Of a DNA stretch of 64,000 bases, positions 1 through 64,000 are shown in pieces. Position numbers and translations under genes: made by a program. Numbering within the stretch: position 1 is the first letter of the stretch; every line of letters begins with the position of its first letter. The DNA lies in the NCBI GenBank assembly GCA_000092065.1, contig CP000594.1; one strand, given 5' to 3'. The notes under the pieces were generated by a model. That model had not been told where the DNA came from, searched no databases, and was given only the letters and a program-made list of their open reading frames with translations. The DNA comes from Ostreococcus lucimarinus (taxonomy: Eukaryota).

Positions 1-983
1 TCGAGGCGCAAGGCCTTGATATCCGCCCATTGCCCACGTCCGTAGTGCGTGACGCCGCGAACCAAAGCTTTAACTTCGGGTAGACTCCAAGGGCGATGCG
101 TCTTGGGTTTCGCGGGTGCCGCCATCGCGCCAACGTCGAAGCGCGCCGCTTCGGGCGCCGACGGGGGCTTGGGCGCCGCGCTCGGCGCCGCGTCAAACGT
201 CGTCAAATTCGATCGTGCCCTAGAGGTTTTCATCGTTCGGCGCTTCTTCGGGCATCTCACCGAAAGTGGGCCGAGGTACTCGCTTCGTCGTTTCCCTTGC
301 CCGCGCGGTTTAGGCGCCGGAGCCGTCGGGTGTTCGTTTTCGTCATCCGATCCGCGCGTCATCATGGCGCACAGCACGTTTGCCGCGGAGAACGGGGATT
401 GAATCCCCGGCGTTTGCGTGCGGTCGGGCACGGACAACGCCTCGAGACGAGCATTTTTCAAAGACGTCGGCACGGTGAGCATGGGCGGCGGCGGTATCAT
501 CATCGCCAATCCTCTTCCCGAGCACGTCGCCTCTTGCCCAGCCTCCACGCGCTCGCCGCCCTCGACGTCTTCGCCATCGACGTGCGTCGTCGTTCGATGG
601 CTCCCATCGCTCGCACTCGGCGAGTTTTTCTTCTCGTCCTCAACACCGCCGCGAAACGTCGCACCGGCGGGCGTCGCGCCCATCCCCACCATCGGCATCA
701 TCGCGAACGGATTAAACGGCATCGGCGCGAAAATCATCGGCGCCGTGACCCCTCCATCCGTCATCCCGCCCTTCATCACCGCCGCCTGTCGCCGCAATCC
801 CTCAACGTTCGGCCCGAACGCCGCCATCATCATCGCGTTGCCCGGCATGGCGAACGGAAACCCGCCCGCCGCCGTCGCCGCCGCCGTGCGCGTCGCCGCG
901 CCCCCCCCCTCGCGCGCCTTCGCGTCCCCATCTCTTCGCATCTCCGCCGCATGCCGTCGCACCGCGATCGCCGGAGGCGTCAT
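1..983 (-). CDS. Myb/SANT telobox-like DNA-binding protein, partial (the C-terminal end lies beyond the window start)
   Basis: A minus-strand ORF is open from an ATG at 983..981 to the window edge; the track misses it because it runs off the edge. The N-terminal part is Met/Pro/Ala-rich and low-complexity. At positions 1..120 it encodes ...KPKTHRPWSLPEVKALVRGVTHYGRGQWADIKALRL, a typical TRF-like Myb/telobox motif (W..E...L..GV..YG.G.W..I). I translated this by hand and checked the frame over 1..1140. Confidence 0.6.
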   Translation of the reverse strand, partial: MTPPAIAVRRHAAEMRRDGDAKAREGGGAATRTAAATAAGGFPFAMPGNAMMMAAFGPNVEGLRRQAAVMKGGMTDGGVTAPMIFAPMPFNPFAMMPMVGMGATPAGATFRGGVEDEKKNSPSASDGSHRTTTHVDGEDVEGGERVEAGQEATCSGRGLAMMIPPPPMLTVPTSLKNARLEALSVPDRTQTPGIQSPFSAANVLCAMMTRGSDDENEHPTAPAPKPRGQGKRRSEYLGPLSVRCPKKRRTMKTSRARSNLTTFDAAPSAAPKPPSAPEAARFDVGAMAAPAKPKTHRPWSLPEVKALVRGVTHYGRGQWADIKALRL

Positions 984-1774
984 CTTTAATCTGCATCGCG
1001 AGAAATCGCACGCATTCGTCAGTCTCGCGTCCTTCGCGCGCGCGCGCGGGTGGATAATCCACTCCCGAGCGTTACTCAAAATAAACAATACTCGGACATT
1101 CGACTCGTATACGAGTATACGAAATCCCGATCACCCAAAACCGTATCTGATCGCGTCCCACCGCTGTCTCCGCGTCGCTTCCGTCGGGTCGTTGACGACG
1201 CCATCGAACGCGCGCGCGGACGCGCGCGCCGACGCCCTCGCGCCGCGCGCGCCGCGCGCGTGATGCGCAAGAATCTTTCGCACCCCTCGACGCGGCACCA
1301 CCCCCCCCTCCCGCGCGCGCGCGCGAGATCGACGCCCGCGGTCGACCTCCGCGCGCACGCGCCATCGTCCGTCCGCGCCGCGCCCCCGTCCGCGCGACGC
1401 CCTTCCGTCCGCGCGCGCGACGCCATCGCGCGAAGTCCTAACTCACGCACCGTATCCGCGAGCGCTCGCGCCGTTCGACGCCCCTCGCGCGCGCGCGTCG
1501 CCGACGTCGCCGCGCGTTCGAATGTCGCCGCGCGTGGCGACCGCGACGTGTCGGGCGTCCGCGATTTTGGCGCGAAAAAGATTTCCCATACTCCAGCGCG
1601 TTTTCGCCCATCGTTGCGTGTTTATACCGTATAGGCACCCTCGGCGATCCAGGGCAACTCTATCCGGGCGAGAGATTTTTTTAACTTTTCGGGTGTCTTT
1701 TTGCGCGTCGTGTCGAGTCGTGACTCGTCGATGGGGGGGGACTCGCGACCGCCCCCGGAGATATCTGACGTGGA

Positions 1775-3769
1775 TTGTGTATGAGTGTGCGGTCGAGGAG
1801 GGGGGTTGCTAAGATGTTGGCAGATGTTGCCGATCGAATTGACGTCCGCGTCGACGCGCGCGCGCCGGGATTCGTCGACGCGCGCGTCGACGCGCGGTCG
1901 CGGACGTCGGCGTCGATGTGGTCGAACGCGTCGACGCCGTCGATGCCGAGCGCGGAGGAACTGCGCGCGGCGTACGCGGCGAAACAGCGCGTCGACGCGA
2001 TGGCGGATTACGCGAGTCGCGCCGCGGCGGGCGCGCGCGAGGGCGTCGCGAGCGCGCTCGCGAGCGCGAGGACGGGCGCGAGCGAACCGCGGGATGCGTC
2101 GGTGCGCGCGGGGGGGGTAGGCGGCTCGGGAGGGGCGGGGGGTCTGGGGGAGAGGCGATGGACGTGTCACGCGTGCGAGCGGCTCGAGGGCGGCGGGCGA
2201 GGGCCGACGCGCGACGGGACGATCGTGCAGCCGGCGAACGTGCCGATGGTGCTGTTGGAGGTGAAGGGGGAGGTTGTGGAGCGGTGCGCGCTGCCGATGG
2301 GGAAGGATGATTTGGTGAAGGGGGAGATGATGACCATCGGGAAGTGGTTGGCGCGCGTCGTCGGGGCGGAGGGCGCGACGCCGGAGAAGCCGAGGGTGTT
2401 GGTGCGACCGCCTGAGGCGGAGGATGAGGCGAGCAAGCGCGCGGGCGGAGCGGTGGTGGCGCAGCACGCGGTGGCGCAGCACGCGGTGGCGCAGCACGCG
2501 CCACCGTTGATGATTCCGACGCCGAGTTTGGCGACGCAGCCTCGAGCGGGCGGGCTCGAGGCGCCGGGCGCGCGACGAGAATATTATCGCGAAGAACATC
2601 AGCAGCAGTATCAGCAGCATCCGTCGCCGCCGCAGCAGCAGCCTAGATACCAGATATACGAACCGCCGCCGAGATTCGAGCGCGCGGTCGATCCCGACAC
2701 CGGCACCCGCGAACGGTGGATGGGCGGCGGTTGGCGAGGGCGAGGGAGCGGAGACGATCGTCCGCGCGGTGTGACGCAGCAAGAGGTCGACGCTGCGCGA
2801 GCGCGTTTGTTAGAGCTCGAGCAAGAAGCGAGAATTCGCGCCGAGGTCGCTGCCGCCGAGGCGATGGCGCGTCAACAACAAGCTGAAGCCGCGAGGCTTT
2901 CAGCGGAAACTGCGCTGGAGCAAATGTCTCAAGCCGAGGCGGCGAATCGCGCGGTAAGAGACGCAGAGTACGCCGCCGCGGAGGCGAAACGATTAGCGTA
3001 TTTCGCTGCAGAAAATCAACGCGAAGCAGAGAGTCAATTCATCTCCATGCTTCCCTTGGACGGCGTGGAGACGGCAGTAGAGGCGCAGCGCCGAGTAACG
3101 GAACTCGACGATATTCAGCGTCGCATCGCGGAGCACGAGCGCGCGGCGGCGGCGCACACGCTCGCCCCGCCGCCGCGAGAAGTGCCGCATCAGTATCCAT
3201 CGTCTGTGGCGCCTCAGGCACCACCCATGGTGACGTACGCGCCGCCGCTACCGCAACAGGAACAGCAGCAATACCAGCCGCCGCAACAGCAGTACCGGCC
3301 GCCACAACAACAGCAGGAATACCAGCCGCCGCATCGGCAACAACAGTACCAGCCGCCGCCGCAACAACAGCAGCAGCAGCCAGCTTCCACCGTTTCAGTG
3401 CGTTTCGAGGCTCCATATCAGCCGCCTCCGCAATCAGCGCCGAAACGGGCGGAGGCGGAGATCGAGTACACGACTTCGCCATCCAACGTCAAGGACAGAG
3501 CGGCGGCGTTCGGGCACGTCACCATCAAATCCAAGCCAGCGTCTCGTCCCGTCGACCCAGTCGCTCAAACGTACGCGAACAGTGGTACGTCGCAAACGAG
3601 CGCAAGTCCGCACGCGTTGGCGCAAGTCATGCGTCAAGAGCGCCCACCGACGGCATCCCAACAGCAGCAGCAGCAGCTCCCTTCGAAGAAGGAAGAAACG
3701 CCCGAGGAGCTCCGGCGAAAGATTGCACTGCTCGAGCGCTTGGCGCGTTCGAGAGGTCTTATCGCGTGA
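1775..3769 (+). CDS. hypothetical Gln/Pro-rich coiled-coil protein
   Basis: 664-aa ORF with varied composition, a central coiled-coil segment (EVDAARARLLELEQEARIRAEVAAAEAMARQQQAEAARL...) and QQYQPP / AQHAV repeats. The overlapping minus ORF 1622..2782 is Arg-rich junk. The start is uncertain; in-frame Met codons also occur near 1814 and 1916. Confidence 0.45.
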   Translation: MCMSVRSRRGVAKMLADVADRIDVRVDARAPGFVDARVDARSRTSASMWSNASTPSMPSAEELRAAYAAKQRVDAMADYASRAAAGAREGVASALASARTGASEPRDASVRAGGVGGSGGAGGLGERRWTCHACERLEGGGRGPTRDGTIVQPANVPMVLLEVKGEVVERCALPMGKDDLVKGEMMTIGKWLARVVGAEGATPEKPRVLVRPPEAEDEASKRAGGAVVAQHAVAQHAVAQHAPPLMIPTPSLATQPRAGGLEAPGARREYYREEHQQQYQQHPSPPQQQPRYQIYEPPPRFERAVDPDTGTRERWMGGGWRGRGSGDDRPRGVTQQEVDAARARLLELEQEARIRAEVAAAEAMARQQQAEAARLSAETALEQMSQAEAANRAVRDAEYAAAEAKRLAYFAAENQREAESQFISMLPLDGVETAVEAQRRVTELDDIQRRIAEHERAAAAHTLAPPPREVPHQYPSSVAPQAPPMVTYAPPLPQQEQQQYQPPQQQYRPPQQQQEYQPPHRQQQYQPPPQQQQQQPASTVSVRFEAPYQPPPQSAPKRAEAEIEYTTSPSNVKDRAAAFGHVTIKSKPASRPVDPVAQTYANSGTSQTSASPHALAQVMRQERPPTASQQQQQQLPSKKEETPEELRRKIALLERLARSRGLIA

Positions 3770-3840
3770 GTGACGTTCGATCACGTTCTTTCCAGTCGTT
3801 CATTGTCATGTACAATAATGTATCTAGTATTTCTATGTGT

Positions 3841-5895
3841 CTACTTTTTGCCCTTACCTCGCCGTGGCGGCCCGCCTTTATTTGCCTTGTCCATCTTGCC
3901 GAGTACGCCGTCCATGCCGCGGCGCTTGCCTCGCGCGTGCCCCGACACTTGTTCCTTCCACGCGCCCTCGGCGCGTAAACCTTCGTCAACACCGTATTCA
4001 TCTGCCGTCCGAGCTTTACCGAGACGCTTCATGGACTCGCTCTTCGGCGCGGAAGCGTCGAAGAAGGCTTCTCGATTACCCGTGACGCGAGCGCGTTTGG
4101 TCTTTTCCTGAGCGCGCTCGAGCTTGGCGCGCTCTTGCAAAGGCAAGTCAGCCTTGGTGGCGCGACCGTCTTTGAACGCGTTGGCGTGGAACTCGTCTTT
4201 CGCGGCGTACATCTTCGGTTCGTTGGCGTCGTCGTCGTCGACTTCGTCTCCGCCGTCTGCGTCTCCTTCGTCGTCGCTCACCAACTCGAAATGATCCTCC
4301 AATATCTCCTTGCGCTCATTTTTCTTGAGTTTTGGCGCGTTAGGGTGCAGCGCCTTGAACGCTTCGTCGTCTTCATTGATTTCGAATTGCTCATCCTTGA
4401 ACATCGCCGCAAAACGGTCGTCATCGAGCAAGCTTCCGCCAGGCGCGACGACGCCGACGTCGTCGCCGTCCTCGTCCACGCCTTCGACATCCTCCCTTTC
4501 GGCGGTACCGATGCGCGCGGCGAGCATGGCGTTGACCTTTGGCGCCTTCTTTTTGACCGTAATTCTGCTCGTACGCTCCTCCTCGAGCTTCTCCTTGATT
4601 TTCTTCTTCTTGAAGTCTTCGTAAGAGAATGGCTCAGCGATCGCCTTTGCCTTGCCGTACAGGCGATTGTCCATGAAGTAACCGTGCATGTACGCCCTGA
4701 GCATCTTGGTCCCGATCAAGTGCGAGAGATGGAGCTTGTCTAACTCCTCCTTTGTGACGAATCTGTAATCGTCGTACAAGGTCTCTTGCTGTTGCTCTTC
4801 CATTTCTTCCGTGAGATTTTCGAGGAACGAGCACCACTTCGGCGCCGCGCCGAGCGCCGGCGTGAAATATACGCTCATCTGCGTGTGCTCCTGTGTCATC
4901 ATCATCAGCCCAGTTTTGTCCCACATGCACAAATCATTGATTTCGTATCCGGGCTCGATCGAGGTGTACGGCGTGCCCGTGCGTTCGTCCCAAACTTTGA
5001 CGATTTTCTTATCCGTCGACACCACGCGTCGCGTGCCATCCACCGACGTGTGATACTTCAAATCAATAATTGGAAATCCGTTCATGTGATCCTTCACCCT
5101 GAGCGGTCGCGAGCTTCGCAAATCATACAGCCTGATGTATCCACCCTCGCTACCGACGGCGATTTGCAACCCATTCGGGTCGAATCGCAGCGAAGTCACG
5201 CCGCCCTCGTCTCGCTGGTCGCACACCCGCATCGTCGCGCACGACTTTCTCGCGCGCAAATCAAAACACTCCAACTCTCCATCCCCCGATCCCGCGGCGA
5301 ACAATCCGTGCGTCGGTGATATTCCACACACATTCAACTCCTCGCACGCGCTCTCTAACGGCTGTAAGAACCGCCCTTGCTCTAAATTCAACCGCCACAC
5401 CTCGCTCGAGCTCCCGACCACGCACAAGTCCCCGGTGTTCTCCGAGTACGCCAAATCCCGTCCCTGCTTCGGCGTTCGCGTCTGATAATACGCCCCAAAC
5501 TTTGCGTGAAACCGAATCGACCTATCCGCGCACAAAAACGCCAACTTCGAGTAATCATCGCTCAGGCATTGAAAATCCACCACCTCCGCGTCCAGCCCGC
5601 GCGACCACTTCGCGCTCAGCTGGCTCAAATCGTAGCACTTCACCTGCGGCGGGTGCAGCCCGCTCACGATCGCGTACCGCCCGTCCGCCGTCACCTTACA
5701 CCGCCCCGACGACGCCGGAAAGTTCAAGTCCTGCACCAGCTCGATCCGCCGCTGATACTCGACGTTCTTCCGCAGCTTGCGCGTCGATTTCTCGAGCTTG
5801 GCCCACTCCGGCGCCGCGCGCGCCGCGCTCACCTCGTACACCTTCACCCCGTTCAGCTCGCGGAGCTTGATGGCGCCGCCGTCGAGGGACGTCAT
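3841..5895 (-). CDS. NOL10: nucleolar protein 10 (NOL10/Enp2) homologue
   Basis: Collinear similarity to NOL10 as I recall it: KVYEVS...RRIELVQDLNFP...YDLSQLSAKWSRGLDAEVVDFQCLSDDYSKLAFLCADRSIRFHAKFGAYYQTRTPKQGRD...SSEVWRLNLEQGRFLQPL, followed by an acidic/basic C-terminal tail. I placed the start at the ATG at 5895 (MTSLDGGAIKL). The track's longer start at 6057 would run into the tandem-repeat promoter. Confidence 0.85.
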   Translation of the reverse strand: MTSLDGGAIKLRELNGVKVYEVSAARAAPEWAKLEKSTRKLRKNVEYQRRIELVQDLNFPASSGRCKVTADGRYAIVSGLHPPQVKCYDLSQLSAKWSRGLDAEVVDFQCLSDDYSKLAFLCADRSIRFHAKFGAYYQTRTPKQGRDLAYSENTGDLCVVGSSSEVWRLNLEQGRFLQPLESACEELNVCGISPTHGLFAAGSGDGELECFDLRARKSCATMRVCDQRDEGGVTSLRFDPNGLQIAVGSEGGYIRLYDLRSSRPLRVKDHMNGFPIIDLKYHTSVDGTRRVVSTDKKIVKVWDERTGTPYTSIEPGYEINDLCMWDKTGLMMMTQEHTQMSVYFTPALGAAPKWCSFLENLTEEMEEQQQETLYDDYRFVTKEELDKLHLSHLIGTKMLRAYMHGYFMDNRLYGKAKAIAEPFSYEDFKKKKIKEKLEEERTSRITVKKKAPKVNAMLAARIGTAEREDVEGVDEDGDDVGVVAPGGSLLDDDRFAAMFKDEQFEINEDDEAFKALHPNAPKLKKNERKEILEDHFELVSDDEGDADGGDEVDDDDANEPKMYAAKDEFHANAFKDGRATKADLPLQERAKLERAQEKTKRARVTGNREAFFDASAPKSESMKRLGKARTADEYGVDEGLRAEGAWKEQVSGHARGKRRGMDGVLGKMDKANKGGPPRRGKGKK

Positions 5896-5994
5896 CGCTC
5901 GCGCGTCCGCGCCGCGTCGCGTGTCCCGCCGCTCGCGCGCGCGCGTCGTCGTGTGCGACGTCGCGCCGCCGCCGGTCGCCGGTCGCGTTCGTTC

Positions 5995-6200
5995 GATCGA
6001 TCGATCGATCGATCGCGCGCGTCGCGCGTCAAACCTCGACGCGTCGATGCGACGCATCTATCGATCGACGCGCGCGGGTTCAATCGGCGCGCGGCGTCGT
6101 CGATCGATCGATCGATCGCGCGCGTCGCGCGTCGAACCTCGACGCGCCGATGCGACGCATCTATCGATCGACGCGCGCGGGTTCGATCGGCGCGCGGCGT
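5995..6200. repeat. tandem repeat, unit about 103 bp x about 2.1, rich in (TCGA)n palindromic tracts
   Basis: The direct repeat cgatcgatcgatcgatcg...gcgcgtc(a/g)aacctcgacgcg(t/c)cgatgcgacgcatctatcgatcgacgcgcgcgggttc(a/g)atcggcgcgcggcgtcgt occurs twice, then a partial third copy. It lies in the 364-bp spacer between the divergent NOL10 and GT47 start codons. Confidence 0.8.
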
Positions 6201-6259
6201 CGTCGATCGAACGATCGACCGCGCGACGCCGCGCGCGCACACGGCGACGGCGCGCGTCG

Positions 6260-8554
6260 ATGGCGCCGCCCGCGCGCGCGCGCGCGCTGGGCGCGCTGGG
6301 CGCGCTCGTCGCCGCGCTCGCGGCGCTCGCGACGCTGGAGGTGGGCGCGCGCGCGCGCGCGGGCGCGACGCGGGCGACGACGACGTACGGCGCGCGGGAG
6401 GGGGACGGGACGCGCGCGCGCGAGGCGCGGACGACGGCGGCGGCGGCTCCTCGCGCGCGGGCGCGACCCTCGCCGCTCGCCGCGGACGCGTCGCCGCCGC
6501 CGACGACGACGCCGACGACGAAGGCGACGACGACGGCGACGAAGGCGACGAAGGCGACGAAGGCGACGACGGAGAAGGAGAAGGCGCCGTCCGAGACGGT
6601 TCGAAAGAATGCGTTTGATTCGAAATCGATCGCGGCGTTGTCGTCGTCGCCGACGGTGGGTGAAACGGGGACGTCGTCGCGGAACGCGTCTTCGGCGTCG
6701 AGTTCGATCGAAGCGTGCGCGCACGGCTATCGCTCCGCGTCCGATCCAAAGCTCGGGTGCGCGTGCGGTCACGCGTACGCGGGCGAACGTTGTGAGATCG
6801 ACTCCATCGCCGCGTGCGATAGGGGCGAGATTATGACGTGCGCGTACGTGTTCAGTCCTTGGGGCGACGCGCTCGAGTATCAGAGTTGCGGTTGCGTGAG
6901 CGAATGCGAAAAAGTTTTGAAGCGCGAGCACAATCTTACGGATGCGGAATGGCACAAAATGTCGCACGAAATGCCGGAAAGTATGCAAGTTTGCGTCGAC
7001 AGCGAGGGGAGAAAAGTGAATATGTTCACGCGACAAGCCGTCGCGGCTCCCAGAGCGATTAAAGAGAAGCAGATTTCCACGCACCAACGCAACGTGTGCA
7101 TGCACAACTGTTTCGGGCGAGGCGTGTGCAAGGATCGCGTTTGCTATTGCGAAACCGGACGATTCGGGATGTTGTGCCAATTTGACGCAGACGATGTGTC
7201 GGTCGACACGATCCAGGCGTCCATGGGTACGAAACTCGACGGGAAGCGCGAGATGCGAATAGAGTATTACGACGGTTTGTCGTCTCACGCGCGCATTCCA
7301 CTCTTCACGAAGGCGTATTACTTAGATATTAAAAAGGAACATCTCGGCGAAGATGACCTGCACGAGCAGTCGCAAATTGACGCCTCGGCGTACGCCTCGG
7401 CGGCACATGTAGCGGAGACCATCGTAGAGAAACGCTGGAAGCGAACATTGCTGACGCCTCGATCGGGAACACACAGATTTGTGCCCTTCTTTCCTACAAA
7501 CATAGGAGGCAATGTGGGCGCTGCCGACGTGTATCTCCCATACGTCGTCAGACAGTTGCCAAACAACGATGGCGACGACGATCCGTGGTACATTTTCGTG
7601 AGCATGCAAGACCGAGGCTTCTGTCTGCACGATCGCATGCGCGATATGCTGCCCCCACGTTCCATCGTGGTGCACAGTTTCGGCTGGCAAAAGTTTACAT
7701 CTGAAGATGTCAACGCAGAGGCAAGGTGTCACAGACCGGATTTTGACGTCGTCATCCCTTCGCGCCGACACGCATACCAAACGGCGTTCGACGAGAACGA
7801 TTTCAATGCTTCCTCGAAAACCGGTCCTATGCTTTTCTTTAGCGGTAGCCTCAGAGACGAACCCGGTTGCAAGGGTGAAGATCTATTGCAGAACAGACTG
7901 AAGTGTATAGACGTGTACAGTCAAGGCGTTCGGATGTACGTCGTCGAAACGTTTCAGAACGTCAGCGATTTTAGCTTGAACGCTCCGGGAGGAAAAGAGG
8001 CGTTCTCGCGAGACGTCATGAAGACGGCGAAATACTGCCTGGTCGCGGGTGGACATGGGTTCGACATGCGTCTAGTCGACGGAGTCGCCCGAGGTTGTGT
8101 GCCGTTACTCACGGCCATCCAGATGAGTTATCCGTACGACAACGTCTTGGATTATTCCAAATTCGCCCTCGACATCGGCGATAGATGGGGTAAAACTAGC
8201 GATAAACTCCGGAATTTACCCGACACGCTGAAAGAGGCGTACGCAAAGGGCGATCACGGTGACATGGTTCGTCGTCTGCGGTATGTGCATGAAGTGTACG
8301 TAATGGAAGACGAACTCACCGATGAAGAGTACCGAGAAGCGCACTTGAACAACGTCACCGACGCCGGTTTTGCGACCATGTTAGCTTCCATCGCGCTCGG
8401 CACGAATGTCGTCTTGCCGCCATATTTCCGAACAACGCTCTGCACTCTGGCGTATGATTTTTTAGATGGGCGTGGACACGAGATATTTAAGAAGGAGGCG
8501 CTCGATTCGTTTCGCTGCTCACAAGCCCAGCGGACAAACCCAGCGAACTTGTAA
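6260..8554 (+). CDS. exostosin-like GT47 glycosyltransferase with signal anchor, TKA repeat stem and EGF-like Cys-rich modules
   Basis: Begins MAPPARARALGALGALVAALAALATL (signal anchor). A (TKA)n stem region is encoded by the (GACGAAGGC)n repeat at 6531..6570. Two EGF-like Cys patterns follow (CACGHAYAGERCEID...; NVCMHNCFGRGVCKDRVCYCETGRFGMLCQFD). The C-terminal exostosin signature is KTAKYCLVAGGHGFDMRLVDGVARGCVPLLTAIQMSYPYDNVLDYSKFAL. I rejected the track's upstream start at 5777 because it reads through the tandem repeat. Confidence 0.8.
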   Translation: MAPPARARALGALGALVAALAALATLEVGARARAGATRATTTYGAREGDGTRAREARTTAAAAPRARARPSPLAADASPPPTTTPTTKATTTATKATKATKATTEKEKAPSETVRKNAFDSKSIAALSSSPTVGETGTSSRNASSASSSIEACAHGYRSASDPKLGCACGHAYAGERCEIDSIAACDRGEIMTCAYVFSPWGDALEYQSCGCVSECEKVLKREHNLTDAEWHKMSHEMPESMQVCVDSEGRKVNMFTRQAVAAPRAIKEKQISTHQRNVCMHNCFGRGVCKDRVCYCETGRFGMLCQFDADDVSVDTIQASMGTKLDGKREMRIEYYDGLSSHARIPLFTKAYYLDIKKEHLGEDDLHEQSQIDASAYASAAHVAETIVEKRWKRTLLTPRSGTHRFVPFFPTNIGGNVGAADVYLPYVVRQLPNNDGDDDPWYIFVSMQDRGFCLHDRMRDMLPPRSIVVHSFGWQKFTSEDVNAEARCHRPDFDVVIPSRRHAYQTAFDENDFNASSKTGPMLFFSGSLRDEPGCKGEDLLQNRLKCIDVYSQGVRMYVVETFQNVSDFSLNAPGGKEAFSRDVMKTAKYCLVAGGHGFDMRLVDGVARGCVPLLTAIQMSYPYDNVLDYSKFALDIGDRWGKTSDKLRNLPDTLKEAYAKGDHGDMVRRLRYVHEVYVMEDELTDEEYREAHLNNVTDAGFATMLASIALGTNVVLPPYFRTTLCTLAYDFLDGRGHEIFKKEALDSFRCSQAQRTNPANL

Positions 8555-8574
8555 AAAGTTGTAAAATAGTGTAA
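8550..8574 (+). terminator. three tandem TGTAA motifs (green-algal poly(A) signal) at and just after the GT47 stop codon
   Basis: cttgTAAaaagtTGTAAaatagTGTAAat. TGTAA is the established poly(A) signal in Chlorophyta. Confidence 0.5.
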
Positions 8575-8653
8575 ATAGCCGCTGTCGACGTGTCCATGTC
8601 GACGAGTCGATCGATCGATTTAACGTTATAACATGGATTACACAAATTAAAAC

Positions 8654-9472
8654 TCAGTCTTGGTTGATTTCCTCGCGGTCGTTTCCCCAGAGCTTAGTGC
8701 CGTGGTCCTGGTACCGCTTGCACGCGGCCCAATACATCGCGTACGCGCCCAAACCGATCATGGCCCCGAGCGCGTTTCTTGCCACGGGCGTCCCTAAAAC
8801 CGCCAACGGGTTCAGCGTCTCCGCGGGTAAAATACCACACCCCTGCAGCATCTCCTTCTCCCGCACCGTGTACTTTCCCGGCGGCAACAGCACCTTCGTT
8901 CCCGCTTTCAGCGCGCCGAGTTTCGGATTTAACCGCTCCACCTCCGCCTTTGAGATCTTTCTCGGCTCGATGATATCGTTCAGCGACTCCCCTCCCCGGC
9001 ACGGATACACTCGCGGTTCATTCACTCCTCGTATCCCATCGATGATCTCTTGATCACGTTTGCTCACGCGATTCGCCGGGAGTAAAATCGTCGTCCCCGG
9101 CGCCAGCCCCTCGCCCCGCAAACTCTTGTTATACTTCTTCACCTCGCCCGCGCTCATCGACCGCTTGGACGCGATCGACTCCAGCGTGTCGCCCTTTCGC
9201 ACCGTGTACGGTCGCACCGCGCGCGCGATCGTCGCCGTTCGCGCGTCGCCGCGCGCGCGTCGCCGCGGCGTCGGCGATCGCGCGCTTTCCGAAGAGATTC
9301 GATTCGCCAACTTTGACCGCGTCGCGCGCGTCGCGACGACGGATTCGCGCCCCGCGACGGCGCGCATGACGACGCGAGCGCGCGCGCGCGCGAAACGAGG
9401 ACGCGGGCGGCGCGACGGAGGACGCGCGGCGGCGATGGACGCGATAATGCGTCGAATTGTGAAGGTTCGCAT
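8654..9472 (-). CDS. LysM-domain protein (two LysM repeats), probably organelle-targeted, with a C-terminal transmembrane segment
   Basis: Two LysM motifs: YTVRKGDTLESIASKRSMSAGEVKKYNKSL and YPCRGGESLNDIIEPRKISKAEVERLNPKL. The N-terminus is transit-peptide-like (R/A/S/T-rich). The start is ambiguous (ATG at 9472 or 9367). The track's start at 9577 would overlap the TFIP11 start. Confidence 0.65.
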   Translation of the reverse strand: MRTFTIRRIIASIAAARPPSRRPRPRFARARARVVMRAVAGRESVVATRATRSKLANRISSESARSPTPRRRARGDARTATIARAVRPYTVRKGDTLESIASKRSMSAGEVKKYNKSLRGEGLAPGTTILLPANRVSKRDQEIIDGIRGVNEPRVYPCRGGESLNDIIEPRKISKAEVERLNPKLGALKAGTKVLLPPGKYTVREKEMLQGCGILPAETLNPLAVLGTPVARNALGAMIGLGAYAMYWAACKRYQDHGTKLWGNDREEINQD

Positions 9473-9515
9473 CGCTCGCGTCACGTCGCGACGCGCGCGC
9501 GACGCCGCGCGCGCG

Positions 9516-12263
9516 ATGTCGTCCTCGAGCGACGACGACGACGGGTCGGACGGCGGCGCGGACTTGGCGCGGCGCAAGCGCGCGAGGCGCGGGCGCGACG
9601 AGGCGATTTACGGGTCGTTTTTGGATGATTTCAGAGGCGGCGACGACGACGACGCGACGCGACGCGAACGAGGAAGCGCGCGCGCGCGCGAGCGATCGGG
9701 CGCGCCCGTGGCGTTTCGCGCCGCGAGCGCGGGCGGCGGCGGCGGTGGCGGCGGATTGGGGCTCGCGGCGAGCGCGGGGGCGAGCGGCGGCGGCGGCGGC
9801 TTCGGCGGGTTCGCGCGCGGAGGCACGATGACGGCGGACGACGCGATGCGAGGGACCGACGCGAACGGGAGCGATGATCAGAGCGATGGCGCGGTGAGCG
9901 AGGAAGAGGAAGAGGAAGAGGAAGAGGACGAGGATTTGTTGCCGTCGACGTTCGGGCAGAGGTGCGGGACGCGCGAAGACGCGACGATCGACGCGACGAC
10001 GCGCGCGAACGCGATGAAGGAGAGACTGACGAGCGATGATTGTTATTTTAGATTGGTCGCCGGAGCGGCGCAGCGAGCGAAGATGGCGGAGGATGAACGC
10101 AAGGCGAAGGCGGCGAAGCGACGAGCGGAGGAAAAGGCGGCTCGGGCGAGGAATAAGGATAACGAGGACGCTTTTGCGGGGACGAGCTCGCGCAGAGATG
10201 GCGGCGGACGTAACAGTCGCGCGAACGACGACGTGGGTTCGTTCGAAAAGCACACGAAAGGGATCGGGATGAAACTTTTGGAAAAGATGGGATACAAGAA
10301 GGGCGAAGGTTTGGGCAAGGGCGCGAGCGGTATCTCGCGAGCGTTGGAGACGCAATTGAGACCGAAGAATATGGGTATGGGTTTCAACAACTTTAAGGAA
10401 AACGTGAACGATCCCACTCGGTCGAGTAAACGCGAGGATGACGAAGGTGAAGCGAGCGAGGACGATATGGACGTCGACGACATCACGAGGGCTCGAGATG
10501 AAGCCAAGCGCGCGAGAGAGCAGTCTATGTGGAAGAAACGTAACGAGTTGCGGCGACAAAAGCGCGAATACAAGACAGCGGAAGAGCTGTTGGCGGAAGA
10601 GCAAGAGAACGCATCGTCAGTACAGACGACGACGAACAAATTAAACATCATCGACATGCGCGGCGCGCACGCGACGGTGGTCAACGCCAATGAACTTCAC
10701 AAGGCTCGGGTCGTGCGCGCTGGGGAGGAAGACATCATGCTCCCAGAGTTACAACACAATCTCAAGCTCGTCGTTGATCTCGCTGAAAGCGATATCACGA
10801 AGCTTGATGGAAAGATTCGAAGCGAGAAAGATACACAGGAGATTTTACGTCGGGAAAAGATTCGACTATCCAAAGTTGCTGAGGCCCACGACGAACTTGC
10901 GGCGAGAACTAAGAGCGCGCTCGCGCTCGTCGAGATGTGCAACACACATGGTAAGGCATGCGACACGGCCGAACAATTCGATGCGCTCACGCAATCTTGG
11001 ATGGAGGTTGTCAAGCAATTTCCAAAAGAGTACTACGGACACAGATTAAATCGTCTCGCCCTCGCGCACGCGGCGCCGTACGTGCGTGCGATGTACAAGA
11101 GCTGGGATCTAAGCAAAGATCCAACGCTTGGTGTTGATATTCTGAGACCTTGGCGATCTTTACTCTCACCGGAGCTCGTTCCGGATGAGTACAAGGGCGT
11201 ATTTGAAGACGACTCGTACGAGGACTTGTTACGAGATCCGATGCTTTCGAGACTTCGCCCGATTATTTCATCCAAGTGGGATCCAACGAAGCCCGAGGAT
11301 ATTTTGAATTTCGTTCAAGCGTGGTCTGACGTGATGCCCGAGGCACTCATGCGCGAAATCACGCACGCTCTGGTGTTGCCCAGGCTACAGCGTCGCGTCG
11401 GGGAGTGGGAGCCTACGAAGGAGCGCGTCGCGCTCCACGTTTGGTTCCATCCGTGGTTGCCCATGTTGCATAAAAACCTCAAGGATTTGTATCCTTCTAT
11501 TCGTCAAAAGTTCACGGTGTCCTTGGCAGAGTGGGAAGCGAGCGATTCGAGCGCGTTGACGCTCTTAAAGCCTTGGCAGAGAGTGTTCGAGGCGAAGGAC
11601 TGGTCATCGCTCATGCGCCGTTGCGTCACGCCCAAGCTCGAAGACGCCTTGGCTATGCTCCAAATCAATCCTTCCAACCAAGTACTGGACCCAGTACGAA
11701 CGGTGCTGAAGTGGGAGTCTATGCTTGGCCCGAGCGCGTTCATCACGCTTCTGGAACAGCACTTTTTCCGCAAGTGGCACGCCGCCCTGCACAAGTGGCT
11801 CACCGCAAGCAACGTCGATTTGGACGAGGTCGCGCAATGGTACATCGGATGGAAGACCGTATTCTCCGAAGAACTTCTATCCCACGAACGCATGCGTGTC
11901 CAATTGAACGTTGCCCTAGATATGATGAACCAAGCTGCCGCAGGCGAAGGCGTCGTCATGCCGAACGTTGCTGCACCGCAACCCACCGCACCGCTCGCGG
12001 ACGAACGGCCCGTGCCTCACCCCATGGATGAATCTACGATGTCTCTAAAAGAGATGATTGAAGAATTCGCCAACGCTCACGAGCTTGAATTCATACCGAG
12101 CGCCTCTGGTCGCCGCCACGACGGCTTAGCCGTGTACGTCTTTGGCGGCGTCAGCGTCGTCGTCGACACGGCGCGCGAATCCATTCGCGCCCTCATCGAC
12201 GGCGATTGGACCCCAATTAGCCTAGACCAACTCCTTGATCGCGCCCGCGCGATCAAGCGATGA
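9516..12263 (+). CDS. TFIP11: tuftelin-interacting protein 11 / STIP (Spp382) family spliceosome disassembly factor, with G-patch and TFP11/GCFC domains
   Basis: G-patch: EKHTKGIGMKLLEKMGYKKGEGLGKGASGISRALETQLRPKNMGMGF. Long collinear similarity to TFIP11 as I recall it (HVWFHPWLPML, YPSIRQKF, LTLLKPWQRVF, VAQWYIGWK, EFIPSASGRRHDG). The acidic N-terminus (MSSSSDDDDGSDGG) parallels the human N-terminus. The track's start at 9060 is antisense to the LysM gene. Confidence 0.9.
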   Translation: MSSSSDDDDGSDGGADLARRKRARRGRDEAIYGSFLDDFRGGDDDDATRRERGSARARERSGAPVAFRAASAGGGGGGGGLGLAASAGASGGGGGFGGFARGGTMTADDAMRGTDANGSDDQSDGAVSEEEEEEEEEDEDLLPSTFGQRCGTREDATIDATTRANAMKERLTSDDCYFRLVAGAAQRAKMAEDERKAKAAKRRAEEKAARARNKDNEDAFAGTSSRRDGGGRNSRANDDVGSFEKHTKGIGMKLLEKMGYKKGEGLGKGASGISRALETQLRPKNMGMGFNNFKENVNDPTRSSKREDDEGEASEDDMDVDDITRARDEAKRAREQSMWKKRNELRRQKREYKTAEELLAEEQENASSVQTTTNKLNIIDMRGAHATVVNANELHKARVVRAGEEDIMLPELQHNLKLVVDLAESDITKLDGKIRSEKDTQEILRREKIRLSKVAEAHDELAARTKSALALVEMCNTHGKACDTAEQFDALTQSWMEVVKQFPKEYYGHRLNRLALAHAAPYVRAMYKSWDLSKDPTLGVDILRPWRSLLSPELVPDEYKGVFEDDSYEDLLRDPMLSRLRPIISSKWDPTKPEDILNFVQAWSDVMPEALMREITHALVLPRLQRRVGEWEPTKERVALHVWFHPWLPMLHKNLKDLYPSIRQKFTVSLAEWEASDSSALTLLKPWQRVFEAKDWSSLMRRCVTPKLEDALAMLQINPSNQVLDPVRTVLKWESMLGPSAFITLLEQHFFRKWHAALHKWLTASNVDLDEVAQWYIGWKTVFSEELLSHERMRVQLNVALDMMNQAAAGEGVVMPNVAAPQPTAPLADERPVPHPMDESTMSLKEMIEEFANAHELEFIPSASGRRHDGLAVYVFGGVSVVVDTARESIRALIDGDWTPISLDQLLDRARAIKR

Positions 12264-12362
12264 TTCATTTGCCCAACATTAGCTCGTAGAGTTTGCAAAC
12301 GATCGATTGATCCCGCGACACACCTCCACGACCGCCGCCCTCAGTCGCCGCCTCGCGCCGTC

Positions 12363-13721
12363 ATGACCGACGCCGACCCACCGTCGACGTCGTCCGCGGT
12401 GGACGTCCGCGAAACGACCACCGCGCCCGTGGTTCGGCGTTTCGTTCGCAATCAGGTGCGCACGCGACGCTCGCGCGTTGTCCCACTCGCCGAAAAGTGT
12501 CCCGAACCGAAACTGACCGCGCCGACGCAGATTCCGGACGAGATCGCCAACGATCCCGAGCTCGAGACGGCAATGAAAGTGTTGCCGGTGAATTACGACT
12601 TCGAGGTGAAGAAGACGGTGTGGCGGTTGCGACAGGTGGGGGTGAAGACGCTCGCGCTGCAGTTTCCCGAAGGTTTGTTGCTGTACGCGACGACGCTGTC
12701 GGATATATTTCAAACGTTCGCGGGCGTGCGAGACGTGGTGATACTGGGAGACGTGACGTACGGTGCGTGTTGCGTGGATGATTACACCGCGGAGTCGCTG
12801 GGGTGCGACTTTTTAGTGCATTACGGGCACTCGTGCTTGGTGCCGGTGGACGTGACGCGAATGAAGTGTCTGTACGTCTTTGTGGATATTTCGTTCGACG
12901 TCGGGCACTTGTGCGCGTCTGTGGAGCACAATTTTAAACCTGGGTCGAGGTTGATCCTGGCGGGGACGATTCAGTTCGCGAGTGCGATCCAAGAGACGCG
13001 GACGCGATTGGCGGAAAGGTATCCCTCGCTCGCGGTACCGCAAGCCAAGCCGTTGTCGCCGGGAGAGGTTTTGGGATGCACGGCACCTGTGATCGAAGAC
13101 GCGAAGGATAGAGACGCAATAGTGTTCGTCGCCGATGGACGATTCCATCTCGAGGCGATTATGATCGCCAATCCGACGGTGCCGGCGTTTCGCTATGATC
13201 CGTACCAGCGCATTCTGACGCGCGAAGAGTACGCGCACAAGGAGATGCGTTCGGTGCGTAAAAGCATGGTATCTCGAGCGAAAGACGCAAAAACATTCGG
13301 CATAGTTCTCGGCACGCTCGGTCGTCAGGGAAATCCGGCGATTCTGGAACATTTAATGTCTCTCATGCGCGTCAAGGGTCGAGAGTACGTCGTGTTTTTA
13401 ATCAGTGAGATGAACCCTGCGAAGATGGCCGCGCTCGAGGGCCTCGACGCGTTCGTCCAAGTGGCTTGTCCGCGATTATCGATCGATTGGGGGGAAGAAT
13501 TCGATCGACCGGTGTTGACGCCGTATGAGGCGGAAGTCGCGCTCGATAACGTCGAGCCGTGGTGGTTACTGGCTGGCGTCGCCCCGGGCGAGGAATACGC
13601 ACCTTACCCGATGGACTACTACGCCAAAGACGGCGGCTCGTGGAGCAGTAGCTACCACAAGCAAACAGGTAAGAATGGCAAGCCCAAGCGCGCGCCAGTG
13701 CGCATCGAAACCGCCGAGTGA
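12363..13721 (+). CDS. DPH1: diphthamide biosynthesis protein 1 (2-(3-amino-3-carboxypropyl)histidine synthase subunit 1)
   Basis: LPVNYDFEVKKTVWRLRQVGVKTLALQFPEGLLLYA...GDVTYGACCVDDY...HYGHSCLVP are DPH1 signature segments. It starts 99 bp after the TFIP11 stop. Confidence 0.9.
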   Translation: MTDADPPSTSSAVDVRETTTAPVVRRFVRNQVRTRRSRVVPLAEKCPEPKLTAPTQIPDEIANDPELETAMKVLPVNYDFEVKKTVWRLRQVGVKTLALQFPEGLLLYATTLSDIFQTFAGVRDVVILGDVTYGACCVDDYTAESLGCDFLVHYGHSCLVPVDVTRMKCLYVFVDISFDVGHLCASVEHNFKPGSRLILAGTIQFASAIQETRTRLAERYPSLAVPQAKPLSPGEVLGCTAPVIEDAKDRDAIVFVADGRFHLEAIMIANPTVPAFRYDPYQRILTREEYAHKEMRSVRKSMVSRAKDAKTFGIVLGTLGRQGNPAILEHLMSLMRVKGREYVVFLISEMNPAKMAALEGLDAFVQVACPRLSIDWGEEFDRPVLTPYEAEVALDNVEPWWLLAGVAPGEEYAPYPMDYYAKDGGSWSSSYHKQTGKNGKPKRAPVRIETAE

Positions 13722-13778
13722 TGTGATTCGTCTCTCGCGCAGTCGTCTTTGTTGCATTTTAGCTCTAGCTCTAGTTTT

Positions 13779-14447
13779 CTATTCAGTCCTCGCGGACGAT
13801 CGCGTCGAGTACCTCACGCTCGCCATGTCGCTCTGTCGCACTAAATCCCACTCCCCGTTCCCCACCTCGCACGCCTGCATCACCTCACCGAACCACCGCG
13901 CGTACACGTACCCCATCGGCACCCCGCCCAACTCCTCGTCCCTCCGTTCGCTCACCACCACCAACCGCTCCTCTCCGCTCTCATCATCCCTCGCGCTCTC
14001 GTGCAGCGCCGCCAACGTTTTCGCGTACGCTATCTCTCGTTTCACTCTATCCTTCCCACCACACTTGATCAAACTTCCCAAATCGTCGACGACGTACGCC
14101 GTCGGCTGCGCGTTCGCCGGCGCCGCGTGTCTGAAGCAGCACAGCGCCCGCACGTCCTGGTCGTCCTCCGCGTACTTGATTCCGATTCGATCGAGCGCGC
14201 GCGGGTCGTCTTTCAGCAGCTCATCCCGCGTGGCGTGCACGCGCGCGCGATCCATCGCCCGTTCGCTCGCGATGTACAGCACTCGCCCATCCGGATTTTC
14301 CCGCACGTAACGCACGCAGAAGCGAAGCAACAGCGTCGTCTTCCCGCATTCCGGCGGGCCGACGAGCACGACGCGCGTCTGCGCGCGCTCCGACGTCTCC
14401 GCGCGCGTCGCCGCGTCCAAAGGTTCGGCGAACGCGCGCGGATGCAT
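13779..14447 (-). CDS. small P-loop NTPase with RecA/RAD51-paralogue-like Walker A and B motifs
   Basis: Walker A VVLVGPPECGKTTLLLRF and Walker B-like AYVVDDLGSL, about 220 aa from the ATG at 14447 (MHPRAF...). The upstream part of the track ORF is Arg-rich junk. The family assignment is tentative. Confidence 0.55.
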   Translation of the reverse strand: MHPRAFAEPLDAATRAETSERAQTRVVLVGPPECGKTTLLLRFCVRYVRENPDGRVLYIASERAMDRARVHATRDELLKDDPRALDRIGIKYAEDDQDVRALCCFRHAAPANAQPTAYVVDDLGSLIKCGGKDRVKREIAYAKTLAALHESARDDESGEERLVVVSERRDEELGGVPMGYVYARWFGEVMQACEVGNGEWDLVRQSDMASVRYSTRSSARTE

Positions 14448-14863
14448 CGCTCGCGCCCAACAATGCGGTACAAATGAACGCGTCGCGCGACGTCGTGCGC
14501 GTCGCGGTGCGCGACGGTGACGCGGAGGCGACCGTGGATGACGTCGCGATCGATCGATCGCGTCCGAACGCGCTCGAACGCGCGGTGAGGGCGAGTAAAC
14601 GCGCGTGCATGAAGCGATTGAACGCGCTGATGGGCGTCCCGGACGAAGAGAGCGACGAAGAGCGCGACGACGCGGGCGAAGACGACGCCGAAGACGACGA
14701 GAATCGATAGCCATGTAATGTGTACGCGCTTCACGACGCGCGCGGCGCGCGAAAACGCCCCGCGGCGCGCGATGCGACGCGATGCGCGTTGAATAATCAA
14801 AAGCGTCCCCGAGTCGACCGCGCGCGTCACTCTCGCGCGCGCGTGGGCCGCGCGCGCGCGCCG

Positions 14864-16528
14864 ATGTCGCGCAAAAACGCGAACGCGCCGCCGCACTGGA
14901 TGTCCGAGGCGCAGACCGAGCGCGCGGACGCGCGAACGGCGACGCGGGAGGCGCAAACGCTTCGTCATCCAGAGGGACATCTTGAACGAGAGGCGACGAC
15001 GGCGGCGACGACGGCGTGGGAAACGCACGTCGCGCCGGATGGGCGAACGTATTACTATCACCCGGAGACGCGGCGGAGCACGTACGCGAAGCCGGAGGAG
15101 ATGATGACGACGATGGAGCGCGCGGAGGCGGCGACGCGGTGGCGAAAGTTTACGGCGCCGGCGGCGGACTCGACGGGAGCGATGAAGACGTATTGGGCAC
15201 ACGAGGACACGGGAGTGACGACGTGGGAGACGCCGAAGGAGATTGAGGAGGTGAGGGAGATCGTGCGGCGAGCGGAGGCGCGGGCGACGGGGCCGGGAGG
15301 TCGAGGAACGGGAGCGGGGCGCGCGGAGAGTCGAAACGAGAGCGGACGAGCGAGCGGCGAGGATGCGGCGCCGTTTGCGAAGGAATACGCGAGTATGGAG
15401 GAAGCGAAACAGGCGTTTAAGAAGATGCTCGCCGAGTACGGCGTTCGGGGATCGACGAAGTGGGATGAAGTGGTGAATCGAGCTGGGGCGGATGCGCGGT
15501 TTTCGGCGCTGCGGTCGACGGGGGAGAAGAAGCAGTGTTTGAATGAGTATCAGATGGCGCAGGCGAAGATCGAGCGCGAGGCGAAGAGAATGGCGGAAAA
15601 GAAGGCGCGCGAGGCGTTTAGAGCGATGCTCGAGGAGCACGGAGAAGCGTTGGGCTTGACGTCGAATTCCAGATTGTCGCGAGACGGATCGCTGGAGCAG
15701 GCGCTGCGGGACGACGCGCGGTGGCGCGCGGTGACTGATCAACGCGAACGTGCGGAAATATTTGAAGACTACACGCGAGATTTACGTGTGCGCGAAAAAC
15801 ACGAGCGCGAGCACACGAAAACGAAGCGTGCTTCGGAGTTTAGGGAGTGTTTGATCGAAGCTGGCGCGACGTCAGAGATGACGTGGCGAAAGATTTATGA
15901 AGTCGTCAAGGACGACCCGCGATGCGAGCGATGCGAACCTTTGGCTCGTTTGGATGTGTTCGAAAGCATAGTGCGTGATTTGGCTCGCGCAGAGAGGGCC
16001 AAACTCGAAGTCGAGCGCAAGGCCAAAGCGCGCGAAGAGCGCAAGCGTCGCGAAGACTTTGTTGCGCTGCTCGCCGAGTCGCAAGCCGACGGCATCATAA
16101 CGCCACGGATGCCGTGGAAGTCGTTCGTGAAGCGCATCGAGAACGACGAGCGATACGTCAGATTGTGTCAAAACCTCGATGGATCGCGACCGCGCGAGTT
16201 ATTTGAGGATTTAATCGACGAGATCGAGGGCGAGATTGATCGAAAGTTGGACGATTTTGAAGACTTGCTGCGCGACGGATACAAGGCGCGCGAGTTGCAC
16301 GGCAACACGACGTGGGAAAAGGCGGAGAAGCTGTACAGACACGACAAGGCTTGGAAGCAAGCGCCTCGGGACGAGGCGCGTAAGCTGTTTGTGAAGTTTA
16401 TCGCGAAAGTTTTCCGGCGTGAGCAAGAGAAAGAGCGCCGTAAGCGCGAGGGCATTCGCAGCGAGGACGACGCGGACAGGCCGTCGTCGCGCAAAAAGTC
16501 TCGTCGCGATCGTAGCGCGAGTCGATGA
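14864..16528 (+). CDS. PRP40: pre-mRNA-processing factor 40 (PRP40; two WW domains plus FF domains)
   Basis: WW domains: WETHVAPDGRTYYYHPETRRSTYAKPEE and WAHEDTGVTTWETPKE. Repeated FF domains follow (EEAKQAFKKMLAEYGVRGSTKWDEV...). The ATG at 14864 lies 416 bp from the divergent P-loop gene. Confidence 0.85.
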   Translation: MSRKNANAPPHWMSEAQTERADARTATREAQTLRHPEGHLEREATTAATTAWETHVAPDGRTYYYHPETRRSTYAKPEEMMTTMERAEAATRWRKFTAPAADSTGAMKTYWAHEDTGVTTWETPKEIEEVREIVRRAEARATGPGGRGTGAGRAESRNESGRASGEDAAPFAKEYASMEEAKQAFKKMLAEYGVRGSTKWDEVVNRAGADARFSALRSTGEKKQCLNEYQMAQAKIEREAKRMAEKKAREAFRAMLEEHGEALGLTSNSRLSRDGSLEQALRDDARWRAVTDQRERAEIFEDYTRDLRVREKHEREHTKTKRASEFRECLIEAGATSEMTWRKIYEVVKDDPRCERCEPLARLDVFESIVRDLARAERAKLEVERKAKAREERKRREDFVALLAESQADGIITPRMPWKSFVKRIENDERYVRLCQNLDGSRPRELFEDLIDEIEGEIDRKLDDFEDLLRDGYKARELHGNTTWEKAEKLYRHDKAWKQAPRDEARKLFVKFIAKVFRREQEKERRKREGIRSEDDADRPSSRKKSRRDRSASR

Positions 16529-16556
16529 CGGGGCGAACGAGACGGATTGATTTAAT

Positions 16557-16561
16557 TGTAA
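16557..16561 (+). terminator. TGTAA poly(A) signal 29 nt after the PRP40 stop codon
   Basis: ...gattgatttaatTGTAAttcag. Confidence 0.4.
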
Positions 16562-16820
16562 TTCAGTGATACGTAGAATTCAACAAGTGTTGTACGATTC
16601 GCTGACATAGTTAGGCGGTGACCCATCCGCGCCGAAATTCGCCGAAACTTTACCCTCGGCTCTACTCAACGGTGGTTGTTGCTTTTGCTCACTCTCCTCT
16701 CAAGTCATCTTCTTCTTCCGTTCTTCTCTTCTTCTTCATAACACGCTGCCCATATCTTCGTGGCCGTACGTTGTATTTTTTCTTCTTGCTCTCTTTTAAA
16801 CAGATGTCGTCGACGCGCGC

Positions 16821-17860
16821 TTAGTCGTAGCGGTCGAGCTTGATTTGCATCGGTCGGTGCTCCAACTCGACGCCGTTGAAACCTTGGATCGCGGCTTGCG
16901 CCTGTTCGCGGGTTTCGAAGAGCACGGTACCCCAGCCCTTGGATCGGCCGGTGTCGGTGTGGCACACCGCAACGGCGTTCACGACGTTACCAACTTGTTG
17001 GAACACTTGGCGGAGATCCTCGCTGGTGGTGGTCCACGGCAAGTTGCGAACGACGATTTGCAAGCCGCTCGAGTTCTCCGGACGAGTCTCGACGCGCGCG
17101 CTCTTTTGGCCAGCTCCCGGACGCTCGACGCGAACGATGATCGATCGGCCTTGAATCTCAGAGTTGTGCATTTGCTCGATGGCGTTTTGCGCCTCCTCCG
17201 GCGTGGCGAAGTCGACCAAGGCCCAACCCTTGGATCGCCCGCCGCTTTGGCGCGCCACCTCGCATTGCACGACGTTCACGCCGAAGCTCGCGCAGTGCGA
17301 CGTGAGCGTTTCCTCCGAGGTTTCCCACGCGAGGTTACCGAAGTAGCATCGGCATCCGTCGCCGCCCGCCGGGGCGTCGCCGAGCACGCTCGCGCTCGCC
17401 TTCTTCGCGCCGCCCGCCGCCTTCGTCGGCGCCTTGTCTTCGCGCACCGTGATCGTGCGATCACCGAGCGGCGTGCCTGCGGTTCGCCAACGCCGCGCGT
17501 TCCATCGTCAGTCTCCACCACATTCCCTCGTTTTCACCCATCTCGCGCGCTCGCGCCCGTCGCTCGCAATCTTCGTCTCGCCCGCGATCTCGATCTTCGC
17601 CCCGCGATCGCGTCCAATCCGCGCCCGATCCGCGTCTCTCTTCACGCACCGTCCATCCGCGTCACCGCGGCCTGCGCCTCGGCCTCGGAGTTAAACTCCA
17701 CGAGTCCGTACCCCCGGCTTCGCCCCTGGCGCCCCGTCGGGATGTCCACGCGCGTCACGCCGCCGCACTCCGCGAAGAGCTCGCGCAAATCCTCGATCGT
17801 CGTGCTCCACGGGATGTTCCCGACGTATAATCGCGCGCTCGATCCCCCGTCGACGTCCAT
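16821..17860 (-). CDS. RNA-binding protein with three RRM domains; two exons (17860..17650 and 17476..16821)
   Basis: Exon 1 encodes MDVDGGSSARLYVGNIPWSTTIEDLRELFAECGGVTRVDIPTGRQGRSRGYGLVEFNSEAEAQAAVTRMDG (RRM1) and ends at a GTGCGTG donor. Exon 2 follows a CAG acceptor, is phase-1 compatible, and continues with two more RRMs (CYFGNLAWETSEETL...KGWALVDF and LQIVVRNLPWTTTSEDL...KGWGTVLF). The two track ORFs (17642..17860 and 16821..17447, the latter GTG-started) are the two exons. Confidence 0.75.
17477..17649 (-). other. spliceosomal intron (173 nt) of the RRM gene
   Basis: Donor GACG|GTGCGTGAA; branch agaCTGACgatgg 31 nt upstream of acceptor aaccgCAG|G. Splicing restores a continuous RRM1-linker-RRM2 reading frame. 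Confidence 0.7.
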
Positions 17861-18319
17861 GGTGATGTGCGGATGTGCGTCCGCGTTCTCGCCGTGCGTC
17901 CGTGCGCGTCGCTGTGTGTCGCGGTGTGCGGCGTCGACGTCGCGCGACGATCGAACAATCGTCGCGATCGAGCGATCGATCGGCGGCGGTGCCGGCGGCG
18001 CGCGCGGGACGCGTGATTCGTGGTTTTTCGGTGTTCAATGCGTGTTTTTTCGCGCTTTGTACGGTCGATGTGCGCTATCGACGACGACGCGCGATCGCGC
18101 GCGGCCCCGTTCACGTGTCCCACTCCGAATGTCCGAACGCGTCAACCAATCGTATGGGTAAACAGTGATAGTCAGCTGGTGCGTCCCGCGCGTCCCGAAC
18201 ATCGGTCGTTTCGCACTGTTTGTCCACACGAATCGTCTGGTGCGCGCGTTACATCGCGGCGCGCGTCGTTCGCGCGCGATTCGCGCGCGCGCGCGGCGAC
18301 GCCGCGGCGCGTCGCGGCG

Positions 18320-19804
18320 ATGGCGAGCGCGAACGGCGGCGCGGCGTCGGACGCGACGTCGACGCTCGTCGTCGCGTGCACGACGGCGTCGCTGTACGCG
18401 TTCGGGGACTGGTTCCTGAAACACATCCTGTGCGCGGAGACGCGGGATCTCATCAGCGCGCGCGTGTCGGCGACGTTCTCGGCGACGTTCGCGGTGACGT
18501 CGTCGATGCTGTTCCTGATCGGGTACGAGATCGCGAACGCGGTGAACGCGAGGACGCTGCGGTGGTCCTGGGCGGGCGCGCTCGGGAGCGGGACGGCGGC
18601 GCTGCTGGGCGTCGCGCCGTGGGAGCTGTTCGCGCTCGGATTCGAGGCGCTGGGAGGGAAGGGAGGGGGGAGGGACGGCGCGGGAGGCGCGGGAAGGGGA
18701 CGAAGGCGACGGGCGTACGCGTGGGCGACGGCGGCGACGGGGGGGTTCGCGTACGCGTTTTTGGGGTTGGCGAGACGAGGCGCGAGCGGGGAAGACGACG
18801 GCTCCGTGATGGTTCGCGTCGTGTCGCGCACGGCGGTGTTGGGGATTTGTCTGTTGGGCGTGTTGTCGGGGTTCGGGATGGTGCACTTTCCGTACACGAC
18901 GGTGCGGATTTTTCACCGCGCGATTCCGGACGCCGAGGTCTCTGGTCTCGAACGGCGTTTGGTGCAGAGCGTGGAGACGATCGTGGAGCGAAAGAAACGC
19001 ATTGAGATCTTGAAGTACGAGATCGCGCGCGAGGCGCGGATGGAGCGCGATAGGAATAGCAAAAATGGAGGCGGCGGAAGTTTGTTCAACCGTCTCGCCG
19101 GCGGGTTTCGCCTTCCGGGCCTCGGCGAAGCTCGAGGGGAACAGATCTTAGCCATAAGCGCCGAAATAGAGGCGCTAGAGATGGTGAACAACACTCTGTT
19201 CTTCGATCTCCACGACGTCAACTTGCAGCGACAGCGCGCAAAGATGTCCAAAACCCCCTACGGCCGCTTTCTCGAGCTCTGCGGCGTCGGCATGGCCGTC
19301 GTGTGCGGCTACCGCCTCGTCGCCGGATTCAAGCGTTTGATTTTCAAACAAACCCCCACGAGCGATCCAATCTCTTTCGCTCTACACATATTCTTAGCCA
19401 ACAAGGCCATTCACATCGATCCCGCGACGTTGGCGCAGTACCTCAGCCTGCTCTTGATCGCCTTCCTCGTCATCAACTCGATGCAAAACTTCATCACCCA
19501 GCTCGTCAAGCTCTTCTTCGCCTACGGCGGCGGCGTCACCACGGACGCCCTGGTGCTATTCACCACCGAGATGGTCGGTCTGTACTTCCTCTCCTCCGTG
19601 TTATTAGTCCGAGAGCAGCTTCCCGAGCGTTACCGCCACGTCGTCACCGAGGCGCTCGGCGCCGACTTGGAGTTTCGCTTCTACGCCAAATTCTACGAGC
19701 TCATCTTCATGGCGAGCGCCGCGCTCACCGCCATCGCGCTCTACGCCAAGCACGTCACCGCCACCGTCACCGCGGACGTCTCCAAGCCCGTTCGTCGCGC
19801 GTGA
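18320..19804 (+). CDS. GPR89: Golgi pH regulator / GPCR-type G protein (GPR89/GTG family) multi-pass membrane protein
   Basis: The C-terminal region LSSVLLVREQLPERYRHVVTEALGADLEFRFYAKFYELIFMASAALTAIALYAKH closely matches GPR89 as I recall it. The central segment (RRLVQSVETIVERKKRIEILKYEIA...LFFDLHDVNLQRQRAKMSKTPYGRFLELCGV) matches the GPHR_N/ABA_GPCR region. Start at the ATG at 18320 (MASANGG). Confidence 0.8.
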   Translation: MASANGGAASDATSTLVVACTTASLYAFGDWFLKHILCAETRDLISARVSATFSATFAVTSSMLFLIGYEIANAVNARTLRWSWAGALGSGTAALLGVAPWELFALGFEALGGKGGGRDGAGGAGRGRRRRAYAWATAATGGFAYAFLGLARRGASGEDDGSVMVRVVSRTAVLGICLLGVLSGFGMVHFPYTTVRIFHRAIPDAEVSGLERRLVQSVETIVERKKRIEILKYEIAREARMERDRNSKNGGGGSLFNRLAGGFRLPGLGEARGEQILAISAEIEALEMVNNTLFFDLHDVNLQRQRAKMSKTPYGRFLELCGVGMAVVCGYRLVAGFKRLIFKQTPTSDPISFALHIFLANKAIHIDPATLAQYLSLLLIAFLVINSMQNFITQLVKLFFAYGGGVTTDALVLFTTEMVGLYFLSSVLLVREQLPERYRHVVTEALGADLEFRFYAKFYELIFMASAALTAIALYAKHVTATVTADVSKPVRRA

Positions 19805-21307
<1,503 letters not shown>

Positions 21308-21431
21308 TCTTCCGGTGCTGATCCAATCAGAATCGTCTCTTGCACGAACTATTTACGAAAACTTTAATCGCGCGCGCGGCTCCGCAACGCAGCATGTCTC
21401 TCATATTACTATCATACCACATCAATAAACT

Positions 21432-31782: not shown

Positions 31783-33133
31783 ATGGCCCTCTCTCTCGCG
31801 CAGGTCGCGCCCGCGGCGCAGGTGCGTCGCGTCTCGCACCGTCGCGCGCGTCGCGCGCGTCTCTCGGCGTCGCGAACGCGCGCGCGTCGTCGCGAACGGC
31901 GGCATCGCTCGGCATCGGATAGGATGGCCATCGGCGCGTCGTCGCGGGTCGACGCGCGACCGGGACGCGACGACGCGCGACGTCGACGGAGGGCGAGAGA
32001 AAAATCGACGACCGCGGACGCGCGGGTGACTGACGAGAGGTTTCGCGGCGCAGTTTTCTTCGCGTAAGCGCGTCTGCGGCGCGCCGGCGGCGGCGTCCCG
32101 GACGCGCGTCGTCGTCCCGCGGGCTCGAGCGGTCGCGGCGCGCGCGAGCGGAGAGAAGAAGTCGGTGTTGATCGTGAACACGAATGGTGGCGGACACGCG
32201 AACATCGGGTTCTGGCTGGCGAAGACGCTGGCGGGGGCTGGGCACGACGTGACGATGAACGTCGTCGGCGCCGAGGACGATAAGAAGATGGCCAAGACTC
32301 CGTTCTCGTTGTTCGATGAGATTCGAGGGATGGGTGTGAAGACGGTGTGGGCGAACCCCGATGAAGTGGCGTCCAAGCATGCCGGGGCGAAGTTCGACGT
32401 GGTCGTCGATAACAACGGTAAGGACATGGACACCGTTGGTCCGGTGGCGGATTTCGCCGTCGCCGCGGGGGCGTCGCAGTTCTTGTTCGTCTCGAGCGCG
32501 GGTATCTACAAGCCCACGCCGTGCCCGCCGCACGTCGAGGGCGATGCCGTGAAGGAGACGAGCGGCCACGCCGTCGTCGAGGCGCACTTGAAGACGTTGC
32601 CGTTGAAGATGAGCTCTTTCCGCCCGCAATACTTGACGGGATACGGATCGAACAAGGACTGCGAGGAGTGGTTCTTCGATCGCGCCGTGCGCGGCCGACC
32701 GATCTTGGTCCCGGGCTCGGGTGATCAGCTCTCGTCGGTGACGCACGCCGAAGATTTGGCCACCATGATCGCCGCCGCCGTCGGCAACGACGCCGCCGCT
32801 GGGGAAATCTTCAACTGCGTGACGACGAAAGCCGTCACGCTGAACGGCATGGCGGAACTTTGCGCCAAGGCTGCGGGCGTCGAACCGAACGTGATCAACT
32901 ACGACCCGAAGGATGTCCCGGATGTCGAAGTTAAGAAGGCGTTCCCGTTCCGCCCGATCCACTTCTACAGCTCCAGCGCCAAGGCGCAAGCCGTGCTCGG
33001 CTGGTCGCCCAAGCACCCGGATTTGGCCGCCGAGCTCAAGGAACGCTTCGCGTACTACAAGTCCATCGGACGCGATAAGAAGGAGATGTCGTTCGAAACC
33101 GACGACAAAATTCTCGCCGCGATCGGCAAGTAA
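31783..33133 (+). CDS. CSP41: chloroplast stem-loop-binding protein of 41 kDa (CSP41, SDR/epimerase fold); two exons (31783..31821 and 32054..33133)
   Basis: Mature part: KKSVLIVNTNGGGHANIGFWLAKTLAGAGHDVTMNVVGAEDDKKMAKTPFSLFDEI...TVWANPDEV is CSP41-like. The track ORF starts at a GTG (32165), and there is no in-frame ATG back to the stop at 32027. Upstream, ATG 31783 (gccATGg) encodes MALSLAQVAPAAQ and ends at a CAG|GTGCGT donor. An acceptor gcgCAG|T at 32053 is phase-0 compatible and yields a transit-peptide-like junction. The exon 1 assignment is the less certain part. Confidence 0.75.
31822..32053 (+). other. putative 5' spliceosomal intron (232 nt) of CSP41
   Basis: GTGCGTCGC donor; branch gggtgaCTGACgagagg 20 nt before acceptor cggcgCAG. 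Same architecture as the three other introns in the window. Confidence 0.5.
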
Positions 33134-33217
33134 ATAGCGAGCTTGATTTTATATTAAACGAACATATTGAACGTGCAACGCGAGCTAAAACGTACAGTAC
33201 ACGGATCGGCGACGTCG

Positions 33218-34396
33218 TCATCGGTTTGGAACTTGGGAGAAACCACCTAGAAAGTTGAGCGCCAAATTCTTCGCCGAGTCCGCCGTCAGGGATTGTATTT
33301 CACGATCCAAGTGCGCGCGATGCGTCGCCCGCGGACTGGCGTAGGCGTAACTCGCGTGTCGAAGCGTGACCTCGACCCCTCGCGTCAACGACTCGTACGC
33401 CTCGCCGAGATCGGAATCTTTGAACCTTTCTAACTCATCCATATCACCGTCGATGATGTGCCAATGCTCGCCCGGACGCGCGGTGGTGGCGATGAGATTC
33501 GCCGCGGCGAGCGAGCGCGAGGCAAAGTTTTCGGTCGGGATCACGCAGACCCCGTAACCGTCGACGTCTTCGGCGACTTCGAAACCGTTTTCTCTAAATA
33601 TTTCGCGGCACCTCTCCACCGCGCGTCCGCGCGAATTCAAGACGAACACCTTGCTCCCGCGCGCCAGCGCGGCGTGCAAGAGCGGTTTCAGGTCCTCGTA
33701 CACGACCTGCTCGCCCGCGCTCGTCCCCGGCTCGCCGTCCGCCGTCGTCTCCATCCGACGCGCGTCCACCGACGCTTGCAAACCCGCCGGCATCATCCGT
33801 CGCCCGTCCCACCCGACGCTCGACTCCACCTCCTCCCCCCACTTCAACACGCTCATCAACTTTATCTCCGGCCAGCTCGACACGATCTCGTCCACCGTCA
33901 ACGGCCTCGTTCTTCGCTCGAACCGCTGCTCGTTTGAAAACACCGGCCCCGGCCGCCCGCCGCTCGTCGTCCGCCCGCCGATGATCGCCTCGTCCGCGAT
34001 CACCCGCACCATCACCACCGCCTCGCACGACGTCGACTCCGCGATCGCTCGTCGCATCGTTCGCATCGCCTCGACGTACGACGACGCGTCTCCCGGGACG
34101 TGCTCCGGCCAGCGCTCGCGCGCCACCGCGTGGCTCACCCTCGTCATCTCCACCGTCGCGTCCACGACGGCGTCGTACGCGAACAGCACGACGTCGCGCG
34201 ACCGCTCGATGGCGTCGTCGTCGCTCGCGTCGCTCGCGTCCGCCGCGCGTCGCGCGACGCGTCGGCGTCGCGCCGACGCCGACGCCGATGTCCCGCTCGA
34301 TCGCGTCGCGCGGTCGCGCGCGCCTCGCGCGGTCGCGGTCGCGCGCGCGCGCGGCTCCGGACGCGCGCGCGACGCGTCGATCGCCCGCGCGTCCAT
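33218..34396 (-). CDS. hypothetical HAD-like hydrolase with organelle-type presequence
   Basis: The coherent part of track ORF 33218..35380, from the ATG at 34396 (MDARAIDASRARPEP...), has KVFVLNSRGRAVERCREIFRENGF and HWHIIDGDMDEL (HAD motif III/IV-like). Motif I is atypical. The upstream half of the track ORF is antisense junk opposite the JmjC gene. Confidence 0.4.
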   Translation of the reverse strand: MDARAIDASRARPEPRARATATARGARDRATRSSGTSASASARRRRVARRAADASDASDDDAIERSRDVVLFAYDAVVDATVEMTRVSHAVARERWPEHVPGDASSYVEAMRTMRRAIAESTSCEAVVMVRVIADEAIIGGRTTSGGRPGPVFSNEQRFERRTRPLTVDEIVSSWPEIKLMSVLKWGEEVESSVGWDGRRMMPAGLQASVDARRMETTADGEPGTSAGEQVVYEDLKPLLHAALARGSKVFVLNSRGRAVERCREIFRENGFEVAEDVDGYGVCVIPTENFASRSLAAANLIATTARPGEHWHIIDGDMDELERFKDSDLGEAYESLTRGVEVTLRHASYAYASPRATHRAHLDREIQSLTADSAKNLALNFLGGFSQVPNR

Positions 34397-34456
34397 GGCG
34401 CGCGCGCGTGTCGCGCCGCGCGCCGCGACGACGCTCGGAGGGACGCGGGACGCGCG

Positions 34457-35935
34457 ATGCGACGAAAAGATATTTTGTTTCGCGCCGGACGCCGCGAGCG
34501 TTTTAATCGCGCGACACACTCGTCGTCGCGCGGCCGATTCGGGACGCGCGCGACGCCGCGGGGCGCGACGTTGCGCGGAAAAACATATCGAAGATCGATC
34601 TCGCACGGCGGCATACGCGCGTACGGCGCGCGAGGCGTCGCGAGACGGGACGACGATGGGGAATCGCGCGAGGCGAGCGTTTCTGAAGACGAGACGACGC
34701 GCGGGACGGGGGGGTGGACGCCGCGCGCGCGCGAGGATTTCGGGACGTCGGGAGGGGCGTTTCCGGAGATTAACGTCGTGCAGTTCGTGGACGCGGAAGA
34801 CGGGGCGCCGGTGAGTTGTTTTGGGATGGATTACGAGACGCTGCGGCGGCGCGCGGCGGAGGCGGCGTTCGACGAGACGTCGACGACGCCCGAGTATCGT
34901 GGGTTTTTGAATCACGCGAGACGGTGCGTCGATGGGAGCGGAAAGATCGACTGGGGTTCGGTGACGCGCGTGGGGGGGCTGGCTGGGTCGAGAGAGGTGC
35001 GGCGGGCGCGCGGGGTGGACCCTCGGGACGTCGAGGCGGCGTGTTTGCGAGGCGAAGGCGAACCTTTGATCGTCGAGGACGGAGGGAAAGATTGGGCCAA
35101 GTGGGATTTTGAAACGCTTCAAAACGAAATCGGTGATTTTGAGGTGTTGTGTAACGATCGAGCGCCCGCGCGGCGACGAGAGATCGATGGATCCAAGCAG
35201 CGGTCGCACCTGATTCCGTTTCGGGCGTACGCCGACTACGTACGAAAGCGCGACGGCGTCGCCGGCACAGTCTTTGACGATCGCCGCACGCCGTTTTATG
35301 CAAACGGCATGCGCGTATTCAGCGAGTGCAAGCGCGCCGACGCCCTCTCGCGGGCGTTTCCACGACCTTATTTCACGCACGAGTGCGATAATACGGAGAC
35401 GCTGCTCATGGCGACAACGAACGAGCTCGGGTCGATACTCAAATTTGACTCGGAAATCGCGCTCAGAATGCGTGACAGCGTCTCAAAATCGCTCGACAAG
35501 ATGTTTGTCGGGCCTCGAGGCGCACTCACGCGCCTTCATTACGACGCCGGGGACGCTCACGGTTGGCTGGGACAGGTCGAGGGGCGGAAGCTCTTCGTGT
35601 TTTATCCGCCCAGCGCGTCGCCGATGCTTTATCCGATTGAAGACTCGCACGCCAGCGTCGATCCACTGGAGCCAGACTACGATCGATTTCCACTATTTCG
35701 CGAAGCGCAATCGCGCGCGCGAGTGTGCGTGCTGAATCCGGGAGAAGTCGTACTGTGTCCTCGACGATGGTGGCACTACGCCGTGGCCCTGGACACTAGC
35801 GTCACGGTTATGAGGAATTGGTACAACGTCAATACCAACGCCCAGGCGTTGGTCGAGCAGATATGCTCCACGATTAAACAAACAGTAGACAATAGAGCGA
35901 AAGGATCCGTGCCTCGAAACGAAGCGTCTCGATGA
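34457..35935 (+). CDS. JmjC-domain (cupin) protein
   Basis: LTRLHYDAGDAHGWLGQVEGRKLFVFYPP...NPGEVVLCPRRWWHYAVALDTSVTVMRNW is a JmjC signature. The start is uncertain (ATG at 34457 or 34826). The 5' part of the track ORF is Arg-rich. Confidence 0.7.
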   Translation: MRRKDILFRAGRRERFNRATHSSSRGRFGTRATPRGATLRGKTYRRSISHGGIRAYGARGVARRDDDGESREASVSEDETTRGTGGWTPRAREDFGTSGGAFPEINVVQFVDAEDGAPVSCFGMDYETLRRRAAEAAFDETSTTPEYRGFLNHARRCVDGSGKIDWGSVTRVGGLAGSREVRRARGVDPRDVEAACLRGEGEPLIVEDGGKDWAKWDFETLQNEIGDFEVLCNDRAPARRREIDGSKQRSHLIPFRAYADYVRKRDGVAGTVFDDRRTPFYANGMRVFSECKRADALSRAFPRPYFTHECDNTETLLMATTNELGSILKFDSEIALRMRDSVSKSLDKMFVGPRGALTRLHYDAGDAHGWLGQVEGRKLFVFYPPSASPMLYPIEDSHASVDPLEPDYDRFPLFREAQSRARVCVLNPGEVVLCPRRWWHYAVALDTSVTVMRNWYNVNTNAQALVEQICSTIKQTVDNRAKGSVPRNEASR

Positions 35936-36168
35936 AGATACGTCGCGGCGCTAGTCGGTGAATTCGCTCGCTCGCGCGTCGCGTCGTTTACGGATGAATG
36001 GAATCGAAAGATTAAAAGCCTATGGTAATTAATCAGCAGCGATACACGTGCGCTTGAGCGTCGTCCGCGCTTAATGCTTGAACACCCGCTCGCGTGCGGC
36101 GAAAACTCGCGGCGAAAGAGATGATATTCGTCGTACAAACGAACGACTCGAACGACTCGCTCGAGCGT

Positions 36169-36909
36169 CTACGCCGAGAACAACTCCTCCAAAGTCATGT
36201 CCCGCATCTTGGCCACTTCCTTGAACGTTCGCATCTCGTTCAACCCCGCAACGACCGCCCGCGCATTATTCAACGGGTTCGAGCTTCCGAGCTGTTTCGC
36301 GAAGCAATTCTTATAGCCCGCCAGCTCCAAAACCGTGCGGCACGCGCCCCCCGCGATGACCCCCGTCCCCGGGCTCGCCGGGCGCAGCATCACCACCGCG
36401 CCGCCCTTCCCCTTCACCGTCACTCGATGCGGGAACGTGTCCCCTTTAGTTATCGGCGCTCGCTTCGCGCTCTTTCGCGCATCGCTCGCCGCCTTCGTCA
36501 CCGCGATTTGCACCTCCTTCGCCTTCTGGCACCCGACGCCAACCAAACCCTTGCCGTCGCCCACGACCACGGTGGCGCGGAAGCTCATCTGCGACCCGCC
36601 CTTGGTGATTTTCGTGACGCGCGACACCTGGACGACGGACTCTTGCATCCCGTCGTCCTCCTTGCCGCCGCGACCGCGGCCTCGGCCGCCGCGACCACCG
36701 CGTCCGCCGCCGCGCCCGCCGCGCGCGCGCGGGGTCTCGGACTCGCCTTCGACTGCCGACGCGTCTGCGTCGTCGCCGGCGCGCGCGACCGTCGCCGTGC
36801 GCCGCGGGGCGACGGCGACAATTTTATCGCATCGGTTCGCGCGGCTCGGGAGGCGCGCGGACGCCGCGCGAGACGCGGGCGCGGCGGTGAGGGCGATGGA
36901 GGCCATCAT
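36169..36909 (-). CDS. RPS5: plastid 30S ribosomal protein S5 (uS5c), nuclear-encoded with a transit peptide and RGG spacer
   Basis: [132 protein letters not shown] is uS5. [13 protein letters not shown]...[20 protein letters not shown] looks like a presequence. Confidence 0.9.
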
Positions 36910-37229
36910 GATTCGCGGCGCGACGTCGATGGTTGAATCGACGCGTGGAAGCGCGCGTGGGCGGCGGTCGTCCGGGCGTGCGGTGGGCGCGCGACGAAAC
37001 GATCGACGGTGCGCGTCGAGCGTGCGCGAGCGGCGACGATGGCGTCGCGGTGTGCGGCGCGGCGGCGGCGACGTTCGAGGGCGAGGGCGAGAGAAACCCT
37101 ATTGCTCCTTCAGGGTAGAGATGGGGTGGCGACCGACCGCGTGTGGGTAAACAGTGATAAATCGACGCGATCAGGACGCCGCGGCGCGCGCGAGTCGCTC
37201 GAAAAGGCGCGCGGGGATCGATCACAACG

Positions 37230-38537
37230 TTAATCGCGACCGGAATCGCGCGCGGCGTTCCGGATTTCGGTGCTACTGACGTCGACGCGAAAAGACGGGA
37301 GGGCGGCGAAGAGGTCGGCGGCGCGGCGCGCGGCGGCGGCGGCGAGGACGTCGGCGGCGGGGACGAAGGCGCGAGAGACGCGGTCGACGCGGCCGGCGAC
37401 GAGGAAATCGCACGCGTTGGCTCGGATTTCGTTGAGGGATTCGTCGAGGGCGGCGTCGGAGCCGGCGTATTTGGGGTCGAGGAGACGCGCGGCGGTGTCG
37501 GCGCCGACGACGAAGGCGGCGCCGGGGGCGGCGCGGGTCTTGTCCACGAAGAGTGGGGTTTTGGTGAGTAAACACACCGTGCCGGGGGTGGAGAACTGCT
37601 CGAGTCGACGCATGATCTCGTCTATGGAGAGCGTCCCCTTGTCGGCGTTCGTGACGCCGATTTCGTACGCGCCGAGCGCGCCCGGGGGCTTTGTCGCCGT
37701 CGCCGCGGCGAGCAAGTCGCGGTGGCCGTCGTGCAAAGGGTTGAACGACCCACTCAACACGACGTTCGCACGCGTGGCGCCCACTGCGGTGAGCACGCCC
37801 CCCGTGAATTCCAAAATCATCGGCGCCGCGGTGGTGGCACCGCTCGTCGACGAGTCGTCCTCCGCCAACCACCGCTCGACGACGGCGCGAGCGTCGCTCG
37901 CGTTTGCGTACGCCGAATCCTCCATCGTCGTCACCGAAACCTCGTCGAACTCGCGTTCGCTCAGAACTTCTCGCACTAAATCTACACCCGCGTCCGCGTC
38001 CGCGTCATCGACGCTCCGCCTCGCTTCCTCGTACAGCGCTCGCAACACCAACCGCGACGCGCAGCCCTCCTCGTCGAACCGCGAGCGCCCGCTCGTCTTC
38101 TCCAATCGCATCTCGTACGTCGTCATCCGCCCCAGCGTCTTCGCCGCCACGAAACATCTGTGGTCGCCTCGTTTGACGACGTCCTCCGTCGTCAGCGCGC
38201 ACGTCGCGCCGAGGCCCGTCGTCGCTCGCGCGTCGCTCGCCGACGCCGTCGCTCGCGAGCTTCCGTGTCGCACCGCCCTCGCGTACGCCGCGCTCGCCAG
38301 CGCCTCCGCGACTTCCCGCGAGCAGTACGATTCCACGTCATCGTCCGTCGCCCTCCCGAGCGTCTCGAGCGCGCTCTCGCGCGCGTACGGCACGCGCGCG
38401 TCCAATAAAGTGTTCGAGCACCTCGGGACGCTCGTCAGCCACCCGAGCGCGCGCGCCCCGCCGCCCGTGACGTGCAGCACCGCCCTGACCTTGCTCGCGT
38501 GGATCGTCTCCACGATGGCGCGGATTCCGGGCTCCAT
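37230..38537 (-). CDS. two-domain NAD-salvage protein: N-terminal CinA-C/PncC-like (NMN deamidase-type) domain fused to a C-terminal NadD/NMNAT-type nucleotidyltransferase domain
   Basis: N-terminal domain: VRAVLHVTGGGARALGWLTSVPRCSNTLLDARVPYARESALETLG...GLGATCALT...HRCFVAAKT...GRSRFDEEGCASRLVLRALYE fits the CinA C-terminal (PncC) pattern (TGG...S/T.PG.S..F..G.V.Y.N..K...LGV). C-terminal domain: NVVLSGSFNPLHDGHRDLL (the (H/T)xGH nucleotidyltransferase motif) and VSSTEIRNA (the NadD ISSTxIR motif). Confidence 0.7.
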   Translation of the reverse strand: MEPGIRAIVETIHASKVRAVLHVTGGGARALGWLTSVPRCSNTLLDARVPYARESALETLGRATDDDVESYCSREVAEALASAAYARAVRHGSSRATASASDARATTGLGATCALTTEDVVKRGDHRCFVAAKTLGRMTTYEMRLEKTSGRSRFDEEGCASRLVLRALYEEARRSVDDADADAGVDLVREVLSEREFDEVSVTTMEDSAYANASDARAVVERWLAEDDSSTSGATTAAPMILEFTGGVLTAVGATRANVVLSGSFNPLHDGHRDLLAAATATKPPGALGAYEIGVTNADKGTLSIDEIMRRLEQFSTPGTVCLLTKTPLFVDKTRAAPGAAFVVGADTAARLLDPKYAGSDAALDESLNEIRANACDFLVAGRVDRVSRAFVPAADVLAAAAARRAADLFAALPSFRVDVSSTEIRNAARDSGRD

Positions 38538-38693
38538 CGGCGCGCGCGCGACGCGGCGTCGCGCGGTGAAGTGCGACAGCGCGTCCCGGTCGTTCGTTCA
38601 AACGTTCGCGTCACACGTCGACGCGACGACGCGCTCGATCGCGCGCGCGCTCGCGAGCTCGAACGCAGGCGCGCATCGCGCGGTCGTCGACGC

Positions 38694-39059
38694 ATGCGCG
38701 CGAGGCGAACGGGCGCGGCGGCGGCGAACGAGGACGACGCGCGATTGGCCAAGTATCTCGTCGTGAACGCGGAAAACGTCGCGCACAACGCGCGAGTGAG
38801 CGCGCGAGTGTTCACGTACCTGAGCATCGTGTCCGGAATCGCGATCGGCGCGCTCGGATACACCGGAGTGCGAGGGTTCGCGGCGCACGGGGTGTTTATG
38901 CTGGCGAGCGCGTGCGCGGTGGCGGCGAGCAAGTGCGAGGGACGACCGACGAGTTTCTTTCCGTCCGTCGATAAGGTGTTCCTGGACGGACCGAACGCTG
39001 GATTGCCGACGTTTGTGTTGTTTTGGACGCTGTCGTATAATTGCTGGCACTTGTTTTAG
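38694..39059 (+). CDS. Rab5-interacting protein / EMC6-like small two-TM membrane protein
   Basis: 121 aa from the ATG at 38694. EDDARLAKYLVVNAENVAHNARVSARVFTYLSIVSGIAIGALGYTGVRGFAAHGVFML...AGLPTFVLFWTLSYNCWHLF resembles the Rab5ip/C20orf24 family. The upstream part of the track ORF is Arg-rich. Confidence 0.55.
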   Translation: MRARRTGAAAANEDDARLAKYLVVNAENVAHNARVSARVFTYLSIVSGIAIGALGYTGVRGFAAHGVFMLASACAVAASKCEGRPTSFFPSVDKVFLDGPNAGLPTFVLFWTLSYNCWHLF

Positions 39060-39079
39060 ACGGTCGGAGGAGAGGGATC

Positions 39080-41209
39080 ATGAACACGGCGGCGCTGGTG
39101 AAGCGACAGCGGCGACCGGTGACGTATTCGCTTCCGCAGCCCGAGTACGCGAACAAGCACGTCGGTGGGGTGAACGCGGTGGACTTGGGAGGAGAGGGAT
39201 CCGATAGCATATTCACCGGTGGGCGCGATGGGACGGTTCGGATGTGGGATCTGTCGGCGGGGATGCCAGCGTGCGCGCGGCGGTTTGAAGGTCACGGCGG
39301 GTGGGTGAACGACGTCGCGAGAGTGTCGAGCACACATTTGGCGAGCGCTTCTAGCGATCACACCGTGCGGCTGTGGGATATAAGTGAAGGATCGATGTCG
39401 TCGTCTTGCGCGGTGGCTTTGCAGGGACACACAGATTACGTCATGGCGTTGGCGTGCGCGTCGGAACGCTTGGAAGGAAAGTTTGCTTCGGGCGGGCTCA
39501 ATCGCGAGATTTTCTTGTGGGACATCGAGCGATGTCTCGCGATCAATGCCGCGCCGTCGTATCTAAGCGTGAAGAATGATGGATGCGTCACCGCGCTGGG
39601 GGGCTCGAAGGAGTCCATCTACGCTTTGGGTATGGATGGGACTGGAAACTTGCTCGTCTCCGGCGGTACCGAGCTCGCGCTTCGCGTGTGGGACACGCGG
39701 AGCGCTCAAAAGGAAGGCAAACTCAAGGGACACACAGACAATGTTCGAGCAATCGTCGTCGACACGGATGGTAAAAAGTGCGTCACAGCGTCGAGCGATA
39801 GAACGATTCGTGTTTGGGACATTGGCGAGCAGCGATGCGTGCAGACGTTTGCGGGCATGCACACCGGGTCAATTTGGGCGCTCGCGTGCAACCGCGATTT
39901 CACTCGTGTATACTCGGGAGGTATCGATGCCCGGATATGCGTCACGTCGTTGCGTGATAGGAAAAGTAGTTTAGTCGCGAACGAATCGGCGGCTATTTTA
40001 AAGCTGCGCCTAGACGAGTCAACGCGCGCGAGCGGTTTCGCCGCGCACTCGTCGGACGGCGACTTGTGGACCGCCACTGCGTCGCGGTCGATCAAGCGCT
40101 GGCCGACGATCATCCCGGGCGAAGATGGCTCATCAGCGAACGTAGAAGACTCTCATGGAACGCCGACGAGCACCTCGTTCTCGCGTCGCGCCGCTGGATC
40201 GAGTCTTTTGCGGCAGCCGGGAACGTGGTTCGACGTCGGTTCGCCCGGGGCATTTTCGTTCGGCGGCACGACGCCGCGAAAGTTCGATAACTGGGGCGAT
40301 CCGCACGATCGTGAGCCCCAGGACTTAGTGCCGTCGATGGAGATTATCGGTGTGAGCCCGATCGTTCGTCACAGCGTGCTGAAGAACAAGATGGAGGTGT
40401 TGACGCAAGACTCCATGGGTGCCATCGCGCTGTGGGACGTGTCGCGATCGACCCCAATACGCACGTTCGACGGCGTCACCGATGGATCAGACTTCGAAAT
40501 TTTACTCGAAAATGAAAGTTTGAATCCAGATGTCGTCGTTCCATCGTGGTTTACCTGCAACACTCGTAGTGGTTCGCTCGCCATCACGCTCTCGCCAAGT
40601 TCGGCGTTCAACGCCGAGGCGTACGCGAGCGATCTGGGTATCGCTGACGCCGCGCCGGACGAGCGAAGAAATTTAGGTGTCGAAATCATTCGACTATTGA
40701 TGGATGAGTGGGTAGAAAAATTTACGTCGTCGAAACCTCCGCGATCAACGAAACGGGCGTTCGCCGAGCCGCTCCCGAGCGAGTGTGCGGTTTCGTTCGC
40801 GCACCCCATCGACGACAGCGGTCGCGTGTGCGTCAAGATTCGCGAAGACTTCTCGGGCACACCCACCGAGCGTGAGTTGCTTCCCAAATGGTTCGCCGAT
40901 CACGCCCTGAATCAAGCGCCCGAGCCGGAATCTCCAAAGATCAGTTTCCGCCTCGCCCCTCGCGCAGGCTCGGGTCTCGCTGAAATTTCCCCCGCGAGCG
41001 TCTCGGCGCCCAAGATTCTCGGCGCTCAGAAGATTCGCGAATACATCGCACAGAAGTTAGACGAAACAGATGGCGGAACGAGCACCGATGCCAGCGCGCT
41101 CGCGCTCTGGTGCGCCGGCCAACCCGTGCCGTCGTCGGCCACGCTCGCCGCCGCGCTCGCGCGCGTCTGGAAAAAATCGCCCCCGATCGAGCTCGAGTAC
41201 TCCAACTAG
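39080..41209 (+). CDS. WDR48: WD repeat protein 48 (WDR48/UAF1, USP1-associated factor) homologue
   Basis: Collinear similarity with WDR48 from the very N-terminus: PVTYSLPQPEYANKHVGGVNAVDL...GGRDGTVRMWDL...HGGWVNDVA...SASSDHTVRLWD...LKGHTDNVRAIVVDTDGKKCVTASSDRTIRVWDIGEQRCVQTF, plus the C-terminal WDR48 domain. The track start at 39041 is a TTG; the ATG is at 39080, only 20 bp after the Rab5ip-like stop. Confidence 0.9.
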   Translation: MNTAALVKRQRRPVTYSLPQPEYANKHVGGVNAVDLGGEGSDSIFTGGRDGTVRMWDLSAGMPACARRFEGHGGWVNDVARVSSTHLASASSDHTVRLWDISEGSMSSSCAVALQGHTDYVMALACASERLEGKFASGGLNREIFLWDIERCLAINAAPSYLSVKNDGCVTALGGSKESIYALGMDGTGNLLVSGGTELALRVWDTRSAQKEGKLKGHTDNVRAIVVDTDGKKCVTASSDRTIRVWDIGEQRCVQTFAGMHTGSIWALACNRDFTRVYSGGIDARICVTSLRDRKSSLVANESAAILKLRLDESTRASGFAAHSSDGDLWTATASRSIKRWPTIIPGEDGSSANVEDSHGTPTSTSFSRRAAGSSLLRQPGTWFDVGSPGAFSFGGTTPRKFDNWGDPHDREPQDLVPSMEIIGVSPIVRHSVLKNKMEVLTQDSMGAIALWDVSRSTPIRTFDGVTDGSDFEILLENESLNPDVVVPSWFTCNTRSGSLAITLSPSSAFNAEAYASDLGIADAAPDERRNLGVEIIRLLMDEWVEKFTSSKPPRSTKRAFAEPLPSECAVSFAHPIDDSGRVCVKIREDFSGTPTERELLPKWFADHALNQAPEPESPKISFRLAPRAGSGLAEISPASVSAPKILGAQKIREYIAQKLDETDGGTSTDASALALWCAGQPVPSSATLAAALARVWKKSPPIELEYSN

Positions 41210-41252
41210 CCGCGATCGCAACGTTCATCGTCGCGCCTGTTGTCATCTCCAC

Positions 41253-41261
41253 AAAAAAAAA
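41253..41261 (-). terminator. RNA polymerase III T-run terminator (9 T on the minus strand) immediately 3' of the tRNA-Ser
   Basis: Minus strand ...CGAATGCGAATTTTTTTTTG; plus strand aaaaaaaaa at 41253..41261. Confidence 0.75.
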
Positions 41262-41262
41262 T

Positions 41263-41344
41263 TCGCATTCGGCAGGATTTGAACCTACGCACGGAGACCG
41301 TATTCGATTTCTAGTCGAACCCCTTAACCACTCGGGCACGAATG
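41263..41344 (-). tRNA. trnS(AGA): tRNA-Ser (anticodon AGA), 82 nt, type II with a long variable arm
   Basis: Minus strand GCATTCGTGCCCGAGTGGTTAAGGGGTTCGACTAGAAATCGAATACGGTCTCCGTGCGTAGGTTCAAATCCTGCCGAATGCG. It has a 7-bp acceptor stem (GCATTCG/CGAATGC), a D-loop AGTGGTTAA and anticodon stem TTCGA/TCGAA with loop CTAGAAA (anticodon AGA). The T-arm is GTAGGTTCAAATCCTGC and the discriminator is G. It is near-identical in layout to the cytosolic tRNA-Ser(AGA) of animals and plants as I recall it. It lies 54 bp beyond the WDR48 stop on the opposite strand. Confidence 0.9.
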
Positions 41345-42151
41345 CTCGTCGCGGACGCCGCGCGCTTCGACACATGGTCAAATCACACATTAAATACGTC
41401 GCACACACACCTAAAAAAACATAAACTTCAATCTCAGACCCCCGACGCGATCGCGCGACGCGTGTTACAGGTTTTTCCCGATCCCCCTCGATCGCGCGCC
41501 GACGTCACGCGATCGCGTCGCCGCGCGGTCGATCGATCGCCGATCGCCGTCGTCGAACCTCGCCGCGTCGATCGATGATCACGCGCGGACGATGCGGTGA
41601 GGTTCGACGCCCGCGCGGGCGCGTCGATCGCGAATATTCTCGAGACGTCGGGCCGCCGCGCGCACTTTACTTTACGTCGCGTGGTCGAACGACACACAGC
41701 AGGTGCGCGAGCGATGCGAGCGCGCGTGACCGAGACGCGCGCGCGCGGGAAATATTCCGCCGCGCGTTCGCGCGCGCGGAGGCGCGGCGCGGCGCGGGAT
41801 CGGGGCGAACGGACGCGCGATGGGACGCGCGCGCGATGATGATCCGTCCGCGGCGGCGGGTTATCTTGACGCGTGGCGTCGCGCGCGACGCGAATATGTC
41901 GGGGCTCGCGCGGTAATACCGCGCGGGAAATCGCGTGCGTCGATCCTGCGCGTCCGTGGGGGATGTCGCGGCGCGATCGCGCGGTGGGATGGGAAGATGT
42001 TGAAGATCTTGGATTTTTGGGACGAGGCGCGGGTGACGGCGCGCGGCGGCGCGGACGTCGAGGCGAAACGAACGAACCGGAAGACTGACGACGGCGAACG
42101 CGCTGAAAACGAGCAGTAAACCGCACATCAACACACTCCACAGACATAAAT

Positions 42152-43315
42152 ATGGGATTTCTTTTCACTTCCGAATCCGTGAACGAGGGTCACCCGGATA
42201 AGCTCGCGGATCAAATCTCCGACGGCATCTTGGATGCGTGCCTCGCGCAAGATCCGGATTCCAAGGTTGCGTGCGAGACCGCGACGAAGACCAACATGGT
42301 GATGGTTTTCGGTGAAATCACGACCAAGGCCAAGGTTGACTACGAAGCCGTCGTGCGCCAAGTGTGCCGCGACGTCGGTTTCATCTCTGATGAAACCGGC
42401 TTGGACGGTAACAAGTGCCGCGTGCTCGTCGAGTTGCACGACCAATCCCCGGACATTGGTCAAGGTGTGCACGGTATGGGCACCAAGTCCGATGAAGACA
42501 TCGGTGCGGGTGACCAAGGTCACATGTTTGGCTACGCCACGGATGAAACTCCGGAACTCATGCCGTTGACGCACGTTTTGGCCACCAAGCTCGGTCACCG
42601 CCTCACCGTCGTCCGCAAGGATGGTACGTGCCCGTGGGTGCTCCCGGATGGTAAGACGCAAGTCACCATCGAGTACGAAAACGAAGGCGGCGCCATGGTG
42701 CCGAAGCGCGTGCACACCATCTTGATCTCCACCCAACACATCGAGGGCGTGACGAACGAGAAGATCGCCGAGGATCTCATGAACGAAGTCATCAAGAAGG
42801 TTGTCCCGGAAAAGTACTTGGACGCCGACACCATCTTCCACTTGAACCCGTCTGGACGTTTCGTCATCGGTGGCCCGCACGGTGACGCCGGTTTGACCGG
42901 TCGTAAGATTATCATCGACACCTACGGTGGCTGGGGCGCGCACGGCGGTGGCGCCTTCTCCGGTAAGGACCCGACCAAGGTCGACCGCTCTGGCGCGTAC
43001 ATCTCCCGCCAAGCGGCCAAGTCCGTCGTCGCCGCGGGTCTCGCGCGCCGATGCTTGTTCCAAATCTCCTACGCCATCGGCGTCGCCGAGCCGTTGTCCG
43101 TGCACGTCGACACCTACGGCACCGGTAAGATTCCGGATTCCGAAATCCTCGCCAAGGTCAAGGCCGCGTTCGATTTCCGTCCGGGCATGATGGGCAAGGC
43201 GCTCGACCTCAAGCGCGGCGGTAACAAGCGTTACCAAACCACCGCCGCCTACGGTCACTTCGGCCGCGATGAAGACCTCGACATCTTCACCTGGGAAAAG
43301 GTCGTCCCGCTCTAA
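42152..43315 (+). CDS. METK: S-adenosylmethionine synthetase (methionine adenosyltransferase), plant type
   Basis: [65 protein letters not shown]...[31 protein letters not shown]...[20 protein letters not shown] is near-identical to plant SAMS over the conserved blocks, as I recall them. The ATG at 42152 was verified. Confidence 0.95.
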
Positions 43316-43572
43316 GATAAAGTAACGAAGCCGTCGGCGCGGCGCGTCTCCTCGCGCGCGGCGTCGTCCCGACCCCGCGCGCGCGTCGTCCCCGCGCCGC
43401 ACACGTTTGTCAAATTTTTAGACGGCGAGCATTTCGCTGTCCGACGGAACAGTCGGAATCATCACTAGACGAGTCGTAAGGATATTATTACGTTGTGAGG
43501 AGAGCCACCGTATAGAGCACTCGCGCCTTCGCGCATTCATGCATTCGCTCGCGTCACGCCGCGCCTCGGGCG

Positions 43573-44367
43573 ATGCCCGCGCGCGCGTCCGCGCCGCCTC
43601 GTCCCGCCGCGCGCGCGCGTCGCCCTCGCGCGCCGCGCCGCGCGTCGCGCGTCCCGCGCGCGTCCCCCCTCGACCGCATCGATCCCGCCGCCGTCGTCGC
43701 CCGCCTCGCCGAGGCCGCGCTCGCCTCGCCGCTCGTCCTCAAGCGCTGCGACGACGTCCGCGTCGTCGTCGACGCCGACCTCGCGCGCGCGCTCGCGCTC
43801 GGCGAGCTCGGCGGCGCGCGCGTGCGCGGCCGCGGCTGGTCGAGCCCGCGCGACTTGACCGCGCGCGACGTCGAGCTCGTCGCGCGCGACGTCCGCGTCG
43901 ACTGGAGCGCGGCGATGGCGATGCGAGGGGTGGTGCTCACGCGACCGGCGCGCGGCGAGGCGCGCCTGACGCTCGACGGGAGGGATTTCGAGAATTTCTT
44001 GAGGCACCCGCTGGCGAGACGCGCGGCGCGCGACGAAGCGTTCGAGTTCGAGCGAGGCGACGTCGCGAGCGACGACGACGACGGGTACCTGGAGTGCGAC
44101 GTGGTGATGCGAGACGGCGGCGCGCGGCGAACGGTGCGAATGCGACCGGGAGAGGGATCGACGGTTCGCGCGACGTCGCGCGGCGACGGGGACGAGACGC
44201 TCGAGCGCGCGTTGGAGACGTTTTTCGAGCGACTCGTCCTCGATTTAGACGGCACGGAGCTGCGGTATCGCGACATGACGATCGACGCGCGCGCGACGGC
44301 GCCGACGGTGACGTTCGAGCTCGATCTGTGCGTCAAAAGGTTTCCGTCGCCCGGGATACGGTTTTAG
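43573..44367 (+). CDS. hypothetical protein (Arg/Ala-rich presequence, acidic core), weak call
   Basis: Only ORF in 43330..44420 with non-degenerate composition (VLTRPARGEARLTLDGRDFENFLRHPLARR...DDDGYLECDVVMRDGG...ETFFERLVLDLDGTELRYRDMTID...FELDLCVKRFPSPGIRF). The overlapping ORFs 43539..45104 (+) and 43554..44336 (-) are Arg- or Ser-rich junk. I recognise no domain. Confidence 0.3.
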   Translation: MPARASAPPRPAARARRPRAPRRASRVPRASPLDRIDPAAVVARLAEAALASPLVLKRCDDVRVVVDADLARALALGELGGARVRGRGWSSPRDLTARDVELVARDVRVDWSAAMAMRGVVLTRPARGEARLTLDGRDFENFLRHPLARRAARDEAFEFERGDVASDDDDGYLECDVVMRDGGARRTVRMRPGEGSTVRATSRGDGDETLERALETFFERLVLDLDGTELRYRDMTIDARATAPTVTFELDLCVKRFPSPGIRF

Positions 44368-44923
44368 CTCGCGTTCTCTCGCTCGCGCGCGAGACGCGCG
44401 CCTCTAATTCTAGCTCTACACATCTAGTTCGCGTTTTCCGGCGCCCGCGTTCGCCTCGACGCCTCCCTCGTCACCGCCCGCATCGCGCTCGGCGGCCACA
44501 GCACCGCGGCGATCCGTCCTCGAAGCGCCCCCGTCGGCGTCTCGCCCGCGTCGCCGTCGTCTCGCGCGTCGCGTCCTCGCCATCCCGCGTCCGCTCGCAG
44601 CGCGCACGTCCCTCGCGAGGGCCCTCGCACGGCGTCGACGCGCTGAATCACGATGCCGTCGCCGTCGCGCGCGCGCACGGCGACGACGTCTCCCGCGTCG
44701 ATCGCGCCGCGCGCGACGCTCGCGCGGTCGCACCACACCACCACCGCCTCGAACGCGTCGCGCGCGTCGCTCGACGCGCTCGCGCGCCGCGCGAGCGCGC
44801 GCTCGGGCGCGCCGACGCGGTCGCCGACGACGGCGCCGAGCGCGAGCGCGAGCGCGCCGTCGCGCGCGACGCGCCGAAGCGTCATGCTCTGCCGCGCCGT
44901 CCCGGTCGCACTTCGCGACGCGC

Positions 44924-46192
44924 ATGCGCGACGCGCGGCGCCGCGCGCGCGCGCCGCGCGCGCGAATCGTCGCGGCGCTCGCGCTCGCGCTCGTCGCGGC
45001 GCGCGCGCGCGCGGGACGCGCGCGCGAGGCGACGGGACGCGCGAACGATGGCGACGACGTCGCGGCGCTGCGCGACGCGCTGCCGAGCGACGGCGCGACG
45101 CTGAGCGAACTGTTCAGGTGGTCGATCGAGGCGGGACACCCGCGCGCGTCGAGCGACGCCGACGATCGGGCGCGCGGCGACGCGGGTCGGGCGGAGGGTT
45201 GGCGCGCGAGGGCGCGCGCGGCGCTCGCGCGAGCGACGGGACGACGCGACGACGGCGCGAGCGCGGTCGACGCGATCGACGACGACGAGGGCGCGGAAGC
45301 GGAAGCGGGACGGTCGAAGACGGTGGATTCGATCGAGTCGAGGAAGAGGGAGGTGCGGGAGGCGCTGGACGCGATGGCGGCGGCGCCGAGTCCGCACGCG
45401 CTCGCGCGAGAGTGCGGCGAAGTGGTGAGGGACGCGCGTAAGAATGAAACCAAGGCGCGAAGGGTGCGCGCGCTGGAGATTTTGTACGATTTGGTGGCGC
45501 CGATCGAGTTGGCGAACGATTTGGATAAGCTCGGGGTGGCGGAGGCGCTGATCGGGGCGCTGAGGGACGAGGACGAGGACGTGGCGAGCGCGGCGGCGAG
45601 CGCGCTCGCGGCGGCGGCGTCGAATAACGTCGTCGTGCAGGGGATCATTCACGAGAGACGAGGGTTCGATGCGCTTTTAGAGCTCGTGTCGTCGCCCGCG
45701 ACGCCCGCGGAGGTGCGTCATAAGTCGTTGTGGGTGCTCGGGATGTGCGCGCGGACGCACGAGGCGTCGCGCGCCGACTTTTTCGCCGCGGGCGGCGCCG
45801 GCGTGTTGGCTGATATTTTGTCTCCGAAAACGCCGGTCAAGACGCGCACGCGCGCGATGGTCTTATTCGGCGACTTAGTTCTCATCGACGGCGTCGCGGA
45901 CGCGATGTTTGCCGACGTAAAAGTCGCGAAATCCTTACTCGAGGACGTCGTCGCGAGCGCGCTCGACGCCGACGCCTCGCTCGACGCGCGCGAGAAAGCG
46001 ATCGGCGCGCTTCTCGCCGCGCGCGAGCGCGGCCCTGAGATCGTGCGACATACGCTCGACGGATTCAAGCGCGATCTCTCGACGCTCGCCGACGCGTTCG
46101 ACGCCGCGGCAAAGGCGGAGGACGACGACTCCGCCGCCGACATCAGTCGTCTCGCGCGCGCGTTGAGCGTCTCGCCAAGGGTTGAATTGTAG
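44924..46192 (+). CDS. SIL1/Fes1-type nucleotide exchange factor (armadillo-repeat Hsp70 NEF) with signal peptide
   Basis: Signal peptide MRDARRRARAPRARIVAALALALVAARARAG, then ARM/HEAT-like repeats (RALEILYDLVAPIELANDLDKLGVAEALIGALRDEDEDVASAAASALAAAASNNVVVQGII...LLELVSSP...VRHKSLWVLGMCARTHEASRADFFAAGGAGVLADIL). C-terminus ...SPRVEL. Confidence 0.55.
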   Translation: MRDARRRARAPRARIVAALALALVAARARAGRAREATGRANDGDDVAALRDALPSDGATLSELFRWSIEAGHPRASSDADDRARGDAGRAEGWRARARAALARATGRRDDGASAVDAIDDDEGAEAEAGRSKTVDSIESRKREVREALDAMAAAPSPHALARECGEVVRDARKNETKARRVRALEILYDLVAPIELANDLDKLGVAEALIGALRDEDEDVASAAASALAAAASNNVVVQGIIHERRGFDALLELVSSPATPAEVRHKSLWVLGMCARTHEASRADFFAAGGAGVLADILSPKTPVKTRTRAMVLFGDLVLIDGVADAMFADVKVAKSLLEDVVASALDADASLDAREKAIGALLAARERGPEIVRHTLDGFKRDLSTLADAFDAAAKAEDDDSAADISRLARALSVSPRVEL

Positions 46193-46338
46193 CGCGCGCG
46201 CGTTGAAATAGCATCCTCGTTCGTTGGTCATGTGGACTTCTTCATCATCACATTTCTACTAGTGTTAGATGGCGCCTCGCTCGCGTCGTCGATCTCGAAA
46301 GACCGCCTCCGCTCGCGCGCGCTCGCGCCTCGCCCCGC

Positions 46339-47091
46339 TCAGATGCGGTCGCGCGGCCCGACGACGGCCGGTTGCTGCGGGCCGACCGTGATCGGAAGCT
46401 TGGCGTCCTTCGCCCCCTTCACGCCGTACCCGACGGTCAACAAACCCGCGGAAACGGCCAAGAGCGAGTACACGGCCTCGCGTCGGCCCAAGCCTTGCGC
46501 CGCGTATTCGAAAAACGCCGCCTGTTGATCCGGGTATCGGCTCGACGCGTCGACGCCGTAGACGTCCCACGACCCCGTCGTCGCCTCGACGTCGGACAGA
46601 TCGAAGTACACCGACTCATCGCCGTACTTCGCGTTCGTCTTCATCGCGCTGCATCGTTCGCAAACCACCGCGCGCGCCGTCAGTCCCTCGTCCCGCCGTC
46701 TCGCCCTCGCGCCCCGCTCGCTATCCGTCCCGATCGCGCCCCTCGCGCGCGTCTCCGCCCCTTTTCCGAACCCTCGTCGCCGCTCGCGCCGCGTCCCGCT
46801 CGCGTCGCGCGCGCGCGTCCTGGAGCGCGTCTCGCGCCCCTCGCACGCCCATCGTTCGCTCGCGTCGCGCGTCGTCGCGCGTCGCGTCGTCGTCCCGCGT
46901 CGCTCGAGATACGATCGCGATTCGCCCCTCGCGCGCCGCGCGTCGTTCGCGCGCGATCGCGCGTCGCGTCGCGTCACGCGCGGTCGATCGCGACGTCGCG
47001 GCACGCACCGTTCGCGTCGCGCGCGCGTCGAGCGCGGCGCGCGCACGGCGACGCCGGTGGCGAACGAGGTGGTCTTCGCGGTGGCGAACAT
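46339..47091 (-). CDS. PSAH: photosystem I reaction-centre subunit VI (PsaH) precursor; two exons (47091..47009 and 46648..46339)
   Basis: C-terminal part: KYGDESVYFDLSDVEATTGSWDVYGVDASSRYPDQQAAFFEYAAQGLGRREAVYSLLAVSAGLLTVGYGVKGAKDAKLPITVGPQQPAVVGPRDRI is PsaH as I recall it (plant PsaH-1: [27 protein letters not shown]...LPIKRGPQEPPKLGPRGKL). The unspliced track ORF (272 aa) has an implausible 140-aa Arg-rich insert. Exon 1 (MFATAKTTSFATGVAVRAPRSTRARRE, 83 nt) ends at ACG|GTGCGTG. An acceptor gatgCAG|C at 46649 is phase-2 compatible. The spliced precursor is 130 aa. Confidence 0.8.
   Translation of the reverse strand: MFATAKTTSFATGVAVRAPRSTRARRERCVPRRRDRPRVTRRDARSRANDARRARGESRSYLERRGTTTRRATTRDASERWACEGRETRSRTRARDASGTRRERRRGFGKGAETRARGAIGTDSERGARARRRDEGLTARAVVCERCSAMKTNAKYGDESVYFDLSDVEATTGSWDVYGVDASSRYPDQQAAFFEYAAQGLGRREAVYSLLAVSAGLLTVGYGVKGAKDAKLPITVGPQQPAVVGPRDRI
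46649..47008 (-). other. spliceosomal intron (360 nt) of PsaH
   Basis: Donor cgaaCG|GTGCGTGCC at 47008; branch gagggaCTGACggcg 31 nt upstream of acceptor cgaacgatgCAG|C. It shares gcgaggggcg and ggtttg...cgaac motifs with the RPA1 intron. Confidence 0.65.
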
Positions 47092-47339
47092 GGCGCGTCG
47101 GGGTGTGGCGACCGGGGATTCGTTTCTCCGTATTCGACGTCCATCGAACGCCATCATAGGGACGTCGATCGCGGTTTATCGCGATCCACGTGGATTCGGC
47201 GCGATCGCGTGTGGAATCGGGGGGACGCGCGATGGTATTATACGTCATCGAGGGGTATATAATGCGTCGAAGTTTTACTATATAGAGGAGCGCGATCGGT
47301 CGGACGGTCGGTCGGACGCGGTCGGTCGGACGGCGCGCG

Positions 47340-49592
47340 CTACGCGTCGTCGTCGTCGTCGTCGTCGGCGGCGGGGCGTCGGCCGGCGTGCGCGGCGTTG
47401 ATCTCGCGAGCCTCGCGGCGGAGGGACTTGACGACGCGGCGGTCGGCGCGGGCGGCGCGGGCGTCGGAGAGCGCGCGCGCGGAGGCGCGCGACGGACGCT
47501 GCCAGGCGCTGCTTCGGCGCGCGGGCGCGCGGGACGGGGCGTGGGAGTGGCCGTGGGCGTGGGCGTGGACGCGAGACGCGTCGGTGGACGCGGCGTGGGA
47601 GTGGCCGTGGGCGCGCTGGGCGCGTTTTTGGGCCTTGGCTTTGGCGGCGTCGGCGGAGGCGGCGGTTTCGGCGACGGCGAGGGCGCGGTCGGCCCAGGCG
47701 TAGGCGCTTTGCATCGCGGCCTGCGCGCCTTTGGTGGATTTGAGTTCGGTTTTGAACTCCTTTCGCGTCGACACCGGAACGAGGGCGCCGGCGTGATCTT
47801 TAGTCGCGCCGGGCGGCGCGACGACGAAGTCGTTCGCCGAACGAACGTCGACGAAGACGTCGGAAGAACGCGCGTCGACGTCGGCCGCGGACGCCGCGTT
47901 CGCCCTCGTCGCGGCTTTGTTAATTTCGTCGACGCGAAGCGCGTTCACGTCGTCCAGCATGCGGCGTCGCGCGCCTTCGAGATCTGTAATCATGCGCGTC
48001 GGGTACGTCGATCCCAACTCGACGCCCGCGGCGTCGAGCTGCTTCGCCGACGCTTCCCACGGGCGGTGTCGCAGGTGCCCTTTCGGCAGCGCCGCGAGCT
48101 CTGGAATCCATCGAGCGATGCTCTCGCCTTCGGGGTCGTGCGCTCGAGAGGATCCATCTGGGGTCAACGAACCCGCGAAGACGTCCCACTGATCGAGTCC
48201 GCTCTTTCCCGCGTTTTGCCACATCATGGAATTGATCGCCAAGTCCGCGTCCACGAGAGTGTCGAGGAACCAATCTGCGCCGTGCGTCCAATGAACGCCG
48301 CAGTAATCGACGAGAAACGTGGCCGCAATCATGCGTTCACTCTGATGCATCCATCCGGTGGCCCAAAGCCGGCGCATGCCCGCGTCCACGGTGGGGAAGC
48401 CCGTCGTTCCAGTTTGCCATCGATGAAGCGCAACGGCGGCTTCGTCGCCCTCCAACCAAGCCTTGCGATTCTCGTAGTGCCCACGCACGGACTTGGACGG
48501 TAACTCGGGCCAGTTGTGCAGTTGCCAGTACGCAAACTCTCGGCGATAGAGACGGTGCCAAAACACGCGAGAGAGCTTTTTGCCCTCCACCCCGTCGCTG
48601 CCCATCTTTTTCGTCGCCAATTCGTGGTAAATCTGCCGCGGCGATATCTGACCATGGCGTAAATACGGTGAAAGCGTGCTCACCGCGGCCGGAGCGACGA
48701 TATCCGCTCTTCCGTGATCGTCCTCAAACTTCTCCAACCCCACCGAAGCGAAGTGCTCCCAAGTAGAGGCGGCGCCCGACTCCGACATCGTCCACTCCGC
48801 GCGAATCCCAGCCGCCCAGTCCAAGCGTTTATCTACGTCTGATACTATCCCTAATTCTTCTAACGACGCCGCGAATCCGTGCTCGGGGCCTAAATCCACC
48901 ACTCGCGCGCTCGCCGGCGCCGCGCGCGGCGCCCCCACTTTCCCTCCGAGCTTCTCCGCGGCGTGCACGAACGGCATGAGCGTGCCGAAAAAGTACTTTT
49001 CCCTCCTCAGATCGATCTGAATCTTCTCTGGCTCAAACAACAAGTACCCCGGCAAGCGCACGATCTCGCACGCGTCCCGCACGCTCGCCGCCGTCTCTTC
49101 GTCGTCCGCGTCCGCCGTCGGTTCGTACCGCCTCGACGCGAACGCGCGCGTCGCTCCCACTCCCCCGCACGCCGCTCGCATCGCCTCCGCGTGCGTCCCG
49201 CGATAATACGACAGTCCTCCTCCACCGTACCGTCGTCGCAGTTCGCGATCGAGCGCGTCCAGCGCTTCGACCAACCACGCCCTTCGCGCGCCTCTCGTCG
49301 TCTCGCCGTCTCGCGTCTCGTCCCACGCGAACACGCACGCCGTCTCGCCGCCGCGCCGTCGCGCCGTCTCCACCGCGGCGAGCAGCGCGGCGTTATCGCT
49401 CACGCGCAGGTCGTGGTCTCGGAACCACGCGACGGCGCCGCGACGCGCGTCGTCGGCGTCGCGCTGACGATTTGTGTCGCCCTCGACGTCACGCGTCGCG
49501 CGCGGCGCGAACCGTCGTGCGGCGCGCGTCGCGGGCGAGGACGCGCGCGCGGCGATCGGCGTCGCCGAGCTCGCGCGCGCGCCGAGGCGCAT
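47340..49592 (-). CDS. cryptochrome/photolyase-family flavoprotein (plant-type cryptochrome-like) with long C-terminal extension and presequence-like N-terminus
   Basis: WFRDHDLRVSDNAALLAAV is the photolyase N-terminal motif. TGFPTVDAGMRRLWATGWMHQSERMIAATFLV resembles plant CRY ([33 protein letters not shown]). The C-terminal extension of about 250 aa has His-rich HGHSHAAS...HAHAHGHSHAPS and a poly-Asp end. Start at the ATG at 49592. Confidence 0.85.
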   Translation of the reverse strand: MRLGARASSATPIAARASSPATRAARRFAPRATRDVEGDTNRQRDADDARRGAVAWFRDHDLRVSDNAALLAAVETARRRGGETACVFAWDETRDGETTRGARRAWLVEALDALDRELRRRYGGGGLSYYRGTHAEAMRAACGGVGATRAFASRRYEPTADADDEETAASVRDACEIVRLPGYLLFEPEKIQIDLRREKYFFGTLMPFVHAAEKLGGKVGAPRAAPASARVVDLGPEHGFAASLEELGIVSDVDKRLDWAAGIRAEWTMSESGAASTWEHFASVGLEKFEDDHGRADIVAPAAVSTLSPYLRHGQISPRQIYHELATKKMGSDGVEGKKLSRVFWHRLYRREFAYWQLHNWPELPSKSVRGHYENRKAWLEGDEAAVALHRWQTGTTGFPTVDAGMRRLWATGWMHQSERMIAATFLVDYCGVHWTHGADWFLDTLVDADLAINSMMWQNAGKSGLDQWDVFAGSLTPDGSSRAHDPEGESIARWIPELAALPKGHLRHRPWEASAKQLDAAGVELGSTYPTRMITDLEGARRRMLDDVNALRVDEINKAATRANAASAADVDARSSDVFVDVRSANDFVVAPPGATKDHAGALVPVSTRKEFKTELKSTKGAQAAMQSAYAWADRALAVAETAASADAAKAKAQKRAQRAHGHSHAASTDASRVHAHAHGHSHAPSRAPARRSSAWQRPSRASARALSDARAARADRRVVKSLRREAREINAAHAGRRPAADDDDDDDA

Positions 49593-49666
49593 CGCGCGCG
49601 CGACGCGACGCGACGCGACGAGCGACGACGAATGGCGACGACGAACGGCGTCTCGTCTGGATTCGA

Positions 49667-50572
49667 TTAAATGTTGAGCGCGTGCGCGACGGATCCCGCG
49701 AGCTTCAAAACGACGAAAGGCGCGACGCCGCTGCACGCGCTGACGGTCTGCGGACACGAATCGGTGATCCAAAAGTTGGCGAACCCGGCGGACGGGTCGG
49801 TGAAACGACGCCAAGACTCGTTGGGAAAGACGCCGTGGGTGACGTAGGCGCTCACCGCGGAGGCGCCCTCGCGGCGAAGAACCTTGGCGCACTCGATGAG
49901 GGTGCCGCCGGATTGCACGAGATCGTCCACGATGACGATGTGCTTACCCGTGGGTTTGCCCTCCTTGATCGTGACGATGCGCTTGTCGCCCTCGCGAACC
50001 TTGGTGCAGACGACCTCGTCGTACTTGGCGAAAAAGTTGTGAAAGCGCTTGCACGCGCCCTCGTCGGGGTAGGCGATGACGACGTCCGCGGCGTCTTCTA
50101 AACTTGCTAATCGCTCCAACAAAAGCGGAATTCCCGATGCGAACAGCGGAGTGACGGAGTCACCGAAATAAAATCGCTCCTGAAGCGCGTGAATGTCGAA
50201 CACGATCATATCCGTCGGCCCGCCTCGCGAGTGCGGAATCGAGCTCAACATTCTCGCCATCGTCACCGCGGTGGGGATTTCTCCTTCCTTATCCACCCGT
50301 TCGAACGTACCGGTGGGGAAAAACGGTAAGATCAATCTGAACGACGCGACGAACATCTTGGGAAGGGAGTATATCACGCTAAGCTGTTGGAAAATCACAG
50401 ACGCGTTGTGAAACGACGCCAAAAACGCCACGTGCCGCCCGTGCAGCTGTTCCGCGTCGTTCACGAAAATGTTCGGGAAACCATCCGCGAACGTGCGCCA
50501 CTGAATCTCACCCAACTCAATGTTTCCGTCGATCGCCGCGATCTCTCTCGCCATTTGTTCCATCTGTTCCAT
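49667..50572 (-). CDS. PRS: ribose-phosphate pyrophosphokinase (PRPP synthetase), class II plant type
   Basis: [13 protein letters not shown]...VAFLASFHN...PRPP-binding loop [22 protein letters not shown]; flexible loop and Mg site present. Confidence 0.85.
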
Positions 50573-51022
50573 TCGTCCGGCGCGTCGTCGTCAGTCGCCG
50601 CGTTTGAATTCGACGTCGTCGCGCGTTCGCCCTCGCTCTCGCTTCGCTTCGCGCCGTCGCGCTCGCCGCGCTCGCGCTCGCACCTCGGTGCAATAAAACA
50701 ACATCAGCGGCATGGACGACCGCGTCAGGCGCTGGCTCGTCGCTCGGCCGAGCGCGTTCGCGTCGGCGGACATTTCTTCGCGTTCGCGACGGCGCGTTCG
50801 CGACGGCGCGTTCGCGTCGCGGACGGGCGCGCGCCGCGAACCGCGCGCCGCGATCCGCGCGCGCGCTCTTTCGTCCGCGCGACGGCGCGAATTCCGGCGC
50901 ACCGAGACGACGCGCGCGAGTGTGCGGCGCTCGGCGCGTCTCGACCGGGACGCCGCGCCGCGCCGCGCCGCTCGACTACCGACTACGACTACCATTACAA
51001 CCCATGCGCGCGCCGCGTCGCG

Positions 51023-51670
51023 CTACATCGCGCGCCCGACGAACGTCGAGCGAGGATACGCCGCGTGCGCGCGCTCCCACATCACGCACACCCGATCGAC
51101 GCACCTCAGATGATAAAAAATCTTCCCCGTCAGGCTGAGCGTTCGCGCGCGACACGCGCTCTCCACGAACACCGTCGCCGGCGTTCGCCACCCCAGCGCG
51201 CGTCGCGCCATCGCCGCCAGCACGATCGGCACGCACGTCCCCGGTCCGTTACAAATCACCACGTCCGGTTTCACGCGCGCGACGATCGCGATCGCCGCCG
51301 CGCACGCGCGCGCCGTCGTCGCCGCGCTCGTCGTCCATCGCTGGCCCACCTCTCGCGCGCGTCCGATCGTCAGCACGCGCGCCTCGCCGCGAGCGCCGCG
51401 TCGCGAGCGCTCGAACGTGAGCGCTCTGTCGGCGCTCCGCGCGTCCGTGCTCGCGACGACGTACGCCGCGACGTCCAGTCGGTCGAGCGTTCGCGCGTCG
51501 CGCAGGATGCGCAGCATCTCCGCCGTGTGTCCGCCGCTGCCGAGCACGACGAGCGCCCGCGCGCGCCGGCCGCGGAGCGCCGACTTGTCTAACGCGCGCG
51601 TCGCGGCGCGCGCGATCCACAGCGCGACGTTGGCGAGCGCGAGGAGCGCGAGGAGCGAACGCGGTGGCAT
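51023..51670 (-). CDS. ALG14: UDP-N-acetylglucosamine transferase subunit ALG14
   Basis: N-terminal TM anchor MPPRSLLALLALANVALWIA, then LVVLGSGGHTAEMLRIL...ICNGPGTCVPIVLAA...SLTGKIFYHL are ALG14 motifs. The first ATG is at 51670; the track start at 51796 is a GTG. Confidence 0.8.
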   Translation of the reverse strand: MPPRSLLALLALANVALWIARAATRALDKSALRGRRARALVVLGSGGHTAEMLRILRDARTLDRLDVAAYVVASTDARSADRALTFERSRRGARGEARVLTIGRAREVGQRWTTSAATTARACAAAIAIVARVKPDVVICNGPGTCVPIVLAAMARRALGWRTPATVFVESACRARTLSLTGKIFYHLRCVDRVCVMWERAHAAYPRSTFVGRAM

Positions 51671-51719
51671 GGCGAGGCGAACACTGCGGTCAAAACGCGA
51701 CTCGCGCGCGCGCGGCGCG

Positions 51720-52730
51720 ATGTCGCGGCGCGCGGCGACGGCGGTGACTCTCGCGGTGACGCTCGCGTCGCTGGTCCGCGCGCGCGCGCCGCGCACGGCG
51801 CGCCGCGGCGGCGACGAGGGCGACGCGCGGGCGGCGGGGGCGTGGACGGTCGGGGACGCCGCGCGCGCGACGCTGGCGTCCGCGTGCGTGTCGCTCGCGT
51901 CCCTGGTCGGGTGCGCGCTGATGGCGATCGGCGCGCGCGCGGACGCGCTCGCGTGGCTGAGCGACGCGGCGATCGGGGCGATGCTCGGGGACGCGCTCGG
52001 GTGTCAACTGCCGTCGGCGCTCGAGGCGGCGACGCGAGCGCGAGGACGCGACGGCGCGGGCGTCGCGGCGTGCGCGACGACGTGCGGCGTGCTGGCGTTT
52101 CATCAGTTGGAGGTGATCGTGCGCGCGGTGAAGGCGCGAAACGATGGGAAAGTGGGGACGACGCGGCGGCGTCGAACGCCGAGCGAAAGCCGAAGCCGAA
52201 GCCGAAGCCGAGGCGCGAGTGGTCGAGCGCGCGAGCGACGCGCGGCGGCGCGAGAGATCGCGGCGAGCGGATGGCTCAATCTGTTCGCCGATGCCGCGCA
52301 CAACTTCACCGACGGCGTCGTGATCGCGATCGCGTTCGCCCGGCGCGGCGCGACGCGCGGCTACGCCGCGGCGTGGACGACGCTCGCGCACGAGCTTCCG
52401 CAAGAGCTCGGCGACTACGGCATCTTACGACGCTCGGGATTCACCGACGTCGAGGCGTTATGGTTCAACTTTCTCTCCGCCCTCGTCGCCGTCGGCGCGA
52501 CCGCGCTCACGTTCCTCGTCCTGGCCGCGCTCGACGCCGCGAGCGCCTCCGCGTCGTCCTTCGCCCGACGTCTCGCCCTCGACGTTCCCTACCTCGTCGA
52601 GGCCTTCTGCGCCGGCGGGTTTCTCACCGTCGCCTTCACCGCCCTTCGCGAGGACGATTCGGGATCCGCGTTCGCGCGCGTTCGCGTGTTCGTCGCCGCC
52701 GTCCTCGTCGCGCGTCGCGGCGCCCACTGA
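51720..52730 (+). CDS. ZIP-family zinc transporter (SLC39A7/KE4/ZIP13-like)
   Basis: GWLNLFADAAHNFTDGVVIAIAF and HELPQELGDYGIL (the HELPHE(L/I)GDFA signature of the KE4/ZIP7 subfamily), after a His/Arg/Ser-rich loop. Signal-like MSRRAATAVTLAVTLASLV at the ATG at 51720. An alternative ATG at 51669 overlaps the ALG14 start. Confidence 0.75.
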   Translation: MSRRAATAVTLAVTLASLVRARAPRTARRGGDEGDARAAGAWTVGDAARATLASACVSLASLVGCALMAIGARADALAWLSDAAIGAMLGDALGCQLPSALEAATRARGRDGAGVAACATTCGVLAFHQLEVIVRAVKARNDGKVGTTRRRRTPSESRSRSRSRGASGRARERRAAAREIAASGWLNLFADAAHNFTDGVVIAIAFARRGATRGYAAAWTTLAHELPQELGDYGILRRSGFTDVEALWFNFLSALVAVGATALTFLVLAALDAASASASSFARRLALDVPYLVEAFCAGGFLTVAFTALREDDSGSAFARVRVFVAAVLVARRGAH

Positions 52731-52842
52731 TGCATAAGTAACCCGAGCCCGACTGCGCGCGCCCCCCCTCGTGTCCGCCCCCCCTGCGATTTCCAATATT
52801 TCATATTCAACGACCCAAATGACCCAATTAACAAAAAACATG

Positions 52843-52860
52843 ACACACACACACACACAC
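52843..52860. repeat. (AC)9 dinucleotide microsatellite
   Basis: acacacacacacacacac, intergenic, upstream of hypothetical gene 53188..54483. Confidence 0.85.
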
Positions 52861-53187
52861 GACGGTTCAGGACTCGTCGCGATTCAGGCGCCGTCGAGGG
52901 GCGCCGGCCGGTCTCCGCGCGCGGTCGTCGCGCCGACGCATCTCGCGACGCGATCGCGCGCGCGACGCGAGGACGACGACGCGCGGGAGGCGCGCGAAGC
53001 GACCGCCGCGGACGCGCGACGACGCGCGGCGCGATCGACGACGGAGACGCGCGATCGGGCGCGACGCGGCGCGGCGCGGCGACGGGACGAGGTTCGAATT
53101 AATTCCGCGGCGTCATCTCGAGACGCGCGCGGCGAATCGAGGAAGCGCGCGGGGACGCGAGGCGGGCGGTTCGAGGCGCGAGAGGAG

Positions 53188-54483
53188 ATGTCGCAGGCGG
53201 GGACGTCGACGAAGGCGGGACGAGGCGCGGATGGGCGCGAGAGGTTCGTCGTCATTCGCGCGATGGGGCTGAGCGTGGACGGGAAGGTGGAGGCGGTGGT
53301 GGAGAGCGAGGCGTTTCCGACGCTCGAGGCGGCGATCGGGCACAGCGAGTACTTGGCGCAGACGGTGAGAGCGCGCGGGGGGGTTCGGGGGAACGTGGGA
53401 CGAAACGGGGGGAAGAAAGGGATGAAGGCGTCGCGAACGACGATTTGCGAGTTGCCGGTGGACACGCAGGTGTGGCACGTGACGCCGACGAATATTCCCG
53501 GGCCGGCGTATCGAAACGAGGGGCAGCTCATGGTGATGCTGCTGTCGAGTCTGTGCGGACGCGTGGTGTCGAAATCGCGCAATGGGGTGTTGGATGAGTC
53601 GGAGTTCGCGTACAACAACGGCCACGGCGTGCGGTCGGCTCGCAACGGGGGCGACGCGGAGGCGCCACAAATTGCGGACGGCATTCCTTACGTCAAAGCA
53701 AAGATTTTCGGCCAGAAAACGGCTGACCCATTCATGTTGCGCCCTAACATCTCCAAGGCTGCGTTCAGAACGCTCCTCCTGCGCGCGGTGGGTAAGTACC
53801 TGGCCGACGATCGCGAGCCGTACCCGGTGCTGGCGAAATCAGACGTGCAGCTTCAAGTCGCGCAAGTGGCTCACGGAGTCCAATACCACGTTCTCGCGAT
53901 TCGTGCGCTTGGACATTCCGCCGCGGACTTTTCGATGTCCATCGATGATCAAGGTCGAACCTTTGTGCGCGCCGATCCGGCGCAACCGCCAAACTCGAAC
54001 CCGAAGTTGGGGCGGCCGTTCGAGCTGTTGTGTCAGTTCCCTTCCCTCGTGCACTTGCAAACGTGCCGCTGCATTTATCAAGACGACGTACTGTACATCA
54101 TTGTGTATCCTCGTAACGCCAAGTCGCGATCACTTCGTTTGTCTTCAGCAGAAATTAGAAACACGTCTTTGCCGGAAAGCATTCGAAACACCGCGACGGG
54201 CGCCGGCGTGGAAAAGGCCAACGGACCTTCGTTTCCGCGCGAAGTAGGGATCGAGGATGGAACAAATAGCGCTAGACCGGGCGATGAGATTGCCTTGGCT
54301 ACCCTTGGTGGCGCTTTTGGGAAGAACGAAGATGACTCTGACTCCGACAACACGGATGACTTCTCGAACGACGAGGCAGAGGAGCCACGTGCCAAGACTG
54401 CGGCGCCCGAGGTTGATGAGAAGACGATAGATTTACCAGACGAGGATGTCGACAGCGAGGTGGAAGAGCCGATGCCCGAATAG
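53188..54483 (+). CDS. hypothetical protein with acidic, Ser/Asp/Glu-rich C-terminal tail
   Basis: From the ATG at 53188 (MSQAGTSTKAGRG), with varied composition (FVVIRAMGLSVDGKVEAVVESEAFPTLEAAIGHSEYL...LCQFPSLVHLQTCRCIYQDDVLYIIVYPRN...) and ending in the acidic tail DDSDSDNTDDFSNDEAEEP...DEDVDSEVEEPMPE. I recognise no domain. The first 139 codons of the track ORF look non-coding. Confidence 0.4.
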   Translation: MSQAGTSTKAGRGADGRERFVVIRAMGLSVDGKVEAVVESEAFPTLEAAIGHSEYLAQTVRARGGVRGNVGRNGGKKGMKASRTTICELPVDTQVWHVTPTNIPGPAYRNEGQLMVMLLSSLCGRVVSKSRNGVLDESEFAYNNGHGVRSARNGGDAEAPQIADGIPYVKAKIFGQKTADPFMLRPNISKAAFRTLLLRAVGKYLADDREPYPVLAKSDVQLQVAQVAHGVQYHVLAIRALGHSAADFSMSIDDQGRTFVRADPAQPPNSNPKLGRPFELLCQFPSLVHLQTCRCIYQDDVLYIIVYPRNAKSRSLRLSSAEIRNTSLPESIRNTATGAGVEKANGPSFPREVGIEDGTNSARPGDEIALATLGGAFGKNEDDSDSDNTDDFSNDEAEEPRAKTAAPEVDEKTIDLPDEDVDSEVEEPMPE

Positions 54484-54591
54484 GATGATTTTACGTGATG
54501 GACTATTAATAATGCACTCAATGTGAATACACGCTGCGCTACGCTCTAATGTGATGGAATAATGATGCGTTAAATGTCAGTACACGCTGCG

Positions 54592-56151
54592 CTACCCTCT
54601 GTCCGCGTTCAAATCCCCGTCGTTCTCTATCGGTGCCACCTCGTTTTCGTCCGTCTGTAAAGCCTCGAGCACGGCCCTTCGTTCCATCTCTACGTCGTGA
54701 TCGATGGTAAATGTAATGCAGGCCAAAATAACGCCACACACAAACCAAAAGGTAAACGCCACGTTGAACGCCACTCGTCTGCCCATGCTCACGATGAGCA
54801 AGGCGACCAGCGCGGGTCCACCGCCTTTACCGACGTCGTCAATTTGTGAGTAAAATGCAAACATACTTCCACGAGTTTCCGGCGGGTTGACATTCAACAA
54901 AATTGCGCGCACATTGGGCGGTGTCACCGAGCAGAAAACGCCGCCGACGAGGCACGACAGGTACAAACCGACCCTCCCCGGACCGTAGTCGTTGACGTTG
55001 AGATAGTAATACGCTGGAAGTGCTCCAATAGCGGTCGTCAGTCCCATTAAAATCGGAAGTTCGCTCTTCTTCTTATTGTACATCCTCTGACCGATGAATC
55101 CTCCCCCAATGGTGCCGAAGGCGGAGCCCAAGCCGAAGACGGTGATGGCCGCCGTGGCGTTTTGCACCGTCATACCCTTTTGCTTATGTAAAAAGTCGAC
55201 AAAGTACGAATTGAACACCCCCCACGGCACCGTGCCCGGCAAGCCTTGCGCAAGCACGAGGATGTTGGTCTTCACAAGCAATTGCTTCTTGACCTTGCTC
55301 CAATTCATCTTGGCTTTATACGAAACATCTCCCGCTTCGTCGCCGCTTTCGAGCTCGTCCTCCGTCTGCGCCGTCGTTTGTTCGTCGGAATCATCCCGCT
55401 CAGCGACATTTTTCGTTGAATTCCTTCGCATCGTCATTCGATGAACTTCTTCCTCCTGAGCGCCACGCTTGGGCTCGTCGACGACGAGAACCATCACCGT
55501 TGCGAGCACGACCGCGGGCGCGGATGTGAGGATGAACGGTAGTCGCCACCCGTACGCCGGCCCTACCGTACCCGCCACCACTTGTCCGAGCGCCACTCCC
55601 GCTCCCGTCGCGATCGTCAAAAAACTCGCCACGTAACTCCGCTCATGACTCGCAAACAAATCTCCGCACAACGAGAACAACAGCGGTAAGCATCCGCCCA
55701 CCGCGATGCCCGTCATCGCGCGAAGCGCAAACAACTGCCAATAACTCGTCACCCAATACGTCGCCATGCACGGCCCTTCACCGATCAGTGTCGTCCAAAA
55801 GAACAAACGCACTCGACGCACTCGATCGGCGTAGTACCCGATGATCAGCGACGCCGGCGAGCCGACGACGAAAAACGCCAGCTGGAGCAACCCGCCCAGC
55901 TTGACATCCTTCTCTTTTTCATCCATCCCGAACTCCTCCGCTATGGCGCTCATGTTCGGCCCGATGAGGTTTTGATCGGCGTACAGGAACAGAGAAGTGG
56001 CCGTGATCAACCCGACGACGCCGTAGCGCTTCCATCGCTCGCGTCGCGCAAGTCTACGCCGTTGAAAACTCACGGAAGATGATGTCCCCGCCGCTGGGAT
56101 AGCTTCGCCTTCGCGAGGCGCTCGGGACGCGTCGGAGGACTCAGAGGGCAT
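54592..56151 (-). CDS. major facilitator superfamily transporter, Spinster-like
   Basis: 12-TM MFS topology with GVVGLITATSLFLYADQNLIGPNMSAIAEEFGM...YADRVRRVRLFFWTTLIGEG...MTGIAVGGCLPLLFSLCGDLF; the resemblance to Spinster (SPNS) is by motif only and is tentative. Start at the ATG at 56151 (MPSESSD). Confidence 0.75.
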   Translation of the reverse strand: MPSESSDASRAPREGEAIPAAGTSSSVSFQRRRLARRERWKRYGVVGLITATSLFLYADQNLIGPNMSAIAEEFGMDEKEKDVKLGGLLQLAFFVVGSPASLIIGYYADRVRRVRLFFWTTLIGEGPCMATYWVTSYWQLFALRAMTGIAVGGCLPLLFSLCGDLFASHERSYVASFLTIATGAGVALGQVVAGTVGPAYGWRLPFILTSAPAVVLATVMVLVVDEPKRGAQEEEVHRMTMRRNSTKNVAERDDSDEQTTAQTEDELESGDEAGDVSYKAKMNWSKVKKQLLVKTNILVLAQGLPGTVPWGVFNSYFVDFLHKQKGMTVQNATAAITVFGLGSAFGTIGGGFIGQRMYNKKKSELPILMGLTTAIGALPAYYYLNVNDYGPGRVGLYLSCLVGGVFCSVTPPNVRAILLNVNPPETRGSMFAFYSQIDDVGKGGGPALVALLIVSMGRRVAFNVAFTFWFVCGVILACITFTIDHDVEMERRAVLEALQTDENEVAPIENDGDLNADRG

Positions 56152-56361
56152 GAAACTTCGCGCGCGCGTTAAAAGCGATACGATGCACGAACCGCGGCGC
56201 GCGCACCGTCGCGCGCGGGCGCGCGCCGATGTACGGCTCGCGCGCGGGCTGGGACGCTCAACAACTCTTTCGGGACGAGCGCGCGCGCGGCGAAATACAC
56301 AACACATCATATTTATTGCACTAAGTTTCATCGAGCGCTCGCGACCAGTCGCGCGGAATCA

Positions 56362-57264
56362 TTATTGACGACCTCCTGAGCGCTGCAAAGCGGCGAGTTT
56401 CGCTTTAGTCGCCACGAGTTCGCGGCGGAGCGCGGCGTTTTCCTCTTCGAGCGCTCGCATCGCGCTCTCGCGCTTTTCGCGACTTCTCGCCGCGCTCTCG
56501 CGGTTACGGAACAGCCGCTCTTGCATGCGGAGCGCTTTCTCGGCTTCGGTCTCTTTCGGGGCGCCTTTCGGCTTCCGTCCCATCTTGAGCGGGGCGATGG
56601 CTTGTCGAAACGCCGGAGGCGTGGCGATGCCGCTGCGCTTCTTCAACCGCTTGGGTTCGTAGGACACGCCCGGAACGGTGGGAACTATCATCATCGACAC
56701 CCGGGACGGCGCACTCCCCGTCGTTTTCGTCGTCGTCGTTTTCTTCACCGCGGTCGCCCTCCCGTTCGTCGCCCTCTTCGCCTTCGCCTTCGCCGTCTTC
56801 CCCGCCGTCACCGTCGCCGTCGTCGTCGCCGCTTCATCCCCCCCGGCGTCCGCCAGCGCCAGCGCCGTCGTCAACTGCATGAAATTCATCGTCGGCAGGC
56901 TCGGCAGGCTCGGCAGGCTCGGCTCGCGTCCCCGCGCCGTCCCGCTCGCGCCGCTCGAATTAATCTTCGCCCACACGTCTCCCATGCTCTGCCGTCCCGC
57001 CTCGTCCGGCAATCGATCGAATATTTTCGCGTCGATCGTCGACGCCTGTCGCGCCACCGCCGTCGCCACCTCGCGCATCGTCGCCGTCGCCGCGTCCGCG
57101 CCTCGTCCGAGCGCGTCCAGCGTCAGCCCGAGCGCGGGGTCGTCCGCGTGCGCGCTCAGCGTCGGGACGAGCTCGCGCGCCCATTTACGCAGCGAATCAT
57201 CGCGCATCACCGCGTCGTCACCGTCGTCCGTCGTCGCGTCGCGTCGCGTCGCCGCGCGCGGCAT
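56362..57264 (-). CDS. bZIP transcription factor
   Basis: C-terminal basic region-leucine zipper KETEAEKALRMQERLFRNRESAARSREKRESAMRALEEENAALRRELVATKAKLAAL. I placed the start at the ATG at 57264 (MPRAATRRD); the start is uncertain. Confidence 0.6.
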   Translation of the reverse strand: MPRAATRRDATTDDGDDAVMRDDSLRKWARELVPTLSAHADDPALGLTLDALGRGADAATATMREVATAVARQASTIDAKIFDRLPDEAGRQSMGDVWAKINSSGASGTARGREPSLPSLPSLPTMNFMQLTTALALADAGGDEAATTTATVTAGKTAKAKAKRATNGRATAVKKTTTTKTTGSAPSRVSMMIVPTVPGVSYEPKRLKKRSGIATPPAFRQAIAPLKMGRKPKGAPKETEAEKALRMQERLFRNRESAARSREKRESAMRALEEENAALRRELVATKAKLAALQRSGGRQ

Positions 57265-57621
57265 CGCGTCGCGTCGTGCCGCGTCGCCGCGCCGATCGAC
57301 CGGTCGCGCGCGTCGATATCGCCACGTGGCGATATCTGGATATTCGACGAGTCCCGACCCGTCGATCGAGCCCAGATCCGATCGCGCGGGTGCCGACCGA
57401 CGCCGCCGCGCGCGACGGCGACGGTTCGCGCGCGACGGTATTTTTGGACGGCGCGCGACGGCGCGCGACGGCGCGCGCGCGCAGAGCGCGGCGCGCGACG
57501 CGCGGGCGAACGCGCGCGACGGTGCCGGCGACGCGCGCGGCGACGCGCGGTCGGCGCGCGACGGCGCGCGCGAGGAAACGGACGCGCGAGGACGCGACGG
57601 TTCGTCTCGCGCGCGGACGCG

Positions 57622-60012
57622 ATGGGAGGCGCGCGCGACGACGACGTCGCGACGCACGCGGAGCGGGCGCGACGGGAGGCGCGAGCGATCGAACGGCGAG
57701 CGACGCGGTTGGAGCGACGCGCGGAGGCGCTGCGGGCGCGGCGAAAGGCGCTCGGGACGGAGGCGCGGGAGGAGGACGTGGCGGCGGCGCGGTGCGCGGC
57801 GGAGGCGGAGCGCGAGGAGGCGAGGATTCGAGCGCGCGGGCGCGGTGAGACGGTGGAATCGCTGCGGGAGAAGCGAGACGCGGTGATGAGGACGCTAGAG
57901 GAGGCGAGACGGCACGAGGCCGAGCGGTTGGCGCCGATGGTGGTGAGCGCGCGGGAGGAGTGCGAGATGTTGCGCGAGGAAATCGAGGGATGCGGGAAGC
58001 GCGCCGAGGCGCTGACGGGGAGCAGAGACGAGCGCGAACGACGCGCGTGCGAGGTCGAACGCGCGTGCGCGAGCGTGCGAGAGGCACTGAAAATCGAGCG
58101 AGAGAGATTAAAGTGTGAGAAAGCGGTGTTGGGGAAAATACGAGCTGAAAAAGACGCACTGTTTGAGACGTTGACGCGCGCTCGAGCCGACGCGGCGACG
58201 CTCGAAACCCGCGCGGAGACGCTTCGATGCGCAGAAACCGATGCAGAGACGTCGGTGCGACGCAACGAGCAAGAATTGAGCGAACACGTGAGTAAGAACG
58301 CGAAGTTTGACGAGCAGCTGTCGACCGCGGAGAGAGGTTTAAACGATCTCAAGGCGCTCTTGGAGCGGGAATCGTTGGCGCGAGACGAAATCGCCGCCGA
58401 GGGCGTGCGCCGCGAGCTCGATCGACGCGCGTGTCAGAAGTCTTTGACTCGAGCCAAGCAGACGTCGCTTCGTGAGACGCGTGCAAACGCACATCTTACG
58501 TATCTCGTGAACGAAATGTTGACGAACGCACGCTCGATTGCCGACATTGTCGAGGACGTCGAAGGGACAAAGGCTGCGCTCGAACGTGAGCTCGCCACGG
58601 CGGTTCGCGACACCAAGCGTACCATAGAAGAGCAAAACGCGCTCAGACTCGACGTGAACGAGCGTAGGGAAGAGTGCAAGGTAGAAATCACCAAAGGAGA
58701 TTTGCTTGCGCACACCGTGACAGTCACCGTGCGCCAAGAAATAGCAGATTTAGAAGATGAGGTAAAATGTCTTCGTCGCGAGGAGGCGGCGAGAAATCGA
58801 ATACAAAAGTACGTCGCCGACAGGGTCTCGCGCGCGATGAAGCGTCACCAAGGCGTGCAGCAAAACATAGCACAACTAAAATCGCTATTGCGTATCCGCG
58901 ATGCGGAGATGATGGATGTGAAGTCAAATATCGACGACGCGCGAGAGCGCCGCTCGCACTTTGAACGCCTGCGAGAATTGACGACGACGCAACGCGACGC
59001 GTTCGCGACGATCGTGAGAAAATCTGGCGTCATCGCCGGAGCTACTCGAGAAAAGAATGAATGTTTACATTTGAAAACGTTCGAGCTCGAGCGTCAAGCG
59101 CAAGAGAAAGATTGGGAAGTTTCCGCGGCGCGCGGAGAGACAGATGCGAAGAAGCGCGAGAGGGATGCGCGCCGAAATCAAAACGACGCCGTCTCGCACG
59201 TCATCTTGCGCGCCAGAGCGGACATGGAGGTGAGTGAAACCGAACTCGGAAAACTACAAAACGAGCTCAAGGCCGGGAAGTGCGATCAAGAGCTTTTATT
59301 CGAGCAATCAAAGGCGCTTGTGAAATCACGTCAGGCAGTCGCCATGGAGTTGCTCGACCGAAACGACGAGTTGTGTCAACTGTGCGATCGTATCGCCACG
59401 TCCGAAGACGTCAGCCGGCAGTGCGAAGAAGAGCTCGCGCTGCGTGTACATGAATATGAAACACTACGCCGTCAAGTACACGACCTAGAGCGTTCCCTGA
59501 TCGTCGCGCGGCGAAACGTCGCCGCCATACCGCGCTACCAAGCCGAGATTTCGAGCAAGCGCTCGACGCTATACGAGATGCGCGTCTCGGCGGAGAATCT
59601 GAGTCAGCGATTGGAAGATCCGAACGAGCACACGCGGTGGCGATTAATTCATGGTCCGAAGGGTGAGCAAGAAAACGACGTTGACGTGGACGTTTTCAAC
59701 GATAAGCTTGCGAGCGTGGGATCGAGAATTCAAGATCAAGAGCGCGAGCTCGCGAGGCGTCGACTGAGATGTCAAGACATCGATCGAGAGATTGAACGTT
59801 TGCGAGCGGTCATCGCCGAAAATGCAGACGAAGCGATCGAAACTGCGTCGTCGCTCAATCGAGCGAAATCCAAGCTCTCGGCCGTCGAGCGAGCGCTCCT
59901 CGCCGCGGTGTCCGAACTCACCATGTATCGAGCGCTCACCGCCGCGCTCGCCGACGCAAAATCGCGAAACATCGCCGAGATCGATGCCTTACGCTTGAGT
60001 TTAGAGACGTAA
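57622..60012 (+). CDS. CCDC39/CCDC40-family axonemal coiled-coil protein (cilia/flagella 96-nm ruler component)
   Basis: About 800 aa, almost entirely coiled-coil, with LSQRLEDPNEHTRWRLIHGPKGEQE (cf. the conserved NP(E/N)..RWR.L.G.D motif of CCDC39/40). Start at the ATG at 57622 (MGGARDDD). The first 1.1 kb of the track ORF is antisense to the bZIP gene. Confidence 0.65.
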   Translation: MGGARDDDVATHAERARREARAIERRATRLERRAEALRARRKALGTEAREEDVAAARCAAEAEREEARIRARGRGETVESLREKRDAVMRTLEEARRHEAERLAPMVVSAREECEMLREEIEGCGKRAEALTGSRDERERRACEVERACASVREALKIERERLKCEKAVLGKIRAEKDALFETLTRARADAATLETRAETLRCAETDAETSVRRNEQELSEHVSKNAKFDEQLSTAERGLNDLKALLERESLARDEIAAEGVRRELDRRACQKSLTRAKQTSLRETRANAHLTYLVNEMLTNARSIADIVEDVEGTKAALERELATAVRDTKRTIEEQNALRLDVNERREECKVEITKGDLLAHTVTVTVRQEIADLEDEVKCLRREEAARNRIQKYVADRVSRAMKRHQGVQQNIAQLKSLLRIRDAEMMDVKSNIDDARERRSHFERLRELTTTQRDAFATIVRKSGVIAGATREKNECLHLKTFELERQAQEKDWEVSAARGETDAKKRERDARRNQNDAVSHVILRARADMEVSETELGKLQNELKAGKCDQELLFEQSKALVKSRQAVAMELLDRNDELCQLCDRIATSEDVSRQCEEELALRVHEYETLRRQVHDLERSLIVARRNVAAIPRYQAEISSKRSTLYEMRVSAENLSQRLEDPNEHTRWRLIHGPKGEQENDVDVDVFNDKLASVGSRIQDQERELARRRLRCQDIDREIERLRAVIAENADEAIETASSLNRAKSKLSAVERALLAAVSELTMYRALTAALADAKSRNIAEIDALRLSLET

Positions 60013-60133
60013 ACGAAACGATCTTGATGACGTGAGCGATTACGACGACGACCACGACGACGCGCGCTTGGACGAACGCATTCAAGCTAAAAGAAAAGAA
60101 TTACAACCGCTGGGTCTTCGCGCGGTGCTCACC

Positions 60134-60562
60134 CTAACTCGCTAGTATTCCCAGTAGCACCAACACGCCCGCGATCGCGCTGTACTTGAGCGTCGTAAAA
60201 ATCAACGCCCACGTCACGCTTATCAGCTTCACCCCAACGACCGCGAACCACACACCGAGCAATCCAAACAAAACCCCCACCGCCGCGCCCTCGGGCGTGA
60301 GCTTGTCCCCGCCCGGCAGCTCGCTCGTCGGCATGCTGAACACGTTGGTATCCGCCTTGTATCGCTGTTGGTACTTGAACTGATCCAAAAACCACGCCGC
60401 TTCGGACATTTGCACGTCTTTCTTGCTCTTCTTCGCGCGCGCGACGACGGCGTGGCGATTTCGCTCGGACGAGGGCCGTTGAGGTTGGCGTTGGGGTTCG
60501 CACGCACCGCGAGTTCGGGACGCGGACGCGCACGCCGGCGCGCGCACGGTGCGCAACGACAT
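60134..60562 (-). CDS. hypothetical small membrane protein (two predicted TM helices) with presequence-like N-terminus
   Basis: ...MSEAAWFLDQFKYQQRYKADTNVFSMPTSELPGGDKLTPEGAAVGVLFGLLGVWFAVVGVKLISVTWALIFTTLKYSAIAGVLVLLGILAS. No family recognised; alternative start at the Met at 60409. Confidence 0.4.
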   Translation of the reverse strand: MSLRTVRAPACASASRTRGACEPQRQPQRPSSERNRHAVVARAKKSKKDVQMSEAAWFLDQFKYQQRYKADTNVFSMPTSELPGGDKLTPEGAAVGVLFGLLGVWFAVVGVKLISVTWALIFTTLKYSAIAGVLVLLGILAS

Positions 60563-60705
60563 CTGATTGATGTCTCGGCGCGGTCGCGCGAGGCTGCGTC
60601 ACGAGTTCGAGCGAGGCGCGCACTGCGGCGAAGGCTGGGTCGCCCAGCGAGCGAGCGTCGAGAGTAACTCGAGAGTCACGAAAGCAATGAATCAATCAAA
60701 ATCAG

Positions 60706-61677
60706 CTATGTTTCCGTGGTGACGTACGTGTACACGTCTCCCGATCGCCCGAATCCTAGGGGTAGTTTTTTACCCACGATGCCCGCGTAATCGCCGACGC
60801 TCCATCGGACGCACCGCTCGTGGAGCGCGTGCGCGTGCGAACCCGGCTCGATGTTTGGATTATTCAAGAACTCGTCCACGCTCGCCCACTTCGCGCGCTC
60901 GATCTCTGTTTCCTGAATCTTAATCTCCCTCGACGCTCCATCCTTGACGCGCAGGCCGACGCAAAAGAATAAATCAGATTTGCCAAACAACCCAAAGTGG
61001 CCGTGTCGACACCCCACGACGGCGTCGAACGTCGTCTCGATCCCAGTCTCCTCCAACACTTCCCGCACCGCCGCGTCGGGAATGTCCTCCCCAGCCTCCA
61101 ACAACCCCGTCGGCATCTTCCACAGATCTCTCCCGCTCGCCGGACCTCGTCGTTCCTGCACGAGGAGCACCTTTTCGTTTTCGCCGTCGTACACAAACGC
61201 CCCGACGCCAACCTGATGCGACGCATTATTCGGTATCGTCGACGCCTCATCGCTCGGCAACCACGTCGTCATCATCACATACGTTCTTTCGGCGTGATGA
61301 AACTCAAATCCGCGCTCCTTCGCCACCGGAACCAACCGCGCGTCGTCGAGCGCGAGCTTCAGCCACACCCCTCGCGCGCCGCTCGCGCGCCACGTCGCCA
61401 ACCACCCTCCCAGCGTCGCGTCGAACGCCTCCGGCGTGCGCGCCGCCCTCACGAACGCATCGTGCGCGTTATCGACGATGATCCCACCGTATCGATCGAT
61501 CGTCCACGGCGCGTTCGTCGCCGTCGCCATCGACGTCCCCGCGGTCGCCGTCGTCGTCGTCGTCGCGTCGCGTCGTCGCGTCGCCTCGCGCGTCGCGCCG
61601 TGGCGCGTCGTTTTTCGCACCGTCGCTCGAGCGCGTCGTCGCGCGCACGCGACGAGCGTCCTCGCGAGCGTCGACAT
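60706..61677 (-). CDS. Nudix hydrolase (plant NUDT2/6/7-like ADP-ribose/NADH pyrophosphatase type)
   Basis: Nudix box GAFVYDGENEKVLLVQERRGPASGRDLWKMPTGLLEAGEDIPDAAVREVLEETGIET; N-terminal presequence-like region. Start at the ATG at 61677 (alternative at 61530). Confidence 0.8.
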   Translation of the reverse strand: MSTLARTLVACARRRARATVRKTTRHGATREATRRRDATTTTTATAGTSMATATNAPWTIDRYGGIIVDNAHDAFVRAARTPEAFDATLGGWLATWRASGARGVWLKLALDDARLVPVAKERGFEFHHAERTYVMMTTWLPSDEASTIPNNASHQVGVGAFVYDGENEKVLLVQERRGPASGRDLWKMPTGLLEAGEDIPDAAVREVLEETGIETTFDAVVGCRHGHFGLFGKSDLFFCVGLRVKDGASREIKIQETEIERAKWASVDEFLNNPNIEPGSHAHALHERCVRWSVGDYAGIVGKKLPLGFGRSGDVYTYVTTET

Positions 61678-61944
61678 GCGCGGCGCCGCGCGACCGCGCG
61701 CCGCGCGCGCGTCCGCGCGCCCACACACGCGGGTGTCGCCCCGCCACATCCCGGCACCCATATACATACCATCAAACACACCCAAAGTACGCATACAAAC
61801 CACATACGAAATACCACGCGAAATCCATCATTAAAATCAGGCACCCCCCGCCGCGCCCCATCGCGCGACAGGCGCGTCGATTTCGAAATCCCGCGTCGCC
61901 CGCGCGCCACTCCGCGACGCCGCGCGCGCCCGAGCGCACGCGCG

Positions 61945-64000
61945 ATGCCGCCCGCGCTGACGCCGAACGCGATATCCAATATTCTCGAACAGACCCACGG
62001 ATCGCAGGACTTCAAACCCATCGTCCAAGTGTTCGATCTGAAGGAATTGAAAACCAAACCCGACGCCGACGACGCCGCGAAGCGATTCCGCGTCCTCGCG
62101 TCCGACGGTGGATTCGCGGCGCAGGGATTGTTCGGGGCGGAGTTGAACGCGATGTGCGAGCGAGGGGAAATTACGAAATTCACGGTGCTGCGGTTGAGAG
62201 AGTACATCGTGAACGATCTGAACGGGAGACGGTGCGTGCGCGAGATGGGTTGGGATGGGCGGCGCGGCGCGGCGCGGCGCGGCGCGAGGGGCGAGACGAG
62301 ACGCGCGAGGATGGAGACGCGCGATCGAGGGATCGCGATGATCTTGGATGGAAGCGAGGAAGGCGGCGCGATGCGCGAGGGGGGTGACTGACGATCGTGC
62401 GAACGGACGAATGGTTTGAACGTAGGATTTTGATCGTCATGGACGCCGAGGTGATGGATCGGTACGACGCCGTCATCGGACAGCCGCGGGTGTGGCAGCC
62501 GGGGACTGGGACGAACGCGTCGACGGGGATGAACGCGGGGGGGATGCAACAGCAAAGAAACGCGTACGGAGGAGCGCCGGCGGCGCAGGTGGAAGGCTAC
62601 GGGTCGGGTGGAGGGAACGGCGCGAATCTGGCGACGGAACCGCCGCGCGCGAGCGGTGGCGGGTACGGTGGCGGCGCGCCGGCGGCGCAGGGGCAGTATC
62701 GTCGAGATGGTGGCGCGGTGGCGCGCAATGAGCAGCCGAGGTCCATCACGCCGATCCATGCGTTGAACCCGTACCAGAACCGTTGGACTATTCGCGCGCG
62801 AATCACGACTCCGTTGGAGTTGCGCTCGTATTCGAATGCGAAAGGCGAAGGTAAGGTGCTCGGCTTTCAAGTGCTCGATGCCGACGGAACGGAGATCAAG
62901 TGCGTGTGCTTTAACGACACCGCCGTGCGCCTCGCGGGGGAGTTACGTCAAGGCTTGGTGTACGAAATTTCCAAGGGAGCAATCGTCACGCCGCGCGACC
63001 CGCGGTACGCGATTTATCAGTACGAAATTAAGTTGGATAACCACGCGACGTTCGTGCCGTGTCCAGACGCCGAACGCGACATCAAGAAGATGGTATACAA
63101 GTTCAAGAAGCTTTCTGAACTCGACGCGCTCAACGCCGGAGATATGGTGGATGTCATTGGCATCGCATACTCTGTGGGTGATTTGACGACGATCATGAAG
63201 CGCGACGGTTCCGAAACTTCGAAGCGTTCTGTGATGATTCGCGACGACTCGGACACATCCATCGAGTTCACGCTTTGGGATCCGCACTCAGTCGAGATTG
63301 GCGGGCAAATCGAAAGCTTGATCGCTAGCGGCGAAAAACCCGTCATCGCGGTGAAGAGCTCTCGATTGGGCGAGTTCCAAGGCAAGAACATGGGCACCGT
63401 GAGCAGCACGATGGTAGAAATAAATCCCGACAGTTCCGAGGCGACGCGCATGCGCGTTTGGTTTGATCAAGGCGGCGCCGATAAAACTTTCAACTCCTTG
63501 AGCGGTTCTGGCGGTGGCGGCGGCAAAGGCAGTGGTGAATTGCTCTCGTTCTCGACTGTGAAAGAGATCGGTGAAGAACTCGTGGCTAAAAATGAGGGCG
63601 TGGCGTACCTGAGTTGCTGCGGTATCATAAAGCACATCAAACTCGGCGCGGAAGGTAACTTCTATCCCGCGTGTCCGTTGCTTAATGGTGAACGCACGTG
63701 CCAAAAGAAGCTGCGTAAAGATGACTCGACTGGTGAATGGAAGTGCGAACGTCACGCCGGTGAAAAAATCGAAGCCGCGGATTGGCGTTACATGTTTAGC
63801 ATGGTTTGCATGGATCACAGCGATGAGTATTGGGTGAGCGTTTTCGGTGACAAGGGTGACAAGATTTTCGGGATAAGCGCCGCTGAAATGAAGGAAATCT
63901 ACGACCGTGAACCGGAGCGATACGAAAACATGATCAGTGACGCACTGTTCAACGATTACTCTCTACGCGTTAAGGTCGCCGTTGACAACTACACCGACGT
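61945..64000 (+). CDS. RPA1: replication protein A 70 kDa subunit (RPA1), partial (3' end beyond the window); exon 1 is 61945..62231 and exon 2 starts at 62426
   Basis: Exon 1: MPPALTPNAISNILEQTHGSQDFKPIVQVFDLKELK...LREYIVNDLNGR is the RPA70N domain. It ends at ACG|GTGCGTG, and the acceptor aacgTAG|G restores ...NGRR|ILIVMDAEVM (cf. human DGRRVVILMELEVL). Exon 2 continues through a Gly-rich linker into DBD-A and DBD-B (ITPIHALNPYQNRWTIRARI...; CPLLNGERTCQKKLRKDDSTGEWKCERH zinc ribbon). It runs off the window end, so the track does not list it. Confidence 0.85.
62232..62425 (+). other. spliceosomal intron (194 nt) of RPA1
   Basis: GTGCGTGCGCGAGATGGGT... donor region; branch ggtgaCTGACgatcg 34 nt before acceptor ttgaacgTAG|G; contains a (GCGGCGC)n microrepeat. 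Confidence 0.8.

Follow-up and report, generated by a model that had tools for sequence, protein, structure and literature searches.

The window, a 64,000-nucleotide stretch of contig CP000594.1 from Ostreococcus lucimarinus, carries on its minus strand an ORF for a protein of 435 residues (Table 1). The frame starts with ATG, an in-frame stop lies 63 nt 5' of this codon, and homologs align with the protein over its full length, with a query coverage of 97–100%. The initial annotation had read this stretch as a single gene joining a PncC/CinA-like domain to a NadD/NMNAT-like domain; the uninterrupted frame, the full-length homologs and the fold assignments bear this out. A 498-aa ORF overlapping it on the plus strand is a high-GC artefact. 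An NAD kinase gene lies 6–8 kb away (28653–31092, minus strand). Because the region is gene-dense and eukaryotic and the other neighbours are unrelated, we do not use this proximity as functional evidence: it looks coincidental, as had been suspected from the outset.

Table 1. Features of the fusion gene and its product, in window coordinates (residue numbers refer to the 435-aa protein).
Feature	Position	Strand	Basis
Complete single-exon gene, 435 aa plus stop codon	37230..38537	-	ORF list; upstream in-frame stop; end-to-end homology to >100 proteins
N-terminal CinA/PncC-fold domain, residues 1-175	38013..38537	-	
V23-T-G-G-G27 loop, counterpart of PncC block 'ESCTGG'	38457..38471	-	Gapless HMMER register
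S41...Y51...A56...G61 segment; phosphate-binding Ser and Tyr kept, catalytic Lys replaced by Ala	38355..38417	-	Alignment to At/Tt CinA
K122-R-G124-D-H126-R127, family-specific basic/His cluster	38157..38174	-	Conservation in 50 relatives
K147...R151-x-R153...E156...S161 motif	38055..38099	-	Conservation in 50 relatives
Variable linker or bridging subdomain, residues 176-255	37773..38012	-	Large indels across family; residues 230-235 are the lowest-confidence part of the model
C-terminal NadD/NMNAT-type nucleotidyltransferase domain, residues 256-435	37233..37772	-	
GSFNPLHDGH, (H/T)xGH ATP-binding motif, residues 263-272	37722..37751	-	Sequence and family conservation
E292...N297-A-D299-K300, strand and loop past first Rossmann helix	37638..37664	-	Conservation
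G345-A-D347-T348...P-K-Y357, counterpart of NadD 'GxD...PxW'	37467..37505	-	Low-confidence alignments
SSTEIR, SxTxxR ATP-phosphate motif, residues 421-426	37260..37277	-	Sequence and family conservation

Along the chain, the CinA-like domain is followed by the linker and then by the nucleotidyltransferase domain. The CinA-like part had been drawn at 240 residues; the fold is present, but it ends near residue 175, and the remainder belongs to the variable linker or subdomain. Fold comparison of the predicted structure returned the CinA C-terminal domain for the N-domain. Of the two Pfam families expected for the fusion, that of the nucleotidyltransferase (PF01467) is matched, whereas the CinA model (PF02464) did not match the window protein even at E ≤ 10. 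Among 50 relatives, 30 match PF02464 at E ≤ 1, weakly (best E 5e-5), and a profile of the family matches CinA sequences in the PDB at E 0.011–0.08. The CinA assignment draws on structure together with weak family-level matches. A phmmer match in the PDB to HopZ1a 'Orf34' (5klp; residues 44–131, E 9e-5) was reproduced by neither profile nor fold searches, and we treat it as spurious. Pfam detected no COG1058/MoCF-type pyrophosphatase, Nudix or kinase domain in the window protein or the 50 relatives.

The CinA/PncC-fold domain

We counted the residue states of the N-domain over the 50 relatives, compared about 19 stand-alone relatives as well, and set the register to PncC by gapless HMMER alignments to 2a9s, 4ct8 and E. 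coli PncC (EcPncC). The catalytic general base of PncC is a lysine described as 'absolutely conserved' (PMC5384747, PMC4246079), and its mutation to alanine in A. tumefaciens CinA (AtCinA K63A) abolished activity (PMC5384747). In all three alignments, each made independently, the equivalent position (Lys63 of AtCinA, Lys61 of EcPncC, Lys301 of T. thermophilus CinA, TtCinA) is occupied by Ala56 in the window protein. No relative out of 50 has a lysine here; methionine (22) and leucine (11) dominate, followed by threonine and phenylalanine (4 each), serine and valine (3 each) and others. The stand-alone homologs share the pattern of Ser41 and Tyr51 without the lysine, which is missing in all of the roughly 19. 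The segment that had been described as V.Y..E.K..LG reads V49-P-Y51-A-R-E54-S-A56-L-E-T-L-G61, so that its valine, tyrosine, glutamate and Leu-Gly stand but its lysine does not. The nucleophile position of PncC, Ser31, corresponds to Thr24 in the gapless register, with threonine in 19, alanine in 17, serine in 13 and proline in 1 of the relatives. MAFFT instead places His22 there (His, Ala, Tyr, Cys, Val or Ser in relatives), and neither register yields a conserved serine. The reported TGG motif is present in the V23–G27 loop, and its Gly25 is invariant in the 50 relatives.

The side chains that bind the mononucleotide phosphate in PncC are retained, the arginine probably so. Ser41 (S48 in AtCinA, S286 in TtCinA) is kept in 49 and Tyr51 (Y58 and Y296) in all 50 relatives. 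Arg151 is probably the counterpart of the phosphate-binding Arg145 of PncC (R142 in E. coli, R145 in A. tumefaciens), an equivalence seen only in a low-confidence global hhalign alignment. The register throughout the second half of the domain (PncC T105, G106, R145) depends on such alignments, and we treat global hhalign results for either domain as suggestive only. Gly46 of PncC, which binds phosphate through its backbone, corresponds to Arg39 in the window protein and to a glycine in 34 of the 50 relatives.

The domain also has a conserved His/Lys/Arg/Glu site of its own, composed of His13, Thr43, Lys122, His126, Arg127, Lys147, Arg153 and Glu156 and common to the stand-alone bacterial copies. 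Arg153 and Glu156 are found in all 50 relatives, Arg151 in 49, and Lys147 and Ser161 in 48 each. In the basic/His cluster, Gly124 is present in 50, His126 in 49, and Lys122 and Arg127 in 46 relatives each; stand-alone bacterial proteins keep the cluster in the form PKKGDHR. Gly108 is invariant and position 112 is a threonine in 46 of 50, in a strand whose register relative to Thr105/Gly106 of PncC is ambiguous. The family thus differs from PncC proper (PF02464, COG1546; A. tumefaciens CinA 2A9S, E. coli PncC/YgaD, T. thermophilus CinA C-domain 4CT8/4UOC) in possessing this site and in lacking the catalytic lysine, a conserved serine nucleophile and Glu30. HcgF (3WVA), a CinA-fold protein of FeGP-cofactor biosynthesis with a different chemistry and ligand (guanylylpyridinol), is far more distant from the N-domain than PncC is.

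Judged by these residue states, the N-domain would have no PncC-type Ser/Lys deamidase machinery. The initial annotation had placed two consecutive NAD-salvage steps on one polypeptide. The loss of the PncC lysine and serine contradicts that proposal: because its PncC-like half lacks the residues of NMN deamidases, the protein is probably not a simple two-step salvage enzyme. A true NMN deamidase joined to a NaMN adenylyltransferase would need relocated catalytic residues, as the canonical dyad is missing; a Thr/Lys/acid set could be drawn, for example, from Thr43 or Thr112, Lys122 or Lys147, and Glu156. In favour of this, the fold and the NMN-phosphate binders are retained, and the strongly conserved polar site suggests catalysis. 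Of the published PncC mechanisms, one resembles that of asparaginase and uses a lysine base and a threonine (PMC4246079), a role for which the conserved Thr112 could be considered. Yet the lysine of both published mechanisms is absent from every relative compared, whether fused (50) or stand-alone (about 19), its removal inactivates AtCinA, a third of the family has alanine at the Ser31 position, and CinA paralogs without these residues are reported not to function as deamidases (PMC3855486). A PncC step followed by a NadD step makes metabolic sense, but we consider a bifunctional salvage enzyme of this kind improbable.

The nucleotidyltransferase domain

PF01467 (CTP_transf_like) matches residues 261–427 with 22.3 bits, against a gathering cutoff of 21, and is matched by 49 of the 50 relatives. 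Both ATP-binding motifs are present as originally read. In the first, Gly263, Ser264, Phe265, Asn266, Pro267, His269, Gly271 and His272 are invariant or nearly so in the family, and the motif aligns with the HxGH of NadD, NMNAT and PPAT. In the second, Ser421, Ser422, Thr423 and Arg426 are invariant; its counterpart in human NMNAT1 and in NadD is ISSTKIR. Glu292, Asp299 and Lys300 are invariant as well, and Asn297 is conserved in more than 90% of the family; by its position, which recalls the PPHK loop of NadD, this loop is a candidate mononucleotide-phosphate site. Further along, Gly345, Asp347 and Thr348 are invariant and Tyr357 exceeds 90%. This segment was aligned with FIIGGDMVEYLPKW of NadD 8aih and with GQDSLLTFPTW of E. 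coli NadD (EcNadD), both at low confidence. In NadD, the tryptophan that follows the GxD segment stacks the pyridine ring; Tyr357 aligns with that tryptophan of 8aih and with Trp117 of EcNadD, in low-scoring alignments only. When E. coli NadD was compared with the profile of the C-domain by local hhalign, the HxGH region alone was aligned.

The window protein falls far below every curated cutoff of the NadD, NMNAT and PPAT models; the NadD equivalog TIGR00482, for instance, scores 20.5 bits against a cutoff of 112.45. Its best single NCBIfam and PDB sequence matches are to archaeal-type PPAT (NF001985, E 2e-5; 3do8, E 3.6e-4). By sequence alone, the C-domain would be placed equally near PPAT and NadD/NMNAT. 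In the predicted structure, its nearest neighbours among nucleotidyltransferases are the NMN/NaMN adenylyltransferases, and we found neither a full-length match nor structural closeness to PPAT (CoaD). A generic or different adenylyltransferase, PPAT-like or acting on another phospho-substrate, with the CinA-like domain as a structural or oligomerisation module that has no ligand role, would accord with the PPAT matches and the missed cutoffs; we regard it as very unlikely. FAD synthase models are weakly matched by 7 of the 50 relatives, and no closeness to FMNAT (RibF N-domain/FAD synthase) was found in sequence or structure. Compared with NadD/NMNAT proteins (PF01467; TIGR00482; 9IW1 from C. 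thermophilum, 4RPI from M. tuberculosis, human NMNAT3 5Z9R, 1K4K from E. coli), the similarity in sequence is confined to motifs, and the family has in addition the invariant E...N-x-D-K loop, a 'GxDTAxRLxxPKYY' segment and the N-terminal CinA-like domain.

Distribution and bacterial gene neighbourhoods

The fusion occurs across plants and algae and in some bacteria, from Chloroflexota through every land plant sampled; at least 570 bacterial genomes carry the family. The Arabidopsis member is probably AT3G27610, annotated as 'Nucleotidylyl transferase superfamily protein'. A literature search found no functional study of this gene, and searches for At2g01220, its putative paralog, for At3g27610 itself, CinA–adenylyltransferase fusions and plant NMN deamidase returned gene-list mentions only, which agrees with the first impression that the fusion is not a characterised enzyme. 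The cyanobacterial 'NMNAT-C' is an ordinary single-domain NMNAT.

In bacteria the gene shares its operon with menaquinone genes (UbiD/UbiA/UbiX), with a flavin reductase gene or with the gene of a YhaM-like HD phosphohydrolase. In 29 of 73 Dehalococcoidia species, the next gene downstream encodes a menaquinone decarboxylase of UbiD type (TIGR03701), at a median distance of 3 bp, and in 34 of the 73 UbiD, UbiA or UbiX is among the five downstream genes, on the same strand. In 25 of the 73, a flavin reductase (PF01613) is encoded directly upstream (median gap 23 bp). Other clades show an unrelated arrangement, in which UbiX and a YhbP/PNPOx-like FMN-binding protein are divergent from, and adjoin, an HD-T gene pair; a PNPOx_N gene is found near the Chloroflexaceae copy. 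Stand-alone homologs of the N-domain adjoin phosphoesterases (Metallophos, HD). Apart from one isochorismatase-family gene, about 150 bacterial loci contain no NAD-salvage neighbours (nadE, pncA, pncB), which weighs further against a salvage enzyme with two consecutive activities; automatic JGI annotation, which names N-domain fragments 'NMN deamidase PncC', leans the other way.

The strongest of these partners, UbiD/UbiA/UbiX and the flavin reductase, point no less to flavin or quinone metabolism than to NAD, and they provide a second, independent handle on function. The enzyme could be a flavin-linked nucleotidyltransferase outside the NAD pathway that converts FMN to FAD, runs the reverse reaction or processes a flavin-derived mononucleotide. 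Its CinA-like domain would then hold FMN or a derivative by the 5'-phosphate, in the service of UbiX/UbiD (prenyl-FMN) and flavin-reductase systems. The Dehalococcoidia operons, the UbiX and PNPOx-like neighbours in other clades and the weak FAD synthase matches all favour this; we judge it rather unlikely.

Proposed function of the fusion

The protein is most likely a two-domain enzyme of nucleotide-cofactor metabolism of the pyridine-nucleotide type. As a tentative preference, falling somewhat short of an even chance, we propose a pyridine-mononucleotide adenylyltransferase fused to a PncC-derived nucleotide-binding domain, with no canonical deamidase. Overall, the initial interpretation is partly supported. 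The folds, motifs, residue states, spread of the family and gene neighbourhoods are observations; what the substrate is, what the N-domain does and how the two sites would be coupled we infer as follows. The C-domain would be an active ATP-dependent mononucleotide adenylyltransferase of NadD/NMNAT structural type, in which His269 and His272 (HxGH) and the stretch Ser421–Arg426 (SxTxxR) hold ATP. The Glu292/Asn297/Asp299/Lys300 loop and the G345-D-T...P-K-Y357 segment would form the mononucleotide site, and the expected reaction would be NMN or NaMN + ATP → NAD or NaAD + PPi. The N-domain, of PncC/CinA-C descent, would grip the 5'-phosphate of a mononucleotide through Ser41, Tyr51 and probably Arg151. 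Its Ser/Lys machinery for deamidation would have disappeared, and a His/Lys/Arg/Glu site particular to this domain would have arisen. Since the phosphate binders are kept, the dyad is lost and a separate site is conserved, we read this domain as a second specific nucleotide site, which may serve substrate capture and hand-over, sensing, or a chemistry unlike PncC-type deamidation. It would act together with the adenylyltransferase and not as a canonical NMN deamidase.

The strong conservation of its polar residues counts against a passive binding module and accords better with an enzyme. It is possible, though doubtful, that the CinA-like half forms a clade of the PncC fold with a new mechanism, whose own His/Lys/Arg/Glu site carries out an undescribed reaction on a 5'-phospho-mononucleotide and passes the product directly to the fused adenylyltransferase. 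The reaction might deamidate NMN by a mechanism not yet described, or modify the base or ribose in another way. If so, plants, algae and Chloroflexota would possess a hitherto overlooked way to make or recycle a dinucleotide cofactor, linked in bacteria to UbiX/prenyl-FMN, to flavin reductase and to menaquinone-dependent respiration.

Apart from some fungi, eukaryotes are not known to have an NMN deamidase, and what becomes of NMN in plants and algae has yet to be settled. For these reasons, and because the family is so widely conserved, this fusion of a PncC-fold and an NMNAT-like domain is an obvious candidate for a step that is missing from NAD, possibly flavin, homeostasis or that offers an alternative there. 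The absence of the deamidase dyad shifts the question: it is no longer only whether NMN and ATP give NaAD, but what the divergent CinA-fold site binds or catalyses.

Known fusions follow the same principle. In bacterial CinA (COG1058 ADP-ribose pyrophosphatase plus PncC), NadM–Nudix (2QJT) and NadR, a PncC-fold or NMNAT domain is joined to a second nucleotide-processing module, and the phosphoesterases next to stand-alone N-domain homologs echo the pyrophosphatase–PncC pairing of CinA. PncC itself stands alone or follows a COG1058 domain, whereas in the window protein the CinA-like domain is N-terminal and its partner is an adenylyltransferase. Plant FAD synthetase is reported to be fused to an inactivated COG1058 FAD pyrophosphatase (PMC9678776). 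It is a plant precedent for a cofactor nucleotidyltransferase joined to a CinA-related domain with its ancestral catalysis lost, built from a PAPS-reductase-like FADS and COG1058 instead of an NMNAT-like domain and a PncC fold. Yeast Pof1 (YCL047C), an atypical NMN-specific NMNAT of 258 residues (PMC13191266), is a possible lead: this small NMNAT of a eukaryote falls outside the Nma1/NMNAT1-3 group and has the same two ATP motifs as the C-domain, in a single-domain protein where the window protein has two.

Fold assignments in the two-domain protein

The ORF encoding the 435-aa protein starts at the first ATG after an in-frame stop 63 nt upstream. Its homologs, one identical and others at 87% to about 35% identity, cover 97–100% of its length, identifying this minus-strand ORF as the gene. 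The surrounding region is 64–67% G+C and therefore carries long spurious ORFs on both strands; between 36000 and 39500, many of these (up to 498 aa, other frames included) overlap the real gene and are not genes themselves. The C-terminal motifs of the initial annotation lie at residues 263–272 (GSFNPLHDGH) and 421–426 (SSTEIR), and its ‘TGG’ motif is present as VTGGG (residues 23–27). The segment described as V.Y..E.K..LG is found as VPYARESALETLG, but its lysine position is occupied by Ala56.

Pfam detected CTP_transf_like (PF01467) alone in the window protein (residues 261–427, 22.3 bits, cutoff 21) and no CinA domain; NCBIfam returned only sub-threshold matches, to PPAT and NadD models. 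Among 50 aligned, diverse relatives, 49 matched PF01467 and 30 weakly matched PF02464 (CinA; best E 5e-5). PDB CinA sequences matched the family profile at E 0.011–0.08. Sequence comparison alone places the C-domain as close to PPAT as to NadD/NMNAT. However, PPAT matches are confined to the HxGH stretch, while TIGR00482, the NadD equivalog, covers residues 340–431, the mononucleotide half of the domain. Across the family, weak matches to NadD models exceed those to FAD synthase models. Both proposed folds, CinA-like and NadD/NMNAT, therefore stand. The CinA-like part extends over ~175 aa rather than the 240 aa proposed, and residues 176–255 form a variable linker or subdomain. The C-domain may be related to Pof1, a yeast NMNAT that is atypical and NMN-specific (PMC13191266). 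A phmmer match of residues 44–131 (window 38145–38408) to HopZ1a ‘Orf34’, a P. syringae effector in the PDB (5klp/5klq; E 9e-5 to 2e-4), was not reproduced by profile or fold searches and is probably compositional.

Coordinates of features in the window and in bacterial loci
Feature	Location	Position	Strand	Remarks
Two-domain gene	window	37230-38537	minus	ORF, 435 aa
Spurious overlapping ORF	window	37270-38766	+	498 aa; GC artefact, not a gene
NAD kinase gene with N-terminal PTP-NADK phosphatase-like domain	window	28653-31092	minus	two overlapping ORFs
Ribosomal protein S5, bacterial or organellar type	window	36169-36909	minus	
Long ORF without Pfam match	window	31454-33016	minus	
Long ORF without Pfam match	window	33218-35380	minus	
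Long ORF without Pfam match	window	42128-43402	minus	
Long ORF without Pfam match	window	43539-45104	+	
Long ORF without Pfam match	window	44416-45648	minus	
Split family locus	L093	4420-5621		194-aa N-domain gene + 206-aa C-domain gene
Split family locus	L094	52-1253		194-aa N-domain gene + 206-aa C-domain gene
Second CTP_transf_like gene (196 aa; may be a canonical NadD)	L095 (7.8-Mb bacterial contig)	414-1004	minus	
Second CTP_transf_like gene	L095	5001-5633	+	4 kb from the other CTP_transf_like gene
Stand-alone N-domain block	L096	3034-6583		BKACE, CinA-like gene, 192-aa metallophosphoesterase, aldo-keto reductase with Fe-S domain
Stand-alone N-domain block	L099	3105-6570		BKACE, CinA-like gene, 192-aa metallophosphoesterase, aldo-keto reductase with Fe-S domain

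The PncC pocket in the N-terminal domain

In A. tumefaciens CinA (At; 2A9S), S31 and K63 are catalytic, and the S31A and K63A mutants are inactive; the NMN phosphate is held by S48, Y58 and R145, and T105 and G106 act on the tetrahedral intermediate (PMC5384747). The T. thermophilus enzyme (Tt) uses the ‘absolutely conserved’ Lys-301 as general base and binds phosphate through Arg-377, Tyr-296 and the backbone of Gly-284/Ser-286 (PMC4246079). When the family profile was aligned with HMMER to 2a9s, 4ct8 and E. coli PncC, all three alignments shared one gapless register. In it, S48 (At)/S286 (Tt) corresponds to S41 (Ser in 49/50 relatives) and Y58/Y296 to the invariant Y51 (50/50). The position of K63/K301 is Ala56, where relatives carry M (22), L (11), T (4), F (4), S (3), V (3) or others, and lysine in none of 50. 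S31 (At) corresponds to position 24, a threonine in the window protein (T19, A17, S13, P1 among relatives); an alternative MAFFT register around TGG places it at position 22 (H/A/Y/C/V/S), and neither register yields a conserved serine. A low-confidence global hhalign equates G106, G120 and R145 with G108, G124 and R151, all invariant or nearly so. Since S41 and Y51 are conserved, lysine never occurs at position 56 and no conserved serine is found, the N-domain keeps the portion of the PncC pocket that grips the phosphate and has lost the deamidase dyad.

CinA paralogs without the PncC catalytic residues reportedly do not function as deamidases (PMC3855486). The initial annotation had named lack of the conserved PncC catalytic residues as grounds for refutation; by that measure, the canonical NMN deamidase reading is refuted. 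The deamidase step of its proposed mechanism is weakened likewise: a bifunctional deamidase-adenylyltransferase would have to have relocated its catalytic residues, which we consider unlikely with the dyad missing. In place of the dyad, the family has near-invariant N-domain residues of its own (H13, W33, T43, K122, H126, R127, K147, R153, E156 and S161). The best-supported reading, held at somewhat less than even confidence, combines an active adenylyltransferase of NadD/NMNAT type, the C-domain, with a PncC-derived N-domain that would still bind a 5'-phospho-mononucleotide, without PncC-type deamidation. Next to the transferase, the N-domain would then be either another nucleotide site or an enzyme with a chemistry of its own. 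Should the divergent CinA-fold site prove to be a new enzyme, the interest of the protein would rise.

Distribution, fused and split forms

Searched exhaustively with HMMER, 1.84 billion cluster representatives yielded 7,403 matches at E<=1e-3, of which 2,726 reach E<=1e-30. Nearly all of the best 150 are single-stretch, full-length proteins of ~370–470 aa; few are longer or multi-stretch. Some relatives (P0031-P0051, P0374, P0402, P0406, P0469) reach 535–885 aa through insertions or extra N-terminal regions, possibly additional fused domains. Named members come from land plants, mosses, charophytes, chlorophytes, the red alga Porphyra and Chloroflexota, and at least 570 bacterial species genomes contain a relative; the nearest relatives of the window protein are from marine metagenomes only. 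A picoplanktonic green alga would suit the base composition of the window, its gene density and the genes around the ORF. Land-plant members are labelled ‘Nucleotidylyl transferase superfamily protein’ or ‘Cytidyltransferase-like domain-containing protein’. The Arabidopsis member, probably AXX17_AT3G30140 (likely AT3G27610), appears in the literature only in gene lists, and our literature search found no paper characterising the fusion. The two-domain protein is real, well conserved and already catalogued, yet uncharacterised, and joins two known folds, PncC and NMNAT.

Each domain also occurs alone. A separate-domain search found the C-domain in bacterial proteins of ~200–210 aa (Chloroflexaceae, Dehalococcoidia, Aquificales) and the N-domain in proteins of ~163–204 aa. 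The latter, some of them automatically labelled ‘CinA family protein’ or ‘NMN deamidase PncC’, carry the family residue signature and lack the lysine. In at least one genome, N- and C-domain genes are adjacent with a 4-bp overlap (L093, L094; hhalign probability 100%, E 5.6e-47), reflecting either genuine translational coupling or a frameshift in two assemblies. Because the C-domain occurs alone or as a separate gene, the transferase can presumably work without the N-domain. Because stand-alone N-domain proteins share the signature, these residues would make up a functional site intrinsic to the N-domain and not an interface between domains. A further alternative, some generic or different adenylyltransferase whose N-domain has a structural role, seems very improbable. 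The second CTP_transf_like gene of L095 may be a canonical NadD, in which case the family is not a simple NadD replacement there.

Gene neighbourhoods

Unbiased neighbour clustering covered 73 Dehalococcoidia/SAR202 species (median pairwise identity of target proteins, 51%). A UbiD-family gene lies directly downstream in 29 (median gap 3 bp), a PF01613 flavin reductase directly upstream in 25 (median gap 23 bp), and nuoA/B/C/D/H downstream in 25; UbiD, UbiA or UbiX occurs within five genes downstream on the same strand in 34, and just 6 loci have none of these neighbours. NCBIfam identifies the UbiD gene as a futalosine-route menaquinone decarboxylase (TIGR03701, 613 bits, cutoff 496), its partner as MqnP-like and the flavoprotein gene as UbiX flavin prenyltransferase. 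Neighbourhoods were more varied in a further 80 metagenome loci, sampled by ranking on a Chloroflexaceae member: the UbiD-UbiA-UbiX operon recurred in 6, and a YhaM-like OB+HD phosphohydrolase lies directly upstream in 13, about 6 of which have UbiX and a YhbP/PNPOx-like FMN-binding gene adjoining divergently, as in the bacterial locus L090. The stand-alone N-domain block, with BKACE and the metallophosphoesterase flanking the CinA-like gene, is conserved in two different bacterial metagenome genomes.

No nadE, pncA/B or nadA-C neighbour was seen in the ~150 bacterial loci examined; the sole NAD-salvage-like neighbour is a gene of the isochorismatase family, which includes nicotinamidase PncA (L087, 3519-4016, ~2 kb upstream of the Chloroflexaceae homolog). 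These contexts, mostly from one phylum's loci, associate the protein with nucleotide phosphoesterases and with flavin-, quinone- and NADH-related respiratory functions, without pointing specifically to NAD salvage. That the protein is a flavin-linked nucleotidyltransferase associated with UbiX and flavin reductase is, in our estimate, a minority possibility.

In the window, the NAD kinase gene noted initially is confirmed 6–8 kb away, with PTP-NADK, NAD_kinase and NAD_kinase_C domains; as also judged then, its closeness is probably coincidental. Its two overlapping ORFs (29167-31092 and 28653-29531) suggest a short intron or frameshift between the NAD_kinase N- and C-domains. The other genes nearby encode unrelated eukaryotic proteins, namely an amidohydrolase, a WD40 protein resembling WDR48 and a ribosomal protein S5 of organellar type. 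Five nearby ORFs of 410–720 aa had no Pfam match at E<=1e-4 and may be a mixture of real lineage-specific genes and GC artefacts. The ~85-aa N-terminal extension of the S5 protein, Ala/Arg-rich with a Gly/Arg repeat, resembles a targeting peptide, as in an organellar protein encoded in the nucleus.

What the first reader, a model, noticed from the sequence alone, without database searches (positions are those of the whole stretch)
39041..39082. Only 20 bp separate the stop codon of a Rab5ip/EMC6-like gene from the WDR48 start codon on the same strand
The Rab5ip-like ORF ends with TAG at 39057..39059. The WDR48 ATG at 39080 is fixed by N-terminal homology, because the first WD repeat begins within 40 residues. 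Two unrelated proteins so close together imply overlapping UTRs, a dicistronic transcript, or internal initiation. Other same-strand gene pairs in the window are spaced by about 100-200 bp.
Basis: seen in the sequence. Interest (0 to 1): 0.5.

Follow-up and report, generated by a model that had tools for sequence, protein, structure and literature searches.

The report
EMC6–WDR48 two-gene messenger in Ostreococcus
Two unrelated genes, only 20 bases apart in this tiny marine green alga, are kept in the same order in every related picoalga I could find and are most likely made from one messenger RNA, a known green-algal habit not previously reported for this pair.

Summary
EMC6 runs from ATG 38694 to TAG 39057-39059. 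WDR48 starts at ATG 39080. The spacer is 20 nt and the two ORFs are in different frames. The window is Ostreococcus lucimarinus-like.

The pairing is not a local accident. All 77 informative metagenome contigs carrying the EMC6 C-terminus have WDR48 next on the same strand. Spacers range from 5 to 176 nt across Ostreococcus, Bathycoccus, Micromonas and other Mamiellophyceae-like lineages.

Two RNA-derived contigs span both complete ORFs with their introns removed. One is an O. mediterraneus culture transcriptome contig that ends in a run of A. The other is a Micromonas contig bounded by sequencing adaptors.

EMC6 is depleted of ATG in all frames: 0 in Bathycoccus and Micromonas, 1-2 in Ostreococcus, against 3.5-6.3 expected. 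Its own AUG usually has a pyrimidine at -3, while the WDR48 AUG usually has a purine. EMC6 also lacks the AT-rich patch that follows nearly all other stop codons in the window.

Best reading: a conserved bicistronic mRNA, with WDR48 translated by leaky scanning. This would be a new member of the known green-algal polycistronic loci.

Main caveat: the RNA evidence is short-read assembly from sister taxa, not single molecules from this species.

The parts
38538..38693 (+). 156-nt divergent intergenic region between the ATG of the minus-strand cytidylyltransferase-like gene (37230-38537) and the EMC6 ATG. This is the presumed shared promoter region and the 5' UTR of the EMC6-WDR48 transcript.
   Evidence: In O. 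mediterraneus the RNA contig L027 starts 58 nt upstream of the EMC6 AUG and 24 nt from the divergent neighbour's ATG. In Micromonas, L046 has an 81-nt leader. The transcription start in the window itself is inferred, not shown.
38694..39059 (+). ORF1: EMC6 (ER membrane protein complex subunit 6), 121 aa, intronless in this lineage. The start context is cgacgcATGc, with C at -3 and C at +4.
   Evidence: Pfam PF07019 at E=2.8e-18. The 90% cluster contains XP_001421223.1, Ostreococcus lucimarinus 'ER membrane protein complex subunit 6'. dN/dS is 0.2-0.45 against other Ostreococcus. It has the lowest ATG density of the 35 predicted CDSs in the window.
38898..38900 (+). The only other ATG between the EMC6 start and the WDR48 start. 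It is in frame (Met69) and its context is gtgtttATGc, with T at -3 and C at +4.
   Evidence: This Met is conserved in the Ostreococcus lineages and absent in Bathycoccus and Micromonas.
39060..39079 (+). 20-nt purine-rich inter-ORF spacer, ACGGTCGGAGGAGAGGGATC. It contains no ATG. Its length is not a multiple of 3, so stop-codon readthrough cannot produce a fusion protein.
   Evidence: Homologous spacers are 5, 15, 18, 27, 32, 47, 53-65, 80 and 87-176 nt with no conserved sequence. No stable structure is predicted across the junction (z=+0.86).
39080..41209 (+). ORF2: WDR48/UAF1-like WD40 protein, 709 aa. The start context is gggatcATGa, with A at -3.
   Evidence: Pfam WD40 families plus PF11816. 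Homologues are named WD repeat-containing protein 48. The N-terminus is conserved from the first Met onwards.
41210..41263 (+). Presumed 3' UTR and cleavage region of the transcript. It is AT-rich with an A9 run, and it is followed by a minus-strand tRNA-Ser gene.
   Evidence: Maximum AT in a 30-nt window after the WDR48 stop is 0.70, against 0.40 after the EMC6 stop. In O. mediterraneus the RNA contig ends in an A8 run, read as a poly(A) tail, about 45-50 nt after the WDR48 stop.

Best explanation
EMC6 and WDR48 form a conserved bicistronic nuclear locus of the kind already described in green algae. One promoter, in the 156-nt divergent region upstream of EMC6, drives a single capped, spliced and polyadenylated mRNA. 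That mRNA carries ORF1 (EMC6, 366 nt), a 20-nt spacer and ORF2 (WDR48, 2130 nt).

Some scanning 40S subunits initiate at the EMC6 AUG, which sits in a poor context. The rest scan past it and through an ORF1 that selection has kept almost free of AUG triplets. They then initiate at the WDR48 AUG, which has a purine at -3. This is leaky scanning.

Shown here:
- the exact anatomy of the locus;
- conservation of the gene pair across Mamiellophyceae-like lineages;
- RNA contigs in two sister genera that carry both ORFs with introns removed;
- AUG depletion in ORF1;
- absence of a 3'-end-like AT-rich patch after EMC6.

Inferred:
- that the same single transcript exists in this species;
- that it is one molecule rather than overlapping ones;
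- that leaky scanning, rather than reinitiation, feeds ORF2.

My probabilities are about 0.75 for a bicistronic mRNA and about 0.55 for the full bicistronic plus leaky-scanning model.
For: 1. Conservation of the pair.
- The EMC6 then WDR48 order on one strand appears in every lineage examined by contig look-up: Ostreococcus lineages with spacers of 20, 5, 27 and 47 nt, Bathycoccus with 15-18 nt, and a GC-rich Micromonas-like lineage with 80 nt.
- A degenerate-pattern scan for the EMC6 C-terminus returned 80 metagenome contigs. Of these, 77 had enough downstream DNA, and all 77 carry WDR48 next on the same strand with spacers of 5-176 nt.
- The WDR48 proteins are only 34-38% identical between the deepest of these lineages, so the linkage is old.
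- In Chlorella vulgaris no EMC6 lies near WDR48. A distant MMETSP WDR48 transcript, L028, is monocistronic.

2. RNA evidence.
- L027 is a 2700-nt contig from JGI sample 3300016841. Its WDR48 protein P0229 carries the MMETSP name Transcript_7259 and a UniRef entry for Ostreococcus mediterraneus.
- L027 has a 58-nt leader and EMC6 with the 189-nt genomic GT-AG intron (L014 5099-5287) removed. The 27-nt spacer and the complete WDR48 ORF follow. The contig ends in an 8-A run about 45-50 nt after the stop.
- L046 (OJDS01000853.1, 2944 nt, Micromonas) has Illumina adaptors at both ends. Three GT-AG introns are removed relative to genomic L071: one in EMC6 and two in WDR48. It contains an 81-nt leader, EMC6, a 61-nt spacer, WDR48 and a 32-nt trailer.

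3. AUG depletion upstream of ORF2.
- Whole EMC6 CDS: 0 internal ATG in three Bathycoccus-like lineages and in Micromonas, and 1-2 in Ostreococcus. Same-length windows of the adjacent WDR48 ORF average 3.5-6.3.
- Last 240 nt of EMC6 plus spacer: 0 ATG in nearly all non-Ostreococcus lineages, against control means of 1.3-5.0. The exceptions are two Bathycoccus spacer variants that carry one ATG, a 2-codon mini-ORF in the spacer.
- Under a codon-resampling null that keeps the protein sequence, out-of-frame ATGs number 0 in all 15 representative lineages, against a summed expectation of 15.6.
- In L046 the EMC6 start is the only ATG in the 472 nt upstream of the WDR48 AUG.

4. Start contexts. The EMC6 AUG has a pyrimidine at -3 in 8 of 9 lineages and never G at +4. 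The WDR48 AUG has a purine at -3 in 6 of 7.

5. 3'-end signature in the window itself. About 30 of 34 other genes have an AT-rich patch (at least 0.57 AT over 30 nt) within 120 nt after the stop. EMC6 has the lowest value, 0.40.

6. Fit to published features of green-algal bicistrons. These are a short ORF1, short inter-ORF distances (median 40 nt in Auxenochlorella, with some stop/start overlaps), a weak ORF1 Kozak context and ATG depletion upstream of ORF2 (PMC7896298, PMC11892635/PMC11291117).
Against: - No RNA data from the window's own species were available.
- Both RNA contigs are short-read de novo assemblies. Such assemblies can fuse neighbouring transcripts whose ends overlap. van Baren et al. 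2016 (PMC4815162) report exactly this problem for closely spaced Micromonas genes.
- In this window alone the ATG depletion is weak. It is 1 ATG against 4.3 expected from all window CDSs (P about 0.07-0.08). It looks stronger only against WDR48, which is itself ATG-rich.
- ATG avoidance in the 3' part of EMC6 would also be expected if that part served as the 5' UTR of a WDR48-only transcript.
- The -3 consensus in this genome is weak: purine in only 19 of 33 predicted starts. Kozak arguments therefore carry little weight.
- Ostreococcus keeps an in-frame AUG (Met69), and O. mediterraneus also keeps an out-of-frame AUG that scanning ribosomes would have to skip.
- In Micromonas the spacers (59-176 nt) are ordinary for that genome. 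Its published mean intergenic distance is 167-211 nt.
- Adjacency alone could be plain synteny. The upstream minus-strand neighbour is conserved too.
Confidence: 0.65

Rival explanations
1. Two independent but overlapping transcription units in an ultra-compact genome. WDR48 would have its own promoter and TSS inside the EMC6 coding sequence, and EMC6 mRNA would be cleaved and polyadenylated inside the 5' part of the WDR48 coding sequence. The RNA contigs that span both ORFs would then be assembly fusions of overlapping transcripts. The conserved adjacency would be synteny, locked in because each gene's signals lie inside the other.
For: - The window is extremely compact. Convergent stop-to-stop gaps fall as low as 26 nt and divergent ATG-to-ATG gaps as low as 38 nt, so overlap of transcript ends must be common.
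- Convergent overlapping pairs, and assembler concatenation of closely spaced genes, are documented for Micromonas (PMC4815162).
- ATG avoidance in the 3' half of EMC6 would also be expected of a 5' UTR.
- Embedded signals would also explain why the pair is never separated.
Against: - ATG depletion covers the whole EMC6 ORF, including its 5' part, in Bathycoccus and Micromonas. That is not needed if the WDR48 TSS lies within EMC6.
- No AT-rich 3'-end-like patch lies within 120 nt downstream of the EMC6 stop, unlike about 30 of 34 other genes.
- L046 carries adaptors only at the outer ends: 81 nt upstream of EMC6 and 32 nt after WDR48. This suggests RNA termini pile up there.
- With 5-nt spacers, the whole promoter, TSS and 5' UTR of one gene and the whole 3' UTR and poly(A) signal of the other would have to sit inside coding sequence in every lineage.
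Confidence: 0.2
2. The mRNA is bicistronic, but WDR48 is translated by termination-reinitiation. Ribosomes would translate EMC6, terminate at TAG and resume at the AUG 5-47 nt downstream. This would be translational coupling of the kind seen at calicivirus or influenza B stop-start sites.
For: - The spacers are very short in Ostreococcus and Bathycoccus (5-32 nt), which is the geometry that favours reinitiation.
- Purine-rich spacers with GGGA-like motifs occur in several Ostreococcus lineages.
- In two Bathycoccus lineages the spacer holds a 2-codon mini-ORF (ATG TAC TGA/TAA) that ends 1 nt before the WDR48 AUG.
Against: - ORF1 is 110-140 codons, long for efficient reinitiation in eukaryotes without a dedicated element.
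- No sequence or structure is conserved among the spacers or upstream of them, and the junction folds no better than shuffled sequence (z=+0.86).
- Spacers reach 125-176 nt in other lineages that keep the same pair.
- Reinitiation does not predict purging of AUGs from ORF1, which is observed.
- In vivo mutagenesis in Chlamydomonas and Auxenochlorella favoured leaky scanning over reinitiation (PMC11892635).
Confidence: 0.1
3. Annotation artefact. Either the EMC6-like ORF is not a real expressed gene, or the true WDR48 start lies elsewhere (an upstream exon or a downstream Met). In that case the 20-nt gap would be illusory.
For: - Some assemblies of a near-identical strain (L010-L013) carry an extra G that frameshifts EMC6.
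- JGI gene calls for some WDR48 cluster members start at an internal Met, giving 588 aa.
Against: - EMC6 matches Pfam strongly, is under purifying selection and is present and correctly spliced in RNA contigs.
- The window, L001 and six independent JGI contigs all lack the extra G.
- The WDR48 N-terminus is conserved from the first Met in all lineages, and the upstream frame is closed.
- The RNA contigs show no exon spliced onto WDR48 across the spacer.
Confidence: 0.02

Closest known systems
Green-algal nuclear polycistronic (bicistronic) loci: Gallaher et al. 2021 PNAS (PMC7896298); 'Leaky ribosomal scanning enables tunable translation of bicistronic ORFs in green algae', PNAS 2025 (PMC11892635)
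   Same: - Two unrelated, conserved proteins, each with its own start and stop, on one strand.
- A short ORF1 (366 nt) ahead of a long ORF2 (2130 nt).
- A very short inter-ORF spacer.
- ORFs usually out of frame with each other.
- A weak ORF1 start context.
- ATG depletion upstream of ORF2.
- Collinearity conserved over deep divergence.
- No IRES-like structure.
   Different: - This pair is not named in the main texts or in the held supplements of those papers. The supplementary datasets of the 2021 paper were not available to me.
- Those studies only asked whether Chlamydomonas or Chromochloris bicistrons have collinear orthologues in O. lucimarinus and M. pusilla. They gave no transcript validation in Mamiellophyceae.
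- This pair is not linked in Chlorella vulgaris, so it appears to be Mamiellophyceae-specific.
- The evidence here is short-read RNA contigs. There is no Iso-Seq, proteomics or reporter data.
CDC26-TTM3 bicistronic locus of land plants and green algae (cited in PMC11892635)
   Same: An anciently conserved bicistron in Viridiplantae, with a small ORF1 upstream of a larger, unrelated ORF2 on one mRNA.
   Different: The genes are different. CDC26-TTM3 is experimentally established. This pair is restricted, as far as tested, to Mamiellophyceae.
Overlapping transcription units of ultra-compact eukaryotic genomes, for example the convergent overlapping pairs in Micromonas (van Baren et al. 2016, PMC4815162). 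Multigene transcripts of microsporidia and nucleomorphs are cited from my own knowledge.
   Same: Extreme gene density, spacers too short to hold separate promoter and terminator signals, and RNA coverage that runs across gene boundaries.
   Different: Those overlaps are regarded as by-products of compaction, and no translation of the downstream ORF from the shared RNA is implied. This locus instead shows a selection signature, AUG purging of ORF1, that only makes sense if ribosomes must traverse ORF1 or a leader overlapping it.
Viral termination-reinitiation (calicivirus TURBS, influenza B M2/BM2); from my own knowledge
   Same: The stop of ORF1 and the start of ORF2 lie within a few nucleotides of each other, 5 nt in two Ostreococcus lineages.
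   Different: No conserved upstream motif or structure was found. Spacer length varies from 5 to 176 nt among lineages. AUG depletion of ORF1 is not a feature of that mechanism.
Spliced-leader operons of nematodes, kinetoplastids and tunicates; from my own knowledge
   Same: Co-transcription of adjacent same-strand genes.
   Different: Those polycistronic precursors are resolved into monocistronic mRNAs by trans-splicing. Here the processed RNA contigs (cis-spliced, one ending in a run of A) still carry both ORFs, and no leader is added at the WDR48 start.

Membership tests
Green-algal bicistronic loci translated by leaky scanning | Two non-overlapping ORFs on the same strand, each with its own start and stop codon, separated by a short inter-ORF spacer | tested here: met
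   EMC6 38694-39059, a 20-nt spacer, then WDR48 39080-41209, in different frames.
Green-algal bicistronic loci translated by leaky scanning | Both ORFs encode real, conserved proteins, so ORF1 is not a regulatory uORF peptide | tested here: met
   Pfam EMC6 at E=2.8e-18, and WD40 plus PF11816. EMC6 dN/dS is 0.2-0.45. Homologues occur across Mamiellophyceae-like lineages.
Green-algal bicistronic loci translated by leaky scanning | A processed (spliced, polyadenylated) RNA that carries both ORFs | tested here: met
   Met in relatives only. L027 (O. mediterraneus transcriptome) has the EMC6 intron removed and ends in an A8 run. L046 (Micromonas) has three introns removed and adaptors at both ends. 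Both are short-read assemblies. No RNA from the window's species was available.
Green-algal bicistronic loci translated by leaky scanning | Single-molecule proof (Iso-Seq or direct RNA) that transcripts are bicistronic, and exclusively or predominantly so | not testable with these tools
   No long-read RNA data can be reached with these tools. Assembly fusion of overlapping transcripts cannot be excluded.
Green-algal bicistronic loci translated by leaky scanning | ORF1 is short relative to ORF2 and to monocistronic genes | tested here: met
   366 nt against 2130 nt. Published ORF1 medians are 291-600 nt.
Green-algal bicistronic loci translated by leaky scanning | Depletion of ATG triplets in all frames upstream of the ORF2 start | tested here: met
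   0-2 ATGs in EMC6 against 3.5-6.3 in control windows. Zero out-of-frame ATGs in 15 lineages against 15.6 expected under codon resampling. In this window alone the effect is only marginal (P about 0.08).
Green-algal bicistronic loci translated by leaky scanning | Suboptimal Kozak-like context at the ORF1 AUG relative to ORF2 | tested here: inconclusive
   Pyrimidine at -3 at the EMC6 AUG in 8 of 9 lineages, and purine at -3 at the WDR48 AUG in 6 of 7. However, the genome's own -3 preference is weak, 19 of 33 purine, and the lineages are not independent.
Green-algal bicistronic loci translated by leaky scanning | Independent translation of both proteins from the shared mRNA (terminal peptides, reporter or Kozak mutagenesis) | not testable with these tools
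   Requires proteomics or reporter experiments.
Green-algal bicistronic loci translated by leaky scanning | Collinearity conserved across divergent species | tested here: met
   77 of 77 informative contigs across Ostreococcus, Bathycoccus, Micromonas and other lineages. Absent in Chlorella vulgaris.
IRES-driven dicistronic mRNA | A structured or conserved RNA element in the inter-ORF region that recruits ribosomes internally | tested here: not met
   Spacers are as short as 5 nt with no conserved sequence. The junction fold has z=+0.86. Rfam finds nothing at the junction.
Stop-codon readthrough or fusion protein | ORF2 in frame with ORF1, with no intervening stop | tested here: not met
   Spacers of 20, 5 and 47 nt are not multiples of 3. 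The spacers of 15, 18 and 27 nt in Bathycoccus and O. mediterraneus are in frame and stop-free, but this is not general.
Termination-reinitiation (TURBS-like coupling) | A conserved upstream motif or structure, with stop and start held within a few nucleotides | tested here: not met
   Spacer length varies from 5 to 176 nt. No conserved motif is found, and ORF1 is 110-140 codons.

The most novel reading that the evidence does not exclude
EMC6-WDR48 is an obligately bicistronic unit that has been kept intact throughout the Mamiellophyceae (Ostreococcus, Bathycoccus, Micromonas and relatives). If so, synthesis of a 700-830-aa deubiquitinase cofactor depends on ribosomes skipping a 110-140-codon ER-insertase subunit gene that has been purged of AUGs.

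This would be the first transcript-supported bicistron specific to prasinophytes. Its natural spacers run from 5 to 176 nt. That makes it a ready-made comparative series for testing how spacer length and ORF1 AUG content set the ORF1:ORF2 output ratio. It could also serve as a compact two-gene expression cassette for Ostreococcus engineering.
Probability: 0.5. Interest if true: 0.55.

Novelty: new member of a known kind. Interest (0 to 1): 0.45.

Why it matters
Polycistronic nuclear mRNAs in green algae were recognised only in 2021. Their translation mechanism, leaky scanning, was tested only in Chlamydomonas and Auxenochlorella.

In the smallest free-living eukaryotes (Ostreococcus, Bathycoccus, Micromonas), the published work offers only collinear orthologues of Chlamydomonas or Chromochloris loci, without transcript evidence.

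A pair that is linked in every Mamiellophyceae-like lineage sampled, has RNA support in two genera and carries an AUG-purged ORF1 would extend the phenomenon to this class. It would give a locus whose natural spacer series (5-176 nt) can be used to test the model. It also warns annotators that a 20-nt 'intergenic' gap here is not an error and that the two genes probably share one promoter.

It is not a new principle, so the value is incremental.

Tried and rejected
- Upstream exon or alternative start for WDR48: rejected. The frame is closed at 39038, the N-terminus is conserved from Met1, and the RNA contigs are colinear through the spacer.
- EMC6 as a spurious ORF: rejected.
- Readthrough fusion: rejected for this window because the 20-nt spacer puts the ORFs out of frame. 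The in-frame, stop-free spacers in Bathycoccus and O. mediterraneus are not general and are unremarkable by chance.
- IRES or a structured element: no structure, no Rfam hit at the junction, and spacers as short as 5 nt.
- TGTAA as a poly(A) signal to locate an EMC6 3' end: not usable. Only 5 of 34 window genes have it within 150 nt of the stop. I used AT-richness instead.
- Kozak consensus from the window's 33 predicted starts: too weak to score contexts rigorously.
- Looking for the pair in the two PNAS papers: not named in the main texts, and no hit in the 7 held supplementary files of the 2025 paper. The 2021 paper's supplements are not held. A literature search for EMC6 with WDR48 and 'bicistronic' found nothing relevant.
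- Lower synonymous divergence of EMC6 than of WDR48 (pS 0.45-0.55 against 0.66-0.70): noted but not used as evidence. EMC6 also has stronger codon bias, which could explain it.
- RNA or DNA status of the Bathycoccus-size contig L043 could not be decided, because there are no introns to discriminate.
- A first, careless search for all ATGs in the window was uninformative.
- The prokaryote-style gene calls on related contigs mis-placed several EMC6 starts inside introns. I corrected these by hand using the spliced RNA contigs.


Full report
**Observation**

The sequence is as described. An ORF on the + strand runs from ATG 38694 to TAG 39057-39059. The next 20 bases, 39060-39079, read ACGGTCGGAGGAGAGGGATC. 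A second ORF runs from ATG 39080 to 41209, and the two ORFs are in different frames.

Pfam identifies the 121-aa product as EMC6 (PF07019, E=2.8e-18). It identifies the 709-aa product as a WD40 protein with the WDR48-specific C-terminal domain PF11816.

The WDR48 frame is closed by TAA at 39038 with no intervening ATG. In every related lineage the conserved N-terminus begins at exactly this Met. The start codon is therefore well fixed.

The 90%-identity cluster of the EMC6 protein contains XP_001421223.1 from Ostreococcus lucimarinus CCE9901, so the window comes from that species or a close relative.

**How unusual is 20 nt here?**

I built a rough codon-usage gene map of the window, with 35 CDSs.
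- Tandem stop-to-ATG gaps are 74, 82, 88, 99, 143, 153, 182, 198, 257 and 320 nt. There is one possible 30-nt case whose start codon is uncertain.
- Convergent stop-to-stop gaps fall as low as 26 nt.
- Divergent ATG-to-ATG gaps fall as low as 38 nt.

So 20 nt is the smallest tandem gap, but it lies at the tail of a very compact distribution. Spacing alone would not make the pair special.

**Conservation**

Contigs encoding EMC6 or WDR48 relatives show the same order, EMC6 then WDR48 on the same strand.
- Ostreococcus lineages have spacers of 20, 5, 27 and 47 nt.
- Bathycoccus prasinos-like contigs have 15-18 nt.
- A GC-rich Micromonas-like lineage has 80 nt.

I then scanned the metagenome collection with a degenerate pattern for the EMC6 C-terminus (FWTL[SF]YN.C/WHL[FY]*). 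It returned 80 contigs, and 77 of these extend far enough downstream to be informative. All 77 carry WDR48 next on the same strand. Spacers are 5, 15, 18, 20, 27, 32, 53-65, 80, 87-89 and 125-176 nt.

The WDR48 proteins of the deepest of these lineages are only 34-38% identical to the window's, so the linkage is old.

Outside the class the pair is not linked. The Chlorella vulgaris WDR48 locus has no EMC6. A distant MMETSP WDR48 transcript, L028, is monocistronic with a 75-nt leader.

**RNA evidence**

Two RNA-derived contigs span both genes.

L027 is 2700 nt, from JGI sample 3300016841. Its WDR48 protein carries the MMETSP name Transcript_7259 and a UniRef entry for Ostreococcus mediterraneus.
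- It aligns to genomic L014 in two blocks that skip a 189-nt GT-AG intron inside EMC6 (L014 5099-5287).
- It has a 58-nt leader, the spliced EMC6 ORF, the 27-nt spacer and the whole WDR48 ORF.
- About 45-50 nt after the WDR48 stop it ends in an A8 run, which I read as a poly(A) tail.

L046 (OJDS01000853.1) is 2944 nt and comes from a Micromonas lineage.
- It has Illumina adaptors at both ends.
- It lacks three canonical GT-AG introns that are present in genomic contigs such as L071. One is in EMC6 and two are in WDR48.
- It contains an 81-nt leader, EMC6, a 61-nt spacer, WDR48 and a 32-nt trailer.

Processed RNA that carries both ORFs therefore exists in two genera flanking the window's species. 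The caveat is that both contigs are short-read assemblies. Overlapping neighbouring transcripts can be fused by assemblers, a problem reported for Micromonas (PMC4815162).

**Sequence signatures of translation through ORF1**

*ATG depletion.* If ribosomes must scan past EMC6 to reach the WDR48 AUG, AUGs should be selected against in EMC6 in all frames.
- At the mRNA level, the EMC6 CDS has 0 internal ATGs in three Bathycoccus-like lineages and in Micromonas. It has 1 in the window and in two other Ostreococcus lineages, and 2 in O. mediterraneus and its relative. Same-length windows of the neighbouring WDR48 ORF average 3.5-6.3.
- Across 34 distinct sequences, the last 240 nt of EMC6 plus the spacer contain 0 ATGs in nearly all non-Ostreococcus lineages, against control means of 1.3-5.0. 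The exceptions are two Bathycoccus spacer variants that hold one ATG, a 2-codon mini-ORF.
- Under a null that keeps each protein sequence and resamples synonymous codons, out-of-frame ATGs number 0 in all 15 representative lineages. The summed expectation is 15.6. Even if these are discounted to about seven independent lineages, this is unlikely by chance.
- In the Micromonas RNA contig the EMC6 start is the only ATG in the 472 nt that precede the WDR48 AUG.
- In the window alone the signal is marginal. EMC6 has the lowest ATG density of the 35 CDSs, but P is only about 0.08.

*Start contexts.* These point the same way. The EMC6 AUG has a pyrimidine at -3 in 8 of 9 lineages and never G at +4. 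The WDR48 AUG has a purine at -3 in 6 of 7. The genome's own -3 preference is weak, so I give this little weight.

*3'-end signature.* About 30 of 34 other genes in the window have an AT-rich patch within 120 nt after their stop codon. EMC6 has the lowest value of all, 0.40, while WDR48 has a normal one, 0.70. This is the one line of evidence from the window's own sequence that EMC6 has no 3'-end formation site of its own.

*Structure.* The junction has no predicted stable structure (z=+0.86) and no Rfam match.

**Interpretation**

The anatomy matches the nuclear bicistronic loci described in green algae. Those have a short ORF1, a short spacer, unrelated conserved proteins, a weak ORF1 start, ATG depletion upstream of ORF2 and deep conservation of collinearity. 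Leaky scanning is the experimentally supported mechanism (PMC7896298; PMC11892635).

I therefore read the locus as a conserved EMC6-WDR48 bicistronic mRNA. It would be driven from the 156-nt divergent region upstream of EMC6, with WDR48 translated by ribosomes that skip the EMC6 AUG and, in Ostreococcus, the weak in-frame Met69 AUG. I put about 0.75 on the bicistronic RNA and about 0.55 on the full model including leaky scanning.

The main rival, at about 0.2, is two overlapping independent transcripts whose signals are embedded in each other's coding sequence, with the RNA contigs being assembly fusions. Whole-ORF ATG depletion, the missing AT-rich patch and adaptor-bounded L046 argue against it but do not exclude it.

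Termination-reinitiation on a shared mRNA gets about 0.1. The 5-32-nt spacers favour it. ORF1 length, spacer variability up to 176 nt, the lack of any conserved element and the ATG purging disfavour it.

**Novelty**

The pair is not mentioned in the two PNAS papers' main texts or in the held supplements. The literature search also found nothing.

Those studies examined O. lucimarinus and M. pusilla only for collinear orthologues of Chlamydomonas or Chromochloris loci, and without transcript validation.

This is therefore a new member of a known kind. It is apparently specific to Mamiellophyceae and has a useful natural series of spacer lengths. It is not a new mechanism.

**Side observations**

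- The O. lucimarinus lineage has lost an EMC6 intron. That intron is present, in phase 2 at the same site, in three other Ostreococcus lineages.
- Four contigs from a small set of accessions (ERZ10646539, ERR9769284, ERR9769288 and one masked accession) carry an extra G that frameshifts EMC6. Eight other sequences do not.
- A tRNA-Ser(AGA) gene lies 55 nt after the WDR48 stop on the opposite strand.
- Another tandem pair in the window, 49667-50572(-) followed by 47340-49592(-), also lacks an AT-rich patch in its 74-nt gap.

Noticed in passing
window 47340-50572 (- strand): A phosphoribosyl-pyrophosphate-synthetase-like gene (49667-50572) lies 74 nt upstream of a photolyase/cryptochrome gene (47340-49592) on the same strand. 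It is the only other gene in the window with no AT-rich patch after its stop (max AT30 0.40, tied with EMC6). It may be a second co-transcribed pair.
   Followed up: partly
window 54592-57264 (- strand): A bZIP-like ORF (56362-57264) and an MFS transporter ORF (54592-56331) are only 30 nt apart if the first ATG of the transporter ORF is its real start. The MFS domain begins at residue 112, so the real start may be further downstream.
   Followed up: partly
window 41264-41345 (- strand): A tRNA-Ser (anticodon AGA) gene lies 55 nt downstream of the WDR48 stop on the opposite strand. It bounds the space available for the WDR48 3' UTR.
   Followed up: yes
window 38694-39059; L003 226-481; L014 5099-5287; L017 1706-1929: EMC6 is intronless in the window's lineage. 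Three other Ostreococcus lineages have a phase-2 GT-AG intron of about 190-260 nt at the same codon, after ...HNAR(V/A)xxx. Micromonas has an intron nearer the 5' end. This implies intron loss in the O. lucimarinus lineage, or repeated gain elsewhere.
   Followed up: partly
window about 38910-38920; L010-L013: Four near-identical contigs carry GGG where the window, L001 and six JGI contigs carry GG. The four come from ERZ10646539, one masked accession, ERR9769284 and ERR9769288. The extra G frameshifts EMC6 to a 93-aa product that lacks the last transmembrane helix. In L013 it is the only indel in 2791 nt, so it may be a real strain variant rather than a homopolymer error.
   Followed up: partly
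L020 2983-3000; L051, L090 spacers: In two Bathycoccus lineages the EMC6-WDR48 spacer contains a 2-codon mini-ORF, ATG TAC TGA or ATG TAC TAA, that ends 1 nt before the WDR48 AUG. The stop is maintained by a TGA to TAA change. Other Bathycoccus lineages (15- and 27-nt spacers) lack it.
   Followed up: partly
L052 and L070 spacers; L036 and L074 spacers: Some spacers are built of simple repeats. A (GA)n run differs in length between contigs of a GC 0.44 lineage, giving 53 against 59 nt. A 13-nt unit, cgtctctttcgac, is repeated about four times in a Micromonas-like lineage with a 126-nt spacer. Spacer length therefore evolves by repeat slippage without breaking the pair.
   Followed up: no
window 25713-28522 and other convergent pairs: Several convergent gene pairs have only 26-84 nt between their stop codons, for example 25713-26711(+) and 26738-28522(-) with 26 nt. 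Antisense overlap of 3' UTRs must therefore be common in this genome.
   Followed up: no
cluster of the window's EMC6 protein: The identical O. lucimarinus EMC6 sequence carries two RefSeq/GenBank accession pairs, XP_001421223.1/ABO99516.1 and XP_001421258.1/ABO99551.1. This suggests two gene models or a duplicated segment in the reference genome.
   Followed up: no
window 38694-39059 versus 39080-41209: Synonymous divergence between Ostreococcus lineages is lower in EMC6 (pS 0.45-0.55) than in the adjacent WDR48 (pS 0.66-0.70). This could reflect an extra RNA-level constraint on ORF1, or simply its stronger codon bias.
   Followed up: partly

What the first reader, a model, noticed from the sequence alone, without database searches (positions are those of the whole stretch)
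46339..47091. PsaH is a split gene: the unspliced ORF carries a 140-aa Arg-rich insert that is removed by a 360-nt intron
The C-terminal 95 aa are unmistakably PSI subunit H. The continuous ORF would give a 272-aa precursor whose middle section is low-complexity Arg/Gly/Thr sequence. A GTGCGTG donor directly follows a transit-peptide-like exon (MFATAKTTSFATGVAVRAPRSTRARRE). A phase-compatible CAG acceptor is preceded by CTGAC. Splicing yields a 130-aa precursor ending MKTNAKYGDESVYFDL..., the size and layout of plant PsaH precursors. Automatic annotation would probably call the long ORF.
Basis: partly seen in the sequence, partly recalled or inferred. Interest (0 to 1): 0.5.

Follow-up and report, generated by a model that had tools for sequence, protein, structure and literature searches.

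The report
Known one-intron psaH gene of Ostreococcus

Summary
The window comes from Ostreococcus lucimarinus CCE9901. Joining 47091..47009 to 46648..46339 on the minus strand gives a 130-aa precursor. That product is 100% identical over its full length to the annotated psaH protein XP_001421408.1 / ABO99701.1 / UniProt A4S781.

The 360-nt intron (47008..46649) is phase 2 and splits Arg codon 28. Its GTGCGTG donor and GACTGACG branch motif match the published consensus for O. lucimarinus introns outside chromosome 2.

Three short environmental contigs and two Tara metatranscriptome-derived proteins lack exactly these 360 bases. Five metagenome or read-archive contigs from near-identical strains keep the intron, and four of them carry frame-breaking 1-nt indels in it.

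The same phase-2 intron in an Arg codon just upstream of the mature KYGDE N-terminus occurs in Micromonas commoda (cDNA against genome), M. pusilla, Cymbomonas and Klebsormidium. It is therefore probably ancient.

The stop-free read-through ORF is a chance product of T-poor, 76% GC sequence: about 29% of shuffles are also stop-free.

Two corrections: the intron contributes 120 codons, not 140, and the other 22 come from an unconserved in-frame upstream ATG. The reference annotation does not call the long ORF. Interest is low.

The parts
47009..47091 (-). psaH exon 1 (coding part). It runs from the ATG at 47091 through 27 codons plus 2 nt and encodes most of the chloroplast transit peptide, MFATAKTTSFATGVAVRAPRSTRARRE(R).
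   Evidence: Identical to residues 1-27 of XP_001421408.1. The start position matches the MFA.../MAF... starts of the Ostreococcus and Micromonas orthologues.
46649..47008 (-). Spliceosomal intron: 360 nt, GT-AG, phase 2, splitting Arg codon 28 (CG|C); 76% GC.
   Evidence: Absent to the base from contigs L001 and L002. Present in contigs L003, L004, L005 and L007, all with frame-breaking 1-nt indels; L006 covers only the 3' part of the intron. GC is flat across codon positions, unlike the exons. The same position and phase occur in five other green-lineage psaH genes.
47002..47008 (-). 5' splice site, GTGCGTG.
   Evidence: Exact match to the atypical O. lucimarinus non-chromosome-2 consensus GTGCGTG (PMC2483917). 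The motif is enriched in the window.
46678..46685 (-). Branch-point motif GACTGACG. The branch A is at 46680, about 31 nt upstream of the 3' splice site.
   Evidence: Exact match to the extended branch-point consensus GACTGACG found in 66.5% of EST-confirmed non-chromosome-2 introns (PMC2483917).
46649..46651 (-). 3' splice site, CAG.
   Evidence: The junction in L001 and L002 falls here. Invariant in all five genomic haplotypes.
46339..46648 (-). psaH exon 2 (coding part). It encodes the last 7 transit-peptide residues and mature PsaH (KYGDESVYFDL...GPRDRI), with the TGA stop at 46341..46339.
   Evidence: Pfam PF03244, E = 1.4e-47. Deposited PsaH chains that start at the KYG motif begin their alignment at query residue 35. 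100% identical in L001, L002 and L005-L007.
47092..47157 (-). In-frame upstream ATGATGG and a 22-codon extension (MMAFDGRRIRRNESPVATPRRA). Most likely 5' UTR rather than coding sequence.
   Evidence: Present in L001 and L002. It is not conserved in O. tauri; the alignment to 7YCA_H starts only 3 residues upstream of the Met. It carries 8-10 substitutions per 66 nt between haplotypes. In variant P0105 the upstream ATG reads exon 1 in a different frame.
47236..47284 (-). AT-rich block with three TATA-like elements (TATATA, TTATATA, TATAATA). Putative core promoter.
   Evidence: Nearly invariant across haplotypes, whereas the stretch just downstream of it (about 47170-47200) is hypervariable. Promoter function is inferred, not tested.

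Best explanation
This is the nuclear psaH gene (photosystem I subunit H / VI) of Ostreococcus lucimarinus CCE9901, transcribed from the minus strand.

The primary transcript contains one canonical U2-type intron (47008..46649). It is recognised through the species-typical strong signals GTGCGTG (5' splice site), GACTGACG (branch point) and CAG (3' splice site). Splicing joins 83 nt of exon 1 to exon 2 inside an Arg codon.

The mRNA encodes a 130-aa precursor: a transit peptide of about 34 aa rich in Ser, Thr, Ala and Arg, followed by mature PsaH of about 96 aa starting at KYGDE. The precursor is imported into the chloroplast and assembled into PSI.

The 272-aa read-through ORF is a by-product of a stop-poor, GC-rich intron whose length happens to be a multiple of three.

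Shown: gene identity, the exact intron boundaries, the match to the consensus signals, the conservation of the intron position, and the non-coding pattern of evolution in the intron. Inferred: that the intron-less contigs are cDNA-derived, the transit-peptide cleavage site (by homology to deposited PsaH chains that start at the KYG motif), and use of the ATG at 47091.
For: 1. Annotation. The spliced product is 100% identical over 130/130 aa to 'psaH, PSI-H, subunit VI [Ostreococcus lucimarinus CCE9901]', XP_001421408.1 / ABO99701.1 / A4S781.

2. Family. Pfam PSI_PsaH, 161 bits against a cut-off of 25. The product aligns without gaps to O. tauri PsaH in the solved PSI structure 7YCA chain H, residues 37-166.

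3. Intron-less sequences. Contigs L001 and L002 align to 47332..47009 and then directly to 46649 onward, at 100% and 99.9% identity after the junction. Protein P0106 and the Tara metatranscriptome-derived proteins P0008 and P0107 carry the same ...ERAMKTNAKYG junction.

4. Genomic contigs. L003, L004, L005 and L007 keep the intron with 7-15 substitutions and 1-2 single-base indels, while exon 2 is 100% conserved. The ORFs called on them enter the psaH frame from a different frame (P0005, P0006, P0105).

5. Splice signals. The donor and branch motifs equal the published consensus for this species (PMC2483917).

6. Conservation. A phase-2 intron in an Arg codon lies 5-12 residues before KYGDE in M. 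commoda (confirmed by cDNA L009 against genome L008), M. pusilla, Cymbomonas and Klebsormidium. The same structure was read by eye in contig L011 from another Ostreococcus clade.

7. Composition. GC by codon position is flat in the intron (0.71/0.77/0.81). Exon 2 shows a coding-like pattern (0.64/0.48/0.86).
Against: The sample type of L001 (JGI 3300016791) and L002 (Logan SRR6824979) could not be verified as RNA; a literature search found nothing. Both contigs extend upstream of the putative TATA elements. L001 is joined at a (CCGA)n microsatellite to an unrelated gene end, so the assemblies are not clean single transcripts.

No reads from strain CCE9901 itself were examined.

An in-frame upstream ATG in strong context (A at -3, G at +4) is present in the intron-less contigs. 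This leaves the true start codon formally open.
Confidence: 0.95

Rival explanations
1. The intron-less contigs are genomic DNA from natural Ostreococcus strains that have precisely lost the intron. This would be an intron presence/absence polymorphism rather than spliced transcripts.
For: L001 and L002 include sequence upstream of the TATA-like block and run into neighbouring genes. Their exon-1 and upstream haplotype, about 89% identical to the window, was not found in any intron-containing DNA contig. The sample types are unverified.
Against: In this gene-dense genome, RNA assemblies do merge neighbouring genes. The M. commoda contig L009 spans psaH and the convergent Fes1 gene and also lacks a 69-nt stretch within the neighbouring Fes1 gene range, so it is RNA-derived. 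P0008 and P0107 come from MERC, which to my knowledge is a protein-level assembly of Tara metatranscriptomes, and they carry the same junction. Every contig labelled METAG retains the intron. Even if this rival were true, it would confirm the same intron boundaries.
Confidence: 0.04
2. Translation starts at the upstream in-frame ATG (47157 or 47154), giving a 152-aa precursor with a 22-aa N-terminal extension.
For: The ATGATGG is present in all haplotypes seen, although L005 loses the first ATG. It lies in the intron-less contigs, and the second ATG has a strong Kozak-like context. The O. tauri model deposited with 7YCA also carries a 36-aa N-terminal extension.
Against: The extension shows no similarity to the O. 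tauri extension. It accumulates 8-10 substitutions per 66 nt between haplotypes; read by eye from the alignment, these show no third-position bias. In natural variant P0105 the upstream ATG reads exon 1 in another frame, which implies an indel in the extension. All Micromonas and Ostreococcus orthologues align from the MFA/MAF start.
Confidence: 0.1
3. The unspliced 250-272-aa ORF is translated, through intron retention, as a functional isoform carrying an Arg-rich linker.
For: The intron is 360 nt (a multiple of three) and has no in-frame stop in strain CCE9901.
Against: 29% of shuffles are equally stop-free. Near-identical strains carry 1-nt indels that break the frame. The composition is not coding-like. 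No homologue has such an insert. The splice signals match the strong species consensus.
Confidence: 0.01

Closest known systems
Annotated psaH of Ostreococcus lucimarinus CCE9901 (XP_001421408.1 / ABO99701.1 / UniProt A4S781)
   Same: Identical 130-aa product. It is the same gene.
   Different: Nothing differs. The finding rediscovers the existing gene model.
PsaH of Ostreococcus tauri in the solved PSI supercomplex, PDB 7YCA chain H
   Same: Colinear and gap-free over all 130 residues, with a highly conserved mature part.
   Different: The deposited O. tauri sequence is 166 aa, with a 36-aa N-terminal extension unrelated to the 22-aa extension possible here. The transit peptide is diverged.
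Canonical non-chromosome-2 introns of O. lucimarinus (Irimia & Roy 2008, PMC2483917)
   Same: GTGCGTG 5' splice site and GACTGACG branch point, both exact.
   Different: At 360 nt it is longer than the species' median (111 nt) and mean (168 nt) predicted intron length in that paper's Table 2.
First intron of psaH in Micromonas commoda, M. pusilla, Cymbomonas tetramitiformis and Klebsormidium nitens
   Same: Phase 2, splitting an Arg codon in the transit peptide 5-12 residues before KYGDE. Synteny with the convergent Fes1 gene is kept in Micromonas.
   Different: Intron lengths are 329-1233 nt with no evident sequence similarity. Cymbomonas and Klebsormidium have further downstream introns that Ostreococcus lacks, and M. 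pusilla has a second intron at a different site.

Membership tests
Photosystem I subunit H / VI (PsaH, Pfam PF03244) | Sequence match to the family profile above the curated threshold | tested here: met
   161.1 bits against a gathering cut-off of 25, E = 1.4e-47, covering profile positions 30-139 of 139.
Photosystem I subunit H / VI (PsaH, Pfam PF03244) | Colinear with PsaH chains seen in solved PSI structures | tested here: met
   32 PDB PsaH sequences matched. The best is 7YCA_H (O. tauri), E = 5.6e-63, gap-free over residues 1-130.
Photosystem I subunit H / VI (PsaH, Pfam PF03244) | Nuclear-encoded precursor with a cleavable chloroplast transit peptide | tested here: inconclusive
   The 34 residues before KYGDE are rich in Ser, Thr, Ala and Arg, and deposited PsaH chains that start at the KYG motif begin their alignment at query residue 35. 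No targeting predictor or import assay was available.
Photosystem I subunit H / VI (PsaH, Pfam PF03244) | Physical presence in the PSI complex of this organism | not testable with these tools
   Known only for the O. tauri orthologue, from the PDB entry 7YCA.
U2-type spliceosomal intron, O. lucimarinus non-chromosome-2 class | GT-AG boundaries with the GTGCGTG 5' splice-site consensus | tested here: met
   GTGCGTG at 47008..47002 and CAG at 46651..46649. Consensus from PMC2483917.
U2-type spliceosomal intron, O. lucimarinus non-chromosome-2 class | ACTGAC / GACTGACG branch-point motif near the 3' end | tested here: met
   GACTGACG at 46685..46678, with the branch A about 31 nt from the acceptor. 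Consensus.
U2-type spliceosomal intron, O. lucimarinus non-chromosome-2 class | Removed from mature transcripts at exactly these boundaries | tested here: met
   L001, L002, P0106, P0008 and P0107 lack exactly these 360 nt. Caveat: these come from closely related environmental strains, and the library type of L001 and L002 is unverified.
U2-type spliceosomal intron, O. lucimarinus non-chromosome-2 class | Evolves as non-coding sequence | tested here: met
   1-nt indels and 7-15 substitutions per 360 nt in near-identical strains, against 0 in exon 2. GC is flat across codon positions.
Introner elements (repeated, transposon-like introns of Micromonas and other algae) | Intron sequence belongs to a multi-copy family | tested here: not met
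   Within the 64-kb window only low-complexity matches of 62-78% identity overlap the intron. The position is ancestral, not a new insertion. The whole genome was not searched.

The most novel reading that the evidence does not exclude
The most novel reading my evidence does not exclude is that the intron-less contigs L001 and L002 are genomic. Natural Ostreococcus clade-A populations would then carry both intron-containing and precisely intron-less psaH alleles, a live case of intron loss at a position that has otherwise been conserved since before chlorophytes and streptophytes split.
Probability: 0.04. Interest if true: 0.45.

Novelty: already known. Interest (0 to 1): 0.08.

Why it matters
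It matters little as a discovery. The gene, its intron and its product are already in the public annotation, and the splice signals are textbook for this species.

It has two modest uses. First, it is a clean example of how ORF calling on GC-rich picoeukaryote DNA from metagenome assemblies produces spurious proteins that read through introns; several such proteins are in public catalogues (P0004-P0006, P0105). Second, the single intron retained in this compact genome sits at an ancient position in the transit-peptide region that is shared with streptophytes. [quoted passage not shown]

Tried and rejected
- Introner or repeat origin of the intron. The repeat search of the window gave only low-complexity GC-rich matches. 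Rejected.
- A structured RNA such as a snoRNA hosted in the intron. The Rfam scan of 46200-47350 at E <= 1 gave one chance-level hit (20.6 bits against a gathering score of 83). Rejected.
- Coding potential of the antisense 296-aa ORF (46372..47262, plus strand) and of the frame-2 175-aa ORF. Neither has a Pfam match. Treated as GC-rich artefacts.
- Verifying that L001 and L002 come from RNA libraries, by literature search on the accessions. No papers were found.
- Retrieving the reference genomic locus through P0001. It is not on record in the contig index.
- The apparent sharp change in divergence at the intron: upstream is 89% identical in L001/L002 and downstream is 100%. Most of it comes from a hypervariable 5' UTR block and a microsatellite. 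Exon 1 itself differs at only 3 of 83 positions. It is therefore not evidence for a chimera at the junction.

Full report
**What is in the sequence.**
On the minus strand a 272-aa ORF runs from 47157 to 46339. Its last 110 residues match Pfam PF03244 (PSI_PsaH) at 161 bits, E = 1.4e-47.
- Exon 1 is 47091..47009, 83 nt. It encodes MFATAKTTSFATGVAVRAPRSTRARRE plus two bases of the next codon.
- The intron is 47008..46649, exactly 360 nt. It starts GTGCGTG and ends GCAG, with GACTGACG at 46685..46678.
- Exon 2 is 46648..46339.

The join is in frame and gives a 130-aa product.

Two numbers need correcting. The intron adds 120 codons, not 140.

**Identity of the organism and gene.**
A search of the protein collection with the spliced product returned a 130-aa protein that is 100% identical over 100% of its length. 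It is named 'psaH, PSI-H, subunit VI, photosystem I polypeptide [Ostreococcus lucimarinus CCE9901]'. Its accessions are ABO99701.1, XP_001421408.1 and UniRef100_A4S781. The window is therefore O. lucimarinus nuclear DNA.

ORFs that read through the intron do exist in public catalogues, called on genomic contigs from metagenome and read-archive assemblies. P0004-P0006 (139-170 aa) and P0105 (282 aa) all read intron sequence into the PsaH frame.

**Evidence that the intron is removed at these boundaries.**
Two short environmental contigs encode the protein without the intron: L001 (JGI sample 3300016791) and L002 (Logan assembly of SRR6824979). Each aligns to the window up to 47009 and then continues directly from 46649. 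Identity after the junction is 100% (L001) and 99.9% (L002). The multiple alignment shows that exactly the GTGCGTG...GCAG block is missing. A third contig product (P0106) and two MERC proteins (P0008, P0107; accessions ERR1712216_..., ERR1712205_...) carry the same ...ERAMKTNAKYG junction. To my own knowledge MERC is a protein-level assembly of Tara Oceans metatranscriptomes.

By contrast, five contigs from near-identical strains contain the intron. Three of them are labelled METAG (L003, L005, L006); L004 is an ENA assembly contig and L007 a Logan contig. L006 covers only the 3' part of the intron.

I could not verify the library type of L001 and L002. Both also run into neighbouring genes. 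This is expected for RNA assemblies in so dense a genome. The Micromonas commoda contig L009 spans psaH and the convergent Fes1 gene. Relative to the genome it lacks both the psaH intron and a 69-nt stretch within the neighbouring Fes1 gene range. I therefore treat L001 and L002 as cDNA-derived, and I keep a small probability that they are intron-less alleles.

**The intron evolves as non-coding DNA.**
Across the contigs that cover the whole intron (L003, L004, L005, L007), it carries 7-15 substitutions and one or two single-base indels in 360 nt. The sampled part of exon 2 has none, and the full exon 2 plus downstream sequence is 100% identical in L005-L007. The indels break the long ORF. In those strains the called ORFs start in a different frame inside the intron (P0005, P0006).

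GC content by codon position is flat in the intron (0.71/0.77/0.81) but coding-like in exon 2 (0.64/0.48/0.86). The intron has only 6.7% T. About 29% of dinucleotide-preserving shuffles lack an in-frame stop, and all three reverse frames are open as well. The stop-free read-through is therefore chance. The antisense 296-aa ORF and the frame-2 175-aa ORF have no Pfam match. Rfam finds nothing credible in the intron, and the window holds no repeat family related to it.

**The splice signals are the species consensus.**
Irimia & Roy (PLoS Genet 2008, PMC2483917) examined EST-confirmed O. lucimarinus introns outside chromosome 2. They report that these have the atypical 5' consensus GTGCGTG, that 87% contain ACTGAC, and that 66.5% contain the extended branch motif GACTGACG. 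This intron has both motifs exactly, with the branch A about 31 nt from the CAG acceptor.

In the window GGTGCGTG occurs 8 times against 3.0 expected, and GACTGACG occurs 11 times against 4.3 expected. Four donor-branch pairs lie on the same strand in the right order within about 450 nt, and this locus is one of them. At 360 nt the intron is longer than the species' median of 111 nt.

**Comparison with orthologues.**
The 130-aa product aligns without gaps to PsaH of O. tauri in the solved PSI supercomplex (7YCA chain H, residues 37-166, E = 5.6e-63). It is also colinear with the annotated precursors of M. commoda (131 aa) and M. pusilla (128 aa). Deposited PsaH chains that start at the KYG motif (about 94-100 aa) begin their alignment at query residue 35. 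This places the cleavage site near A34/K35. The intron at codon 28 therefore lies inside the transit peptide, seven codons before the mature protein.

I mapped the first intron in genomic loci of four other species. In every case it is phase 2 and splits an Arg codon:

| Species | Intron length | Residues between the Arg and KYG |
|---|---|---|
| O. lucimarinus | 360 nt | 6 |
| M. commoda (confirmed, cDNA L009 against genome L008) | 329 nt | 6 |
| M. pusilla | 369 nt | 6 |
| Cymbomonas tetramitiformis | 497 nt | 5 |
| Klebsormidium nitens | 1233 nt | 12 |

A contig from another Ostreococcus clade (L011) shows the same structure, with a GTACGCG donor and a GACTGACG branch motif (read by eye in the sequence printed). 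The position therefore probably predates the split between chlorophytes and streptophytes. Cymbomonas and Klebsormidium have further downstream introns that Ostreococcus lacks. [quoted passage not shown] That paper does not mention psaH.

**Start codon.**
An ATGATGG at 47157..47151 is in frame with the annotated ATG at 47091 and is present in the intron-less contigs. Several observations argue against its use as the start:
- The 22-codon extension shows no similarity to the 36-aa extension of the deposited O. tauri sequence.
- It differs at 8-10 of 66 positions between haplotypes. Read by eye from the alignment, the changes show no third-position bias.
- In natural variant P0105 the upstream ATG reads exon 1 in another frame.
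- All Mamiellales orthologues align from the MFA/MAF start.

I give the 152-aa precursor about a 10% chance.

**Verdict.**
The feature is an ordinary, already annotated gene with a canonical intron at an ancestral position. Novelty: already known. Interest: low.

Noticed in passing
window 47092-47157 (minus strand): An in-frame upstream ATGATGG lies 66 nt before the annotated psaH start, and the second ATG has a strong context. It is kept in all haplotypes seen, but the 22-codon extension evolves fast, and in variant P0105 it is out of frame with psaH. It may act as an upstream start or overlapping upstream ORF that affects translation.
   Followed up: partly
window about 47170-47200 and 47296-47330 (minus strand): A hypervariable block in the presumed 5' UTR shows at least three unalignable variants among seven haplotypes. 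A (CCGA)n microsatellite of variable length lies just after the stop of the upstream photolyase-like gene. The TATA-like block between them (47236-47284) is almost invariant.
   Followed up: partly
L001:1-212: The 5' end of the intron-less contig L001 encodes an unrelated C-terminus (...FAPGSYVYADADGVVVAAKKLEL*), which from memory looks RraA-like. It is joined to the psaH upstream region at the (CCGA)n repeat. This is probably a chimeric assembly, since it has no counterpart in the window.
   Followed up: partly
window 1017-1451 (-), 17506-17650 (-), 62231-62393 (+): Three more same-strand pairs of the species-specific donor GGTGCGTG and branch motif GACTGACG lie in the right order 140-430 nt apart. 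They are likely canonical introns of other genes in the window.
   Followed up: no
L010:2104-2310 (Micromonas pusilla CCMP1545 psaH): M. pusilla psaH has a second intron of about 200 nt at FFEK|..GLGRRE, a position not shared with the other species. The annotated protein lacks the conserved 'AAQ' residues there. It could be a lineage-specific insertion (possibly introner-like) with a slightly misplaced annotated splice site.
   Followed up: no
P0008 / P0107 (Tara metatranscriptome-derived proteins): These carry the correct exon junction but lack 11 residues of the transit peptide (VRAPRSTRARR, 33 nt) within exon 1. This is either a natural in-frame deletion variant or an assembly artefact.
   Followed up: no
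window 44924-46192 (+) and 47340-49892 (-): The neighbours are a convergent Fes1-like gene and an upstream photolyase/cryptochrome-family gene (PF00875 + PF03441). The psaH-Fes1 convergent pair is syntenic in both Micromonas genomes. In M. commoda the upstream neighbour is a ribose-phosphate pyrophosphokinase-like gene, which in Ostreococcus lies one gene further away.
   Followed up: partly
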